Below are positions 1 to 64,000 of a stretch of 64,000 nt of DNA, piece after piece. The stretch covers positions 744,001 to 808,000 of the forward strand of contig OZ251224.1 of NCBI GenBank assembly GCA_965240325.2. The letters run 5' to 3'. Below the pieces are notes generated by a model. It worked only from the letters and a program-made list of their open reading frames with translations. It was not told the DNA's origin and did not search any database. The stretch is from Rebecca billardiae RCC1528 (Eukaryota; Protista; Haptophyta). A program made the translations under genes and the position numbers. The number at the start of each line of letters is the position of its first letter. The first letter of the stretch is position 1.

Positions 1-1
1 G

Positions 2-1114
2 GAGGCCACGATCTACATCGGCGACCTCGATGGCCAAGTCGAGGAGCCCCTGCTGTGGGAGATCATGGTTCAAGTCGGACCAGTCGTGAGTGTGCACATT
101 CCCAAGGACAAGCTCACGGCGCAGAGCATGGGGTTCGGCTTCGTCGAGTTCAAGTCTGAGGTTGACGCCGAGTATGCGGTGAAGGTGATGAACATGATCA
201 AGCTCTTCGGCAAGCCCATTCGCGTCAACAAGTCGGCGCGGGACCGCGACGCGCTTGACGCCGGCGCCAACCTCTTCATCGGCAACCTCGATCCGGAGGT
301 GGACGAGAAGCTGCTGTACGACACATTCTCCGCGTTCGGGACGATCATGACCACGCCAAAGGTCATGCGCGACCAGGAGACGGGCACCTCGCGCGGCTTT
401 GGCTTCGTGAACTTCGACTCGTTCGAGGCGTCCGATGCGGCGATCGAGGCGATGAGCGGCCAGTTCCTGTGCAACAAGCCCATCACTGTGTGCTACGCAC
501 TCAAGAAGGACTCGAAGACGGAGCGCCACGGCAGTGCTGCAGAGCGCCTGCTCGCGGCGAAGCGCCCGGCCGCTACGGCGGGGTTCAGCCTCCGACCTAA
601 CCAGTACTTCGCCGCGTCCGCCGGCACCAACCCACTCGCGGATGGCCAGGCGTCAGCTGCGGCGCCACCTCCACCACCGCCGCCGGGCATGCCCCCGCCC
701 GGGATGCTTCCGCCGGGGATGCCGCCGCCGCCAGGGATGCCGCCGCCGCCGGGGATGCCTCCGCCGCCGGGCATGCCGCCTCCGCCGGGGATGCCCCCGC
801 CGCCAGGGATGCCGCCGCCGCCCGGCATGCCGCCACCGCCCGGCATGGCGATGCGGCCGCCCGGCATGCCGCCGCCGCCGGGGATGCCACCGCCGCCGGG
901 CATGCCGCCACCGCCGGGGATGCCGCCACCTCGTGGCATGCCGCCGCCGCCAGGGATGCCGCCGCCGCCAGGCATGCAGCCAGGCATGCCGCCAGGCATG
1001 CCGCCACCGCCAGGGATGCCGCCACCGCCCGGGATGCCGCCACCGCCCGGGATGCCGCCACCGCCTGGGATGCCTCCGCCGCCGGGCATGCCCCCTCCGC
1101 CTCCAATGCGTTGA
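2..1114 (+). CDS. SF3B4: Splicing factor 3B subunit 4 (SAP49), 5'-truncated by the window edge
   Basis: Frame is open from base 2 ([18 protein letters not shown]). Two RRMs ([48 protein letters not shown]), then [19 protein letters not shown] and a Pro/Gly/Met tail. Confidence 0.96.
665..1105 (+). repeat. Coding 18-bp tandem repeat (PPPPGM)n in the SF3B4 tail
   Basis: About 20 degenerate CCGCCGCCGCCGGGNATG units. Confidence 0.9.
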
Positions 1115-1354
1115 CAGTTGACAACTTTGTCAATGACATGATTCTTGTCGTCGGGAAGGGCGCGCACCCGACGAAAGAAGTAATGGTAGCCGGGGACCGG
1201 CCTGCCCAGGAGCCCCTCCGTAGTGTCAATGTAGAGTAAGTACAGTATTGATGTATCCTCATGCTGTAGCAGTAGTTAGTAGAGTAGACCAGGAATCCCG
1301 CCAGAAATGAGAAATCTATTAGACGATGAAATCGACAAATCGTCTCCTGACAGC

Positions 1355-2170
1355 ATGGCAGCTGCGCGGCATAACCGGCATGCCGCAATCATCGTCCTTC
1401 TCATCATCGGCGCCATACCGGCTCAAGGCAGCGCCACGCGTCAGCCATTTGCCACTGTGAGGCGTAGCACGCCGCTTGTATCACGCCGCGTTGCAGTCGT
1501 CACCGGGGCCGCTGCCATATTGTCGGCACCAAATGCCCTCCTCGCTGCAGACGAGGAGGATGTCGACCTTCGGCCGACGGCTGTCTGCTTCCTCGACTTC
1601 GAGATCGACGCCGCTCCCGCAGGGAGAGTGACCATTGAGCTCTACGGAAATGCCGTGCCTCGTACTGTCGCAAACTTCAAGGACCTTGCCGTTGGTAAGC
1701 CTGGCTTTGGGTACAAGGTGAGCTCTTGCACCACGCCCTCCTTGCGGGCCCGACCTACTTGCACTCACACTGCGATCCCCATCACTGCTGCCACGCCGTG
1801 TGCGCAGGGCACGAGCGTGTATCGCGTCGTCAACGGGCTAACCATCCAAGCTGGCGACATCGTGCGCGATGACGGCACGAGTGGGCGCTCCATCTATGGT
1901 GAAAGCTTCGAGCGCGAGAGCTTCCGCGTACCACATTCTGGCGAGGGCTTCGTCTCCATGGTCAACTCGCCGGCCGGCACCGTGGACTCGCGCTTCTTGA
2001 TCGACACTCGGGCTGACGGCTCGCAGTACCTCGATGGCAAGTACGTGGGATTCGGTCGCGTCAAGGATGGCATGGAAATCGTGCATAAGATCGAGGCGTT
2101 GCCCACAACTGGCACGAAGAATGCGCCTCGTGCTCATGTCGTCATCGCCAACAGCGGCGTCCTGCCCTGA
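1355..2170 (+). CDS. Cyclophilin-type PPIase, probably targeted to the thylakoid lumen
   Basis: Cyclophilin motifs GRVTIELYGNAVPRTVANF, IQAGD, GRSIYG, YLDGKYVGFGRV. Removing an in-frame 90-nt intron (1718-1807, GTGAG..GCAG) restores GYK|GTSVYRV. N-terminus has a hydrophobic signal, a transit region and an RR-hydrophobic-ALLA Tat-like signal. Confidence 0.9.
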   Translation: MAAARHNRHAAIIVLLIIGAIPAQGSATRQPFATVRRSTPLVSRRVAVVTGAAAILSAPNALLAADEEDVDLRPTAVCFLDFEIDAAPAGRVTIELYGNAVPRTVANFKDLAVGKPGFGYKVSSCTTPSLRARPTCTHTAIPITAATPCAQGTSVYRVVNGLTIQAGDIVRDDGTSGRSIYGESFERESFRVPHSGEGFVSMVNSPAGTVDSRFLIDTRADGSQYLDGKYVGFGRVKDGMEIVHKIEALPTTGTKNAPRAHVVIANSGVLP

Positions 2171-2499
2171 ATTCTGATGCTCAGCCCGAGCCGCCACCGG
2201 GCCAAGGTCCGCGTGTCCAGTCGGACCGTCGGGCCGCCGTCCTCAGCAGTATTATAATTGACGCAGTGAATCTGACTCATCAGCTGTCACTATCAGGATT
2301 ACCGCCGGTCGGCATCAGCACTTGAGCTAGTGAGTGAGCTACAACCGTATCGATCAACGAGCTGATGCGACCAGACGAATCACGCCAACGTCGTCTCACT
2401 ATCACTTCTCAGCCTGACAATCAGGCATCCGAGATGATCACGGACACGACGCTGGGGCCCGTGGCCGTGTGTGCGGCCATGACGAAGTCAGCCGCATAG

Positions 2500-3051
2500 T
2501 CACCAGCCATCCTCGTCGTAGACGGTAAGCGTACGCCCAGCTGTGGCACGCGCAAGCGTCGCTGAGCCACCGTCTGGCATGCGCAGCGGAACCGGTGGCC
2601 AGACGCTCGGATTGTGCTCGCTCTGGAGCGCCAGCACCCTGGCATCGAACGAGGCCTCACGCTCCAGCACAGACTGACTCGCAGAACCATATGTTCGCAC
2701 GTGATCGCTAGGAGCAGGTGTAGCGCCACTGTCACGCTTGGCAGGTTGCAACGGTCGCCCTTGACCGCGCCGTGACGTGCGTGCTCGGCTTCGCTCGCGT
2801 CGAAGTTCTGATGCTGCAAACATGGCAGCCAGGGCTTCGTTCAACACGAGCTTCTCACATCCGTCGAGCGAATTGCGATGTGCACATGCACTGCTGGGCA
2901 GCACGACCTGGCTTGCCCCATCATGCCAGCCTACGTAGTCTCTGCAGGTAGAAGCCGCGTGTGGCGCGGAAGTGAATGCAGAATGCACCGGCAGCAACTG
3001 GGGGAAAGACGCACTTGCACGGGCTCTCGGGAACGGGTACGGCGGCGCCAT
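2500..3051 (-). CDS. Gemin8-like protein (SMN complex), tentative
   Basis: LVLNEALAAMFAASELRRER and RTYGSASQSVLEREASFD...NPSVWPPVPLRM resemble the two conserved Gemin8 blocks as I recall them. Head-to-head with DUS2. Confidence 0.6.
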   Translation of the reverse strand: MAPPYPFPRARASASFPQLLPVHSAFTSAPHAASTCRDYVGWHDGASQVVLPSSACAHRNSLDGCEKLVLNEALAAMFAASELRRERSRARTSRRGQGRPLQPAKRDSGATPAPSDHVRTYGSASQSVLEREASFDARVLALQSEHNPSVWPPVPLRMPDGGSATLARATAGRTLTVYDEDGW

Positions 3052-3165
3052 CGTGGTGAAGTAGTAGCGTTTGGCGGCATCATTCTAAAAGAGCTGCAAC
3101 CAGAGCGCGCGTCCACGTGCAACGGTGCAAGACCGAGAGGCTTGCCTTGCCCAAAGGCGACCGTC

Positions 3166-4500
3166 ATGGATTCGGATCCGGCTGAGCGCCTCTTCCGGGG
3201 GAAGGTGATGCTGGCGCCCATGGTGCGATGCGGCACGCTGCCGTTGCGCCTGCTGTCGCTCCACTACGGCGCAGACACCGTCTACAGCGAAGAGCTCATC
3301 GACCTGAAGGTGAGGAAGCTCCGCCGGCGCTTGAACCCAATCCTCGGCACGGTGGACTTTGTGATGCCCGGCAACGACTCTGCCGTCGTGTTCCGCACGG
3401 ACCGTGAGAAGGAGAAGGGCCGACTGGTGTTCCAGATTGGATCCGCCTGCGCCCAGACCGCCGTGGAAGCTGCGCGCGTCGTCGTCGATGACGTGGACGG
3501 CATCGACCTGAACATGGGCTGTCCAAAGAAGTTCTCTGTGCAGGGAGGCATGGGTGCCATGCTGCTCGAGAACGTGGATACGGCGTGCGAGATCCTGTCG
3601 GCCCTCCGCGCCGCTCTGCCCGCCCGAGTGGCTGTCTCCTGCAAAATCCGCCTCCTCGCCGAGACGGCCAAGACGGCTGAGCTCGTGCGGCGGCTGGTTG
3701 CCGCGGGTGCGCAGTCGGTAGCCATCCACCTGCGGCAGGTGACGTCGAGCACCAAGGAGCCGGCGGACTGGAAGCAGATCCGCGCGTTGGCGGAGGTGGT
3801 CGACGTGCCGATCGTCGTCAACGGCTCCGTCTTCGCCCGAGCCGACATCGCCGCGATTCGGCGCGCCGCGGGTGACTCTGCCGAGCAGCCCAGGCTGGGC
3901 GTGATGGTGGCCCGCGGCGCACTGATCAACCCGTCCCTCTTCTCGCCCCACGCCGAGTCGCTCGACGTGGTTGGGCGGCGGTACCTGCGGCTATGCGCGC
4001 TCACAGATAACGCGCACCAGAACACCAAGTTCACTCTGCAGCGCATGATGCAGGAGAACGGCTCTCAGCTCGTCGCACAGCTCGGCCCGGGCCGGACGGT
4101 CAACTTGCTGTGCAAGGCCAAGTCTCACCGCGCACTCGCTGCGCACTGGTGCATGCATGACAACGCGGGCCGGCTTCCGAGCGGCGTGGACTCTGCGCTC
4201 ACATTCGATCAGATCGCGGCGGCTTTCGAGGCGACATACACCGCCGTCCTCGCGCACGCACGAGCCGTGGCGGCCGAATCGGAGAGCGCCAACGCTGATG
4301 CGCGCGCTGCGGCCAAGGAGGAGCTCGCGCACAAGCGGCAGCGGTGCGGCACCCAGGATGTGCACGTCTATTCGGACGAGTACATCATCGACGCCCGCGG
4401 CGAGATGGGCCATGGAGTTGGCTCCGCCGTCGTTGTCGAACGCACGGCGGGCGCGACGGCGGCAGGGTCACCGCCTGGTGAGACTGGGGCAACGGTCTGA
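3166..4500 (+). CDS. DUS2: tRNA-dihydrouridine synthase, DUS2/Smm1 type
   Basis: MLAPMVRCGTLPLRLLSLHYGADTVYSEELID, LVFQIG, GIDLNMGCPKKFSVQGGMGAMLL, SCKIR, VMVARGA. Likely start ATG at 3166. Confidence 0.93.
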   Translation: MDSDPAERLFRGKVMLAPMVRCGTLPLRLLSLHYGADTVYSEELIDLKVRKLRRRLNPILGTVDFVMPGNDSAVVFRTDREKEKGRLVFQIGSACAQTAVEAARVVVDDVDGIDLNMGCPKKFSVQGGMGAMLLENVDTACEILSALRAALPARVAVSCKIRLLAETAKTAELVRRLVAAGAQSVAIHLRQVTSSTKEPADWKQIRALAEVVDVPIVVNGSVFARADIAAIRRAAGDSAEQPRLGVMVARGALINPSLFSPHAESLDVVGRRYLRLCALTDNAHQNTKFTLQRMMQENGSQLVAQLGPGRTVNLLCKAKSHRALAAHWCMHDNAGRLPSGVDSALTFDQIAAAFEATYTAVLAHARAVAAESESANADARAAAKEELAHKRQRCGTQDVHVYSDEYIIDARGEMGHGVGSAVVVERTAGATAAGSPPGETGATV

Positions 4501-4913
4501 TCGCGCGGCGGAGTGGCGGCCGGCGGGCCACGTCTCCGAGTCCAACTCTCCGAGTCCAACCTGAACCACACCAGCCAGCTGGGACCGGTCGCAGCGGCGC
4601 CAAAAATCACACCAGCAGCGCCTGATGAGGCGCTGCTCTACGACATGCCTGTGTCTTTGAATACTAGAATTTATAGTACGCGTTCTCGTTGACGCTTCGG
4701 AGACCAGACAAGCGCGCTGTAGTCGTCGATGATTGACTGCGGAGTGCGGGCGGCGCGCGGCTGCGCCGGCTGCGGCTTACGCTGCCGCCCGCCGTGCTGC
4801 GTGCCGCCACTGAAACTACGGCGGCTGCGCGATGCGGCGAGATATATGCTAAGTGCGATGACTGCTGATGACTAGCAGTGATGATGCATGTGGTGATGAC
4901 CGGACGTAAGTCG

Positions 4914-7204
4914 TTATCGGGCCACAGCTGCGCTGCCGCTGTCATCCGAGGTGTACTGGTCAGGGATGCTCTCGATGGCGCTGCATACTTTGCTGTCAGC
5001 AGCGCACAGGCTCCGGCCGAAGCGCTTGCGCAGCCCAAGCGAGCGCACGCCGAATTCGTCCTGCGGGAGCACGCGATGGCAGCGCGTGGCCGGGCGCCAT
5101 CCGAGCGTGGTGACGATGCGCGCACAAGTAGTGGCGCAAGGGCAGTCGCGAGTACGCGGGTGGTCGCGGGCGGGCGCCGGCGGGTGGCACAGGGACGCGC
5201 GTGTGCACGCACCTTGAGGTCGGGCTCGGTGAGCTCGAGCAGCGCCACGCCGTCGATGCCCTTCTGCGCAAAGCGGCGGCAGTGCTGCCGGTAGCCAAAG
5301 CTCTGCAGCCAGTCCGCCACCTCGGACTCGCTCCAGCTGCCGATCTCGGTGGGCAGGATGTTGCAGTCGGAGGAGGCCTCGCACAGCTGCACGCGGAAGG
5401 TCTTGCGGTCCTTCACGCTGCGCACGCCCAGCTCGTCCTTGAGCTCCTCCTCCGTGATCTCGATGAGCGCCGCGCCGTCGACGCGGTGCTTCCTGAAGCG
5501 CGGCGCGTGCTGGCCGAGCTCGTGCTCGGCGAGCCACTCGCCCACCTGCTCCTCGCTCCACGCGCCCACGGTGTTGGCCGGCACGGTGCACTTGGGGTGC
5601 TTGCGGCACACGGCGAGGCGCAGCCGCTTGCGCACGCCCAGCGTGCGCATGTCCAGCTCCGTGCGCAGCTCCTCCTCCGTCGTCTCGACGAGCGCGCCGC
5701 CGTCCATGTCGTGCCGCTCGAACGCGCGCACGTACTCGCCAAAGCCTTCCGCCCTCAGCCACTCGCCCAGCCGCTGTGCGCTCCACTCGCGGATGGGAGG
5801 CTCGGCCGGGGCGGGCTTGGCAGCCGCGCCGCGCTTCTTCGCGCCCTTCTTCCCGTTGCCCCTCTTCGCCGGCGGCGCGGGTGACGATGCCGGCGGCACC
5901 GGCGGCGTCGGCGGTCGTGCGAGGGTGCTGAAGAGGCTGTCGTCCTCGTCGTCGTCGCTGCTTGCGCCTGGGGGCGCGCGCTGCGGCGCCGGGGCACCCG
6001 CGCGGCCGCCCGCCGCGGCTCCGGCGGAGGCAGCGCCCGCGTCGCCCACCGACGCCCCGGCCGACTTTCCTGCCGACGCCCCGGCGGCCGCGCTGCCCTC
6101 GGCGGCCGCGCCTGCGCTTTGCGCGTCGCCGCCTGCGGCCGCTGCCGCGCGCGCTGCCTCCATCTTCTCCCTGTACGCCTTCAGCCGCTCGCGGAGCTCC
6201 TCCGCCTGACGCTCGGCCTCGATCTCCTTGTCCAAGGCCTCCTGCCGCTCGTACCACGGCGACATGTTGCGCGGCCGGCCGCTGCCCGGCGCCAGCAGCC
6301 CTCCCTCCCACACGCCGCGCCGCGCCTTGCGCAGCGTGAACGAGACGCGCCCAACCGCTGAAAACGACCATGCGGACGCCTGCGCACGAGCGGGTGGTTG
6401 CGACGGGGTGACGGCGGGCAGTCAGCGGCCGCTCGCCCACGCGCGTGCGCGCACGCGCGCGCGCGCACACCTCTGGGTCGAGCAGGTCGGCAAACGTGAG
6501 GTGGAGCCGAATGCGCTTGGGCTTGTCGCGCCCGACCGCGGTGAAGCTGAGCGCGGTGGACGTGATCGTCGCGTTCTCGTCGATCACGTTCAGCACCTGG
6601 CGCACGCGAGAGGCCGCATGGGTTGGGGGAGGGTGGCGGCCGAGTGTGAGCACGGGCATGTGGGTGCGTGCGTGCTGGACGGGCGCGCGCACGCGCATGA
6701 GCTGGCATGGCGCGCGTGGTGCCAGGCAGGTGCGGCGCGCACAGTCGTGGGACCATCCATTCTGCTGCTAAACTTGACGTTGAGGTAGATGTTGTCCATG
6801 TCCTGCGCCCACTGAAACGCAGGCGACAGCGTCGTGTCCTCTGCCGTGTTCACGCGCAGCAGCATCAGCGCAGACGCCGCGTCGTCGCGCACGCTCGTGA
6901 TGAAGCGGCGGGCGGGCTCAAGGTCCGTCTGCGGGCTCTGCTCGCGCACCAGCCTGAGAAGCTCCTTCGTCGCCCGCCACCAGTTGCGCTCCGCGAGGTA
7001 CACAATGTCACCGACCGCCCCGGCAGCGCTCAGGTCCTCATCCCAGCCAGCGCCCAGCACACGCAGGGCGTCGGGCTCGCTCGCGCACTGCTGGAGCACC
7101 TGCGGCGCATACGACACGTCGGACGGCTGCGCCAAGGCGACCTGCACGTACGCGCCCCACAGCAGCGCCACGATGCCTAATCGTCGTCGCGCCAACGACA
7201 CCAT
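4914..7204 (-). CDS. Signal peptide + CS (p23-like) domain + coiled coil + three SAM domains
   Basis: Four exons; GT..AG introns at 6597-6742, 6380-6470 and 5061-5212 join the frames. SP is MVSLARRRLGIVALLWGAYVQVALA. CS domain: SPAFQWAQDMDNIYLNVKFS..GRVSFTLRK..W. Three SAM repeats (WS..V.EWL....Y...F....IDG.AL.E.TEE.LK.ELG). Confidence 0.85.
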
Positions 7205-7408
7205 CGCAATGACGTGCAGTGCGGACGCGTTCCACGGCACGGCAGTCCGACCGGGCTGGTCAGCAGTGGTGCAGACCTGCGCGGGAAAGACTGTGGCGAG
7301 GTGACGCCGGATTCACGGCCGGCAAAGACCCGGACCCCACCTTGCTCACTAAAAGCTGGGCGTGTCGGCGCATGGCTGAGACGTGACCTGCTCATACGAC
7401 TCGCAGCC

Positions 7409-8452
7409 ATGGGCAAGCTTGGGAAGGGTCCGAAGAGGCCCAAGGTCACGTCCGCGGGTAAAGAGCTGGAGCTAGAGGAGCAAATCGATGTGCGCAGGCC
7501 GTACAAGGATGTGAACAACGTGGTGCGTTGCTCACGCCCGCGTGCAGCGCCTGCCGCTCGCGCCGTCTCTGACGCCGCGCCTTTGCGTGTACGTGTTGCA
7601 GGCGGCACTCACGCAAAAATACGAGGAGATGGTGGCAGAAAATCCCGCCACCAGCTTTCGCGATACGCTATGCATCGTGTCGTCGGGCCCCGTCGAGGTG
7701 GCCGACGTCGAGGACGACCTGAAGCGCGAGCTTGCATTGTACGCGCGCGCGCGCACGCGTGCCTCACTCGATCGCCTGTGTGCTGTGTGCCATCCGTTCG
7801 GCCCTCCGCGCTTGGCGCTGACCGATGGTCTTCGCGCGCCGCGGTGCACCCCGCCGTGCGGCATCGCAGCTACGAGCACGCCCTGCAGGCCGTGCTGGAC
7901 GCGCAGGCCCGGCTGGACGAGCTGGGCGTGCCGCACCGCCGGCCGGACGACTACTTTGCCGAGATGGTCAAGACGGACGCGCACATGGTCAAGGTGAAGG
8001 GCAAGCTGATTAAGCAGCAGACGGACGCGAAGGAGGCGGAGGAGCGGCGGAAGCAGCGCGACAACAAGAAGTTCGGCAAGGCGGTGCAGGTCGCCAAGCA
8101 GCAGGAGCGTGCGCAGAAGCGCAAGGCGCACATCGAGGCCACCAAGGCGCGCAAGCGGCCGCTCGGGGCCGACCGCGACCTCGACATTGACGGCGGCGAG
8201 CGGGGAGGATCGGGACGAGGCGAGAAGCGCTCCAAACCGGGCAGCCCAGGCGCCCCACGCGCCGCAAAGGAGGCGCGCTGGGCGCACCCACGCAAGGACA
8301 AGCGCAACTCGCGAGATTCGGTGGACAGCGGCGACAGATTCAACGCGGGCAAATGGAGCGCGTCGGGAGGCACCAAGAAGGGGCCTGGCAAGAAGGGCGG
8401 CGCGGCCAAGCAGCGCCCCGGCAAGGCGCGCCGGCAGCAGCAACGCGGCTAG
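7409..8452 (+). CDS. EBP2: rRNA-processing protein Ebp2
   Basis: Introns 7523-7601 and 7739-7869 give DDLKRELAF|YEHAL. Also RRPDDYFAEMVKTDAHM, KKFGKAVQ and C-terminal RPGKARR. Confidence 0.93.
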   Translation: MGKLGKGPKRPKVTSAGKELELEEQIDVRRPYKDVNNVVRCSRPRAAPAARAVSDAAPLRVRVAGGTHAKIRGDGGRKSRHQLSRYAMHRVVGPRRGGRRRGRPEARACIVRARAHACLTRSPVCCVPSVRPSALGADRWSSRAAVHPAVRHRSYEHALQAVLDAQARLDELGVPHRRPDDYFAEMVKTDAHMVKVKGKLIKQQTDAKEAEERRKQRDNKKFGKAVQVAKQQERAQKRKAHIEATKARKRPLGADRDLDIDGGERGGSGRGEKRSKPGSPGAPRAAKEARWAHPRKDKRNSRDSVDSGDRFNAGKWSASGGTKKGPGKKGGAAKQRPGKARRQQQRG

Positions 8453-8719
8453 GCGGCTGATCAAGAGTAGGCTCTAGCGGCCGTAGGCCCGTAGCCCTTC
8501 TGACGCAGGGCGGGCGCCAGGAGCCCTGCGAAAGCGCGGTCGTGGTCGTCATTGTCACTGTCACTGAGGTGGTCCAGGTCAGGTCAGAGCCAGACAGAGG
8601 AGTGCTTCCCCGTCGTCGGGCTTTATTATTCGAGTTTCGGCACACCCGCTGCCAGCCTCCCACTGGATTCGACATTTCATCGTCAGATTATCGGCGACGA
8701 ACCGGGCGCAATTTGAGTC

Positions 8720-10016
8720 ATGGCGGCGGCCGACGCCACCGACGGCAGTTTGCTCATGCCGCCACCAGAGGACCAGCTGCCCGTCGCGAGTCGCATGCCC
8801 AGTGACCACATGCATGAGATCGGGGACGAGCCACCCACGATCGCACCCCAGCCGAGTGGCGGCATCACCCTCGAGCTGCCTCCGCAGCAGGCCACAGAGC
8901 CCGAGCGCGCAGAGGCTCCTGTATGCGCACCCCCACCGGTGCGGTCAGCAGAGACGCCAACACAGGTGCATCCCTTGACCAGGCAGCTATCGATGACGAC
9001 TGTCATGGACGCCGTGCGCGAGCTCGTGCGGCACGACTCGGTGCGCGCGCAGCTCTCGGATCTCTTCCACATGTCGAGCAGCCCCTCGAGCAGCCGGCGG
9101 CCGTCCGACCCGGCGGCAAAGCGCGAGCCCGTGCGCGCGAAGCGGCCGCTATGGCTCACGGTCGTGTTCATTGTGCTCATCGCGATCGCGAGCTCATTCA
9201 CCACGTGGTCGCTGGCCCAGCTCGTCGAGTTTGACCTCGACAGCGCCCCAGCCGAGGTGGCGTTGGCCGGCACCGCCAAGCCGCTGAATCGGCCGCTCCC
9301 CCGCATCCCCAAGCTGCGCCGCAAGCGGAAGCCGATGAAGCAGGAGGTGCGCAAATGGGTGCCGCTGGCGTACGCGGTTGGTGGCTCGCTAGTGGCTACG
9401 CTCGTGAGCCGGGCGGTGCCGAAGCCGCTGAAGCGCGTTGCCTCGACGGCCGGGACCATGGTGAGCGCGGAGATTGTCCCGCTGCCGCTGCCCAAGCATC
9501 CCGTGCGCCGCGTGCTGGTCAGAATCGTGAACGCGGTCCGCCCGCACATGCCGCACGGCACGGTGGAGTACCTACTCGTCGCGTTCAATATGCTCGTCTT
9601 CGTCGGAGTCACGCGACTTTTGGCTTTCCTTCGCTCCGACGACTTCAGAACGGTCCGTCGCCCCGCGCGGTGCACAGGATGCTCAGCATCCGCAGCGTGG
9701 CGACGCCGCACGCATCCTGCGCGCGGACTCATCTCCCCTCCCCTCTCCCCCGCAACGCGACGGCCGGTCGCAGGCTCTCGACACTGTGACGCTGATCCTC
9801 GATCGCACCAAAGTGCTCAGGGAATTCCCGCAGCTGCGCGCCAAGTTGTTGCACGGTCTGCGCCTCCGCGGGCGCGTGCCACTCCCACCGCCACCGCGTT
9901 GGTGGCATCCAAAAGCACAGCTGATCGCAGCAAAGAAGGCGACACGTCTTGGTGCGCAAGGCGCTCGAGATGTGCTGAGGGCTACAGCTCGAGCGTGGTC
10001 GCCGTTTCCGTTCTGA
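8720..10016 (+). CDS. Hypothetical membrane protein
   Basis: Long coding-like ORF with 2-3 hydrophobic segments. A probable intron at 9653-9773 joins it to ALDTVTLILDR...SPFPF*. No family recognised. Confidence 0.6.
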
Positions 10017-10374
10017 CGACGTGGCATGAGATGCCGAGGATGAGTCGCCGAGGATCCTCCCCCCGCTCGCCGCGCTGCCCGCCACAGGCGGCAGCCCTGC
10101 CTGTCACCCGTACATACGAGTTCCAGAGTTACTCCTGCTGTTATCACTATCAGTCTTATATAGGCCCGCGGCGCGCGGCGCTGGCATCATCGGGTACGAC
10201 CGAGTACGACAGTCTTACGTGGGGCGAGTACGGCGAGTCATTCGGACTCGAACTCTGATCACGCCGGGCAGCCGGACCATGGCCATGCGTCCATGCGGAT
10301 GCCGCTATAAGCCGTCGTCCGCGCTGTACGGCTGCTCGGAATATGCGCGCGCACTAATTATTATATATAATAAT

Positions 10375-11657
10375 GACCGCGTTCCGCGGTCCTTTTCTGC
10401 ATAGAATCAACGCAGTTGGGGGCCCGCGGTGGCCGTGCAATCGCGGCTCTCCGCCGTAGTGGCAGTTCGCCAGTTGAAGTCGGTTCTGAGATGACTGAAG
10501 CTATATTAGTCCGACCGTCGCCCTGCCTGCGCGACCGCGAGACTCATTCACACTTCACACAATCACAGCAGCGGACCTGAGACCGCACCCGGCACCGGTC
10601 GTCAAATCGGACGTCCGTCTGACAACTAGCTGCCAAATGTCCAACTGGCTGATCAGCTCGGATCCGACCCGTCCGCGATCGTGCCATCGGCATCGGAATT
10701 ACTACTAGTAGCTGCCAAACTGTGTCCAACTCTGGCTGATCAGCTCGGATCCGACCCGTCCGCGATCGTGCCGAGTGAGTCGTGCCGCGGAGCTCGGAGT
10801 ACTGAAGGAGTCGGGTGTGACAGCAGGGTGCTTTAGCGCTGCGGCCCGTGCCAGCCAACGACCAGACGTACTCTGGCCACTTGACCCGTTGCACGGGTGA
10901 GTGACCGTACGCCCTGCCTAGTGCCTACCGCGCGCGCCGCGCGACCGGCGACTCGGGGTGATGGAGAGCGGATGGCGACAGCAGCAGCAGTCCTCATGAA
11001 GACGATGAAACTGGCGGCACGGGTGCACGAGGTGGCAGGCGAAAGCGCGCCGACGAGACCGCATTTGACACACCTGAGCCGCACGCGCGTGCCGTCGCCG
11101 AGCTGCGAGCGCTGCAAACGCGCAACCGTACCGCGCGCGCCACGACGGCGCGGCACTAGCTGATGCAGGCCGTACTGCCGGCACTGCTTCTGCGATCATG
11201 CGCCACGGTCGCAGCTGACTGCGTGAGCAGCAAGCGGGAGGCGGGTCCGGAGGCACGTGCAGGCGCCGTCCCGCATATCCGCCATCGCCCATCGTGCCGG
11301 GGCACGTCACCTCCGACGATCCGGATGTGGCCCAGTCCGGACGTCACGCGATCCGGGAAGACGAGTACGATTCGCTCGTAACGAACCGTTACACTAATGT
11401 CACGTCCAGCTGACGTCCAGATCGCACTTTACTTAAGGGAATCAGCTGGGCGCGGTTTTTTTTGGCCTGATAGACCTCTCAGTGCGATCTCAAAAACTCG
11501 AAACTCGGTCTCCGCCAGCCCTAAAAATCGCCCCCCGTCCCTTTTTTTCCGCCGCCCCCCGTCCCTTTTTTCTTGACGATCAAAGATCTTTTTGAAACGT
11601 GGTTCGGGCCCGCTGGTGCGGGCTCCACGCTGCGCGCTCCGCCCTGCACCGCGGGCC
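10375..11657 (+). mobile_element. Non-autonomous DNA transposon with AT TSD (ISL2EU/PHIS-like), copy 1
   Basis: AT|GACCGCGTTCCGCGG...CACCGCGGGCC|AT. Similar along its whole length to 37285-38620 and shares both ends with 44176-46434. Confidence 0.8.
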
Positions 11658-11804
11658 ATCAGGCGCATCTGGGTCAACCAGGTCCCCTGTGAGTCAGCTG
11701 CGCCGCCCATCTCACAAATGGGCCTCAACCGAGCGCGCTGACGCCCTGGCCGCCTAGAGGGCGGGCCCGGGTCAGAGCCCCACGTTGTGGGTTGTGTGGC
11801 AGCC

Positions 11805-11809
<5 letters not shown>

Positions 11810-11895
<86 letters not shown>
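11810..11895. repeat. (TA)n microsatellite
   Basis: Pure TA run of about 85 bp. Confidence 0.98.
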
Positions 11896-11897
<2 letters not shown>

Positions 11898-12937
11898 AAC
11901 TTTCTGCTGTCGTCTTGAGTGAGCCGCGCGCGGCGCTGGCGCGCCAGACGCGCCCGGTTGGGCAGCGCAGGCACCCTCAGCGGCCAGGGCGACGACTTCC
12001 TCAACGGCCAGGGCGACGATTTCCTCAACGGCAAGGGCGACTACTTCCGCAACTCAGCAAGTCCAAGGCCGCGCACACCGGCCAGGGCGACCCCATCCAC
12101 TAACTGCACCACGGCATCAACTCGAACACGGCCTCGGACCGTCGAGGCGTGCAACTACATGATGACCAAGGCCGGCGACGACTGCAAATACTACAGCGGC
12201 ATCCCTGGGCACCTACTGCCTCCGTGTGATCAGCACCGGCGACGACTACCTCACCCGCGGCCAACGCGCTCACATCCCCCGTCTCCAATCAGTACTTTGA
12301 CAGACGAATCAGGAGAGCCGCGCCCTCGTGCCTGTGTCTTCAAATCATCATAGAATTAGTCTCTTGAGATGAGGCTCTCAAACTTCGGGATGTCAATATT
12401 CGCCTGAAATGACCTGGAGTCACGCTGACAAGTTTTGCGCGATTCAAAAATGTCACCTGCTGGAGATATACGACCTCAATCTCGATGCGATCTCGGCAAC
12501 ATTCTAACTAGGGGAGATGCACGATCTCCAAGTTATTGATATCGCTATTTGCTCCAGAATCCGCCAGTCTGCCAGAATCGCACCTGCTAGATATCACATT
12601 TTGGCAGTCTGAAATGGGCACAGGCGGATTCTACACTACCCTGGATAATTAAGCCTTATTAACTACGCCAACTACTATAACTAGTTCGTCCAAGTAAATA
12701 CCCGTGTGACTGAATGACATAGTGATTAGTGACACCGGCGATGCCGTGCTACTACTCCGAAATTCCGTAGAGACTAGAGTGCTGATTTCGCCGCGGGACA
12801 TTCGACGGTGGCCGACTCCCGGGAGCAGTGTAACGGTCGGAGCTCTGACCCCACTATTGACATTGCAGACGATCGAATAGTGAGATGCGCCAGGTCGTCA
12901 TCCGGCGGGCCAGCCGGTGGCACCACAAAGCGGCAAG

Positions 12938-14284
12938 TTAGTCACCAGCACCGGCTGCGTCAGCCCATGCGATCGCCTGGTCGAGCACGGTGAGGCCACG
13001 AGAGACGACTGTCCCGCGCCACGCGGGGTCGCGGGGGTAGAAGCAGTCGCGCACGTGCACGCGGAGTGGATGCATCGCGTCCGGCGCCGGCTGTCTCTGC
13101 GCTCCCGCCTGGCGCAGCAGCGCGCCCTCCGCGCGCAGGGCCGCCAGGACCTTGAGGTTGCTCACCGTGCCAAACTCCTGCGTCACGCAAGCCGCGGCAG
13201 TGCCGATCCGCAGGCCGCGGCGCTCGAGTGCGTCGCGGTAGACGCGAGTCAATGCCTCGACAAAAGTGCCGTACATGGCGTATGCAGTCCCGCCCGAAGC
13301 CGCATCGCGTGAGATCTCGAGGTGGCCGACCTTAGAGGCCCCCTCGCGCGTGCCGTCGCCGCCGAGCATCGCGCACGCTGCGCCGATGCGCGCGGGAGCG
13401 CCCTCAACGGTGTCGCGGTCGTGGACGAGCAGCGTGTCGTATCCGTACGGGCCAAGGCCGGTGTGCACGTCGATGTGCGCCAGGCGGCGTAGGTCGTGCC
13501 CTTTCGCCCGAGAAGACGCGAGCTTCTCGACGAAGGCGCACACCAGCCGGTGCGACTGCTCAAGCTCGCCCTCGCCACCCCAGAAGAGGCCTGGGTGAGC
13601 GCTGCGGCTGGCCTCACCGGGCGTGTAGTGGCCGCCGGCGATCGCCTGCTTGAGGGCGCCAAAGCCGTGCGAGAGGATGGCGAAGCCCGCCTTCAGCAAG
13701 AACTCGACCGTCGGCAGGAAGCGCGCGGGCCGGGCCGGGTTCACCAGCCCGTAGACCTTGTGGTAGAGGGGGAAGGAGAGTCGGCTGAGGGCTGCGAACG
13801 AGAGCGGCTCGGCGGTCTCCGCGACTGTGCCCGCGCCAAGGCCCTCGACGATGCAGTTGCGGTTGAGATCGACACCCCGCTCGTTCCACCGTCGGAATTC
13901 AGCCATGCCATGCGCGTTCACGCCATGCACGAGGACGATGGCGACGTGCTGCTTGGCCGGGCACGCTGTCGCCGCACTCTGCAGGAAGGCGAGCTGCACG
14001 GCGGAGCCAGCGTAGCCCTCGACTCCGTGCACACCCGATGAGTGAAACACGAGCGAGCTCGCGCGAGAGATGTCGCCCAACACGGCCACATCGATCGTGT
14101 AACCAGGGCTGTCTGGTGCGCCGTCCGTACGCGGCGCCCACAGGCCACCAAAGCCCGCGAGGCTGTCGTAGGGCAGAGCGTGCAGCTCGGCACCAGCCGC
14201 GCGCGCCGACTGGCGGAACTTGCCGCGGGCCTCCACCCAAGACTCACTCCACGGCCAGCCGTCGTCCCAGTCGATCGTGCCCAT
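12938..14284 (-). CDS. DUF2817 / M14-like zinc carboxypeptidase family protein
   Basis: SSGVHGVEGYAGSAVQ (HxxE), HGVNAHGM..RRWNERGVDLNRN, IDVHTGLGPYG, TQEFGT. No introns seen; start inferred at MGTIDW. Confidence 0.85.
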   Translation of the reverse strand: MGTIDWDDGWPWSESWVEARGKFRQSARAAGAELHALPYDSLAGFGGLWAPRTDGAPDSPGYTIDVAVLGDISRASSLVFHSSGVHGVEGYAGSAVQLAFLQSAATACPAKQHVAIVLVHGVNAHGMAEFRRWNERGVDLNRNCIVEGLGAGTVAETAEPLSFAALSRLSFPLYHKVYGLVNPARPARFLPTVEFLLKAGFAILSHGFGALKQAIAGGHYTPGEASRSAHPGLFWGGEGELEQSHRLVCAFVEKLASSRAKGHDLRRLAHIDVHTGLGPYGYDTLLVHDRDTVEGAPARIGAACAMLGGDGTREGASKVGHLEISRDAASGGTAYAMYGTFVEALTRVYRDALERRGLRIGTAAACVTQEFGTVSNLKVLAALRAEGALLRQAGAQRQPAPDAMHPLRVHVRDCFYPRDPAWRGTVVSRGLTVLDQAIAWADAAGAGD

Positions 14285-14749
14285 GTCGTCGTTGGGGGTG
14301 TATCGATCGGGCGATCGGCGCTGTTGGTTGGCGCCCTCGGGCGGAATTTTCAATTTCCGCGTAGATAGGCAATTTTCCGGGCTTATTCGCCGGTGGATCA
14401 CCGAAAGATTGCATCTCGCCGCTGAGGCGCTGACGACGGGTTGAAAGTGGGCAGACGTCGTCTTACTGTCAGAGTGACGACCTGACGACACGGCCCTGTT
14501 GCCGACTAGGCCTGGGCCACAGTCTCGCCCAGCAGGCTGCCCTGTTGTGGCAGAAATTGGGCGTCGTCAAGTGCCACGCGACACGCGTGGGACCATCAGA
14601 CCAGAAATCAGCCGCCATTGGATTGGTCGAGACTCGAGGTCGGCCTCAGACTTCAGAGCGAATCGTCTTGAGCTCGGCTGCCCTGAGCGCCCCGCGTCCT
14701 GTCGGGCTGTTCAATCGAGTCATGACGCGCCAGACGTGTCGGCCACACG

Positions 14750-16436
14750 TCATGCGCTTGAGGACTGCGTCTCCTGGCGGTAGGCCTCGACCGCATTGAA
14801 GAGGTTGGCCAACCTCTTCTTGCTCATCTGCTGGTGGTGTATTACGAGCTTTCTCTCGATCTCCTCCACCGGCTTCTCCATCTCGGCGGACAGGTCCTCG
14901 GTCGACATCTCGAGGTCGCGCTGCGCCATCTCGAAGAGCTCCTTGTGGTTGGACTGCGCGAGGTAGAAGGCATACACGTACGTGTACTGCAGCGCGTGGC
15001 GACATTTCAGCAGCCACTCGGTCGCCTGCGCGCGAAGGCAAGCGTGGGGTGGGCCGCGGCGTGAGGGGATGAGCTAGAGCGCTGAGCGCACATAACGGCG
15101 CCGCGCCGCGCCGTCGCCTTGGCCGGGCGCGCGGCGTGGGGCCGGCCCGCACCTCCTTGAGGTACTGCACATCGAGCCACGTGTTCGACCCGAGCTGCTG
15201 CATCTCGTCGATCTTCTCGTCCATATCCGTCCGCGTGTTCTCCTCGAGCTTGAGCGAGTTGTGGTGGTTGATGTAGCGCGTGTAGTAGTGGAGGTAGCGC
15301 TCAAGCGCCGCGCGGCTCTGGTTCTTCTTGGACGAATCGTCCTCCTCGGTCTCCTTGTACTTGTTGCACGTGTAGAAGTTGCCTGCGCGCGGGGGGGCGC
15401 GCAACCGATGGCGAAGGCGCCGCGTCAGTGGCGGAGCCGAAGGCCCACCCACGACCGCCGCGCGCGCGCGCGCGCTCGCATGCTCGCGCGGCTGCGCACC
15501 CGAGTGATCCTTCCAGGGCCCCGTGCACACCCAGCACCACTCATGCGAGCACTTCTTGCACGTCATGTGGTTGCAGCCGCCGTTCTTCTCGATGGCGGTC
15601 TTGCACTCAGGGCAGGTGCGCGTGTTCGCCTGCAGCCAGTTGAACGTCTCGCTGTCGTCCTTGCACTTGATGAGCCAGTGCCTCAGCTGCTCGCACGTCG
15701 CGGGCGAGTGGTCGTCGTTGCGGCACGCGAAGCAGAAAGCCTCGCCGCACGCGCACACGACGCGATGCGCGCCGCTGAGCGGCAGCGCGTCGGCTCTATG
15801 CGCCATGTAGATGGCGCGCTCGCACGTGGGCGCAGGGCACCACTCGAGCCGCGGGTTGTCGTCCACGTACGAGCGCTCGACGTATTGCCTGTACTTACCC
15901 ACCTGCGCCTCTGTCGCAAGCGCCTCCACGATCGCGTCGGTCACGAGCATGGAGCACTTCTCGCTCGGGCAGCGCGCGCAGATGCAGCCGGGGCCCTCGT
16001 CCTCGATCTTGTGCGCGATGTACTGGCTGTAACACGAGGTGCACGCGCGGTGGCCGCAGCCTAGCGCCGAGAAGGCCGTCACCGGCTCGAGGCAGATCGG
16101 GCAGCGAAATGGCTCATTCGCGTTCTCCTTGATCGTCGGCGGCTGCTCGCACACGCCCGCCTTGGACAAGACGCCCTCGGGGTTCTCGAAGTACGCGTTC
16201 ACCACTTTCTCGCAGTCCCACTTGTACGCCCGTAGCAGCACCGGCACGTCCACCTTCGGGAGGCGCTCGGCCACGCGCTGCACATCGTCTGCCCGCATAC
16301 GCCGCAGCTCGCCGATGTCGACGCACCGAAACGGCTCAGGCGGCGGCCCTGGAGAGGGCGGGTCGTCAAAATCGTCGAAGTCCTCGCTTCCGTCGTCCTC
16401 CGACTCGTAGTCGCTGCTCATCTCCATGTCATCCAT
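14750..16436 (-). CDS. ARIH: Ariadne-family RBR E3 ubiquitin ligase
   Basis: Acidic N-terminus, RING1 (CPIC..CGH..C..C), IBR (WCPAPTC..CACG..FCFAC), RING2 (CPECKTAIEKNGGCNHMTC) and Ariadne domain (ALERYLHYYTRY; CRHALQYTYVYAFY). Introns at 15383-15499 and 15026-15152. Confidence 0.95.
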
Positions 16437-16583
16437 CGCACCGCGCGGCCGCCCGCCAAGCGTCCAAGGCGGCCTGACCAGTCCACTTGCGAAGTCGCCT
16501 ACCCGCAATGCAATCGTCGAAATACCAATCGTCCGGCATGTGAGTACTGTCATTATCGAGGCCGCGACACGGCGACAGCCGCG

Positions 16584-18317
16584 ATGGCAGCCCGCGCGTC
16601 ATCAAGGCTGCTGCCGTGGGCAGCAGCTACCAGGCGTGGCTTGTCCTCTGCACAGACAAAGGCGAAGACGGCGGGTCCGATTGACAGCCGCGTGCGGCTG
16701 CTCGCTCAGCATCTCACTGAGGACAAGCCTCCGCCCAGCTCCGTGGACTGGCGAATCGTCGGCGGTGGGGGTGCCGTTGGCGGGACGGGGCTTGGCCTGC
16801 TCGCATACGCACATGCTGACATCCTCTTCCAGCCGAGCGCCATCGGTGTTGCCCTGATCGGTGCTGGTGGTGCCCTCGCGGCGTACGGAGCGGGCTGGTT
16901 CGGCAAGAAGCCCGAGAACAATAAGGCCTCACAGGCGAGTGGGGGGCGGCCGCCTCAGTACACGTTCAAATTGCTCAATCCTCAGGTCCGATTCGGCGGC
17001 GAGCAGAAGGCGCTGCAGCAGCTTTGTGGGGGCGACGGCAGCTTCCCCGAGGACATCGAGGAGCTTCTCGACGCGGTGCGCGCGAAGGACAAGACCGCTC
17101 GCGAAAGTGCGCTGAAGGCGCGGCATGCAGAGCTGCGCGCACGCGTCCAGGCCCTGGCCAAGCCGACAGACACGGGAGCCACCGACGCCGAGGGCGCTGA
17201 CGGGGCAGCCGCCGCGCCGCCGACCACTCAACCCGCAGACACGGTCTCCGAGCCCGTCCTCGCGGCGACCGACATCGTGCGGCAGCTCAACCCCCGACTC
17301 TTCGTGCTCGAGTACGTCGACCCGCCGCGCGCGCCTGCCTCGGCACGGCGCGGAAGCCCGCTCCGCGATTTGCGGACGCCTGCCGAGCGCTTTGGCGACG
17401 AGGTGAGCCTTCTCCTCGAGTGCGCATCGCGGTACGACGAGGCCCTTATCCGGGTCACCTCGCCCGGCGGGCGCGTCTCCGAGTTCGGCCTCGCCGCCTC
17501 GCACCTCCTCCGGCTGAAGGACGCGGGCATCCGCACGACGGTCGCGGTCGACACGATCGCAGCCAGCGGCGGGTACATGCTGGCGTGCTGCGCCGACCGC
17601 ATCGTCGCCGCGCCGTTCGCCTTCATCGGATCGATCGGAGTCGTCGCCGAGCTGCCCAACGTCCACCGCGCGCTCTCGCGCGTTGACATCGACTACCTGC
17701 TCTTCACCGCCGGCAAATACAAGCGCACCGTCACCGTGTTTGGCGAGAACACGGACGAGGCCAAGGCCAAGTTCCAGAAGGACATTGATGAGATCCATGA
17801 CGCCTTCAAGGCGCACGTGGCGGACGGGCGTGGTGCTCACCTCGGCGACGTGGATGACGTCGCGACGGGGGAGGCGTGGCTCGCGCTGCGCGCCAAGGAG
17901 CGCGGCCTGGTCGACGAGCTGTGCACGGCAGCAGCGGTCATCGAGCAGAAGTCAGCTGCCGGGTACGACGTGCTCGAGGTGCGGCGGAAGCTGCGCGTGC
18001 ACTCGCTGCTCGAGCGGCTGATCATGACGGCATCGAGCGCTGAGACGACCGTGCGTGAGCTCGTGGCGACCGTGGGCAGCGCCTTCGCGCCTGGACGTGC
18101 GCTCGCATCGGGCTTTGCAAGTGGTGACGACGGCATGATCGCCAGCTCGGCTCATCGCATTCGCGAGCTGGACAATGTCGCTGCCGTGCGGTCGGGTGTC
18201 GCTGCGGCGGAGGCCGGGCACGATGCTGCCAGCGCCTTGGGCCGTGCCCTGCCACCCTTGCTCCAGGGCTCGGAGATGTTGGCGGCGGGCCGGCGCAACG
18301 GTGGCGGCACTGCCTAG
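16584..18317 (+). CDS. sohB: SohB-like S49 serine peptidase, probably mitochondrial
   Basis: TSPGG, AASGGYMLAC, APFAFIGSIGVVAELPN, TAGKYKRTVTVFGEN, VATGEAW. Arg/Ser/Ala-rich presequence followed by two TM segments. Confidence 0.9.
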   Translation: MAARASSRLLPWAAATRRGLSSAQTKAKTAGPIDSRVRLLAQHLTEDKPPPSSVDWRIVGGGGAVGGTGLGLLAYAHADILFQPSAIGVALIGAGGALAAYGAGWFGKKPENNKASQASGGRPPQYTFKLLNPQVRFGGEQKALQQLCGGDGSFPEDIEELLDAVRAKDKTARESALKARHAELRARVQALAKPTDTGATDAEGADGAAAAPPTTQPADTVSEPVLAATDIVRQLNPRLFVLEYVDPPRAPASARRGSPLRDLRTPAERFGDEVSLLLECASRYDEALIRVTSPGGRVSEFGLAASHLLRLKDAGIRTTVAVDTIAASGGYMLACCADRIVAAPFAFIGSIGVVAELPNVHRALSRVDIDYLLFTAGKYKRTVTVFGENTDEAKAKFQKDIDEIHDAFKAHVADGRGAHLGDVDDVATGEAWLALRAKERGLVDELCTAAAVIEQKSAAGYDVLEVRRKLRVHSLLERLIMTASSAETTVRELVATVGSAFAPGRALASGFASGDDGMIASSAHRIRELDNVAAVRSGVAAAEAGHDAASALGRALPPLLQGSEMLAAGRRNGGGTA

Positions 18318-19853
18318 GCATCGCCGAAGGCCGGGAGCACGAGACTGATTGAGTGATCTCAGAGAGTCACACCATTGTGTGACAGCAGCCGGGTAAGACG
18401 CTATACCTCGTGGTTACTAATGACTAAATGCGCTGCTGGCCTGCGCACGTCACTAATCCGGCGTCCGCGCGAAGAGTACCGCGACACACACGGACTCACA
18501 CAACGGTCACACACTGAAACACACACACACACTCACACAAACACACACCGCCACCAGTACACAGTCACACTCAATCAGTCAATAACTCATCAAGCCTGTT
18601 GACGATCATCGCTTCGCCGTCCAGTTCGACATCAGCAGCAGCACTGCGCCAAGTTTAGTTATTATTCCCACTTTGGTATTTTGCACCTTTTGGACACGCA
18701 CATCGGACATCCAGCAAAGTTCACGTCCGAACAGTCACACGCTTCACTTTCGTCTTTCGATTTTATTCATGCATCGTCTTTGTCGATTACCTTATTGGGC
18801 TCCAAGTTTTGCCCAGCAATTTAATCGTCACGACTTTCCAGCTTCGATCTTATGCTTCGATTTCTTTCTCGTACTTCATTTCAATTTGTTCGGTCTTTCT
18901 CTCGGGTATGCCTATTATACCCGAGCTCTCGACCTTGCCGAAGGACCTCCCTATTTGATTCGGTCAAGAAGCTTCCGCCGGACAATTCCTACGGCGTCAC
19001 TCGTACATGTATTGGCACAATCAGACTGAGACTCGCTGCTGGCATGACAATCAGTCTCAGACTCGCTGCTGGCCTGATCGACGCCATGATGCATGCAACA
19101 CTATGTACTACGTCCTGACATTAGCAGCTACTACTGTACTACTCAAACTCCGTCAGAGTAGTAGTGCGCTCTAGTTAGTCAAGATAGTCATCACTAGACG
19201 GCTGACGCCGCATCATATTCAGACTCCACGGGTACTGTCGTCATGCTAAGAGCCCGTCGGAGGCTTCATGGCCGAACACTGCTAGCTTATACAGTTACGT
19301 ACTGAAGACACCGGGCCACCGCCAGAGTGTCTGTGACTGTTCAGGACGTGTATCAGAAGGGGGATCCTGGCCCCTCCTTGGCAGTAGTTACTCAGTTGCC
19401 AATCTTGATCTGCGCCGGTCGCACGAGGACGTGAACGTGGACGTGAGAGTGGTCGAAAAGTTGAAAGGGAAGCTCTCACTCATGCTCGCGCGCTCGTATG
19501 GACGCGCCGACCTGCCTACTTCACGCCCCGGTGACCCGGCCAGCGGGCTGGGGCCTTGGATCGCGGTGGGACGGGCGTCGGGCATGTTGAGAATGCGTCC
19601 CTCCGAGCTTTACAGCTTGCTCAGAGAAAGACTCAGAAAGTTTGAAAGACGTGGTCATCAGCTCGCGTCTGGAATTCCCTGCTTATTCTAGTACAACGAG
19701 TGGTCGTATTAATCAGCGAGTATGACAGTTCAAGCAGAGCACTTTACGTACGTACTACTACTACTCTCAGAAGTCCAAACGTCGTAGGCGCCCCGCGTCA
19801 CCTTACGTCAGCCGTCGTCGTGTTCGCCGAGGACCCCCCTCGCGCGAGCAAGC

Positions 19854-21383
19854 ATGCACCCAGGCACGTCGATGAGCTCGCTCCCCGTCGAGGGCCGCCG
19901 GGTCCTTGCGGACGTGCACGCGTGCTTTCTCGCGAGCGCCTGCCTCGTGCTGGGACTGAGCGGGCTCATCTTCGGCTACGACATTGGCGTGATCTCGGGC
20001 GCCCTCCCGCACCTGACGGATGAGTTCTCGCTCTCACCGATGCAGCAGGGAACCGTGGTGAGCCTCTTGGCCCTCGGCTCGATGTTCGCTGGCCCGATTG
20101 GCGGCTACGTCTGTGATCGCATCGGCCGCAAGCCGACCATCTTCGTGCAGAATCTTCTCTTCGCGAGCGGCACCTTGTGCGTGGTGCTCGCCCGCAGTGT
20201 CTCCATGCTGTGCCTTGGGCGCGTGCTGATGGGCGGCGGCTCCGCGTTCTCAGCCGTGGCGAGCTTGTCGTACCTGTGCGAGCTGTCCCCCCTGGAGATC
20301 CGCGGCATCGTGACCTCGGCGTACGAGATGCTCGTCGTGACAGGCATCCTGCTGGCGTGGGTTGCCGACTACGTGTTCGTGGGCGCGTCCGCGAGCTGGC
20401 GCTGGATGTTCGGCACCATCTTGGTCGCCATCGTCGTCCAGACCGTCACCGTGCTCTTGCTCCCGGAGAGTCCGCGTTGGCTTCTGCTCAAAGGGTACGA
20501 GAAGGAGGGCGCAGCCGTTCTTCAGCGGCTGTACCACACCCCCGCGGTCGCTGAGCACGAGCTCAGTCTGCTGCGCGCAGAGCTGAAGGAGGACATGGCC
20601 GTCGACGCGGCTGCGCATGGCACCGGAACCGCGGTTGCCCAACCGCTGGAGCCAATGGCTGAGCTCTGGGCCTGGCGGGCCCCCGCACTGCTCGCGCTGA
20701 TGGTCGCTCTTTTCATGCAGATGTCCGGCGGCGTCGCGGTTCGCAACTACGCGGGCTCGATCCTGGTGCAGGCCGGCTTTGGCCCGCTTGCTGTCGGCAG
20801 GATGCTTCTCTCGCTCGGAGTCATCAAGGTGCTGTGCACCGCACTGGCGATCGCGATCGTGGATATCGTCGGTCGCCGTGTGCTCATGCTCATCGGTGTG
20901 GGTATGATGACTGCAGGTATGGGGGTACTTGGCGTCAGCCTGGGCGGTGGCATCCCATTCCTCGCCAGCGCGGGCCCGCTCATCGGCTGCGCGCTGGTGA
21001 TCGCCGGCTACTCGTACAGCTTTGGCCCATTGGCGTGGCTGCTGTGGGCGGAGATCTTCCCGACCGGGCACCGCGGCGCCATGATCGGCCTCTCCAGCTT
21101 TTTCTCGAATGCCATCATGTTCCTGAACAATCTCTTCCAGCCCCTCGCGGCGCGCATGGGCCTGGCAGCGCTCTGTGGAGTGTACTGCGCCATCAACGTG
21201 ATCGCCTTTGGCGCGTTCGCGTACCTCTGCGTGGAGACCATGGCAGCCTCCCCGGAGGAGACCCGCGAAAAGCTCGAGCGGCGGCTGCTCATTGGCCAGC
21301 CGGCGCAGGCGGGCCCGCGTCTGTCAGCTGCGCAGAGCTCGCCTGGCTTCGTGCGGCACTCCACCTCTCAGCTGCTCTTCTAG
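19854..21383 (+). CDS. MFS sugar porter
   Basis: GLIFGYDIGVISGA, DRIGRK, YLCELSPLEIRG, PESPRWL, VDIVGRR, GPLAWLLWAEIFP, VET; about 12 TM segments. Confidence 0.95.
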   Translation: MHPGTSMSSLPVEGRRVLADVHACFLASACLVLGLSGLIFGYDIGVISGALPHLTDEFSLSPMQQGTVVSLLALGSMFAGPIGGYVCDRIGRKPTIFVQNLLFASGTLCVVLARSVSMLCLGRVLMGGGSAFSAVASLSYLCELSPLEIRGIVTSAYEMLVVTGILLAWVADYVFVGASASWRWMFGTILVAIVVQTVTVLLLPESPRWLLLKGYEKEGAAVLQRLYHTPAVAEHELSLLRAELKEDMAVDAAAHGTGTAVAQPLEPMAELWAWRAPALLALMVALFMQMSGGVAVRNYAGSILVQAGFGPLAVGRMLLSLGVIKVLCTALAIAIVDIVGRRVLMLIGVGMMTAGMGVLGVSLGGGIPFLASAGPLIGCALVIAGYSYSFGPLAWLLWAEIFPTGHRGAMIGLSSFFSNAIMFLNNLFQPLAARMGLAALCGVYCAINVIAFGAFAYLCVETMAASPEETREKLERRLLIGQPAQAGPRLSAAQSSPGFVRHSTSQLLF

Positions 21384-21701
21384 CTTGAATAAATGTGACG
21401 CTTGACAGTTGGGCCAGATGAGGCATGCGTCGACGCCGCGGCGCCCGTGGCCGGGCCCGGCCCGTGGCCTGCCGAACGCTGACGCCCACTATTCGGCAGC
21501 CGCACGCCAGCAGCCCAGCAGCGTGGCCTGGCCGGCAGGCCCGCGCCGCGCGCGGCCGCGGGTTCGTGGACGTGAGCCGGTGTAACTACGACAGTGCTAC
21601 TACGCCCGGCCCGGATCGTCATTACTCACTCACTCACTCATTCGGTCGACATCGTCGTCACTGACTACACGTTTGCAGCAGACGCGACGACCGGAATCGA
21701 G

Positions 21702-21708
<7 letters not shown>

Positions 21709-21772
<64 letters not shown>
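21709..21772. repeat. (TA)n microsatellite
   Basis: Pure TA run. Confidence 0.98.
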
Positions 21773-21777
<5 letters not shown>

Positions 21778-22171
21778 TATATCGAGTTGCGCCCGCGGCG
21801 TTCAGCGTTGCGCGACAGGGGACCTCGGTGACACTTCGGACAGGGTGACTGGGTGTACGTTTAACGTTATCAGTTACTACCATTAGTGAGTCTATTCACT
21901 ACCACACCAGGCGTGGCACTCGTCGCGGAATCAATGCGGCGCGGTCCGCACCAGATAGATCGACCGTGCGCGCGATAGCTTAGTCCAGCAGCGCCCAGTT
22001 CCGAGTGACTCCGTGCATCACTCCATCAGCAGCACTATATCTGCTATTCAGACTGAGTCTGAGACTGCGCTGACAGCGCTGACGGCGTGGCTGACGGTCC
22101 GACAATCAATCCGACAGACAATCGCGGACTGCTGCGCCGCCGGTGAATTCTGTCTGATCTCGACTCGGCGG

Positions 22172-22941
22172 TTAGTCTGCCTTGCTTGAGTTCGAAGCGA
22201 ACGCCGCGTGTACTTCAAAGATGATGCTGATGATGGCAGGCGTTACCAGCGGCATAATAGCCAGTGACGCGTCCGGGAGCTCGAGCTGCAGTTGGCCCCC
22301 ACTCCTACGGGCCGCATCGGTGATGCCTGTATTGCGGGCGCATGCCCGCGCATCTGACCCGACTGATCAATGGCGCCATCGAGCCCGATGCGCCACGGAT
22401 CGAATGTGGGCGTCGTTTTGCAGACGTCCAACACACCATTCATTGGAGCGAAGCGCGAACCTCCGGTGGCCGTAGCGGCATGTGATGGGCACGGCTTGGA
22501 TGCACCAGGGCGACGTGTGACAGCCGGCCGCCGAAGCACAGAGACGAGCGTGCTGGCAAGGCATCCATGAAGGGCGACCCCACGTGATAGCTGGCCCTGT
22601 AAGTAGATTCGACGTCAGCACATGTCTGTGCAGCTGAGCGACTCTTTGCTCAGCTGCCACCGCGTAACGATCAGTGCAAAGACCGCGACAGCGCCTGCAC
22701 CGCTAGCCAGTGCGACAGCGTTGTCGCCGCCCTGAATGAATGCGCCAGCGGCTCCCAGGATTGACAGCACGGCGAGGGCAACGCTCTTGCGGGCACAGTT
22801 GATCGCGCCACGCTGGTACGGATCCGCGCCCAGTTCGTCAAGGCCCATGGCGCGGAGACGAGCAGTTGCGGCCGGCGAACGATGGAGGCGCGATGGGAGC
22901 AAGCCAAGGCAAAGAGCCCAAAGTGGGGCCGGACCGATCAT
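22172..22941 (-). CDS. Hypothetical membrane protein, possibly plastid-targeted; exon structure unresolved
   Basis: ORF 22615-22941 has an SP-like start and two TM segments. GCTGAC..TTACAG near 22600 looks like a branch point and acceptor. A coding-like last exon (..LAIMPLVTPAIISIIFEVHAAF..KAD*) ends at 22172. Head-to-head with OTU1. Confidence 0.4.
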
Positions 22942-23041
22942 TTACATACGGGAAAACACCGGACACCGAATTCTGGCGGCCCACAACAGCGCTGGTGAGC
23001 AAAACGGTTCGTCTCGCGGTGTGCCGGTGTCGATCGCAGCC

Positions 23042-23947
23042 ATGGGCGGCGTGCGCATCCGCTTGCGCATGCCCTCGGGTCAGTCCGTGTTGACTGCTGA
23101 CGACACCATCACGGTCGCCGGGTTGAGGGCGATGATCGAAGAAAAGGCCGCGATCCCTGCGTCTCGCTTGGAGCTGCTCGTCGGCTACCCGCCGACAAAA
23201 ATGCGAGATGACCACCACATCCAAGACGGGGAGACAATCATCGTGAGGGAGGAGGCCAAGCCAGCCGACGCCGCTTCCCCGGCCGTGGCTCCCAAGCCAG
23301 TCGCGCCCGTGACAGCACCTGCATTGCCAAGCTCAAGTAATGACGGCGTCGTCGTCCGCAAGGTGATCCCCGCAGACAACAATTGCCTGTTTGCCGCCAT
23401 CATCCACGTGCTGCAGCTGCCGATGATGCCGCAGGCGTTGCGAGAGGTGGTGAAGCAGCGCGTGCTCGATGATCCAGTCGAGTACAACGAGGGCGTGCTA
23501 GGCATGCCCGCGGACAAGTACGTCGCGTGGATCACGAACAAGGACCACTGGGGTGGCGAGATCGAGATCGCGATCCTGAGCAAGCACTTCCAGAAGCAGA
23601 TCGCCGCGTTTGACATTGTCTCGCAGCAGTGCCTGCGGTACGGCGAGAGCGAAGGCTACGCGGAGATGGTCGCTCTGCTTTACGATGGCGTACACTATGA
23701 CGCGATGATCATGCTGCCCTTTGCCGGCGCCCCAGAGGAGTTTGCCACGACGCAGTTCGCATCGAGTGACGAGCGCGTGATCGCGCTCGCCAAGGAGCTG
23801 CAGGCGGAGGCGCACCGCCAGCGCCAGTTCACCGACACGGCGAAATTCACCCTGCGTTGCCTCGTGTGTCAGGCGGGGCTTGTGGGAGAACGTGGTGCGC
23901 AGGAGCATGCAAAGTCGACCGGCCACACCAACTTCTCGGAATACTGA
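23042..23947 (+). CDS. OTU1: OTU1/YOD1 deubiquitinase
   Basis: Ub-like domain (LLVGYPP), OTU catalytic motifs PADNNCLF, WGGEIEI and YDGVHYD, and C-terminal zinc finger LRCLVC..AQEHAKSTGHTNFSEY. Confidence 0.96.
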   Translation: MGGVRIRLRMPSGQSVLTADDTITVAGLRAMIEEKAAIPASRLELLVGYPPTKMRDDHHIQDGETIIVREEAKPADAASPAVAPKPVAPVTAPALPSSSNDGVVVRKVIPADNNCLFAAIIHVLQLPMMPQALREVVKQRVLDDPVEYNEGVLGMPADKYVAWITNKDHWGGEIEIAILSKHFQKQIAAFDIVSQQCLRYGESEGYAEMVALLYDGVHYDAMIMLPFAGAPEEFATTQFASSDERVIALAKELQAEAHRQRQFTDTAKFTLRCLVCQAGLVGERGAQEHAKSTGHTNFSEY

Positions 23948-24029
23948 CATCAATATGTGCGTGCTGCCGCTGCCGGCTGTGCGACTCAGCAACTTGAACT
24001 TGATGCATGTCCTTATCAGTGAAAGACTA

Positions 24030-24075
24030 CTCGCCTGCCTGAGCTGTGTGCGTCTCTTATTCTTAGTAAACTGTA
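24030..24075 (+). repeat. Short dispersed repeat (CGCCTGCCTGAGCTGTGTGCGTCTCTTATTCTTAGTAAACTG-TA), copy 1
   Basis: Same sequence at 32224-32324, 44112-44161 and (reverse) 46136-46235. Confidence 0.9.
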
Positions 24076-24449
24076 CCGTTCACATTCAATTTCAAGACTA
24101 AGCTAGGCGCGGTCGCGCGGATGAGTCACTATTTGCTGACGATGAGTTAGCATCAGCAGACTGTTCTAACTACCGTTATCCGATTGACAATCCGACTCTC
24201 GGAGTGAGTGCTGATCCGACGATGAGTTTCGTAAGCGGTAAGTAAAGTCTCGGCACCGGCTACGTGATCCCGGTCCGACCGCTGCCACTGGTGTGTCCGA
24301 GATGGTGCCTCAGTCTGCTGATGACTGCTTCAACGCGCGATATGTGCCATGCATGTGGTCGTGGATGCCAGGATGAGGATGGCTGGACGACGAGTCGTAT
24401 ACGATATAGAATAGCCGCAAGCCCTCCAACCCTCAGTGGCACTGAGTCG

Positions 24450-26763
24450 TCACCGTTCAGGGAGCGCAAAGCTCGAGAGCGTGCTCACGATGCGGTCGAC
24501 CCCCGCCGTGTCCTTGTCGAGGCAGACGTCGAGCCCCGCCTGCTGGAAGTCGTCGCGGTCCCTGCTCCCGGTCGGATCGCCGGTCATGCCGATGATCAGC
24601 CCGCGGTAGCCGTTGGCGCGCAACTCGCGCGCCGTCTCCGCGCCGGTCAGCCGCGGCATCTGCGCGGCAGGGGGACGTGCGGGTCCGCCGGGTCGTGTGC
24701 GCCACCATCCGCGCGCGCGCGGCGGCCGAGCGCGGCGCGGCCCGCGCGCGCCGCACCTGGTTGTCGAGCACGACGGCTGCGTAGTTCGTGCGCGAGGCGA
24801 GCTCGAGCGCCTGCGCGCCGTCCTCGGCCTGGTCGAAGGGCACGCCCAGCGCGCCGAACGTCTGCATCGGCAGCGTGAGCCGCAGGAAGGCGTCGTCCTC
24901 CACGTGCAGCACGCGGAAGCCCTCGGGGAACGCGCGCGCGCGCCGCGCGGGCTCGGGCGCGGGCGAGGCGGCCGGCGCGTCGCGGCCGGCTTCGGGCGCG
25001 CCGGCGGGCTGGCGCGCGACGGGCAGCTGCAGCCGCATCTGGAATGTGGTGCCCTTGCCCTCGCCCTCGGAGTGCAGGTGGAGCGTGCCGCCGTGCAGCG
25101 CGACCAGCTGGCGGGTGACGACGAGCCCGAGGCCGGTGCCGCCGTTGCCCTGCAGCTGGCCCTGCCCCACCTGCGTGAACATCTCGCCCTCGCCGAGCGC
25201 CGCGAGCTGTGAGGCGCTCAGTCCGTAGCCGCTGTCGCGCACCTCGATGCAGATCGACTGCGCGTCGGCGACGCCCGGCTGCAGCGGGTGCACGCGCGCG
25301 GGCGGCCCCGCCGAGGAGCCCGCGCTGTCACGCGCTCTGCTCGGCTGCGCGTCGGCGACGCCCGGCTGCAGCGGGTGCACGCGCGCGGGCGGCCCCGCCG
25401 AGGAGCCCGCGCTGTCACGCGCGCTGCGCAGGCCGCTGCTCAGCCGCGCGGCGCGGCCGGGGCTCGCGCCGCACGAGGCGGGGGCCGTGTCGGCGGGCGC
25501 GCCGCGCGCGTCGCCGTCGTCGAGCGCGCTCGCCGAGATCAGGATCCAGCCGCCGGCCGGCGTGAACTTGAGCGCGTTGGACACGCCGTTGTTGAGGCAC
25601 TGCTCGAGCCGGCGCACGTCGCCGCGCAGCCGGAGCGACGCGAGCGGCGCGTCGAGCGGCCGCATCGAGAGCGCGACGCCCTTCTCCGCCGCCTGGCCGG
25701 CGAAGAGCGCACGCGTGGCCTCGAGCAGCTCGGCGAGCGCGAAGGGCGTCGGCACGAGCGCGAGCCGGCCCGCGTCGACGCGCTCGAAGTCGAGCATGTC
25801 CGAGACGATGTGCTCCATCAGCCCGACGCACGCGTGGAGCGTGGAGAGGAGCGCGGGCACCGGCGCGCGCCCGACGGGCGCGTCGGGCGGCAGGGCGCGG
25901 AGCACGGCGGTCGAGTTGGCCACCGAGAGCAGCGGGCTGCGCAGGTCGTGCATCACGATCCGGATCAGCCGCGAGCGCGCCTCGCGCGCCGCGCTCGCCT
26001 TGTCGAGCTCGAGTGCGTGCTTTGCGCGCTCCCGCGTCTGCCGCGCGCGCTCGGCGACGGTCGCGCGCACCGTGCGGTGGAAGTACCACTGAGAGCGGAC
26101 GATCGACATCACGTGGCGGCGGCCGAACGCGATGGGCAGCAGCACGAGCGCGTACACCACGATCGCGAACGCGCGCCCCACGCTGGCGGGCCCACCGAGC
26201 GCCTCGCCCGCGGCCACGCCCGCCCACGCGCTCGCCGCGACGAGCGCAAAGAGCTGCGGGCGGAGCGGCACGAAGACGCCGACGACGAAGAGCCAGAAGC
26301 AGAAGCGCAGCGCGATCACCTGCCCGTCGAGCGCGTCCGACGACCGATCGCGCCCGCCCGCCGCGCCCGCGTGCCGCGCCAAGACAGAGTCGAGCCGCTC
26401 GGGGAACTGCATCGTGACCGCGAGCGCGCACAGCGTCGCGGTGAGCACCGGCTCGGTGCGCGCGAGCGGCGCACCGAGCCTGGGGGCGGCGAAGCACCAC
26501 AGCGCCCCGCCCAGCATGAGCGCCGCGTGCAGCAGCGGCATGTAGGCCTCCGCGGACGAGAGCGGCGCGCCGACCGCCAGCCTCGACGCCGACTGCGCGA
26601 CGGCGCCCGCCGCCGTGATCAGGCAGACCGTGCCGCCGATCCGCTCGAGCGGCGCCTTGACCATATCGACCCGGTACTCCGCCTCGAGCGCCCGGTCGAG
26701 GAAGGCGCCCCAGCGGTCGGTCGGCGGCATCGACAGCTCGAGAGCGGGCTCCTCCTCACCCAT
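24450..26763 (-). CDS. Membrane-bound hybrid histidine kinase (TM-HisKA-HATPase-REC)
   Basis: H-box MHDLRSPL, N-box NGVSNALKFT, G1 VRDSGYG, G2 GTGLGL. REC: HVEDD, VLDNQ|MP, MTG, LDK, with an intron at 24660-24756. About 6 N-terminal TM segments. Confidence 0.93.
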
Positions 26764-28068
26764 GATGGCGGGAAGGTCGTCGCCCCAAATATCCCGAGTG
26801 GGCAGGCGTGGGGGTTCACAGCCGATGGGGCCAACCGAAAAGGGCCGGGTACGTTTCCGGACTCTCGCTGTGGAGTGAGCCCGGGAGTCGCCCACCCGGC
26901 TGCTGGGCGCACGAGCGCGAGCTGGCCTCCGGCGTGAAGCCGAGGTGGAGCCAACTCGTCATTCAGCTCGCAGGCGGCCCGGCTCCTGCGGCCGACCGCC
27001 CTGCTCGCGCATCCGCCTGCCTGCTTTGTCGTGGAGGCCAAACCGACCGGCACAGCCCGACGCCGCCGCGCGGCGGCCAGTCGGGGTGTCGTGTCGCGAT
27101 ATGCGGGTGCGCGCCTCGCGGGGCAGGTTGTACTGTCCCGCCTGGTCGCTACCCTCCGTACATTCCCTCGCAAGCGCCCGCGAACGCTGATCCTCGCCGC
27201 GGGCCCATGTGCGCACCCGAGTGCCCCTGTCGAGCCAGTCTGGTGCGAGCATTAAACGATGGTACGGGCCGGGAGGCGTGGTGCGCGACGTCACCGAGGC
27301 CGTGGGCCAGCTAGGCACCGCTTCCGCGCCCACCAGTAGCCTGTGGGCCGACCACGCGTTCGACCGTGCACCCGATGGCCGACACGCGGTGCTCCGCGGC
27401 TGAAGCGCGCCGTGCGCTCAGGCGCGAGCGGCCGCGAAGTTGCCGGGTAGACGCGGTGCGCACGCTCTGTCAGTTGCGGATCAGCATCGCGCGAAGCTCT
27501 GCTGCCCCCACCTGAATGCTCGCAGCACCCACCACACGGCCTGCCAGTCGCGCGCGCTGCGCCGCCACCTCACACGACGAATGCGGCTGTTGGGATACTG
27601 CGTATCATTGTGGGCTCAACTTGAGACTCGCAGACACGGCGCTAGAAAGCACCGTAACATCCGCGCACCCTCTCGCCCTTCTTTGTAGCCACACTGCGCC
27701 TGGGAGACCGGATAGGTAACGGACGAGCACGAGTGCACGACATTGTATGGCGTGCCTCGTCGTAGTTGAGTACGGCCGTGCCATGCCGCCACTCAAGAGT
27801 TAAGGGTGCGTGATGATCGACTGTGATTTCTGAGTATTTCGCCTTTCGGTGCGTACGTCGTACCAGTTGGCCTCGTCTCACGTTGGAGTGGAGATCACTG
27901 GACTACCCATCTGCCCCGACCGACAGCTGCCAAGCATCAATCACCCGGGCATTGGCCCGACGCGGGCCCGTTCAGTCTAGGTCCAACATCTGTCAGACAG
28001 TCAGAAATAAGACAGAATAGTGACCTAGCTTAACTCACTGCTTTAAGTAATAAGTGACTCACTATACC

Positions 28069-28387
28069 GCCGTTGTTATATATATATATACATTACGCCG
28101 TTGTAAATAATGTATAGTGTTCAATACGGTGCTGGCACTCGCTGATCAGCCGAGTACGGTACTGTCCACCCTCCCGAGCCAGCTGATGAGGCGTTATCCG
28201 CACGCGGTCCCGTCCGGCCGTCAGGCCCGAGCGCCGTTGTTATGTACATTACGCCGTTGTAAATAATGTATAGTGTTCAATACGGTGCTGGCACTCACTG
28301 ATCAGCCGAGTACGGTACTGTCCACCCTCCCGAGCCAGCTGATGAGGCGTTATCCGCACGCGGTCCCGTCCGTCCGTCAGGCCCGAG
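28069..28387. repeat. Tandem duplication of about 160 bp
   Basis: GCCGTTGTTAT..ACATTACGCCG...GGCCCGAG occurs twice, nearly identical. Confidence 0.9.
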
Positions 28388-28522
28388 GCCGTGGGCCTAT
28401 GGCATTATTATTATCGTCATTATGTATGATGGCCGGTCCAATCTGGCAGCCTGCTAGAGCTAGATATATGAGACGAGAGAGAGAGCTAGAGAGATCTCGA
28501 GAGAGCCAGACCCAGAGCTAGA

Positions 28523-29140
28523 CGGATATCCCACTGCAACAGATAGGATCTGATCCTGTGGCATAGGATGAGTTCACCAGAGCGCCAGCGGCTCAGTTTT
28601 GCGCATACGATCATCGGTGTTGCTATATCGTACACACAACTCCACCGGCTGTCGACACACACCATCTCCGCCTGCCGCCACTGCCACGGCGGTCGCGCGC
28701 GCGCGCGATCCTATGCCATAGGATCCGCGCCAGGGACGCGGCTACATAGGATCGGCATAACAGCGTCAGTTGCTCGCCCCTGGCAGCCGAGCGGCGACCC
28801 TGGGCACGGACGGCGCCGGCGAGTGCTCGCACCGGATGCCCGCGCTGCCGCCCGCACCGCCGCCCACGCCGCCAGGCGCGTTGCTGCCCGTGGCGCTTCA
28901 CGCGCTCCATCCGTGGAGCCCAAAACATGCGGTGCTGGTGGTCGAAAATCACAACAAGCTCGCTCTGGCGGATGGTGGCGACACTGCTACCGACCCCTAG
29001 GTGCAGTCGTACCATTCGGCAACATGAGAAAAGTCTGCTGAGTCGTCCCTGGGGCCATCCTAATCTACTAGGAATCCTATGCCATACGGTCGACGATTGT
29101 AAACTCCTATGGGATAGTGATCGCAGTGATGGGATATCCG
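28523..29140. mobile_element. MITE-like element
   Basis: Inverted termini ACGGATATCCCA / TGGGATATCCGT, internal repeats of a TCCTATG(C)CATAGGA palindrome, and (GA)-rich flanks on both sides. Confidence 0.6.
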
Positions 29141-29249
29141 TAGAGAGATCGAGATCGAGATCGAGATCGAGATCGACGAGATCGAGAGAGTAGAGCAGCC
29201 TATGTACGTATATGGGGGTAGTAGGCTAGCAGTTTAAAATTCTAGATAG

Positions 29250-32099
29250 CTACGGATGCGACCACGTCGTGAGCTCGAGCGAAAACGCCACGCCCGGGAT
29301 GTCTCGCCTCACCTCGTCGTTGTTGGCATCGGCATCTGCCGCCGAGCTGCCACCGACCTTGAAGGAGGTCTCGCCCGCGCGAGACGGTGCTGCAGCTGTG
29401 CCGCCCGCCGCGCCGCCCGCGGACGCCAGCGCGGTGCCGCCCGCAGCTCCGGGTGGCGGGCCCGCACGGGGTGGCAGGGCTGAACCGGCGCGGCGGAACG
29501 AGGACGGGCCTCCCAAGCTCTGAGTCATGGCGTCCGTCAGCAGCTTCTGCTGGAGCGCTGAGATGTACAGCTTGAGGCCTTCGGCCGCGACCCACAGCGG
29601 CTGCGTGCTCCCACTCTCCAGCGCGTTGTACCCGCCCTGCACGAGCAGCGGCGCCTGGTCCGCGAGCCCGTCCGGACGGACCGTTCGGCCGAGCACGGTG
29701 ATGACGAGGACGGCGCACACGCTCGCCGACATCCACATCACCGAGTGGTTGCACGAGGCAAGGACGTGCACCTCCTCGGCCGAGATGAAGTCGATCGCTG
29801 CCTTGACGTACGCCCCAAAGCGGTGGGTGCTCGTGGATACGTGTGGCGAGACGAAGCCGCAGCTGCTCTCCTCCTCCCCGTGGTGCCACTTGGCCAGCTG
29901 GTGCGCGCGCCACACGTACGCACACACCGCGACGATCGTGTGCAGCACGACGGCGAGAGGCAGCAGCTGACCGAGCACCATCGAGAGGACGAGCCGGCTC
30001 GAAGTCTTCGGCAGCGGCGGCAGCTGCCTGAGCAGGTTGATCTTGTCCACCGCGTAGGAAAGCAGGCAGCCTGCGAGCGCGGTGGCGGCGGGCGCGCGCG
30101 CATGGCGGCAGCGAGCAGCCACGGTGAGCGTGCGCGGCGAGGCGACGCGTCCAGGCAGCGAGCGTGCGCGCGCACCCGCTGAGGCGAGCGCGTAGACCGT
30201 AGGCGAGAAGGGCGCAAAGATCAGCGCGAGCACGAGGTACTTGAGCACTAGCGAGAGCCGCGCCGGCATGTACAGGGGGTCCTCCGCGTGCCACAGCGCG
30301 TTGGCCTCCGCCTGCGAGCGCGCAAACGGCGCGAGGATGAGCCGGCGCACGAGCGCGAGCGGCCGGAGCAGCGAGAGCACGTCCGAGACGACGATGGTGA
30401 ACATGACGATCTCGGAGACCATCGAGCACGCTGCGTCGTACCACGCCGCGTTGAGCAGGAAGTCCTCGTCCCAGAAGAGCAGCAGCGCGCCCGCGAGCGA
30501 GTTGAGCACTTGGTAGATTCCCAGCTGCAGACACATCGCATTGTTGCGCCGCGTGCGATCCTGCCAGCCCTCGTGCGCGACAAAGTACGGCACGCAGACG
30601 TTGATCAGCACGTTGCCCGTGACGATGCAGACGGGAGAGACCACGCGCACGAACGTCCAGTGGTCGCCCGAGCCCCAGATCGGCTTGATGAACCTGGCGC
30701 GCGCGCGAGGCAGTGCGCGCATGCGCGTGGAAGGGAGCACGGCTGATGAGCGCGGCCGTGCGCAAACGCACGCGGGCGCTGTGCCACTGGCGGCGCCGCC
30801 TCCGCTCCGCGGCACGGCGGCGGCAGCGCTCGCGCGCGGCGCGCGGCGCGCGCACCTCAGCACGACCATCACCACCGACGCGATCAGCGTCACCCCGATC
30901 GACATCAGCATGCCGGTGAGCTTGCGCGACGAGCGCTCGGGCGCGCTCATGTGCAGGTCCTCCCAGATCACGTCGCTCGGCTCGGGCGCGCGCCGGCCGC
31001 GCACGTGCCGGCCGTCGATGTAGCGGATGTGGCGGATCTCCTCGGTGACCTGCAGCGCGTCGTTCATCCGGTTGAACACGGCGAAGGCCACGCCGGTGCA
31101 TCGCTGCGCCTTCGCAATCTCCTCGCGCAGCTCCTGCAGCAGCTGGTGCTCGCGTACGAGCAGCGCATCGCGCCTGCGCAGCACGCGCTTGTTCTGGTGC
31201 AGCACCACGTCGCGCGTGGTGTTGCGCAGCCGCCTGCGCACGGCATCGAGGCGGTTCATCGTCGCCAGCTGCTTCCGCTCGTCCATCACCACCGTCGTGC
31301 CGATCAGCTGCACGCCGAAGAAGTTCTCGCGGAGCCACGTCGACAGCTCCGTCGCCGTCGTGGTCGCGGGCAGGCCTCTGATCTCGACTGTGTAGTCGGC
31401 CGCGGTCACGAGGTCCTGGTCGACGCGGAGGCGGAACTGCGTGTACACCCGGCGGAGGATGATGGTGACCAGCGCAAGGAACACCGAGCCGATCGCGTCG
31501 TACATACCGTGCGCGTTGTTCAGGATAGTCGCGTTGCCGAGCGAGCCGACTGCGCCGGGGAAGGGCAGCTCGATGCGCCCAGATGTGATCGCGCCGCCCG
31601 CCGTGTTGAGCATGAGCGCCTTGATGTTGAGCGCGAAGAGGATGGCAAAGATGATGCCGAACTCGAGCTCGAAGCGAAGCACGAGCACCGTGCCCACGCC
31701 CTCCACCGCCGCGAGCGGGATGAGCGAGAACGAGACGAGCGAGAAGACGCGGCCATAGATGTCGCGCGGCAGCGCCTTCCACGCACGGTTTGCTGCGCTG
31801 GTCAGCGAGATGGGGCCCGGCGCAATGAGGTGGCGTCGGAACGTCGACTGGATCCGAGTCGCCGCGTCCTGCTGGAGCTCCCTCTCCCGCAAGATCTTCC
31901 CCGCGGCCCTGCCGCGCAGGCGCTGAAGGCCTTTGAACGAGCGCTGCTCCAGCGCGGCGTCTGTGCCGTCCGAGCCAGGCCCGCCGCTCACGTCGGATTC
32001 CAGCGAGTCCTTCGACGCGGGTGCTGGTGGCTTTGCGGACTCGAAAGCTACGGTCGCGCGCTTGCGCCCGCAACCGCAGCGCGTGAGCGCAGCCCCCAT
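29250..32099 (-). CDS. TMC/OSCA(TMEM63)-like membrane channel with IQ motif
   Basis: TAADYTVEIRGLP, AFAVFN, RAPEPSDVIWEDL, VDKINLLR and many TM segments; IQ motif AATRIQSTFRRHL. In-frame introns at 30694-30855 and 30071-30175. Start inferred at MGAALTRCGC. Confidence 0.8.
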   Translation of the reverse strand: MGAALTRCGCGRKRATVAFESAKPPAPASKDSLESDVSGGPGSDGTDAALEQRSFKGLQRLRGRAAGKILRERELQQDAATRIQSTFRRHLIAPGPISLTSAANRAWKALPRDIYGRVFSLVSFSLIPLAAVEGVGTVLVLRFELEFGIIFAILFALNIKALMLNTAGGAITSGRIELPFPGAVGSLGNATILNNAHGMYDAIGSVFLALVTIILRRVYTQFRLRVDQDLVTAADYTVEIRGLPATTTATELSTWLRENFFGVQLIGTTVVMDERKQLATMNRLDAVRRRLRNTTRDVVLHQNKRVLRRRDALLVREHQLLQELREEIAKAQRCTGVAFAVFNRMNDALQVTEEIRHIRYIDGRHVRGRRAPEPSDVIWEDLHMSAPERSSRKLTGMLMSIGVTLIASVVMVVLRCARRAPRASAAAAVPRSGGGAASGTAPACVCARPRSSAVLPSTRMRALPRARARFIKPIWGSGDHWTFVRVVSPVCIVTGNVLINVCVPYFVAHEGWQDRTRRNNAMCLQLGIYQVLNSLAGALLLFWDEDFLLNAAWYDAACSMVSEIVMFTIVVSDVLSLLRPLALVRRLILAPFARSQAEANALWHAEDPLYMPARLSLVLKYLVLALIFAPFSPTVYALASAGARARSLPGRVASPRTLTVAARCRHARAPAATALAGCLLSYAVDKINLLRQLPPLPKTSSRLVLSMVLGQLLPLAVVLHTIVAVCAYVWRAHQLAKWHHGEEESSCGFVSPHVSTSTHRFGAYVKAAIDFISAEEVHVLASCNHSVMWMSASVCAVLVITVLGRTVRPDGLADQAPLLVQGGYNALESGSTQPLWVAAEGLKLYISALQQKLLTDAMTQSLGGPSSFRRAGSALPPRAGPPPGAAGGTALASAGGAAGGTAAAPSRAGETSFKVGGSSAADADANNDEVRRDIPGVAFSLELTTWSHP

Positions 32100-32223
32100 G
32101 TGTCGTCGGCGCACTGCTTTTTGAGCTGCAGGACTCAGATCGCCATCCTGAAGATGCCCAAGAAGATCACCGGACCAACGGCCCTTGACCGGACGACCCA
32201 TGAACTTGTCTTCTTGCTACCAA

Positions 32224-32324
32224 CGGCGCTACCATCGGCGACGGCTTCATGGGCGGTGACAGTTGGCGGGCGTCAATCTCGCCTGCCTTGAGCTGTGTGC
32301 GTCTCTTATTCTTAGTAAACTGTA
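32224..32324 (+). repeat. Short dispersed repeat, copy 2
   Basis: Reverse complement of 46136-46235; ends AAACTG-TA. Confidence 0.9.
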
Positions 32325-32451
32325 CTAATACTACGACGGTACTACTGCAGCAGTTGACTATGACCAGCATGACGACGCTTCGCGCGCGCACCCGGCGTAC
32401 GGCACAGCCTGCCTGGGAGCAGCCCGGTCAGTGCCGGCGCGAGACAGCGGC

Positions 32452-33726
32452 CTAGGACTCTGCAGCGGCGCCAGCCGGCGGCGCGCTTGTGCCTGTGGAC
32501 TGCCCCGCGGCTCCGGGACTGGCGCCGGCGGCCGCGCGCTGCTCTGCGGCCGCCTCCCAGCCTGCGAGTGCGTCCTCCCCCGCGGCGTGCGGTGTGCTGC
32601 CGAGGAAGCGGCTCAGGTTGGCAAGGGGCGGGATGGAGCTCACCATGCTCTTGCACTCGATCGAGTGCGCAAGCTCGGACGCGGGCACCTCCTTCTCAAA
32701 GTAGACGTTGTCGTTGTCGCGCCTGGCCACCTCGTACTCCACCTCGATCGGCTTGCGCCTCGCGCGGAGATGCTCGGCAAGGCCGGACGCGGCGCGCGGC
32801 GTGGCGGCCTCGGCCTTGCCCAGCTGCTCAAGAGCAAATGCAAGGTGCGAAACGGCGAGGCCGTGCTTTCGCTCCGACCGGCGTACCGCGCCCGCACAGA
32901 AGTGCGCCTGTGCCAGCGCCGTGCACGCGAGCGCCTCGACGTGCGTGCGCGCCGCGCCTGCCGCGCACTTTGGCAGCATCTCCTGCGCCTCACGCAGGTC
33001 GAGCGCCGCCTGGCCCCAGAGCTTGCCCTGAACGCCCGCGCTCGTCGTCGCCTCAGCGTGCAGCGCGAAGCAACACTGCCCCTGACCAAGAGCGAGCAGC
33101 TCAAGCGCGCGCAGGCTCGGCGGCAGCACGTCCTCGTGCAGCGGCGTCGCCGAAGCCGCAGACTCGAGGATCCCCTCGGCGTGTGCGCGCGCCGCCTGGA
33201 AGCTGCCGGCCGCGCACTGGAGGGCGAGCGCGGCGGGCTGGAGGCCGACGTCTCCACGCGCCGCGTAGCCCATGAGGAGCACGCCCAGATTGAACATCAG
33301 GCCGAGCCGTTCGAACTCGAGCACGCCGCCGTGCTCGCGGCGCTCGACAAACTGCCATGCGTTCCGCCAAACAAAGTGGAGCTTGGACGCGGCGGCCTGA
33401 CGGATGAGGTCGGCGCCGCCGCCGAGGCGCTCGAAGCGAGCGAGGAGCTCGATATAGCTCACGGTGCCGTGTACCCCGCCGCGAATTGTCTCAGAAGTCG
33501 CATTGGCCTCGTGCGCCCTTATCGCCTCACCCCTCGCGGCGCGCAGTGCATCCGCGGCGCGATGGGCGTCGGCAAGGCTCGGCTGTCCGCCTCCGGCGGG
33601 CAGCGCTTCGCGGACGAGTAGGAGGCCAGCCTGCCAGTCGATGGCCTCCGAGATGCCCGTCGGCTCGGTGCTCTTCAGGGGCGGAACGTAGAAGCCTTCA
33701 CGCAAACTCGCCGGGGCGGCCGCCAT
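32452..33726 (-). CDS. BRO1-domain protein (BROX-like; no V domain)
   Basis: FYVPPLKST, FVWRNAW, FERLGLMFNLG, LQCAAGSF, LALGQGQCCF, ARRDNDNVYFEKEVP. Confidence 0.85.
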   Translation of the reverse strand: MAAAPASLREGFYVPPLKSTEPTGISEAIDWQAGLLLVREALPAGGGQPSLADAHRAADALRAARGEAIRAHEANATSETIRGGVHGTVSYIELLARFERLGGGADLIRQAAASKLHFVWRNAWQFVERREHGGVLEFERLGLMFNLGVLLMGYAARGDVGLQPAALALQCAAGSFQAARAHAEGILESAASATPLHEDVLPPSLRALELLALGQGQCCFALHAEATTSAGVQGKLWGQAALDLREAQEMLPKCAAGAARTHVEALACTALAQAHFCAGAVRRSERKHGLAVSHLAFALEQLGKAEAATPRAASGLAEHLRARRKPIEVEYEVARRDNDNVYFEKEVPASELAHSIECKSMVSSIPPLANLSRFLGSTPHAAGEDALAGWEAAAEQRAAAGASPGAAGQSTGTSAPPAGAAAES

Positions 33727-33838
33727 CCCTGCAAAGACCCGGACGCGCGCGCAGGAGACCCGGACTGCGGAGTTCGCAAAGGCCGCTTTCGTCTCTGTGC
33801 ACGAGGACGGCCTCATCATCAGCGACCGAGCGGCTGGG

Positions 33839-34366
33839 ATGGCATCTGCTCGGGTGCTTGTTGCGGTCCTCGCGGCGATGGTGGGGTCGGCGTCCGCCTT
33901 TGGCATGCGTGGTGGCCTCTCGGGCGGGCTTGTCGCCAGGCGCGCGGCGGTCGCCTCGCCGGCGGTGTGCATGGAGGATGCGGCGCCAGAGCCCGAGGCG
34001 GCGGCGGAGGCGGAGCCGGCGGCGGCGGCGGAGGAAGCACCCAAGAAGGGGGGATCGAAGGCGCCGGCACCCGTGGAGGTGGCGAAGAAGGAGAAGTACA
34101 GGCCGACATCCTTTGGAGTGAACCCGCGCGTGTACAAGGACCGCAAGCGCAACCTGTACAACCGCTACTACAAGAGCACGCAGGCTACCGCACTCAAGAA
34201 GCTGAGCCAGGCCGTCGAGGACAAGGACGTGACCGAGGCGAAGAAGCTCTTCTCCCTCGCTGTGTCGGTTATTGACAAGAACGTCAAGCGGGGCATCATT
34301 CACAGGAATAAGGGGGCGCGCAGCAAGTCCAAGTGGCAGAAGCGCGTGCACGACATCAACGCCTGA
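33839..34366 (+). CDS. rps20: Nucleus-encoded plastid ribosomal protein S20
   Basis: RKRNLYNRYYKS..T.LKK..AVSVIDKNVKRGIIHRNKGARSKSK is bS20. Leader MASARVLVAVLAAMVGSASA|F is followed by a transit peptide. Confidence 0.92.
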   Translation: MASARVLVAVLAAMVGSASAFGMRGGLSGGLVARRAAVASPAVCMEDAAPEPEAAAEAEPAAAAEEAPKKGGSKAPAPVEVAKKEKYRPTSFGVNPRVYKDRKRNLYNRYYKSTQATALKKLSQAVEDKDVTEAKKLFSLAVSVIDKNVKRGIIHRNKGARSKSKWQKRVHDINA

Positions 34367-34958
34367 GCCTGCGGCGCCGGCCGCGCGTCTCGCGCAGGGT
34401 CGCGCAGGATTAGGCGCAGGACCGGTACGATCGGCAGGGCCCAGCTACGCGCTTGCGCTCGCCAGCAATCGCCGCAGCCGCTGCGCACGTGGGAGGAGTG
34501 CCAAGGTGACCTGCCATATTTTGGGCGATGAGGATGTGCCAGGTGATTTGACTTCCCAGACCGAACATGCAAAGCCAGTCGACTGCGTCAGTCGACCGCG
34601 CAGGGGTTCCGGGTTGGCGTCTTGGTCACGATTTCAGCTGCGCTAGTGCGCTCCTGTCTCCGGAGCAGCTTCCGTGGACGAGCCTGCTGGGCAGACTCGC
34701 GCCGCTGACTCTGCACTGCCAACCAAAATGACTGAGGCTTCAGGCCGTACTATAACTAGCAGTCGGTACTGTCAAGTGTCAGTACTCATTAATGTACTAG
34801 CAGTACTCTACAGTCTCACACTTACTCTTCAGCTGACCGATCGTCGAACCACTCACTGTCAACCAGTGTCAGTGACTAGTGAGTGCCGCGTACTCGCCAC
34901 TCGGACAACTAGTAGCTACCGCCGTATCGACCCCGCCGGAGACTCGAGTAAGGCCTAA

Positions 34959-35409
34959 GGGCGGGCTGACATTGTCCTAAACCGTAACCGTACAAACCGT
35001 ACTGTTCCATCCGGACTCCCGAGTTCCGATGACGGATTTGTTGCGGTCGAGGTTTGTTCTCTCCTGGACTATAGTGCCTGGCGGTCTGTCCTGCAGGTCC
35101 GACCGACGGTCCCCCCTGCGTGCTCGTCTGCGCTGCATGGCTGGCGCCACTTAGTGTTATCATCAGGCAGAGGCTAGTTGTTTGTTGGTGGGCGGTGACC
35201 TTCTGCCGCTGAGATTCTGCGGCTGCTGTGGCTTCGTGATCGAGGCTCTTTGAGTCTTTATTGTCGTTGACCCGGGCCGGAAGGTGTACCCGGGGGTTGA
35301 CACACGCGTAGCTTCACCGTGACCGTGCTCCGAGACTGAGTGTCGGATCGACGTTTTGTCTCCCGGCCTTTCTTTTCGTCTGTCCTTCTTGACCATGTCA
35401 CCTCCGTGT
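34959..35409. mobile_element. Possible degraded PIF/Harbinger-like MITE
   Basis: TAA on both flanks; imperfect inverted termini (CGGGCTGACATTGTC vs CGGAGGTGACATGGTC). Confidence 0.3.
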
Positions 35410-35950
35410 TAATTTTTCGTTTATCTCCGTACCTCTAGCTCTTTGTGACACGTGAGCTGCTGCCGGCCGCGTCGGCCCGATCAGGCCCATCTGCCGGCAC
35501 TCTATCTCTAGTCTATAGCTTATTTATTGCAGTAACTCTGAACTCTCTGAAGTCAAATGTCGTCAATATAATGATGACAGCGAGGCCCGCCGCTGAGCCG
35601 CTGGACCGCCCTACGCGCGGGCCGTTGTCGTTGTACTACTCGGCGCTCGGATTCGGAAGGCAGGGCCCCGCGGTCGGCGGCGAGTACTGCGTGCACCGCC
35701 CACTAAGACTCAAATATTACGCAGGGGCTGAGTGCGAAGGCGTTCAACCGGATCTTGATTTCAGAATTGACTGAGTCGGACATTGTCATCGGTGGCTCAT
35801 GGCAGCCTGGTGAATCTCAGTGAAACTCCGACTCCCGAGGCGCGCTCTGGCCGCTGTCGATCGACGGCTGCACGCCCGTCGCCCGACGACCATTTGGGCC
35901 GGATAGCCCCCTCGGCCAAGACGTGAGTGTGGATGTCGGGCCATTGCCGA

Positions 35951-36592
35951 TCAGAACGCATTCTTGAGTGCGGCGATGTAGCCCTTGCATCCATAGGCGC
36001 AATCTGTGGAGCACTTGTGCCGCGAGTATCCCTGAAACGATTGCGGCTCGACCGGGACTGGTTCACACTGCTTTACGCACATTTTGAAACATTGTTCCCT
36101 GGCCTCATCCATGCGCTCGAGCGCGTTCGTAGTGATCGCGCGCTTCTTCTCCCGTACTAGCACCGAGTCGTGAACCTTGTCGCTTGGCAAGCCCAAGTGC
36201 AGAGTGCTGGCAGCGAGAGCCTTGTCCGCTAGTCGGCAGCCGTCCACGCAATACTGCTTAGCAAGCTCCATCTCCTCGAGGTGTCGTTTGTGATGGTCAG
36301 AAGCAAAGACGAGGCGCTGATGGAGGCTACTTGGGTTGCATGAAAGGGCGCAGGCGTGTCGCAGCAACGTGCGTGCAAAACCGGTCGTATCGGCATCACT
36401 CGTGACGTCCATTGTTGGGCGTCGCCAAATTGCCCCAACCGGCAAACCCACCGCATCATTAATCCAGCGAAGTTCCGTCAACGACTCAACAGACGACGTT
36501 ACTGTTTTGCGCAGGCTGGGCCGCTGCGGTTCTTCCGAGAGCAGTCTGTTTCGACCACCGGCGGCCCGAGCGGTCGCTCGGCAGCGCGTCAT
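35951..36592 (-). CDS. Hypothetical Cys-rich protein
   Basis: 213-aa ORF with CALSC, CVDGC, CFKMCVKQC and CSTDCAYGC motifs; true start may be MDVTSD. Confidence 0.5.
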   Translation of the reverse strand: MTRCRATARAAGGRNRLLSEEPQRPSLRKTVTSSVESLTELRWINDAVGLPVGAIWRRPTMDVTSDADTTGFARTLLRHACALSCNPSSLHQRLVFASDHHKRHLEEMELAKQYCVDGCRLADKALAASTLHLGLPSDKVHDSVLVREKKRAITTNALERMDEAREQCFKMCVKQCEPVPVEPQSFQGYSRHKCSTDCAYGCKGYIAALKNAF

Positions 36593-36742
36593 GGAGTCGG
36601 CTGCAATGCGCGTGAACTATCCGCACCTGTACGCCCGGATGGTGCGCGCGCGCGCCACGCTTCACGCATTCGGGTCTGTGCGGCTAGCGCGCAACTGACC
36701 ATACCGCTTACCACGGCGTCTCCCTGATATCCCGTGGTCGCC

Positions 36743-37057
36743 ATGCAGCGTGCGAGACGCATGGCGCACTACTCCAACGACATGCCTGATCTGGTCGTCC
36801 AGACGAAGAGTGTCAAGACTGTGGAGCAGCAGAAGGCAGTGGAAATGCACGCGCAGAATCTAAGCCCAACCAAGTATGCGCCATTTGAGGAGAAGCCGAA
36901 GCCGCCCGAGCCGGATCTCTCCCTGCAAAAGACAGAGGAAGAACTCAAGCGCGAGTCGATGCTGCACAAGAGCGTCTCATATCGCCGGCAACATGATGGT
37001 GGCTTCTTCACGACAGGTGGTAATACCTCCAACCTGTGCGCATTCCAGGTGCCATAA
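36743..37057 (+). CDS. Small protein, possibly CFAP276/C1orf194-like ciliary protein
   Basis: Coding-like composition; C-terminal SYRRQHDGGFFTT resembles the YSRK.DGGFF motif as I recall it. Confidence 0.45.
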   Translation: MQRARRMAHYSNDMPDLVVQTKSVKTVEQQKAVEMHAQNLSPTKYAPFEEKPKPPEPDLSLQKTEEELKRESMLHKSVSYRRQHDGGFFTTGGNTSNLCAFQVP

Positions 37058-37284
37058 TCACATCAAGTGCCGCAATATGCGTGTGCTGCGAAGTGAAATG
37101 AGTTGCATCATGCACAAGCTCAGCCGTCTCTGCAAATTCAGGCCGCAGAACGGGTGCCGAACTGTGATTCATCCACTCGGCACTCGCCAACGCGCTGCGG
37201 CTCCGCCAACGGCCCGCGGCCCGTGGCAACAAGTTTCAGATGACAGTTGGTCAGAATGATTCTAGGATTCACGTACGAAGGTAT

Positions 37285-38620
37285 GACCGCGTTCCGCGGT
37301 CGACTTTATTCTGCCGATCGATAGGCGGAAGTCAACGCAGTTCTAAGGCGGGGCGACGCCGCGGAGTGGCCCGGTGCAATCGCGGCTCTCTGCCGTAGTG
37401 GCAGTTCGCCAGTTGAAGTCGGTTCTGAGATGACTGAAGCTATTAGTCCGACCGTCGCCCTGCCTGCGACCGCGAGACTCATTCACACTTCACACAATCA
37501 CAGCAGCGGACCTGAGATTGCACCCGGCACCGGTCAAATCGGACGTCCGTCTGACAACTAGTCAACTAGCTGCCAAATGTCGTCCAACTGGCTGATCAGC
37601 TCGGATCCGACCCGTCCGCGATCGTGCCATCGGCATCGGACGTCCGTCTGACAACTATTACTAGCTGCCATTGAACTGTCCAACTCTGGCTGATCAGCTC
37701 GGATCCGACCCGTCCGCGATCGTGCCGAGTGAGTCGTGCCGCGGTCGCGGAGCTCGGAGTACTGAAGGAGTCGGGTGTGACAGCAGGGTGCTTTAGCGCT
37801 GCGGCCCGTGCCAGCCAACGACGACCAGACGTACTCTGGCCACTTGACCCGTTGCACGGGTGAGTGACCGTACGCCCTGCTACCGCGCGCGCCGCGCGAC
37901 TCGGGGTGATGGAGAGCGGATGGCGACAGCAGCAGCAGTCCTCATGAAGACGATGAAGCTGGCGGCACGGGTGCACGAGGTGGAAGGCGAAAGCGCGCTG
38001 ACGAGACCGCATTTGACACACCTGAGCCGCACGCGCGTGCCGTCACCGAGCGCTGCAAACGCAACTATACCGCGCGCGCTACGACGGCGCGGCACTAGCT
38101 GATGCAGGCCGTACTGCCGGCACTGCTTCTGCGATCATGCGCCACGGTCGCAGCTGACTACGTGAGCAGCAAGCGGGAGGCGGGTCCGGAGGCACGTGCA
38201 GGCGCGCTCGCAGTCGCAGCCAGGGGTTGGTCCCATCCGCCATCGACATCGCGCGGGGCACGTCACCTCCCTCCGATCCGGTGTGGCCCAGTCCGGACGT
38301 CACGCGATCCGGGACGACGAATACGATTCGCTCGTCGTAACGAACCGTTACGTTAAAGTCACGTCCGGCTCACGTCCAGATCGCACTTTACTTAGGGAGT
38401 ATCGTGGGCGCGGTCTTTTCTCGCCGACGAATGAATTAACGTCTACTCTATGCGCGCGGTCTCAAAAAATCGTCGAATCTCGGTCTCCACCTCCCTGAAA
38501 ATCGCCCCGGCGGCCCGGGCCCTTTTTTATTTGATCCGAAAGATCTTTTTGAAACGTGGTTAGGGCCCGCACTGCGGGCTCCACGCAGCACGCTGCGCGC
38601 TCCGCCCTGCACCGCGGGCC
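37285..38620 (+). mobile_element. AT-TSD non-autonomous transposon, copy 2
   Basis: AT|GACCGCG...CGCGGGCC|AT; collinear with 10375-11657. Confidence 0.82.
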
Positions 38621-38803
38621 ATTATTGCTTATTATAGTCATACGCTGCTCACAAGCTGTCTCCGCGCAGCCGGAATTCAAAGGCGCGTGGCCCGCGTGGC
38701 AGCGCTGCCAGCAGGCAGCACGCCGCCCGGGCCGCCCGTGACTCGTGAGCCGCCGCGCGGAGGCTGATTAATGCCGATGGCCGCCAGATCGATCGATGAT
38801 GAG

Positions 38804-41800
38804 TCACCCCTGAGACAAACCGATGCCACAGCAGCAGGTCGTCATGTGCGCCTCGAGCTCGGTTGTCAGCACGGTGATGCCACACAAAACGCAGACGACC
38901 GTCTCGGACGACTCAGACGGCACCGCGGGACGGGCGGGCGTGGCCACTGCGGTCGGCTCTGTCGTGTGTCTCGTCTGGTCCACGCACGCCGAGCTGTTGC
39001 AGCGCAGAGGAAGCGCGCTGCCAGGGGTGCGCGGCGGGGCAGCGATGCGCTGGCCGCTGACGAGTGCGTGAATGTGCCGCTGTCGGGCCTCGAGTTGCAG
39101 CATGGCACGGTGGTCGGAGGCAAGGCGAGAGGCGAGGGCCTCGGCAATCCCGCGCGCGTACGCGGGCGCTGCGCGCGCGGGTGCGAGTGCTTGCTCATCC
39201 GCGTAGGCCAGGTGCGTGCCCAGCTGCTCATCCGCGCTCGCGTACCGCGCGTCCGTGATGACGAGCACTGCGCTGAGCTTCTGCAGCTTGTTGAGCGCGC
39301 GGTGAGCGTGCTGCTCCCCGCGCACCTTGATGCACAGCACGTCCGTGGCCTCGGGTGTGCCCACAAAGACGTTGCAGTAGCTGCCGCCGCTGCCGCCGCC
39401 GTCAAAGGGCTCGCTGACGTGCAGCAGCGCGCCCAGTGTGCAGAACTCGCAGCCCGCGCGCAGCTGCGCGAGTGCCGAGAACGGCAGCGGCGCGCGCGGC
39501 AGCAGCTCCTCCGAGCGCTCCTCGATGCGCGTCCACGTGGTGAGGCGCGTCGTGGTGAACGACAACGCCTGCGGGTGCGGCGCGTGCACCGTCACCGCGT
39601 CCGCAATCACGACAGCGGATGCGCCCGCGCCAGGGCGCGCGCTCGCGAGCGAGAGCGCCGGTGGGCGCGCAGCGGACACGTCGACGAAGGTGAGCTCCCA
39701 CACAGAGCCGTCGAGAGCGCCGGCGGCGTGCAGGTGTTCGGGTGGGCGCCACACCGTCAGCTCCGCGACGGCCGTCGAGTCTCCGGCGTCGCTGACGGCG
39801 AGGCGGCAGAAGGGCACCACGTCGCGTGCGCTCAGGACCAGCTCGGCCGGCGGCGCGGCGCCGCAGCACTCGGCAAGCGACGCGCGCTGATCCGCGCTCA
39901 GCGAGCCGACGCAGCGCGCGGCGCGCTCAAAGTCGGTCTCGACGAGCGCGAGCGCGAGCGCCGCGAGCTCCGCCCCGCTCGCCTCCTGCAGCAGCTCCTC
40001 GAGCTCGCCCGGCGCGCCCGGCGGCACCGGCCGCGCGCGGCGCGCGCCGCTCTGCAGCGCGGAGTGGAAGAGCTCGAGCGCGCTCGCGTGCTCCGCCGCG
40101 CGCCGCTCGACGTGCTCCTGCTCGGCGCGCTCGGAGCGAACGAGCTTGGTGCCGTCGGGCCGGCGCTCGAGGAACTGCAGCGGGTAGTGCCGCTGGACGA
40201 CGAGGCGGAGCGCGGGCGCGGCGCCGCCACCGGCCGAGAGCGTGCCGAGCGACAGCCGCGGCGGGGTGCGCATGCGCTGCGCGCCGAGCTGCGCGTCCCA
40301 GCGCGCAAGCCGGGTGCCGTTGGCGTGGATGCCGAGCCGGGGCTGCCCCCCGCCGTCGCCGCCCGACAGCCGCGCGCCGCACACGAGGAGCTTCACGCCG
40401 GGCCGCACCTTGCCGCGTCGGCACAGGCTGGTGAGCGCGGGGTCCAGCTCAGCGCCGACCACGGCCCACCCGTCGGTGAGCGTGGCGCGAGCGAGCGGCT
40501 GCGCCGGCTCCGCCGCCGCACCGGCGACGGCGGCGCGCTCGGCCGGCTGCGCGCGGCCGCCGACGGTCAGATCGCACACGCACACGACCATCGCGCGCGC
40601 CGGATGCGCGTCGCCCTCCACGACGCGCTTGAGCACCGACCGCTGGTTCGCCACCAGCTCGCGCTCGTACCGGTAGCACAGCTGGCGCAGCGTCCGAGCC
40701 TCGCTCAGGTACACCGCAGCCGGCGAGCTGGCAGCGCCGAAGCGCGCCTCCGTGGCGGCGAGCTTCCACACGACGAGGGCAAAGTGGCGCTCGACCCACG
40801 CACGCCCATCCTCCCCCTCGAGCCGCGCGCCGCGCTCGCGCAGGAGCCCCAGAAAGTGCGCACTGCCGCGCGGCGGCGTGCCGCCCTCGTCCGCACCTCC
40901 GAAGGCAAAGGTGCGAGCGGCAGCGAAGGTGCGCGCGCTCGCAATGAGCCGCGCGCGCGCCGAAGCGAGCGGCATGCCGGGGTCCACAGAGGCGGCGAGA
41001 GCGCGCAGCGACATCCGACGCCGCGCCGCGAGCGCGCTGAGATCAAACAGGCTCGGGAGCGCAGACGGTGCGGGTTGCGCGCGCGGCGCTGTGGCTGCGA
41101 CCGCGGCCGCGGTGCGGATGCCATTGCGTGGCGTGCCGCTTGCGCCGCCTGGTCCCGCGGGCGGCAGCGGCGGAGGCGGCGGCGTGGTGCCGTTGTTTGG
41201 GCGCTTGAGAGGCGGCTCAAACGGACGGCTGCGCGGGTGCCGCTTCGAACTCGAGGCCGACCCTGCCTGCGGGAGCGGCGGCGGCATCCGCTGGGCGCCC
41301 TGCGTCGGGACATGCGCGGATGCAAGCGCGGGGCTCTGCGCGTGTGGCTGGGGAGCCGGCATCAGCGGCGGCGCCGGCGGCGGCGCCGGCGGCGGTGGGA
41401 GCGGACGGAGCGGGACTCGCCCCGACACGCTTGACGCCTGCGGGTGCGGGCTCACGCCGATCGGCACGGCACTCGCAGCCTGCATCTGCGCTGGCAGTGG
41501 CGTGCGTTCCGCCGCACCCGCAGCGGGCGCGCCGCCTGCGCCGATGGCATCAGCCGGATGCTCGGCTTGCCCGAGCTCGGTCTCGAGCTCCTTCTCGAGG
41601 TCGGCCATGAATTGCATGGACCGCCTCATCGCCATCTCACTCACAGGCACGGCGCTGCCGCGTCCGGTCGCGAAGCCGCCAAATGCAGGCGTGGCATCGG
41701 CGCCGCCACAGGCGCGAGGCACGCGCTCGGCAGGCGCGCGCAGTGGCGTCTGCGTGGGCGTGCCCTGTGCGGCGTGCTCGTTGAGCCGCTTGATCTCGGA

Positions 41801-42277
41801 GAAGTTGATTGCGCCGCCCCCACCGCGGTGCCAGACTGGCCTGGTCGGCGGACACGGAGGCTGGGGCTGAGGCTGCGCCGGAGGAGTTGGGTGCGGGCGG
41901 CGCGCATGCGCAGCTTTGCGCACCGCGCCCTCACACTGGTTCGCTTCCTTGAATGCGGCGAAGTCCGTTGGTGCGCCGCCGCCACGAGACCACACAGGCC
42001 GCGCGTTCCCCGCGAGCCCGGGCGAAGCGGCCGCCGTGCTCGACGGCGGAGCTGCTGACAGCGGCCGCGGCTGCGTCCGGGCCTGCTCTGCCGGCTGCTG
42101 CAACCCCTCGCTCGGCGGCGTGTCCTGTGAGAGCATGTAATTGAACTCCGTCTCCGTGTCGCCAGATAGGCCTGACTGGCACAGCTCGCCGCCCAAGGGC
42201 CGCGCGAGCAGCAGCGCCTGCGGCGTCGTCATCGCCTCCAGCGGCGACGCCGCCTCCGGGGAGCCCTGCGCCAGCAT
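38804..42277 (-). CDS. BRCA2: BRCA2 homologue
   Basis: BRC repeat FATGRGSAVPVSEMAMRRSMQFMADLE; PhePP motif PFEPPLK; helical domain WVERHFALVVWKLAA and YRYERE..QRSVLKRVVEGD; OB1 LTDGW and HANGTRLARWDAQLG; OB2/tower QRHYPLQFLE. No introns seen. Confidence 0.92.
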   Translation of the reverse strand: MLAQGSPEAASPLEAMTTPQALLLARPLGGELCQSGLSGDTETEFNYMLSQDTPPSEGLQQPAEQARTQPRPLSAAPPSSTAAASPGLAGNARPVWSRGGGAPTDFAAFKEANQCEGAVRKAAHARRPHPTPPAQPQPQPPCPPTRPVWHRGGGGAINFSEIKRLNEHAAQGTPTQTPLRAPAERVPRACGGADATPAFGGFATGRGSAVPVSEMAMRRSMQFMADLEKELETELGQAEHPADAIGAGGAPAAGAAERTPLPAQMQAASAVPIGVSPHPQASSVSGRVPLRPLPPPPAPPPAPPLMPAPQPHAQSPALASAHVPTQGAQRMPPPLPQAGSASSSKRHPRSRPFEPPLKRPNNGTTPPPPPLPPAGPGGASGTPRNGIRTAAAVAATAPRAQPAPSALPSLFDLSALAARRRMSLRALAASVDPGMPLASARARLIASARTFAAARTFAFGGADEGGTPPRGSAHFLGLLRERGARLEGEDGRAWVERHFALVVWKLAATEARFGAASSPAAVYLSEARTLRQLCYRYERELVANQRSVLKRVVEGDAHPARAMVVCVCDLTVGGRAQPAERAAVAGAAAEPAQPLARATLTDGWAVVGAELDPALTSLCRRGKVRPGVKLLVCGARLSGGDGGGQPRLGIHANGTRLARWDAQLGAQRMRTPPRLSLGTLSAGGGAAPALRLVVQRHYPLQFLERRPDGTKLVRSERAEQEHVERRAAEHASALELFHSALQSGARRARPVPPGAPGELEELLQEASGAELAALALALVETDFERAARCVGSLSADQRASLAECCGAAPPAELVLSARDVVPFCRLAVSDAGDSTAVAELTVWRPPEHLHAAGALDGSVWELTFVDVSAARPPALSLASARPGAGASAVVIADAVTVHAPHPQALSFTTTRLTTWTRIEERSEELLPRAPLPFSALAQLRAGCEFCTLGALLHVSEPFDGGGSGGSYCNVFVGTPEATDVLCIKVRGEQHAHRALNKLQKLSAVLVITDARYASADEQLGTHLAYADEQALAPARAAPAYARGIAEALASRLASDHRAMLQLEARQRHIHALVSGQRIAAPPRTPGSALPLRCNSSACVDQTRHTTEPTAVATPARPAVPSESSETVVCVLCGITVLTTELEAHMTTCCCGIGLSQG

Positions 42278-42421
42278 GGCTCGCCGCGGAGAGTTGACTT
42301 GACCCGACTGGTTGGCGGGCTGGCGGGAGTGGCTGTGGAGCTTGGGCAGCGCCCGCAGCGGTGCTGCGGACCCGGACTCCTGTTGGCACGATTTCGTCGA
42401 TCGACGAGATTCGCGAACGTC

Positions 42422-43057
42422 ATGGCGTCGTCGTCTCACCTCCGCGCGCTGCTCATGCTTGCAGCAATGGCGACGGCAGTCGGCGAGCGAGGTCCCGTCA
42501 AATGGCGAGCTTCGAAGACAGTCATGCGCACAGTTGCTGCGCGCCCGCCCCCGGACACTCTGGAGTCTTTCTTCTCCACTCCCGAGATGCCAAGAACGGT
42601 CATTGAGTGCAACCCTGGCCTGGCATCAGCGACGTGCATGGGCACGCTCGAGGACGGCGCAACGGTATGGGAGGGTCGTACGGCACCGATCAAATTTGGC
42701 CCTTTCGTCAGCGTCACGAGCATCATCAAGCTGAAGATGCGCTTTGACGCCACGCTTCCATCTCCCACGCTTGTGTTCGAGGCACTTGAGTCGCGAACTG
42801 AGTCTGATGGGCCGCCTCTGCTGGTGCGCTTCATAGATTCCATCTTGCCTGACGTGCGCTCCAAGAACACCGTATCAGCAGCTGGGTCAACGCTGACCTC
42901 GGAGGCTTTTCTCGAGCTCGACCTTCCCATGCCTCGCTGGCTGCCTGTGCCTCGAGCACAGATCGAGCAAGCGGGACCGCCCATCCTGGAAAAGCAGCTC
43001 GAGAACGACCTGACTGCACTGCTAGAGAAGCTGGCTGAGCTGTACACATCAAAGTAG
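42422..43057 (+). CDS. DUF1997-like (START-fold) protein with signal peptide
   Basis: N-terminal SP; LELDLPMPRWLPVPRAQIEQAG..LEKQL..L...Y C-terminal pattern. Confidence 0.6.
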   Translation: MASSSHLRALLMLAAMATAVGERGPVKWRASKTVMRTVAARPPPDTLESFFSTPEMPRTVIECNPGLASATCMGTLEDGATVWEGRTAPIKFGPFVSVTSIIKLKMRFDATLPSPTLVFEALESRTESDGPPLLVRFIDSILPDVRSKNTVSAAGSTLTSEAFLELDLPMPRWLPVPRAQIEQAGPPILEKQLENDLTALLEKLAELYTSK

Positions 43058-44111
43058 GGTTTTCGTCGTCGGGATGACCCATCCGGCTCAAGCTCGACCC
43101 GCGAGTCGGCACTAAGCGGACGATCTCAATGTGACAATGACAACTTTCAAACTTTGGCGCGGACCGCCGCCTCAGAAGGTGGCGGCATCGATTCTGACCG
43201 CATTCCGCAATCCGCATCGAATCAGCTATACAGTATCGTATTCTTATACTTATTCTGTAGAAGAACCGATGTCAATCAAAAAAGGGTAGTGGACGCCAAA
43301 CTCCGAACTCCGAAGGCGAACAACTGCCCCGCCGGCGCCGGGCCCGGGCCGGGGGACGGGGGTCGGGGCGGGGTTGTTGAACTATCCGATTCCGGATTCG
43401 GATGGTGTCATCCAATGGTGAGCCGTCACCGAGCAGTATAGTGATATGGCACGTCAGCGCAGCACAGTTAGAACACATTGTAGACAAGTAGTGGCAGCAC
43501 ACTCAATATAAGTCAGCATGCGACGGCGGCTGTTTCGGGCGGTTAGACGCGTGCGCTTCGGCTTACTAGTCTTAGCTAGTTAGTTACACTAGTGTTGCCA
43601 TCAGACATCAGTGTTTGCAGCTTGAGCTGTTTACATTGTGCGTGCCTGCTAGCTTAGCTTATGGTCCCATGTAACTAGCTACCGGCGGTTGCAGCTGTTT
43701 ACCGATTGTGCCTGCTAGCTTACTTATGCATGCATACTGCTCATGTAACTACAGCTACCGGCGCGGTCAGTCGACGTCACCGTAACTAACTACGCGGCAT
43801 ATCCGCGGCATCACATGTCACATGACACTGTAGTCACTACGCGTATGGTTGGTGCCCGCAATGGATATCGGACGAAAATCGGTAACAGTCCTGAGTCCGT
43901 ACCGTCGACTACTCAGATTACTCAACTATAAGCTAGCTACTGTTACTGTACCGTCGCGTCGGACGCCCGATGCGCCGCCCTCCAGGGGCAGGCAGCCCGG
44001 GAAATTACTAATCGGATTAAGGAATCAATCCGGCCCGTACTTGCCGCCTTGCGGGCACTCATGACTCACTGCCTAGCCCTACCGTAATATACTACTGCTG
44101 TAGTTAATACT

Positions 44112-44161
44112 TCGCCTGCCTGAGCTGTGTGCGTCTCTTATTCTTAGTAGTATAAACTGTA
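44112..44161 (+). repeat. Short dispersed repeat, copy 3
   Basis: Same core sequence with a small insertion before AAACTG-TA. Confidence 0.85.
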
Positions 44162-44512
44162 TTCCGCCAGCTTATGGCCCGCGGTGCAGGGCGGAGCGCG
44201 CAGCGTGGAGCCCGCACCAGTGGGCCCGAACCACGTTTCAAAAAGATCTTTGATCAAGAAAAAGGGACGCGGGGGCCGATTTTTAGGGCTGGCGGAGACC
44301 GAGTTTCGAATTTTGAGACCCTCTCTACAGGTGCATCACGGAGAAAAAAACCGCGCCCACAACATTCCCCTAATCAATCGTGGACGGCCGGGCGTGAGAG
44401 TTCACTTCTGTGTGAAGTAGGACGGTTACAAGTCCAATACAAGCGTCAGCTTCTTTGAGGCTATTTTCGCACGTCCTTACGGGATCAGCGAAGTAACCAA
44501 CCGATATATATT

Positions 44513-44745
44513 GGCTTCGTCGGGGTCGTATTCACTACTGATTCATATGCTGTATGGTTCACGCAGGCATAAAATCGCTTCGTCGGAGTCGTATCCACTA
44601 CTGGAGAACATCATTTGCACCGCTTCGTTTTCATACATTATGAACCATATATGCTGTATGGTTCACGCAGGCATAAAATCGCTTCGTCGGGGTCGTATCC
44701 ACTACTGGAGAACAACATTTGCACCGCTTCGTTTTCATACATTAT
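44513..44745. repeat. Tandem repeat of about 104 bp (~2.3 copies)
   Basis: ATATGCTGTATGGTTCACGCAGGCATAAAATCGCTTCGTCGG...CATACATTAT is repeated. Confidence 0.85.
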
Positions 44746-46135
44746 AATATATATATGGTTCATGGACTGCTACGGGGTCGAGCAAAATATCATCGATATT
44801 CATCAGGCGCACGTGTGCGTATTCATCATCAGCCTTCGGGAATTGGGAGTAGCTATTGGCCTTTTGCCCTCTGGCGAGCCAGTTGTGCGCACTTTAAGAG
44901 CAGGCCTGAGCAGGCTCGAGGCCACTTTTTTGCCGCTCACGTGGACATGATGCCGAGCACGTCTCACGAGGTGCGCGCGGCGAGTGGCGTCTGGAGCGCG
45001 CGGCTGTGGTGGGCCCCGACGGCCGTCGACATCGCGTTCGTGCCCCGCTCACTCTGAACTCCGCGCGCCCCCGCCGCCCTATCGATCGATCATCGATGCC
45101 TGCGCGCGGAATCGTGCACCGCGCGTGCCGCCCGCGACCGGCCGCGGCAGGCCCGAGCCGCCCTTTCGGGCTCTCGCAAGCACGGGGGCAGCGGCGCCTG
45201 ATGGCGGACTGATCGACATCTGAGTCTCCGACTTCACCGTGGACGCGCCCCCCTCGTCATGCCTTCCCGGGGTCTCCCACGGAAGACGGACTAACCGAGC
45301 AGGCGACGGTACTGTCTGTACGCTGCCGTGACACACGGCGCCTGGGCAGCGGGCAGTGGTGGCGGGGTCCCGCGGACGTCAGTCTTCCCCTCGCGCCCTG
45401 CTCACCTCGAGTGCGCCGCCACGCGCCTCCGCACGCGTGTCCCATCGATGCGCAGAGCGGCATGCTTGCATGAAAGTTGAAATGGCTGGGTCATCAGCCC
45501 GCGCCGGCAAGTCTGTCTAGCGCTGGACGGACGGACATAGGAGGACGAGCAGCGCGGGCGACGGTGGTGCGCGACGCTCCCAGAGCTGGCCGTGCCTCTG
45601 CGACGCGTGCCGAGCCTGACCGAGGTGTGTCACCCGGTCCACGCGCGGCGCGCGCGAAGGCACCGGTGCTGTGGCTGCTCGGCTCGAATCCGCGGCCTCG
45701 CCTCGCACCGCGGCACCGTGCTCCCTGGCTGTCAGCTCCGCGTGGCCTGGCGTGCACGTAGAGTTGCGCTCATGCGTCGATCACGCCTCGCGCCCGCCTG
45801 TCGGCCGTCGCGCAGGCGCTGGTCGAACCCTACTCGGACCAGTGCAAATCATCTATCCCGTGGCCGCTGCCGGCGCGCGGTGACGGGACAGCGCGGTCAG
45901 CAGCAGGCGCAGCGGCCCGAACGAATCCGCGGCCCCGCACCGTGCTCCCTGGCTGTCTGCTCCGCGTGGCCTGGCGTGCACGTGGAGTCGCGCTCATGCG
46001 TCGATCACGCCTCGTCGCATCCGCCTGTACACAATATCGGCGCCGCGGCGGCGGCTGCGACTGGGCCCGCCCGGCCCCGGGCGCCCCGGCGGCCCGGCGC
46101 GGCCGAGGCGGCGGCGCGCCGCTGGAGTCTACTGC

Positions 46136-46235
46136 TACAGTTTACTAAGAATAGGAGACGCACACAGCTCAGGCAGGCGAGATTGACGCCCGCCAGCTGT
46201 CACCGCCCATGAAGCCGTCGCCGATGGTAGCGCCG
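46136..46235 (-). repeat. Short dispersed repeat, copy 4 (nested in transposon copy 3)
   Basis: TA-CAGTTTACTAAGAATAGGAGACGCACACAGCTCAGGCAGGCGAG... Confidence 0.9.
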
Positions 46236-47239
46236 CCGGAAAAAAATCGTTACATCAGTAGTTGTACGGGCATGCCAACCGTGCCATTACTGGTCTCACT
46301 CTCAGCCTCAGGTCTGTCCGAATCGGACAATAGTGAAATTGAATAGAGTTAGACGACTGCGCGACGGAGGGTGCACCGCCACCGCGGGCCCCGAACTACG
46401 TTCGTTCTACGGAAAAGGACCGCGGAACGCGGTCATAAATACGGATAGTTATAATAATCGGCGTCATCAGGCACTCGTCGCGGGCCTGGCCCGATGACTA
46501 GGGCTCAAGCCAAAGCTCAGGTGGCGCACGACAGCCAGCTGCCAACGGAGAAGATGCTGTTCTCAGCGCCCAGTCACTTCGAATCAATTGCGTCAAACCA
46601 CTTCTCAGAGATCTCATCGGTGAACTCGAAGACCACCTCGCCCAGGCGCATGTCCAGTGATTGCATCTCACCTGCGTCGTTGGTTCTGGATGCAAGCTGT
46701 CCGGATGACCAGGTGAATGCTCTCCCGAGCCAATCGCGCCAGCTGCCATCACGTGGAGTTGCTGTGCCACTGCTGCTTGGCGTTTCGGGCGCTCGTTGCT
46801 TCTCCATCACGCGTGCCGCCTTGTGAACAGGCACGCAGCTTTTCAGGAAGCGCGGGCTACCGGTACGATCGGAGCCAAAGGGGCGGCCACTCAGGAAGTG
46901 GTTGAGAGCAGCGCACGCGTGCACGATACTCGCTCGTAGCGCACGCGATGCAAGGCTCGTTCGCGGTGCAGGCTCGAGGCCGTTGACGCCCATGCGGCAT
47001 TGGCCTCGACCCGGACTTCTCGGGAAGTTCATGCTCGGAAGTCCCACAGCGCAGGGCAGTCACTACAAAAAATCCCCGCCAGCGGAGCATCGGGCAAGAC
47101 CCAGACCCTCCGCCGGCGGAGATTTTTGTGGCCACGAAAAATCCCCGCTGGCGGAGCATGGAATGCTCCGCTGGCGGAGCCTGGGCTTGCAGGATTGACA
47201 CAACAAACTAGTTACCAGAAGTCTGTCAACCACCGAACA

Positions 47240-48758
47240 GCAGTCACCTCCGCTGGCGGAGCTCGCTAATGAGCCGTGCCTTTTGTAAACTAATACACTT
47301 GGCCGACTTGAACTGAGCTCCGCTGGCGGAGCTTCGGGGGCGCCGAATGCCATTCTTGATGACCCACCTGACTTGAACTGAGCTCCGCTGGCGGAGCGTC
47401 GGTGGTCAGCGCCGTGTGTCATATTGGAGAAATAATGCTAAGCCTTTCAACGCATTCATACTCTGCTGTGCCACACATTCAACCTCCGCTGGCGGAGCTC
47501 ACTGGCCTATTCGACTTGAACTGAGCTCCACTGGTGGAGCCTCGGCTGCGCCGAATGTCCTTAATCGATGACCCACTCTCGACTTGAGCTGAGCTCCCCT
47601 GGCGGAGCTTTGGTGGCGCCGCATGTCATGTTGGAGTAACGCGGAAGCGTCAACCGTAGTCATATCTATATTGATACTCAACCTCCGCTGGCGGAGCTCG
47701 CGTACCTACTAGTATTCAACTTTAACTGAGCTCCGCTGGCGGAGCCTCGGCTGTGTCGAATGTCCTTATCGATGGCCCACTTCTTGACTTGTCACTTGAT
47801 GAGCTGAGCTCCGCTGGCGGAGCTTTGGTGGCGCCGCATGTCATATTGGAGTAATGATGCGAAGTCGTTAACCGTAATCATATCCATATATATCGACACT
47901 CAACCTCCGCTGGCGGAGCTCACGGACCTATTCGACTTGAACTGAGCTCCGCTGGCGGAGCCTAGGGCTGTGTCGAATGTCCTTATCGATGGCCCACATC
48001 TTGACTTGAGCTGAGCTCCGCTGGCGGAGCTTTGGTGGCGCCGCATGTCATATTGGAGTAATGCGAAATCGTCAACAGCAATCATATCCATATTGGCACT
48101 CAACCTCCGCTGGCGGAGCTTGCTGACCTATTCGACTTGAACTGAGCTCCGCTGGCGGAGCCTCGGCTGCGCCGAATGTCCTTATCGATGGCTCACTTGA
48201 CTTGAGCTGAGCTCCGCTGGCGGAGCTTTGGTGGCGCCGCATGTCATATTGGAGTAATGCAACGCCGTTAACTACTACCGTAATCATATCCATATTGACA
48301 CTCAACCTCCGCTGGCGGAGCTCGCGGGCCTATTCAACTTGAACTGAGCTCCGCTGGCGGAGCCTCGGGCTGTGTCGAATGTCCTTATCGATGGCCCACA
48401 TCTTGACTTGAGCTGAGCTCCGCTGGCGGAGCTTTGGTGGCGCCGCATGTCATATTGGAGTAATGCGAAATCGTCAACAGCAATCATATCCATATTGGCA
48501 CTCAACCTCCGCTGGCGGAGCTTGCTGACCTATTCGACTTGAACTGAGCTCCGCTGGCGGAGCCTCGGCTGCGCCGAATGTCCTTATCGATGGCCCACTT
48601 GACTTGAGCTGAGCTCCGCTGGCGGAGCTTTGGTGGCGCCGAATGTCATATTGGAGTAATGCGAAGTCGTTAACCGTAATACTATCCATATTGACACTCA
48701 ACCTCCACTGGCGGAGCTCGCGGACGTATTCAACTTGAACTGAGCTCCGCTGGCGGAG
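47240..48758 (-). repeat. Left subterminal array, ~200-bp unit with three hairpin cores
   Basis: CTCCGCTGGCGGAG cores at about 92/68/42-bp spacing; 402-bp higher-order duplication (47900 vs 48302). Confidence 0.93.
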
Positions 48759-49399
48759 TCTCTGCTTGTGGTTTGCTGCAATTGGGGCTGGGCAGCCTGG
48801 GCTCAGCATGGGGCAGCTGTTCACAGCCCAGGCGGGGCGTCACCGCCTGTGAGCCGTCGGTGGGCAGGGCCGACGGCGTCGCAGAGCTCATGCGTGGGAG
48901 CAGCGCGTCGAGGAAGCGATCAAGGTCGAGAAGGAAGGGGCAAGCAGCAGGGGCTGCCTGTACGTTTGTACATGCCTCCACACCGGTGCACATCACCCTT
49001 GCTCACTGCAGTCGTGAACAGTGCTGCCACTCATCTCATCATCGCTCACCATGCAGTGACGGCCGAGCTGCGGCGAACTCTCACAGGCACCGAACACGCA
49101 TCGGCTGTACCCGCTGGTGCTGGCATGCGCTGTCCTCTACTTGCTGTCGGACAGCAAGGAGACGGCACAGCCGCATCTGCGAGCGGGCGAGGTGATGCTG
49201 TCCAGTGTCCTCTGCTCAGCGAGGCCGAGAGGCTAAGCACGGATCACGGATAGTGAGCCCTGGTATCTCAACGCATCCAGGAGAGCAGTTGGTGCATGCC
49301 TGTGCTCAGACGTGCAGGACCAACCATCCGGTGCTGATTCAAGCACCCGCGCCAACAGCGGCGGCACTCAACTCCACGCTGCTGATGCGGCCGCACAGC

Positions 49400-50866
49400 T
49401 GCAGGGATGGTACCACGGCGGGCGACGGCGGGCGCTGCAGCTGGCAGCTCGGTGGTGCCTGCCCGAGGGGCCTGGGCGCCGGGCGCACCGAGCGCGATGA
49501 CGCCTCTCGCATCGCCCAGCGCGCTGGAGCCGCTGTCATCCGACGCTGCTGTGCCCGCGCCCAGCTTGGGCTGCAGCAGCTGCGCTCGACTCCGCGCCGA
49601 GTGCGGCGGCAGCAGAGGGGATGGTGCCACCGCGGGCTGCGGCAGGCGCTGCAGCTGGCAGCTCGGTGGTGCGCGCCCGAGGGGCCTGGGCGCTGGGCGC
49701 AGCGAGCGCGGTGACGTTGCTCGCCTCGCCCAGCGCGCTGGAGCCGCTGCCACCGGGCGCTGCTGTGCCCGCGTCGAGCGTGGGCTGCCGCAGCTGCGCT
49801 CGACTCCGCGCCGAGTGCGGTGGCAGCAGGGATGTTGCCACGTCGGGCGGCGGCTATCACTTTGGCTGGCAGCTCGGTGGTGCCTGCCCGAGGGGCCTGG
49901 GCGGTGGACGCACCGAGCGCGATGACGTTGCTCGCCTCGCCCAGCGCGCTGGAGCCGCTGCCATCCGGCGCTGCGGTGTCCGCGCCCAGCCGGAGTAGCA
50001 CGAGGTGCGTTCGACTCCGCACCCGTGCGGCGGCAGCAGCAGGGGTGGTACCACGGCGCGAGCGGCGGCAGTCGCTGCAGCTGGTAGCTCGGCGGTGCCT
50101 ACCCGAGGGACCTGGGCGACGGACGCGTCGAGCGAGCTGACGCCCCTCGCTCCCCCTATCACGCTCGAGCCGCTGCCATTTGATGCTGCTGCGCCGTTCG
50201 GGCAGCTGCAGACTCTGCGCAGTCTGCGCTCGACTCCACGCCGCGTGCGGCCGCAGGCAGCAGCAGCAGCGGGCCCGAGGGGCCTGGGTCACGGACGCAC
50301 CGAGCACAGTGACGCCTCTCGCCTCGCCCAGCGCGCTGGAGCCGCTGCCACCGGGCGCTGCTGCGCCCGCGTCCAGCTTGGGCTGCAGCAGGCCGCTCAA
50401 TCAACTTCACGCCGAGTGCGGCGGCAGCAGCAGGGATGTTGCCACGGCGGGCGGCGGCTATCACTTTGGCTGGCAGCTCGGTGGTGCCTGCCCGAGGGGC
50501 CTGGGTGGTGGACGCACCGAGCGCGGTGACGTTGCTCGCCTCGCCCAGCGCGCTGGAGCCGCTGCCATCCGGCGCTGCGGTGTCCGCGCCCAGCCGGAGC
50601 AGCACGAGATGCGCTCGACTCCGCACCCGTGCGGCGGCAGCAGCAGGGATTGTACCACGGCGAGCGGCGGCAGTCGCTGCAGCTGGTAGCTCGGCGGTGC
50701 CTGCCCAAGGGACCTGGGCGACGGACGCGCCGAGCGAGCTGACGCCCCTCGCTTCCCCTATCACGCTCGAGCCGCTGCCATTTGATGCTGCTGAACCGTT
50801 CGGGCAGCTGCGGACTCTGCGCTCGACTCCACGCCGCGTGCGGCCGCAGGCAGCAGCAGCAGCAGG
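49400..50866. repeat. Internal GC-rich tandem repeat (~190-210 bp units, ~602-bp higher order)
   Basis: Recurrent GCTGGCAGCTCGGTGGTGCCTGCCCGAGGGGCCTGGG..CGCCCAGCGCGCTGGAGCCGCTG; mirrored at 51700-52635. Confidence 0.88.
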
Positions 50867-53270
50867 CTGGTAATTAACAGCTGCTGCTCAGATCTCCGTG
50901 ACTGCTCGGTTGCTGCGTATGAGCCAGGTGAGTGAGCCGCTGAGTCGCAGGGGCCGCGTGAATTATGACTTGCGACCGCACGCACGCCGGTATATAGGCT
51001 TAAGACGGCGTACGTCCGAGTCCCGATCAGCAGCGCAGGAGTTTTGAGAACGCGGTGACGAGTCACACGCAGCTACTCTTATTATGATGGCGCTATACTT
51101 TTTTCTGTACGTAGTGGTAGTAAGTTACGACTACGCTGCCGGCCTCGCCCTCAGCATTACATTGACGGCGTATGGTAGCGCAGGTCCGCCTGATGACCGT
51201 TTTATTGCGCATCTTCATGATGATGACGATATGACGATAACGACTCCTCCGACTCCTGAGTCACATAAGTGTGACACCGCCACTGGATGACACGGGCTAC
51301 TTACGTACTCAGCTCAGATCATGCGCGCCTGCTACTCGTAGTCGGGCTCCGGTCAGCGGGGAGCGCGCGGCGCATCATCATCATCAGTCGCTATCTGATG
51401 CATATCCGTGGCGCAGCGATGTCGTAGTACTGATGATGCGTGCGCTGAGATCTGGGCCGCGGCACTTCGGCGCGCCTTGCTCGGCCTCACCGACGCCGGG
51501 CCGTACTTGTTCGCGCGCCCGGCGCCGGGCTAGCTCAAAGAGCTGACCGCAGCGGCTCCCGTGCCCCGGAAGGCCTGCGGCCCTCACAGGTCATTGGCAG
51601 GCAGCAGTGTCCGGGGCTGAGGCCTGCCGGGTTCTCCCCGATTCGAATTCACCAATGTGACCGATGGTACCGCCTGCTGCCGTCAGCCGGCGGAAGAAGT
51701 GTCACAACGGCTGCTGCTGGCCAGCATATCGGACGCGTGCATCGGCGTCACCGCATTGGGCGCGTCTGCCGCCCAGGCCCCTCGCGCGCACACAACCGAG
51801 CTGATCGCTGCATCCACCTCCGCCGCCGCCAGTGGCGCCTTCCCTGCTGCTGCAGCCACACTCGGCGCGAGTCGAGCGCAGCTGCTGCTGCCTAGGCCGG
51901 TCACGCCCCTCGGGCGCGCACCACCGAGCTGCCAGCTGCATCGACCGCCACCACCCGCCGAGGCATCATCCCTCCCACTGGCGCGGAGTCGAGCGCAGCT
52001 GCCAGCTGTGACAGCTAGCTGCCCCGGCGGGGCGCGGAGCCGCGGACACCGCAGCGCCGGATGGCAGCGGCTCCAGCGCGCTGGGCGAGGCGAGCAACGT
52101 CATCGCGCTCGGTGCGTCCACCGCCCAGGCCCCTCGGACAGGCACCACCGAGCTGCCAGCCAAAGTGATAGCCGCCGCCCGCGTGGTACCATCCCTGCTG
52201 CTGCCGCCGCACTCGGCGAGGAGTTGAGTGCAGCTGCGGCAGCCCAAGCTGGGCGCGGGCAGCGCAGCGCGCGATGGCAGCGGCTCCAGCGCGCTGGGCG
52301 AGGCGAGCAGCGTCACCGCGCTCGCTGCGCCCAGCGCCCAGGCCCATCGGGCGCGCACCACCGAGCTGCCAGCTGCAGCGCCTGCCGCAGCCCGCGGTGG
52401 CACCAAGTCCCCGCTGCTGCCGCCGCACTCGGCGCGGAGTCGAGCGCAGCTGCTGCAGCCCAAGCTGGGCGCGGGCACAGCAGCGTCGGATGACAGCGGC
52501 TCCAGCGCGCTGGGCGATGCGAGAGGCGTCATCGCGCTCGGTGCGCCCGGCGCCCAGGCCCCTCGGGCAGGCACCACCGAGCTGCCAGCTGCAGCGCCCG
52601 CCGTCGCCCGCCGTGGTACCATCCCTGCAGCTGTGCGGCCGCATCAGCAGCGTGGAGTTGAGTGCCGCCGCTGTTGGCGCGGGTGCTTGAATCAGCACCG
52701 GATGGTTGGTCCTGCACGTCTGAGCACAGGCATGCACCAACTGCTCTCCTGGATGCGTTGAGATACCAGGGCTCACTATCCGTGATCCGTGCTCAGCCTC
52801 TCAGCCTCGCTGAGCAGAGGACACTGGACAGCATCACCTCGCCCGCTCGCAGATGCGGCTGTGCCGTCTCCTTGCTGTCCGACAGCAAGTAGAGGACAGC
52901 GCATGCCAGCACCAGCGGGCACAGCCGATGCGTGTTCGGTGCCTGTGAGAGTTCGCCGCAGCTCGGCCGTCACTGCATGGTGAGCGATGAGGAGATGAGT
53001 GGCAGCACTGTTCACGACTGCAGTGAGCAAGGGTGATGTGCACCGGTGTGGAGGCATGTACAAACGTACAGGCAGCCCCTGCTGCTTGCCCCTTCCTTCT
53101 CGACCTTGATCGCTTCCTCGACGCGCTGCTCCCACGCATGAGCTCTGCGACGCCGTCGGCCCTGCCCACCGACGGCTCACAGGCGGTGACGCCCCGCCTG
53201 GGCTGTGAACAGCTGCCCCATGCTGAGCCCAGGCTGCCCAGCCCCAATTGCAGCAAACCACAAGCAGAGA

Positions 53271-55762
53271 CTTCCGCCAGCGGAGCTCAGTTCAAGTTGA
53301 ATACGTCCGTGAGCTCCGCCAGCGGAGGTTGAGTGTCAATATGGATATAGTATTACGGTTAACGACTTCGCATTACTCCAATATGACATTCGGCGCCACC
53401 AAAGCTCCGCCAGCGGAGCTCAGCTCAAGTCAAGTCGTGGGCCATCGATAAAGACATTCGGCGCAGCCGAGGCTCCGCCAGCGGAGCTCAGTTCAAGTTG
53501 AATAGGCCCGCGAGCTCCGCCAGCGGAGGTTGAGTGTCAATATGGATATGATTACGGTAGTTAACGGCGTTGCATTACTCCAATATGACATGCGGCGCCA
53601 CCAAAGCTCCGCCAGCGGAGCTCAGCTCAAGTCAAGTCGTGGGCCATCGATAAAGACATTCAGCGCAGCCGAGGCTCCGCCAGCGGAGCTCAGTTCAAGT
53701 TGAATAGGCCCGCGAGCTCCGCCAGCGGAGGTTGAGTGTCAATATGGATATGATTACGGTAGTTAACGGCTTTGCATTACTCCAATATGACATGCGGCGC
53801 CAGCAAAGCTCCGCCAGCGGAGCTCAGCTCAAGTCAAGACGTGGGCCATCGATAAGGACATTCGGCGGAGCCGAGGCTCCGCCAGCGGAGCTCAGTTCAA
53901 GTCGAATAGGCCAGTGAGCTCCGCCAGCTGAGGTTGAGTATCAATATGGATATGATTACGGTTGACGGCTTCGCATTACTCCAATATGACATGCGGCGCC
54001 ACCAAAGCTCCGCCAGCGGAGCTCAGCTCAAGTCGAATAGGTCAGTGAGCTCGGCCAGCGGAGGTTGAGTGTCAATATGGATATGATTATGGTTAACGGC
54101 TTCACATTATTCCCATAAATGGCATGCGGCGCCACCAAAGCTCCGCCAGCGGAGCTCAGCTCAAGTCAAGACGTCGGCCATCGATAAGGACATTCGACAC
54201 AGCCCGAGGCTCCGCCAGCGGAGCTCAGTTAAAGTTGAATACTAGTAGGTCGTCCGCGAGCTCCGCCAGCGGAGGTTGAGTCTCAATATAGATATGACTA
54301 CGGTTGACGCTTCCGCTTTACTCCAATATGACATGCGGCGCCACCAAAGCTCCGCCAGGGGAGCTCAGCTCAAGTCGAGAGTGGGTCATCGATTAAGGAC
54401 ATTCGGCGCAGCCGAGGCTCCACCAGTGGAGCTCAGTTCAAGTCGAATAGGCCAGTGAGCTCCGCCAGCGGAGGTTGAATGTGTGGCACAGCAGAGTATG
54501 AATGCGTTGAAAGGCTTAGCATTATTTCTCCGATATGACACACGGCGCTCAAGTTGAATAGGCCCGCGAGCTCCGCCAGCGGAGGTTGAGTGTCAATATG
54601 GATATGATTACGGTAGTTAACGGCGTTGCATTACTCCAATATGACATGCGGCGCCACCAAAGCTCCGCCAGCGGAGCTCAGCTCAAGTCAAGTGGGCCAT
54701 CGATCAGGACATTCGGCGCAGCCGAGGCTCCGCCAGCGGAGCTCAGTTCAAGTTGAATAGGCCCGCGAGCTCCGCCAGCGGAGGTTGAGTGTCAATATGG
54801 ATATGATTACGGTAGTTAACGGCTTTGCATTACTCCAATATGACATGCGGCGCCAGCAAAGCTCCGCCAGCGGAGCTCAGCTCAAGTCAAGACGTGGGCC
54901 ATCGATAAGGACATTCGGCGGAGCCGAGGCTCCGCCAGCGGAGCTCAGTTCAAGTCGAATAGGCCAGTGAGCTCCGCCAGCTGAGGTTGAGTATCAATAT
55001 GGATATGATTACGGTTGACGGCTTCGCATTACTCCAATATGACATGCGGCGCCACCAAAGCTCCGCCAGCGGAGCTCAGCTCAAGTCGAATAGGTCAGTG
55101 AGCTCGGCCAGCGGAGGTTGAGTGTCAATATGGATATGATTATGGTTAACGGCTTCACATTATTCCCATAAATGGCATGCGGCGCCACCAAAGCTCCGCC
55201 AGCGGAGCTCAGCTCAAGTCAAGACGTCGGCCATCGATAAGGACATTCGACACAGCCCGAGGCTCCGCCAGCGGAGCTCAGTTAAAGTTGAATACTAGTA
55301 GGTCGTCCGCGAGCTCCGCCAGCGGAGGTTGAGTCTCAATATAGATATGACTACGGTTGACGCTTCCGCTTTACTCCAATATGACATGCGGCGCCACCAA
55401 AGCTCCGCCAGGGGAGCTCAGCTCAAGTCGAGAGTGGGTCATCGATTAAGGACATTCGGCGCAGCCGAGGCTCCACCAGTGGAGCTCAGTTCAAGTCGAA
55501 TAGGCCAGTGAGCTCCGCCAGCGGAGGTTGAATGTGTGGCACAGCAGAGTATGAATGCGTTGAAAGGCTTAGCATTATTTCTCCGATATGACACACGGCG
55601 CTGACCACCGACGCTCCGCCAGCGGAGCTCAGTTCAAGTCAGGTGGGTCATCAAGAATGGCATTCGGCGCCCCCGAAGCTCCGCCAGCGGAGCTCAGTTC
55701 AAGTGCCGAGTGTATTAGTTTACAAAAGGCACGGCTCATTAGCGAGCTCCGCCAGCGGAGGT
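53271..55762 (+). repeat. Right subterminal array, ~200-bp unit, containing a 1053-bp tandem duplication
   Basis: Unit period is 201-202 bp; identical ORFs at 53732/54785 and 54276/55329 are offset by 1053 bp. Confidence 0.93.
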
Positions 55763-55968
55763 GACTGCTGTTCGGTGGTTGACAGACTTCTGGTACCATA
55801 ATAACTAGTTTGTTGTGTAGTCATTCCTGCAAGCCCAGGCTCCGCCAGCGGAGCATTTCATGCTCCGCCAGCGGGGATTTTTCGTGGCCACAAAAATCTC
55901 CGCCGGCGGAGGGTCTGGGCCCCTTGCCCGGATGCTCCGCTGGCGGAGACTTTTTGTAGTGACTCTTC

Positions 55969-57453
55969 CGGGACTTCTCCGAGCTTACAGGATCGCCAGT
56001 GAAGACCTCCCGCGCCCCTCGAGATCATACGGAGTTGGCGGCGAGATCGCGCTCTTGCGGCGGCGGCGGGCGGGAGCGCGCGCCGGCGCTCGCTCGCGCG
56101 CTCGCTGCCCGCAGCGCGCGCGTCAGGTCGTCGCGAGCGCTCGCGCACCGGCGCTAGGGCGCGTGCCACCTGCGCACGCCGCTCGTTCGCGCCTGCGCGC
56201 TCCGCTCCGCCGCTGCGGCGCTTGCGAGCGCTCGCCGTGTCCTGCGCCGGTGCTGGGCCGCGTCGAAAGCCTGGTTGTGCGGCCAGCCAAGTGTGGCGTT
56301 TGCGGCTTGGCGCGCGAGCGCGCGACGCAGCGGATGGCGCGTGTAAGCCGCCCAGCCAGCGTCACTCGCCTCGTGCGCCGCGCGCCGACCGCGCGCCCCA
56401 GATTCGACGCCGAGCGCTGCTCGGTCACAGTGAGACGGGTCGGCGCTCCGCATCGCAGAGCCGCGCGTGGTCGCGCAGAAGAGGCCGCGCGTGGCCGGCG
56501 CGGCCGCTGTGTGCCATGGCCCAGACCTCAATCGCGTCCTCAGTTGCTTGCCTTGCCCAAGTGGTCACGCCGCACTCACGAGTGGGCGACTTGACCTGAC
56601 CCTGCGTGCCGGGCCGTATCTCATGCCGCCAGCAGTGGGCTCGAACAAATCCATCCTACTCCATTGGTCGACGGCTTCAAGAACTCGATGGTCATGGTCT
56701 AGTAGTGCGCTGATGACACGCGCGCGATCTCCGTGAGCGCAGCTCTTCCATGCAATGGCTTATGTGGCTACGATCGGTGACGGCGTGACCTCGAGACACC
56801 CGTTCTGAATCCACCTCACGTGTCTGTGTACGGGCAAAAGATTTGTGACTGCTTGGGCGAGGCGAGCGTTCTCACCTGCCGCGGACGCGATTGAAGTCTG
56901 GACCATGGCACACAGCGGCCGCGCCGGCCACGCGCGGCCTCTTCTGCGCGACCACGCGCGGCTCTGCGATGCGGAGCGCCGACCCGTCTCACTGTGACCG
57001 AGCAGCGCTCGGCGTCGAATCTGGGGCGCGCGGTCGGCGCGCGGCGCACGAGGCGAGTGACGCTGGCTGGGCGGCTTACACGCGCCATCCGCTGCGTCGC
57101 GCGCTCGCGCGCCAAGCCGCAAACGCCACACTTGGCTGGCCGCACAACCAGGCTTTCGACGCGGCCCAGCACCGGCGCAGGACACGGCGAGCGCTCGCAA
57201 GCGCCGCAGCGGCGGAGCGGAGCGCGCAGGCGCGAACGAGCGGCGTGCGCAGGTGGCGCGCGCCCTAGCGCCGGTGCGCGAGCGCTCGCGACGACCTGAC
57301 GCGCGCGCTGCGGGCAGCGAGCGCGCGAGCGAGCGCCGGCGCGCGCTCCCGCCCGCCGCCGCCGCAAGAGCGCGATCTCGCCGCCAACTCCGTATGATCT
57401 CGAGGGGCGCGGGAGGTCTTCACTGGCGATCCTGTAAGCTCGGAGAAGTCCCG
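55969..57453. mobile_element. Long-TIR element (~570-bp inverted arms), possibly MULE-like
   Basis: 55969-56539 is a near-perfect reverse complement of 56883-57453, with a ~340-bp spacer. No TSD found. Confidence 0.75.
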
Positions 57454-57470
57454 CTGTGGGACTTCCGAGC

Positions 57471-59030
57471 ATGAAAGTAGGCGACATGGCGGACGCCTGC
57501 GCCGGCGAGGCGCGCGAGGCGTCTGCCGAGTGCGCGGTCAAGGTGGGCGCGGCGGATGGCCCACCCTCTGACGACCTCTTTGCTCGACTCTCGGACCTCG
57601 CATGCGCGTCGTGGAGCCTGTCACGCGCGCGGGCGAGCGCGGCTGTGATCAACAGCGCGCCCGCACCCGTGCGGAGCGACCTGCTGCAGATCCTGCACGT
57701 GCCCACGCACGTGAGCAAGCGCCAGCTGCGCTTCTTCTTCGGCGAGCTTGCGGTGGTGATTCGTGAGGCGTGGCTTCTCAAAGACGGCGCGCCACACAGG
57801 TACAGCGTGCTGCTGCGCGCGTGTTGCGTCGCACACGCCGAGGTGTTCCGCGCAGCCCGGCACGGCATGCGCTTTACGCCCGTGGATGTGGAGGTTGCCA
57901 TCATCCTGCCGATTGCCGAGGTCTCGCACGCATGTGCGCCGGTGATCGAGCCGAGCACGGCCGCCGGCGCGCGTGACGTGGCCGAGGAAGGCGCTGCAGG
58001 CCACGAGGCGCCCATGGTCAACGCGGACGCGTGGACGCAGCTGCCCGGCTGCGCAGTCTGCCTGACGCGGCTCGAGCCATCGATCTCGGGAGTGGTTGCG
58101 CGCGCGTGCACGCACGCGAGCGCGTGCATGTGTCTGTCCCAGGACTGCAGCGCGGGCTGCCGCGTGTGCCGCGTGGTCGGGCGGCGGCTCTCGCTTGCGA
58201 TGGCGACCCAAGCGACCGACGCCTCGGCGCCGCGGCCGGCCGAGGCGAGACCACCACGCGACGAGGAGGCCGGTCCAGTGTGCTTCATGTGCAGCGAGCG
58301 CCAGCCCCTCTGGATCTGCCTGGTCTGCGGCACGACCGGCTGCGGCAGGTACGCGTCGATGCACGCGCATGCGCACTACGTGCGCTCACGCCACGAGCTC
58401 GCGCTCGACCTGTCTACGCAGCGCGTGTGGGACTACGAGGGCGACCGCTTTGTGCACCGCGTGATGGAGATGGGGCTCGACGGCGACGACGAGGACAACT
58501 TTGAGCTCGAGCTGCCGGACGAGGCGCTGCCGCCGGAGGCGATGCAGCCGCGGCTCGCCGACGGCGCGTCCCGCGCGGAAGCGGGCGGCGAGCACGCCGA
58601 CGACGACGGCCATTCCCCGGCCAAGCTCGACCGCGTGCTGCGCGAGTACTCGCTGCTGCTGTCGGGCCAGCTCGAGGCGCAGCGCACGTTCTACGAGGAG
58701 CAGGTGGCCCAGCAGAGCGAGCAGCACGCGCGCGAGCTGAGCGAGACGCGCGCGGCGCTTGCTGCCCTGATCGCAGAGCTTCGCCCCGACGAGGTGCAGC
58801 GAGCCGCGCGCGCCGCGAGCCGACGCGAGGGCACGGCAAGCCGCCGGCTCGAGCAGCTGCGGCGTGAGAAGCTCGACCTGCAGGAGCTCAACCAGCAGCT
58901 GCTCGTGAACACGCGCGAGCTCCGCGCCGAGATGGCCTCGGCGGAGGCGCAGGCGGTGGAGGCGGAGCGCGCGCTCGAGGCGGCGCAGCGCGAGCTGGAG
59001 GAGACCCTCATGCAGCTCACTGCTCAGTGA
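57471..59030 (+). CDS. BRAP: BRAP2/IMP/Etp1-like protein (BRAP2 domain, RING, ZnF-UBP, coiled coil)
   Basis: ILHVP..RYSVLLR..F....HGMRF; LPGCAVCLTRLE; LWICLVCG..GCGRY...HA..HY..H...LSTQRVWDYEGDRFVHR; EYSLLLSGQLEAQRTFYE. Confidence 0.92.
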   Translation: MKVGDMADACAGEAREASAECAVKVGAADGPPSDDLFARLSDLACASWSLSRARASAAVINSAPAPVRSDLLQILHVPTHVSKRQLRFFFGELAVVIREAWLLKDGAPHRYSVLLRACCVAHAEVFRAARHGMRFTPVDVEVAIILPIAEVSHACAPVIEPSTAAGARDVAEEGAAGHEAPMVNADAWTQLPGCAVCLTRLEPSISGVVARACTHASACMCLSQDCSAGCRVCRVVGRRLSLAMATQATDASAPRPAEARPPRDEEAGPVCFMCSERQPLWICLVCGTTGCGRYASMHAHAHYVRSRHELALDLSTQRVWDYEGDRFVHRVMEMGLDGDDEDNFELELPDEALPPEAMQPRLADGASRAEAGGEHADDDGHSPAKLDRVLREYSLLLSGQLEAQRTFYEEQVAQQSEQHARELSETRAALAALIAELRPDEVQRAARAASRREGTASRRLEQLRREKLDLQELNQQLLVNTRELRAEMASAEAQAVEAERALEAAQRELEETLMQLTAQ

Positions 59031-59243
59031 CGGGGCGGGCCGCAGCTGGAGCTGACTCCGATTGACTCATCACTACTACGATCTCCGGACCCCTGTCTCC
59101 GTGACAATCTCCGTCGAGTCCGCGGGTCCGCGGGAGTGACGGGGAGAGCACTGACTCAGCACTGAGCAGGTATTCGACTCATATCCGAATAAAATACTAA
59201 TAATAAATTCTAAATCAGCAGTAACAGTGTAAATTAAGATTCT

Positions 59244-59245
<2 letters not shown>

Positions 59246-59321
<76 letters not shown>
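59246..59321. repeat. (CT)n microsatellite
   Basis: Pure CT run. Confidence 0.98.
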
Positions 59322-59324
<3 letters not shown>

Positions 59325-60611
59325 GTCTAACCACTGTCCACTCCGCCATGCCCTGCTCGCTCGAAGCGTCGAGCACGACCGAGAGCTGGATGGTCGTGGC
59401 GTGAACTGCGGCTTGGGACAGTCCACGATGATCATGATTGGGACACGATCATGTTACATAGGTCGGGATTTTACCAACGAACGACGGGCCGTCGGGCGCG
59501 GGCAGTGCGGAGGCCGCAGCTGCCCGTCGGGTCGAGAGGGCGCCCGTGACCGTGAGGTCCGTCAGTCACGGAGGTCGACGGCCGATCTGGCTGACCAGAC
59601 AGCACGGGTTGCACAGCACCGTTATCCCAGACAGAGGGTGGGAGGGCCGAGGGTGGGCAAACAGTGAACCGCCGCCGCGGAGCTGACGCGGCAGCACGTG
59701 CCAGCTGCTGGACGAGAATGTGATGCCGGACGAGCGACGACGCGGCTGCGGTGCGGCGCTGCACGGCGGAGGCGCTGACAGCAGCAACCTCACCGAGCAG
59801 AGGGGACTACCAAAGGCGTACACCTCATGTGTGCCGAGCTCACAAGAGTGGTCGGAGGAGAGTGTAGCGTGCGGTGTCGTGGGCCCTCTGCCCAGCTCGG
59901 CGCCTTGTGTCATGACGCCCCCGTACCTTGGGCCGAGCCGTGCCGAGGCCAGAAGAGTCGCCTCGGGTGGAACAGGAATCGCCGAGCAAGTCCTGCAGGC
60001 GGTGCCCGGTGCCGACCGGATTGGCTGCCGAAAAGGGGTCCGACCAGGACTGCGCGCGCTGGGCGGCGGGCGCCCCGGGCCCGGCCGGACAGCTGGTTTA
60101 TGATGCCAAGCGAGCCGGATCTTGGTGTCGCTCTTAGACACTCAGTTATTGTGCCAATAACGCCACATACACACACTCAGTTATTGTGCCAATCGCCCCC
60201 CCCCCCCCCCCCCCCCCACATTCACACACACACACATAATTATAATTATAATTAACGACGTGGTATGCAACGGGCAAGCGTCAGAGTCAGCAAGCTGTAG
60301 CAGCAGATCGAGCAGCAGAGACAAACACCAGGATCAGCGCTCCTCGCCGTCGTCCCCCCCCGCTCGTAGTCGATCGCCCATCACTATATTCAGTATTCAC
60401 TCCATCGCCGAGCGGAAGCTCGACGCACCGTCTGGCGTCGACGCGCGCGCGCCACCCGCCTGCACGGTGCACCGCCGGTCAGCACCGCGGGCTGTCCGCG
60501 GTCGGGTCGCGGTGCATAATGATGATTATTACCGCCGAATAAGTACGTTCGATCTGATGTTGCACATCATCAATAATATACAGACATGCCCGTGCTGCGC
60601 TGAGCTGGTGG

Positions 60612-60683
60612 GTGCTCGTGAGGTCGGCCAACTGCTGCACGCAATGTGTGCGCGTGTGCCAGCAGCAGCGTCATTGTGAGCAC
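60612..60683 (-). promoter_or_regulatory. SECIS element (type 2) in the 3' UTR of the SelU-like gene
   Basis: Minus strand: GUGCUC aca AUGAC GCUGCUGCUGGC acac GCGCA cacau UGCGU GCAGCAGUUGGC CGAC cucac GAGCAC. This folds as helix I, a UGA/GA quartet, an ~11-bp helix II and an apical mini-helix. Confidence 0.75.
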
Positions 60684-60744
60684 TCGCTCGGCCGGCGCAG
60701 CCGCATGACGTGCGAAGACGCACGCGTTCGAAGCCGCCCACCGC

Positions 60745-61386
60745 CTACGGGCTTGCGCCGGCCATCTTCAGCACAACATCAAGATCAGCGTGATCACCTG
60801 TGGCCTGGTCAAAGTGCTCGAAGAGCACCTCCTTGCCGCCAAAGACGAACATGCCGCCTTGTTGAAGACCCTGGGAGAGGTCAGGAGGAATCCATGGCTT
60901 CCACCGCGAGAGCGCCTCCTTCAAGTCCTTCGCGCCGTCGGTCTGAAGCCGGCTGAGGATGGCGTACGGCGTAGCCTGATTGAAGAATGTCCGCGACGCC
61001 GACTTGTACAGCCCGAGCGCGTCATAGCACACGTTCTGCGGATCACTGTACAGAGACTCGCGAGGGAAGCCGATGTGGTCGCAGAACTCGACGCCGCGCT
61101 CAGGAGTGCCGATGCCCACCGCTATCAGCCGGACCTGCGCGTCGTCGAGTCGAGGCTTGATGTCACGAAGCTGCATGCCCAGCTCCTGACAGAAAAATCA
61201 TCCGAAGCTGCGGAAGAAGGCCACCACCGCCCGCTCCCCTCCCTCGGCGTCCCACTGCGTTGCGATGTCCACTTGCGAGAGATCAGTCGCACGGTACACC
61301 TGGCGTCCCGCAAGAGCACTATACAGACGGGGCGAAGTGCTCAGAGGCGCGCCAGCTAGGCCGACGCAGGCCGCGATGAGCCACAT
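60745..61386 (-). CDS. Selenoprotein U-like (AhpC/TSA_2, PRXL2/FAM213 family) with Sec at in-frame TGA 61198-61200
   Basis: VVAFFRSFG-TGA-FFCQE is in frame with LIAVGIG, LYSDP...YDALGL and QQGGMFVF..F.H.D..TGDHA. The TGA sits in a UxxC motif and a SECIS lies downstream. Short hydrophobic N-terminus. Confidence 0.88.
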
Positions 61387-61589
61387 CCGAGCCTCAAGCC
61401 TGACGTTGCCGCTGACGGGCGACTTCACGGCCGCGCGGCGGCGCTCAGCAGACGCTTGGTATCGAGTTCGCCGATGATGAGCGCGAACTTTCGAGATGAA
61501 AATCGCCGCGCAGGAAAAAAAATCGTCCCTGCTGACGGGCTGTAACGGTCGGCCGCTGAAAATTGGGCCCAAAAAGGTCAGCACCGACC

Positions 61590-64000
61590 ATGGAGGTTGG
61601 CGGCATGCGCTTCGACCTTGCGCTGGTCGTCGCGCGCAGCGGCTCGCCAGAGGACAAGCGGACCGCACGACTGTATCGCCGTCCCGCGTATAAGAGAATG
61701 ATCACCGCTGGGCTCCAGCTCATCGCCCGCACTGCCCCAGACGGCGAGCACGCGTTTGTGCTCGTGGGCGCGACCGAGGAGCGCCTGCTTGTCGAGGCCG
61801 AACGCCAGAAGCTGCGAAAGCGCGTGCGGACACTTGCAGACAGGCGTGCGGATCCGATGACGGCACACATTGTGCCAAGATCTCTCGAGCGCGAGCGCGG
61901 CGCCTGTGAGCCCTTCTCCGCGAGCGAGCACTACGCGTTTGCGCGTGGACCTCAGGGCCTTTTCACCTCGCTGGAGAGGCAGAGGCTTCTGGCCGGGATC
62001 ATCGAGACGAGCGAGCGCGAGGGCGGCGCGGGCGTCGATCTCGACGGTTCCGTTGCGGATGGCGTCTTCGTCGGGGTGATCGCGCTCGTGGACAACGACG
62101 AGGTGCCCGCGCTGGAGGGCGCTTGGCTGTGCACGCGCGCCGCGCCCTGCTCGACGCTGCCGCCCGCCGTGCCCGTGCACGCGGTGCGCGACTACTTCGG
62201 CGAGAAGTACGCGCTCTACTTCGAGTACCAGCGGCTATACACCGTCTTCCTCGCCTGGCTCTCCGTTGCCGCGCTGCTCGCCACCGCCGTGCAGATCACG
62301 CTCGCGCTCGTGCCAGCCGACGGCACCTTCCACCTCGAGGCTGCGCTCGGCTCGCCGCTGTTTGGCCCGTACTGCCTCGTGCTCGCGGCGTGGGGCACGC
62401 TGCTCGGCGAGATGTGGAAGCGGCGGCAGTCCGAGCTGGCATTCCTCTGGGGCACCACCGACTTCGAGGAGGAGGAGCCCTCGACCGCGCGCTTCGTGCG
62501 CTCGGCCGGGGTCGGTCTCGCGCGCGGGCAGTACACGCCGTCCGGCCAGTTTGTGAGCCTGGCCGATTTGGACTCGGCCGAGTACGTGCCGCACTTCGCC
62601 GAGTCGGAGCAGCGCAGGCGCGCGCTCGCCTCCGCGGCGAGCGTGATCCTGCTCATGGGCTTCATCGTCGCGGTGACCCTCGCGATCGCCGCCATCAAGA
62701 TCATCCTGCAGCGCACGTGCTGCACGGAGTGGGGCGCGGTGTACGGCGCGATTCTCAACTCGGCCTTCATCGCGATGATGGGGTACATCTGGGAGCCGTT
62801 CGCGCGCTGGGTGAACGACCTGGAGATGCACCGCACGAGGACGGCGTACGAGGACCACCTCATCCTCAAGACCTTCGCCTTCCAGTTCGTCAACAACTAC
62901 GCGTCGCTCTACTACATCGCGCTGGTGCAGGGCACGCGCGCGCCGCTGCTCGGGCTGCGCCACGGCGGTGAGCTCGTTCGCGACGAGTGCCCGCGGGGCG
63001 ACGACGGCGAGCCGTCGTGCATGCGCGCCTTCTTCATCCAGCTGGTCACGCTCGTGCTGATGCGCCAGGTGTGGCGGCAGGTCCTGGTCTTCGCGCGCTA
63101 CGCCATTCTGCCGCGCGCGAGCGCCGCGCTCCGACGACGCCGCACCGCCGAGGCAGCCGCCGTGGCCGACGGCGCCGACACCGACGAGGTGACGCGCCAC
63201 TGCGCTCAGCAGCTCGAGCTCCCCGAGCACGGCGGCACCGCGGAGGAGTACGCCGAGATGATCATCCAGTTCGGCTACGTGTCGCTCTTCTCGAGCGTCT
63301 TCCCCTTCGCCGCGTGCCTTTGCCTCGCGACCAACGTGCTCGAGATGCAGACAGACGCGCGCAAGCTCCTGCGGCTGTGCCGAAGGCCGCGCTACCTGGG
63401 CGCAGAGGACATCGGAGTCTTCATGCCGATCCTCTCGTTCCTCTCGTACGCGTCGGTGGTGACGAACGCGCTGCTCGCGTACCTGCTCTCCGAGACGGTC
63501 GTCACAGACATCTTCCCGCACGTGAGCGGCGCGCGGCGCCTCGCCATCATCGTGGGCGCGGAGCACGTGATGCTCGGGCTCAAGCTCGTCCTCGCGCACC
63601 TCGTGCCCGACGCGCCGCGCTGGGTGGTGCACGCGCAGGCGCGGCGCGCGTACGCGCTGCAGCTGCGCGAGGAGCGCGCGTCGGCGGGCGCGTACGCGCA
63701 GATGCGCGCGAGCCAGGCGGAGGCCGACTTCGCCACCGGCGCCGCCATGGGCCCTGGCGGCTCCGCCAAGCACGCCCAGGCGCGCGGCGGCGCGGAGGAC
63801 TTGGAGACCGAGTTTGACGACGACAGCCCAGAGGCGTGGCGGCACTTCCTCGAGGACCCGTTCGATGGTCTCACGCCGCTCGACGAGGACGAGGCGGCGG
63901 GGCTGCTGCGCGATGAGTGGCTCTCGGGCACGCCGCCGCTCGCCCAGCAGGACGAGGCCGTCCCCACGCACGTGGCCAGCAGCGCCGTGCGCGAGCGGCG
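61590..64000 (+). CDS. Anoctamin/TMEM16 family protein (runs off the window; absent from the ORF track)
   Basis: FTSLERQRL, VRDYFGEKYALYF, WKRRQSELAFLWG, LEMHRT..YEDHLILKTFAFQFVNNYASLYYIA, EYAEMIIQFGYVSLFSSVFP, NVLEMQTDARKL...RRP. Confidence 0.94.
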   Translation, partial: MEVGGMRFDLALVVARSGSPEDKRTARLYRRPAYKRMITAGLQLIARTAPDGEHAFVLVGATEERLLVEAERQKLRKRVRTLADRRADPMTAHIVPRSLERERGACEPFSASEHYAFARGPQGLFTSLERQRLLAGIIETSEREGGAGVDLDGSVADGVFVGVIALVDNDEVPALEGAWLCTRAAPCSTLPPAVPVHAVRDYFGEKYALYFEYQRLYTVFLAWLSVAALLATAVQITLALVPADGTFHLEAALGSPLFGPYCLVLAAWGTLLGEMWKRRQSELAFLWGTTDFEEEEPSTARFVRSAGVGLARGQYTPSGQFVSLADLDSAEYVPHFAESEQRRRALASAASVILLMGFIVAVTLAIAAIKIILQRTCCTEWGAVYGAILNSAFIAMMGYIWEPFARWVNDLEMHRTRTAYEDHLILKTFAFQFVNNYASLYYIALVQGTRAPLLGLRHGGELVRDECPRGDDGEPSCMRAFFIQLVTLVLMRQVWRQVLVFARYAILPRASAALRRRRTAEAAAVADGADTDEVTRHCAQQLELPEHGGTAEEYAEMIIQFGYVSLFSSVFPFAACLCLATNVLEMQTDARKLLRLCRRPRYLGAEDIGVFMPILSFLSYASVVTNALLAYLLSETVVTDIFPHVSGARRLAIIVGAEHVMLGLKLVLAHLVPDAPRWVVHAQARRAYALQLREERASAGAYAQMRASQAEADFATGAAMGPGGSAKHAQARGGAEDLETEFDDDSPEAWRHFLEDPFDGLTPLDEDEAAGLLRDEWLSGTPPLAQQDEAVPTHVASSAVRER

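Follow-up and report, generated by a model that had tools for sequence, protein, structure and literature searches.

The window analysed here is a 64-kb stretch of DNA, and all positions below are counted from its first base. It contains a foldback element of 8,919 bp (referred to as E) at 47052-55970 on the plus strand, with a CAGGGC end at its left and with ends that are common to all copies of its family. The inverted palindrome recognized in the initial annotation is real. Three matches between the arms, all far above chance, are 93.6-99% identical: 47061-47961 with 55961-55060 (93.6%), 48003-49984 with 54034-52041 (96.1%), and 48757-49621 with 52408-53272 (865 nt, 99%). The left tip, CAGGGCAGT (47052-47060, plus strand), forms the outermost 9 bp of the inverted repeat on that side, and in every copy it adjoins the CACTA motif at one of the two ends. 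Within the inverted repeat the motif itself, CACTACAAAAA (47061-47071, plus strand), takes up positions 10-20 and is not terminal. It does start at 47061, and its reverse complement ends at 55961, as had been reported, but the two had been taken for the termini, and the true ends lie 9 bp further out on both sides. Likewise AGT and ACT, previously read as flanks, are instead part of the inverted repeat and are found in every copy. The right tip of E (55962-55970, plus strand) is ACTCTTCCG, as opposed to ACTCTTCTG, which is the normal right end in the family.

The outermost part of each arm is a tandem array. The left outer array (47052-48766) is built of ~200-bp units and holds 26 copies, counted with at most one mismatch, of a 14-bp palindrome, CTCCGCYRGCGGAG; the right outer array (53273-55970) holds 39. 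Throughout the 64-kb window this palindrome has 53 perfect occurrences, or 65 with up to one mismatch, all confined to the two outer arrays of E and none elsewhere. By analogy with Galileo (PMC3688188), the outer arrays are probably the binding arrays of a transposase. Next comes a non-repetitive block of ~650 bp, which had been placed in both arms and is measured here at 48757-49400 and 52635-53272; its left copy is 99% complementary to the right arm within the match to 52408-53272. Inside the blocks lie inner arrays of 214-bp tandem units (49404-50867 on the left, where they are GC-rich, and 51744-52633 on the right). Two tandem duplications are private to E, one of 1,056 bp in the right outer array (53493-54549 = 54549-55602, 99.4%) and one of ~600 bp in the left inner array (49671-50274 versus 50269-50867, 91%), and it is because of them that the arms are unequal. 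Arm lengths of 2.9 and 3.9 kb had been given; the inverted identity stands, and with the inner arrays counted the arms come to ~3.8 and ~4.2 kb of the 8.9 kb.

Between the arms is a unique, non-palindromic and non-coding core of 0.9 kb. Its existence had been noticed correctly, and its bounds now fall at about 50868-51743 rather than ~50870-51690. With its long inverted arms, non-coding core and tandem arrays, E has the structure of a foldback element. Apart from GC-rich noise the core has no reading frame that is conserved, and it is rich in indels between subfamilies. No convincing gene was present in any family copy examined. That the core might be a nested transposon or an RNA was considered and rejected, as it occurs only inside the 16 copies of this family and an Rfam search with it gave no match.

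E sits inside an unrelated foldback transposon of 1.5 kb, F2, which has TCA...TGA ends, a 4-bp target duplication and, genome-wide, at least 14 full copies, and which here is separated by 12 nt from the start codon of a BRAP2-like gene downstream of it. E has split off the first 23 bp of F2, its left tip (47029-47051), from the rest (55971-57474), which comprises the remainder of the left arm (55971-56539), a spacer (56540-56882) and the right arm (56883-57474). The duplication made by F2, AAGT, is found at 47025-47028 and 57475-57478. When exactly 47052-55970 is excised, the interrupted F2 arm is restored without a gap: the two arms then align over 592 of 592 positions with 3 mismatches and with a single copy of the heptamer CACAGCG. 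This heptamer is the retained left copy of E's 7-bp target (47045-47051, plus strand) and forms the loop of the terminal hairpin of F2; it occurs once, reverse-complemented, at 57452-57458 in the uninterrupted arm. The short inverted similarity between the flanks of E, not significant by itself (243 of 2,000 shuffles), proved to be this same hairpin.

Hence E would have inserted into the terminal hairpin of F2, in its 7-nt loop, the right junction of E would later have lost 7 bp, and the copy would have grown through tandem duplications in its arrays. Comparison of the right junction with the right arm of F2 puts the deletion at 7 bp, two of them the final bases of E and five from the duplication, where the reference is a paralogous empty site (F2's other arm) and not an allelic one. 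This deletion would be the reason why E has no matching duplication. On the best reading, the last two bases of ACTCTTCCG would be a remnant of the target duplication. The loss took the right tip with it, and so the copy is probably immobile; E is an older, damaged member of its family. Ectopic recombination with another copy was also considered, and rejected when no matching heptamers were found against L033, L042 or the solo ends L043 and L048.

The genome search for other copies that the initial annotation had proposed yielded 16 two-ended copies on 12 contigs, which fall into two subfamilies, are all palindromic in layout and mostly have target duplications. The layout was checked in subfamily B as well as in the canonical copy of 6,987 bp. 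Of the 34 ends that match genome-wide, 32 belong in pairs to the 16 copies, and these tips occur on no other type of element. A genome-wide search with the 12-nt tip pattern gave no further inverted pair of ends, and a metagenome scan with a 30-nt end of the family gave no match. One site, C26:1000231-1000248, agrees with the left tip as far as position 15 and differs beyond it. In each copy one tip is CAGGGC and the other CAGAAG, both continuing into the common AGTCACTAC, so that the family ends read CAG...CTG and 9 further bases lie outside the CACTA motif in all copies. The elements measure 7-9.4 kb and none carries a gene. A perfect 7-bp target duplication surrounds 8 copies, and in one more 6 of 7 positions match; another four are accounted for by small junction deletions, while L033 has both tips intact and no matching duplication. 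Copies thus stand at unrelated loci with target duplications, as expected of a mobile element. Seven copies, each of 6,987 bp, share 99.83-99.97% identity (2-12 differing sites in 6,989 columns), and judging from this near identity the family moved very recently. About 10 elements that belong to a further family share the ~650-bp block, among them those at C17:645230-650690 and C15:1896870-1905039.

Comparison of that block also bears on how the two arms are related. Within one copy its two versions are 99.4-100% identical, whereas between the two subfamilies either arm is only 95.6-96.6% identical. The arms are therefore kept alike, and conversion from arm to arm would achieve this. The suggestion that the arms derive from one another holds at the level of the family only and not as an event at the present locus; the palindrome of E was not created there.

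We conclude, with a probability of roughly 85%, that 47052-55970 is one copy of a non-autonomous family of cut-and-paste DNA transposons of the foldback type, with very long inverted repeats. Since insertion duplicates 7 bases, the family is a Galileo-style foldback family, an already known kind of element rather than a new CACTA form. A transposase made elsewhere would bind the 14-bp palindromic motif of the outer arrays, present there in dozens of repeats. It would then pair both ends, cut at the CAG tips and insert with a 7-bp stagger, as in Galileo of the P superfamily.

The genome search with the tips found neither an autonomous copy nor a transposase gene between ends of this type. As a tentative best guess, we would place the transposase in the P superfamily. 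The 7-bp duplication agrees with this; no P-type (THAP9-like) transposase was found enclosed by such ends. There is one P-like transposase gene in the genome (C21:1532845-1536810, minus strand), with a match to PF21787 and a sub-threshold match to PF21788 in a frame of 1,322 codons. Within 19.8 kb around this gene the family ends, the motif arrays and recognizable inverted repeats are all absent, and an exhaustive search there for inverted repeats with a 7- or 8-bp duplication returned only GC-rich noise. The gene is a candidate source of transposase only. A more speculative proposal, which we regard as quite unlikely, is that the family owes its mobility to a lineage of transposases, either P-related or new, that has yet to be described from haptophyte-type algae. 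Such a transposase would read arrays of the 14-bp palindrome and tolerate near-perfect palindromes of 7-9 kb, whose arms would stay identical through hairpin-templated conversion; palindromic sequences or hairpin loops would be its preferred targets.

Other sources of transposase have to be weighed. The family could be a non-autonomous one of hAT type that relies on a hAT transposase. hAT elements typically have short binding motifs in subterminal arrays, the CAGGG of one family tip presumably fits the hAT terminal pattern, and the flanks of family copies hint at a palindromic target. However, the duplications are of 7 bp and not the 8 bp typical of hAT, the second tip is CAGAA, and the only match to the hAT dimerisation domain in a Pfam search of the genome contains a stop codon and is unlinked to the family. 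We therefore consider a hAT origin unlikely. Still more doubtful is a Mutator/Foldback-type element that resembles FB of Drosophila or Tm1 of nematodes and depends on a MULE transposase. FB and Tm1 are hairpin-shaped, have composite inverted repeats and are non-coding in most copies, and their outer motifs differ slightly at the two ends and are followed by arrays of short repeats (PMC3169594). The composite repeats, asymmetric outer motifs and inner short repeats seen here recall Tm1 in particular (PMC3169594), and the Pfam search found two genes with a MULE domain. Yet FB and Tm1 duplicate 9 bp (8-10 bp; PMC3169594) as against 7 bp here, and neither MULE gene lies near a copy, each being on another contig or far away.

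Very improbable is the possibility that this is a true CACTA/EnSpm element, both arms of which derive from one end and which is moved by a TnpD-type transposase. The initial annotation had offered a CACTA-derived foldback family, and of this the foldback family survives and the CACTA derivation is not supported. The likeness to CACTA/EnSpm consists in the CACTA pentamer within CACTACAAAAA near both ends and in the repeat-rich subterminal regions. Against it, the motif begins 9 bp inside the conserved inverted repeat (CACTA being positions 10-14), the ends are not CACTA...TAGTG, and the target duplications are of 7 bp and not of 2-4 bp (usually 3 bp). A six-frame scan of the 72-Mb genome with PF02992, the domain of the CACTA transposase, gave no match, but its controls were equally silent, and hence absence of a CACTA transposase is not proven. 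Finally, we give almost no credence to a single local event at this locus, whether inverted duplication, aberrant transposition or a fold-back of the assembly: E does lack a matching target duplication and its arms are unequal, but a junction deletion of 7 bp, seen in comparison with the other arm of F2, accounts for the former and the tandem duplications for the latter, and 16 copies of the same palindromic form on 12 contigs, mostly with target duplications, refute any rearrangement confined to one locus and speak for a foldback family.

What does this foldback family teach? A CACTA motif near an end is insufficient for a CACTA call; the tips and the duplication length have to be established from several copies. 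The nesting of E in F2 is a case in which insertion into a hairpin loop, followed by a junction deletion, results in loss of the duplication without recombination. Palindromes of 7-9 kb are mobile in this genome, were recently active and lie beside gene starts, which bears on genome stability and on silencing by small RNAs. The identity of the transposase is the sole question of wider interest, and otherwise the significance is mainly one of annotation. The E family is an ordinary foldback family, and what is new is the family, not the kind of element.

The closest known system is Galileo, which together with Kepler and Newton belongs to the P superfamily in Drosophila and makes 7-bp target duplications (PMC2775673). 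Its long inverted repeats are internally repetitive, with ~210-bp tandem repeats that expand and contract, it has THAP sites for its transposase inside the repeats, and some of its copies are without matching duplications (PMC2775673, PMC3573991, PMC3688188). There are differences. Arms of 3-4 kb here compare with up to about 1.3 kb in Galileo, the elements of 7-9.4 kb have no gene and neither an autonomous copy nor a linked P-type transposase was found for them in the genome, the host is a GC-rich alga and not an insect, and the palindromic duplication consensus of Galileo, GTAGTAC, has no counterpart. By the Repbase rule, related ends agree at positions 1-11 with at most one mismatch and share the same duplication length (PMC4455052). 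The likeness to Galileo drawn here is one of layout and duplication length. Both have 7-bp duplications, very long repetitive arms with ~200-bp tandem units that vary in number between arms and between copies, binding sites presumed to lie within these repeats, and many gene-less two-arm copies, some of them without matching duplications.

E, the foldback element under study (47052-55970; 8,919 bp), is a real and well-explained feature, and it belongs to an ordinary kind of element. The giant palindrome with CACTA motifs at both sides that was reported in the initial annotation is indeed there: CACTACAAAAA stands at 47061, its reverse complement ends at 55961, and the DNA between them forms a giant imperfect palindrome. 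Inverted pairing reaches 93.6% for 47061-47961 against 55961-55060, 96.1% for 48003-49984 against 54034-52041 and, at the block of about 650 bp, 99% across 865 nt. Tandem Repeats Finder gives units of about 200 bp in the outer arrays of both arms and GC-rich units of 213-216 bp in the inner arrays, and the core (about 50868-51743) is unique sequence, as had been noticed before. A 14-bp palindrome, CTCCGCYRGCGGAG, occurs 53 times in perfect form in E (65 times with at most one mismatch). All its occurrences are confined to the two outer arrays; none was found outside them in the 64-kb window.

The first 240 bp of E have many matches across its own genome. An 18-nt end pattern matches 34 ends, which represent 16 two-ended elements, spread over 12 contigs, and two solo ends. 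In every copy nine conserved bases precede the CACTA motif (reading inward, CAGGGCAGT or, at the opposite end, CAGAAGAGT). The tips of the family are therefore CAG...CTG, and CACTA, previously taken for the terminus, occupies positions 10-14 of the inverted repeat. The AGT and ACT that were read as flanks are part of this repeat and are conserved in every copy.

Perfect 7-bp direct repeats flank eight copies, and in one further copy the duplication matches at 6/7 positions. Four loci (L038, L041, L045 and L047) are compatible with a 7-bp duplication plus a junction deletion of 1-4 bp; a 7-bp duplication with a 6-bp deletion is a less secure fit for L042. L033 has intact tips, yet its flanks show no matching duplication, and at L040 one flank is N in this comparison. 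Junction deletions of 1-7 bp seem to be common in the family (loci L031-L047). Such small deletions may be scars of failed excision. Where a tip is altered (E itself, L041 and L042), the damage is always at the CAGAAG end. Nine target sites could be reconstructed (L031, L032, L034-L037, L039, L046 and 57432-57478 of the window). They feature T at the third base ahead of the duplication and A at the third base beyond it, a pair that is complementary in 7 of the 9, and no consensus exists inside the duplication across the nine. This is a hint of a palindromic target, in a small sample and with marginal significance after correction.

Solitary ends also occur. L044 (4939-5258; G000:C17:639938-640257) is a solo fragment of about 320 bp from the CAGGGC end, 91% identical, with its CACTA motif decayed to CAAAAC and unrelated sequence beyond. 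Another site, G000:C26:1000231-1000248, matches the left tip up to position 15 and diverges beyond; it stands alone and may be the footprint of an excision or the remnant of an end. The 12-nt CAGGGC tip has ten solitary matches, compared to roughly 3 per variant with a reversed-pattern control, and no further paired ends with this tip lie within 20 kb of each other in the genome.

Two explanations of the palindrome had been offered. A one-off rearrangement does not agree with 16 two-ended copies on 12 contigs, for which the palindrome is the family form. The other, a foldback family, is borne out by the canonical copy and a second subfamily, equally palindromic, and by the 7-bp duplications of the family. 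The palindrome is thus the normal form of the E family. In the canonical copy, the commonest version (6,987 bp), the arms (7-2668 versus 6981-4121) are 96-97% identical around a centre of about 1.45 kb. The second subfamily comprises three copies of 8.5-9.0 kb with the same tips and palindromic layout; identity is about 90% in the body and 86-89% in the core. Within one copy the 650-bp blocks of the two arms are 99.4-100% identical, whereas any arm-to-arm comparison across the two subfamilies gives only 95.6-96.6%. Hence, the arms evolve in concert. Despite this, a tip difference of three bases (GGC versus AAG) is maintained in both subfamilies. Seven 6,987-bp copies differ at 2-12 positions only (99.83-99.97% identity), which indicates a very recent burst.

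E is older than this burst, as it is only 97-98.7% identical to its nearest relative, a copy on contig 8. Relative to the canonical copy, its left outer array is longer by about 270 bases, and it has an inner-array duplication of about 600 bp (49671-50274 / 50269-50867, 91%) and a right-arm tandem duplication of 1,056 bp (53493-54549 / 54549-55602, 99.4%). These additions explain its unequal arms. E apparently lacks a target duplication, and its right tip is CCG where the family has CTG. Its surroundings are informative in this respect. The 24 bp immediately left of E are repeated inverted at 57452-57475 (100% identity), and a 571-bp stretch starting at 55969 matches 56883-57453 in inverted orientation (99.5%). 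Once E is removed, the flanks, put together, can be aligned with the inverted segment on the right at 592/592 positions, gapless and with three mismatches, meaning that the flanks are the two arms of a second, unrelated foldback transposon, F2 (47029-47051 plus 55971-57474; about 1,527 bp, with 592-bp arms 99.5% identical and a 343-bp spacer). F2 has TCA...TGA ends and a 4-bp duplication, AAGT, at both sides. The genome contains at least 14 full copies; three of them are about 100% identical, which makes F2 young as well.

F2 ends in a hairpin with a stem of 12 nt and a loop of 7 nt before the return stem, and E lies exactly within the loop. In the intact arm of F2 the loop heptamer is present as a single copy. 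In the filled arm one copy stands at the left, and only its last two bases, after ...CTCTTC, at the right. A single step, a 7-bp loss after canonical insertion, would yield this right junction exactly; it would have removed the terminal TG of E and the first five bases of the duplicated heptamer. Judging from these junctions, E appears to have inserted normally and later lost its right tip, and it is probably immobile now. The lack of a direct duplication, noted earlier, is explained by this reconstructed junction deletion.

The nested pair of E and F2 puts 10.4 kb between a BRAP2-like gene (57456-59030, + strand; BRAP2 and zf-UBP domains) and whatever preceded it. Outside F2, the earliest in-frame ATG of this gene lies at 57486, only 12 nt past the right end of F2; an ATG at 57471, within the F2 tip, is in frame as well. 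About 4.6 kb left of E there is a BRCA2-like gene (38804-42439, - strand), whose long open frame contains BRCA2 OB1 and helical domains.

The open frames of E overlap on both strands, as expected for DNA of 65% G+C. Comparison of the subfamilies, which differ by many indels, revealed no conserved frame in the core beyond GC-rich noise, and E has no Rfam match at gathering thresholds. The core sequence is confined to the 16 copies. The family combines cut-and-paste-type ends, 7-bp duplications and recent activity with no coding capacity. A transposase acting in trans would recognise the reiterated 14-bp palindrome and move the family. In Galileo, the THAP domain of the transposase has binding sites at a distance of about 70 bp from the element end, and others in the tandem repeats that its long inverted repeats contain (PMC3688188).

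What might this transposase be? A domain search found one P-type gene in the genome (PF21787 above cut-off, PF21788 below), which also weakly matches 6p5a, the solved P element transposase. It is a single-copy, uninterrupted frame of 1,322 codons (L050/L051, G000:C21:1532845-1536810, - strand) directly adjoining a 2,229-codon Copia-type polyprotein frame (RVT_2). No E-family ends or motifs and no inverted repeats were found in the 19.8 kb around it. This gene may have been domesticated, or it may be a candidate for the transposase of the 7-bp families. The genome has one match to the hAT dimerisation domain, with a stop codon inside, and two to the MULE domain, not linked to E-family copies; the CACTA transposase domain has none, with the search controls likewise silent. 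About ten further elements (G000:C17:644632-651288, C15:1896271-1905634, C36:62919-70726 and about seven more) also contain the 650-bp block, in inverted pairs spaced by 6.3-9.4 kb. Over the whole block they are 88% identical to E, and among themselves 93-100% over the first 269 bp. They lack the E-family core and, by these sequence comparisons, appear to be a related family with a larger interior. Their interiors are the best remaining place to seek a transposase.

Regarding class, FB/Tm1 (Mutator) and hAT types were rejected on duplication length, and the CACTA type on tips and duplication length. The CACTA derivation initially proposed is contradicted by the CAG...CTG tips and 7-bp duplications. 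The transposase link that defines the P superfamily was sought and not found, so membership is not established. Among described systems, Galileo of Drosophila is the closest (PMC2775673, PMC3573991). Like the E family, Galileo makes 7-bp duplications, and its inverted repeats are long and internally repetitive, with tandem units of about 210 bp that grow and shrink separately in each arm. Both have two-arm copies without genes, and in both some copies lie between non-matching heptamers.

Follow-up and report, generated by a model that had tools for sequence, protein, structure and literature searches.

[quoted passage not shown] We assign this reading, which is built from sequence comparisons, a probability of about 0.88. 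The gene by itself adds little biology, because SelU is among the commonest algal selenoproteins: SELENOU ranks among the four Sec proteins most widely distributed in algae, with two adjacent copies in the haptophyte Emiliania huxleyi (PMC7539508), and SelU is also recorded from Ostreococcus and Thalassiosira (PMC2375036). Fish, birds and unicellular eukaryotes have the Sec form of the family, mammals a Cys form (PMC2375036, PMC3316567). Unlike the gene family, the A-N-A-C bulge of the SECIS, kept in three related species, is a feature for which we found no description in the literature.

The coding sequence, for a SelU/PRXL2/AAED1-type selenoprotein of 213 residues, occupies 60745..61386 on the minus strand, from an ATG at 61386-61384 to a TAG at 60747-60745 (642 nt, 213 codons plus the stop), with a TGA at 61200-61198 as codon 63. 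Reading the frame on the minus strand finds no in-frame ATG upstream of 61386-61384. The open reading frame track divides the gene into two pieces, 61198-61668 and 60745-61176, which the earlier note had taken to be a single frame parted by one TGA and reading FRSFG-U-FFC-QE; the frame bears this out. The pieces are 453 nt apart (3 x 151), the first closes at the TGA, the frame is open from 61197 to the TAG, and the TGA is its sole break, with the junction text VVAFFRSFG-TGA-FFCQELGMQL. The codons TGA TTT TTC TGT at 61189..61200 would encode the UxxC redox motif, U-F-F-C, with the Sec codon at 61200-61198. Because the gene aligns without internal gaps to its homologues, the coding sequence is predicted to be complete and to lie in a single exon. 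Three Logan contigs (L089-L091) carry the identical gene, 100% colinear with the window; their DNA or RNA origin is ambiguous, and we leave them out of the expression evidence. The end of one of them, L090, falls at 60571, some 40 nt beyond the SECIS, in A/T-rich sequence (GTCTGTATATTATTG), and may be a transcript end or a mere assembly break.

Protein searches were run with the N-terminal and C-terminal pieces separately. The stretch of 150 residues that follows the TGA matches the Pfam family AhpC-TSA_2 (PF13911) with an E-value of 2.1e-22 and 80.1 bits, where the curated cut-off is 27, and this thioredoxin-fold domain, at 60805..61173 on the minus strand, covers profile positions 1-113 of 114; the 62-residue N-terminal piece alone has no Pfam match. 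The search of a large protein collection with the C-terminal piece returned 69 relatives, nearly all of 125-160 residues. Among them are an entry from Pavlovales sp. CCMP2436, named by NCBI an AhpC/TSA antioxidant enzyme-domain-containing protein (142 residues), and an NCBI hypothetical protein of Amorphochlora amoebiformis (152 residues). The Pavlovales species is the nearest named one, at 62-64% identity to its deposited protein (P0007) and 65.5% by tblastn (L002). Among named protein types the nearest are plant AAED1 proteins, and the nearest structure is that of PRXL2B; the gene may belong to any of the subfamilies SelU1/PRXL2A, PRXL2B and PRXL2C-AAED1.

The plant AAED1 used as reference, P0064 from Corchorus, is 43% identical over the domain, and its relatives are called 'thioredoxin-like protein AAED1, chloroplastic', 'prostamide/prostaglandin F synthase' or 'peroxiredoxin-like FAM213/AAED1'. 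PRXL2B (PDB 9us9), a prostamide/prostaglandin F synthase and the nearest solved structure, is matched by P0064 at an E-value of 1.8e-8 with the CxxC aligned and by the family profile at 0.005, at low sequence similarity; nothing points to a prostaglandin substrate in the alga. The mammalian PRXL2A, PRXL2B and PRXL2C are Cys paralogues of SelU. The SelU proteins of algae, fish and birds likewise have an AhpC-TSA_2 domain, with Sec as the first residue of a UxxC/CxxC motif after R-x-F-G and a SECIS in the 3' UTR.

The position of the TGA within the family is exact. In pairwise BLASTP the alignment of the N-terminal piece to P0064 stops at residue 108 and that of the C-terminal piece starts at residue 110; between the two lies Cys109, which opens the CxxC motif in RHFGCFCC(WEL), and this is the column to which the TGA belongs. 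The Cys-form homologues, which are longer, read VVAFMRSFGCFFCWEL (P0062) and RHFGCFCCWEL (P0064, Corchorus) there, and RRFGCVVC of PRXL2B in 9us9 aligns with RHFGCFCC of P0064, in agreement with the earlier note, which had placed the TGA on the first Cys of the family motif and had proposed an alignment of homologues at that column. Metagenome contigs were scanned for a peptide pattern taken from the QQGG region near the C-terminus, a procedure independent of the TGA, which gave 80 loci; together with loci from an exact protein look-up, 84 could be scored. All 84 of these homologous algal loci have TGA at the Sec column, and upstream of it they keep RSFG (or RSMG/RSYG) in frame together with about 40 conserved residues. 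The TGA is likewise retained in three culture transcripts: FFRSFG-TGA-PFCQEL in L002 (Pavlovales sp. CCMP2436), FFRSFG-TGA-MFCQEL in L004 (Amorphochlora) and LFRSFG-TGA-PFCQEL in L087, the protein of which is 77% identical to that of the window.

Selenocysteine appears to be the only reasonable reading of the TGA, because the stop persists at the catalytic Cys column while both flanks are selected across several algal lineages. Splicing at TTTTTCTGTCAG, just past the TGA, is made unlikely by indirect arguments: it would remove the invariant UxxC, and the mRNAs of orthologues retain the TGA. In the orthologue L005, a Logan contig 67-68% identical, an intron of about 80 nt (1316-1396) interrupts the N-terminal piece just before the Sec codon. 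A separate observation concerns the Cys-form P0062, which nests inside a clade of Sec forms in two trees, with support of 100/97 and 99/97, a position that suggests a recent Sec-to-Cys conversion.

From this arrangement we infer how Sec would be inserted and how the enzyme would work. The ribosome would read the UGA at 61200-61198 as selenocysteine, directed by the type-2 SECIS at 60683-60612 in the 3' UTR, which presumably would recruit a SECIS-binding protein, the Sec-specific elongation factor and Sec-tRNA. The product would be a thioredoxin-fold, peroxiredoxin-like oxidoreductase with Sec at the attacking position of UxxC, where the Cys homologues have the first Cys of their CxxC. Sec and the Cys of UxxC would cycle between the selenol/thiol and selenenylsulfide states, reducing a peroxide or disulfide, after which a thioredoxin or glutathione system would return the enzyme to its reduced state.

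Where the protein goes depends on its N-terminus. A short hydrophobic N-terminus (MWLIAACVGLAGA) had been described in the earlier note, and the description matches the sequence; the further proposal that this leader could send the protein to the complex plastid is not supported. The leader, MWLIAACVGLAGAP at 61345..61386 on the minus strand, resembles a signal peptide and is unlikely to be a bipartite plastid presequence. Its WLIAACVGLAGA is hydrophobic by eye, and a hydrophobic leader is kept as a feature in relatives. The conserved domain sequence LYSALAGRQVYRATDL, the counterpart of LYSKLKGTQVFRATDL in L002, sets in near residue 21 with only MWLIAACVGLAGAPLSTSPR before it, so that no room is left for a transit peptide: the hydrophobic stretch takes up about 12-14 residues, about 6 residues separate it from the conserved domain, and nothing resembling a transit peptide lies between the two in the window protein. 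With about 12 residues the stretch falls short of the length of a membrane helix and resembles the core of a signal peptide. A candidate cleavage site, AGA/P, fits the -3/-1 rule; the Pro at +1 is unfavourable, and no aromatic residue follows, a further point against plastid routing. The window protein thus differs from plant AAED1 P0064 at this end as well as at the catalytic residue, with Sec and a leader of about 14 hydrophobic residues against Cys and a transit-like N-terminus of about 70 residues.

The short form of the leader is common to all the closest relatives. The close relatives with complete 5' ends (L002, L088 and L008-L022) have leaders of 14-20 residues that abut the domain, in N-terminal pieces of 56-63 residues, and the leader of L005, read by eye across its intron, is likewise short. 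More distant homologues carry S/R-rich or bipartite presequences of 70-170 residues. Since true bipartite leaders are thus recognisable elsewhere in the SelU family, their absence from the window protein can be read as such. Routing to the complex plastid draws what support it has from those same homologues, from the name 'AAED1, chloroplastic' borne by land-plant homologues, and from cell structure: the haptophyte ER lumen, into which a signal peptide suffices to bring a protein, is continuous with the outermost plastid membrane. Against the missing transit-peptide region and the uniform short leaders of the nearest relatives, we regard this routing as improbable. The leader would most likely be an ER/secretory signal peptide or a retained membrane-proximal segment.

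Two groups of algal loci differ in their leaders. Mamiellales-like loci (L033-L039, L051, L055 and L057-L085) have in-frame S/R/A-rich extensions of 50-140 residues, in N-terminal pieces of 100-200 residues, and these extensions look like organelle transit peptides. No chloroplast transit peptide was found for Ostreococcus selenoproteins in an earlier study (PMC8834552), the gene models of which may have lacked the corresponding N-terminal part. In L004 (Amorphochlora), L023, L024 and L030, a signal peptide is followed by a transit-like stretch, as in ...LALCGLAEGF LLPSAP... of L023. Plastid-directed Sec forms of SelU may therefore exist in other algae.

Downstream of the coding sequence, the earlier note had folded by hand a type-2 SECIS with an AUGAC/CGAC core, and a hairpin of this kind is confirmed at 60683-60612 on the minus strand, in the 3' UTR about 520 nt downstream of the UGA. 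Helix I pairs GUGCUC (60683-60678) with GAGCAC (60617-60612) over 6 bp. The core consists of AUGA at 60674-60671, 70 nt past the stop, and GA at 60625-60624. Helix II, with its 5' strand at 60669-60660 and its 3' strand at 60637-60627, has 10 pairs at positions 2-11, beginning past an unpaired C after the AUGA, with one bulged U in the 3' strand. A 5' bulge, G-C-A-C-A-C at 60659-60654, is followed by a mini-stem of 6 pairs (5' strand CACGCG, last pair G-U) and, in the constrained fold, a 7-nt loop. The features expected of a type-2 SECIS are present, namely the AUGA...GA quartet between helices I and II, the mini-stem and the apical loop, and the element shares with canonical type-2 SECIS the quartet, a helix II of about 10 bp, the 5' bulge, the mini-stem and the apical loop. 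It departs from them in the bulged U of helix II and in the 3' flank of the core, C-GA-C, where the consensus is KGAW (PMC3753652). The A-C-A-C of the 5' bulge (A14-C15-A16-C17, 60654..60657, minus strand) lies at the position of the AAR motif. The earlier note was right that ACAC is there and misplaced it in the apical loop; the type-2 structure puts it in the internal bulge.

The rarity of such a hairpin was gauged with a scanner that demanded ATGA...GA, a single hairpin, 9 or more pairs in helix II, and an energy and a helix I that equalled or bettered those of the candidate; these thresholds were taken from the candidate itself, so the scan measures rarity and gives no unbiased P-value. 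On both strands of the 64 kb (128 kb of sequence) it returned one site, the 60683-60612 candidate. In the 1 kb past the stop there is no other ATGA-cored structure; a CTGA-cored hairpin at 60482-60405 was set aside for its wrong core and its poor, almost missing, helix I. In orthologous mRNAs that carry the TGA, the UTR extends 150-250 nt beyond the SECIS.

Profile searches are less favourable. A search of 60300-61000 against Rfam at E<=10 gave no match to a SECIS family (SECIS_1), a silence that is uninformative because the same search, run as a control on ten homologue loci, missed seven of eight canonical homologue SECIS and found SECIS_1 in one (L011, 29.6 bits, below the gathering threshold). 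We also built a family covariance model, R1, from 15 canonical homologue SECIS elements. Searched against the whole window, R1 did not find the 60683-60612 element, and it also missed the SECIS of L087 and L002. With filters off, the element was the top hit within 1.4 kb, at 12.3 bits and an E-value of 0.026 with the helix II register shifted by the bulge, and four unrelated places in the window scored 12.1-14.7 bits, as high as the candidate or nearly so, which leaves it within the background of the window. In unconstrained minimum free energy folds the hairpin region has no advantage in stability over shuffles (z = -0.4); in a sequence this GC-rich, that outcome is uninformative.

Comparison with homologues is more telling. 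L087 and L002 have a matching SECIS layout, 59 and 62 nt past their respective stops: AUGA-C is followed by a helix II with 10 pairs (positions 2-11), and a bulge of 3-4 nt, a mini-stem and C-GA are present as well. Pair tables were indexed from the AUGA; a MAFFT alignment of the four closest elements displaced the AUGA of the window. When the window, L087 and L002 are compared, five positions of helix II differ in their bases and yet remain paired. Position 2 is G-C in the window, G-U in L087 and U-A in L002; in the same order, position 4 is U-G, C-G and U-A, position 5 is G-U, A-U and G-C, position 7 is U-A, U-A and A-U, and position 10 is U-A, U-A and C-G. Across 15 other, more distant homologue SECIS, nine of the ten helix II pairs show compensatory changes. 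A maximum-likelihood tree, from which 16 long-branch or near-duplicate rows were left out, makes the window protein sister to L087 (99/97) and joins L002 with L088 (96/89), the deeper order being without resolution; in a tree without the window row, L088, L087 and L002 are joined at 98/90. The orthologues that share the variant are probably pavlovophyte.

Almost all of the approximately 21 other homologue SECIS candidates have AA(A), mostly as AAAC or AAC, 12-17 nt past the AUGA. The canonical SECIS of L005, for example, has CCCAAC and lies 71 nt past the stop. The reading of ACAC as standing in place of the usual AA(A), already made in the earlier note, is upheld, and relatives are alike: ACAC is found in L002 and AGAC in L087, the middle adenine being exchanged in all three, and a fourth element, that of L042, is also without AA. 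The alternative CC is absent from the bulge in the window and in L087, and an unpaired AAR or CC motif 11-14 nt past the core is absent from the window element and from those of L087 and L002 alike. Conserved bases of the SECIS bulge are typically adenines, with cytosines in a few cases (PMC3753652), and the SECIS of SelM and SelO, which carry CC for AA, also depart from AAR (PMC3753652, PMC2919729); the A-C-A-C of the window is neither. Nor does it resemble SelU SECIS at large, from which the window element differs in having neither AA nor CC. A different variation, in the base before the core, is seen among Mamiellales-like loci, where L033 has GUGA and the near-identical SECIS of L035 and L039 have AUGA. 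The GUGA of L033 echoes a habit known from Ostreococcus SECIS, a G before the quartet (PMC2375036).

Whether the A-N-A-C bulge is a working natural replacement of the 'essential' AAR motif, kept across pavlovophyte SelU orthologues, seems to us evenly balanced. If it is, the Sec-insertion machinery of the lineage tolerates loss of the second adenine, and SECIS-first searches that require AA or CC under-count the selenoproteome of the lineage. The other course would be that the gene encodes a true selenoprotein for which the 60683-60612 hairpin is a poor SECIS or not a working one, with the real element elsewhere or Sec insertion inefficient. The AAR motif, which the hairpin lacks, has been described as essential to Sec incorporation (PMC2919729), classical search patterns demand NTGA..AA..GA or the same with ..CC.. 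(PMC2375036), and both the low R1 score and the silence of Rfam point the same way. The last of these, however, carries no weight given its failure on canonical elements, the 1 kb past the stop offers no other structure to take over the function, and the same AA-less architecture stands at an equal distance in two other species, with TGA, intact frame and compensatory pairs. A defective or misidentified hairpin is on these grounds very unlikely. Search tools and textbooks treat AA or CC as required; as a hairpin free of this motif in three related species, the element offers a natural test case for the function of the motif, and it cautions that selenoproteins of the lineage may escape pattern-based surveys.

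Public annotation of this family is affected by the TGA itself. About 60 homologues of 140-150 residues begin directly past the TGA column, many of them as MFCQEL..., which is the typical footprint of a selenoprotein shortened by gene callers. The deposited proteins of Pavlovales sp. CCMP2436 (L001/L002) and Amorphochlora amoebiformis (L003/L004) are misannotated selenoproteins of this kind, lacking the N-terminal third and the catalytic Sec; with the PF13911 match, their lengths of 142 and 152 residues agree with the proposal in the earlier note of a hidden SelU/PRXL2-like selenoprotein with a UxxC motif, of a kind that gene predictors commonly miss. That gene callers and the NCBI annotation of relatives give the downstream piece only is also what would be expected if the TGA were a genuine stop, leaving a pseudogene or two small ORFs with a 143-residue downstream product or nothing, a reading we find scarcely tenable, as a truncated product would be without the catalytic UxxC and without the fold's first strand, the N-terminal piece is kept in frame in 84 loci from several algal lineages, and the TGA falls exactly at the catalytic Cys column of a gene with a SECIS. 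Reading the TGA as Sec corrects the annotation of the window gene and of its deposited relatives, recorded until now without the catalytic Sec and the first third of the fold.

On the other side of the SelU gene, an anoctamin gene (PF04547) is called on the plus strand, with a product of about 938 residues that runs off the end of the window. Its start lies some 220 nt from the SelU ATG on the upstream side, with 61386-61605 between them, and the two genes form a divergent pair with a short common intergenic region.
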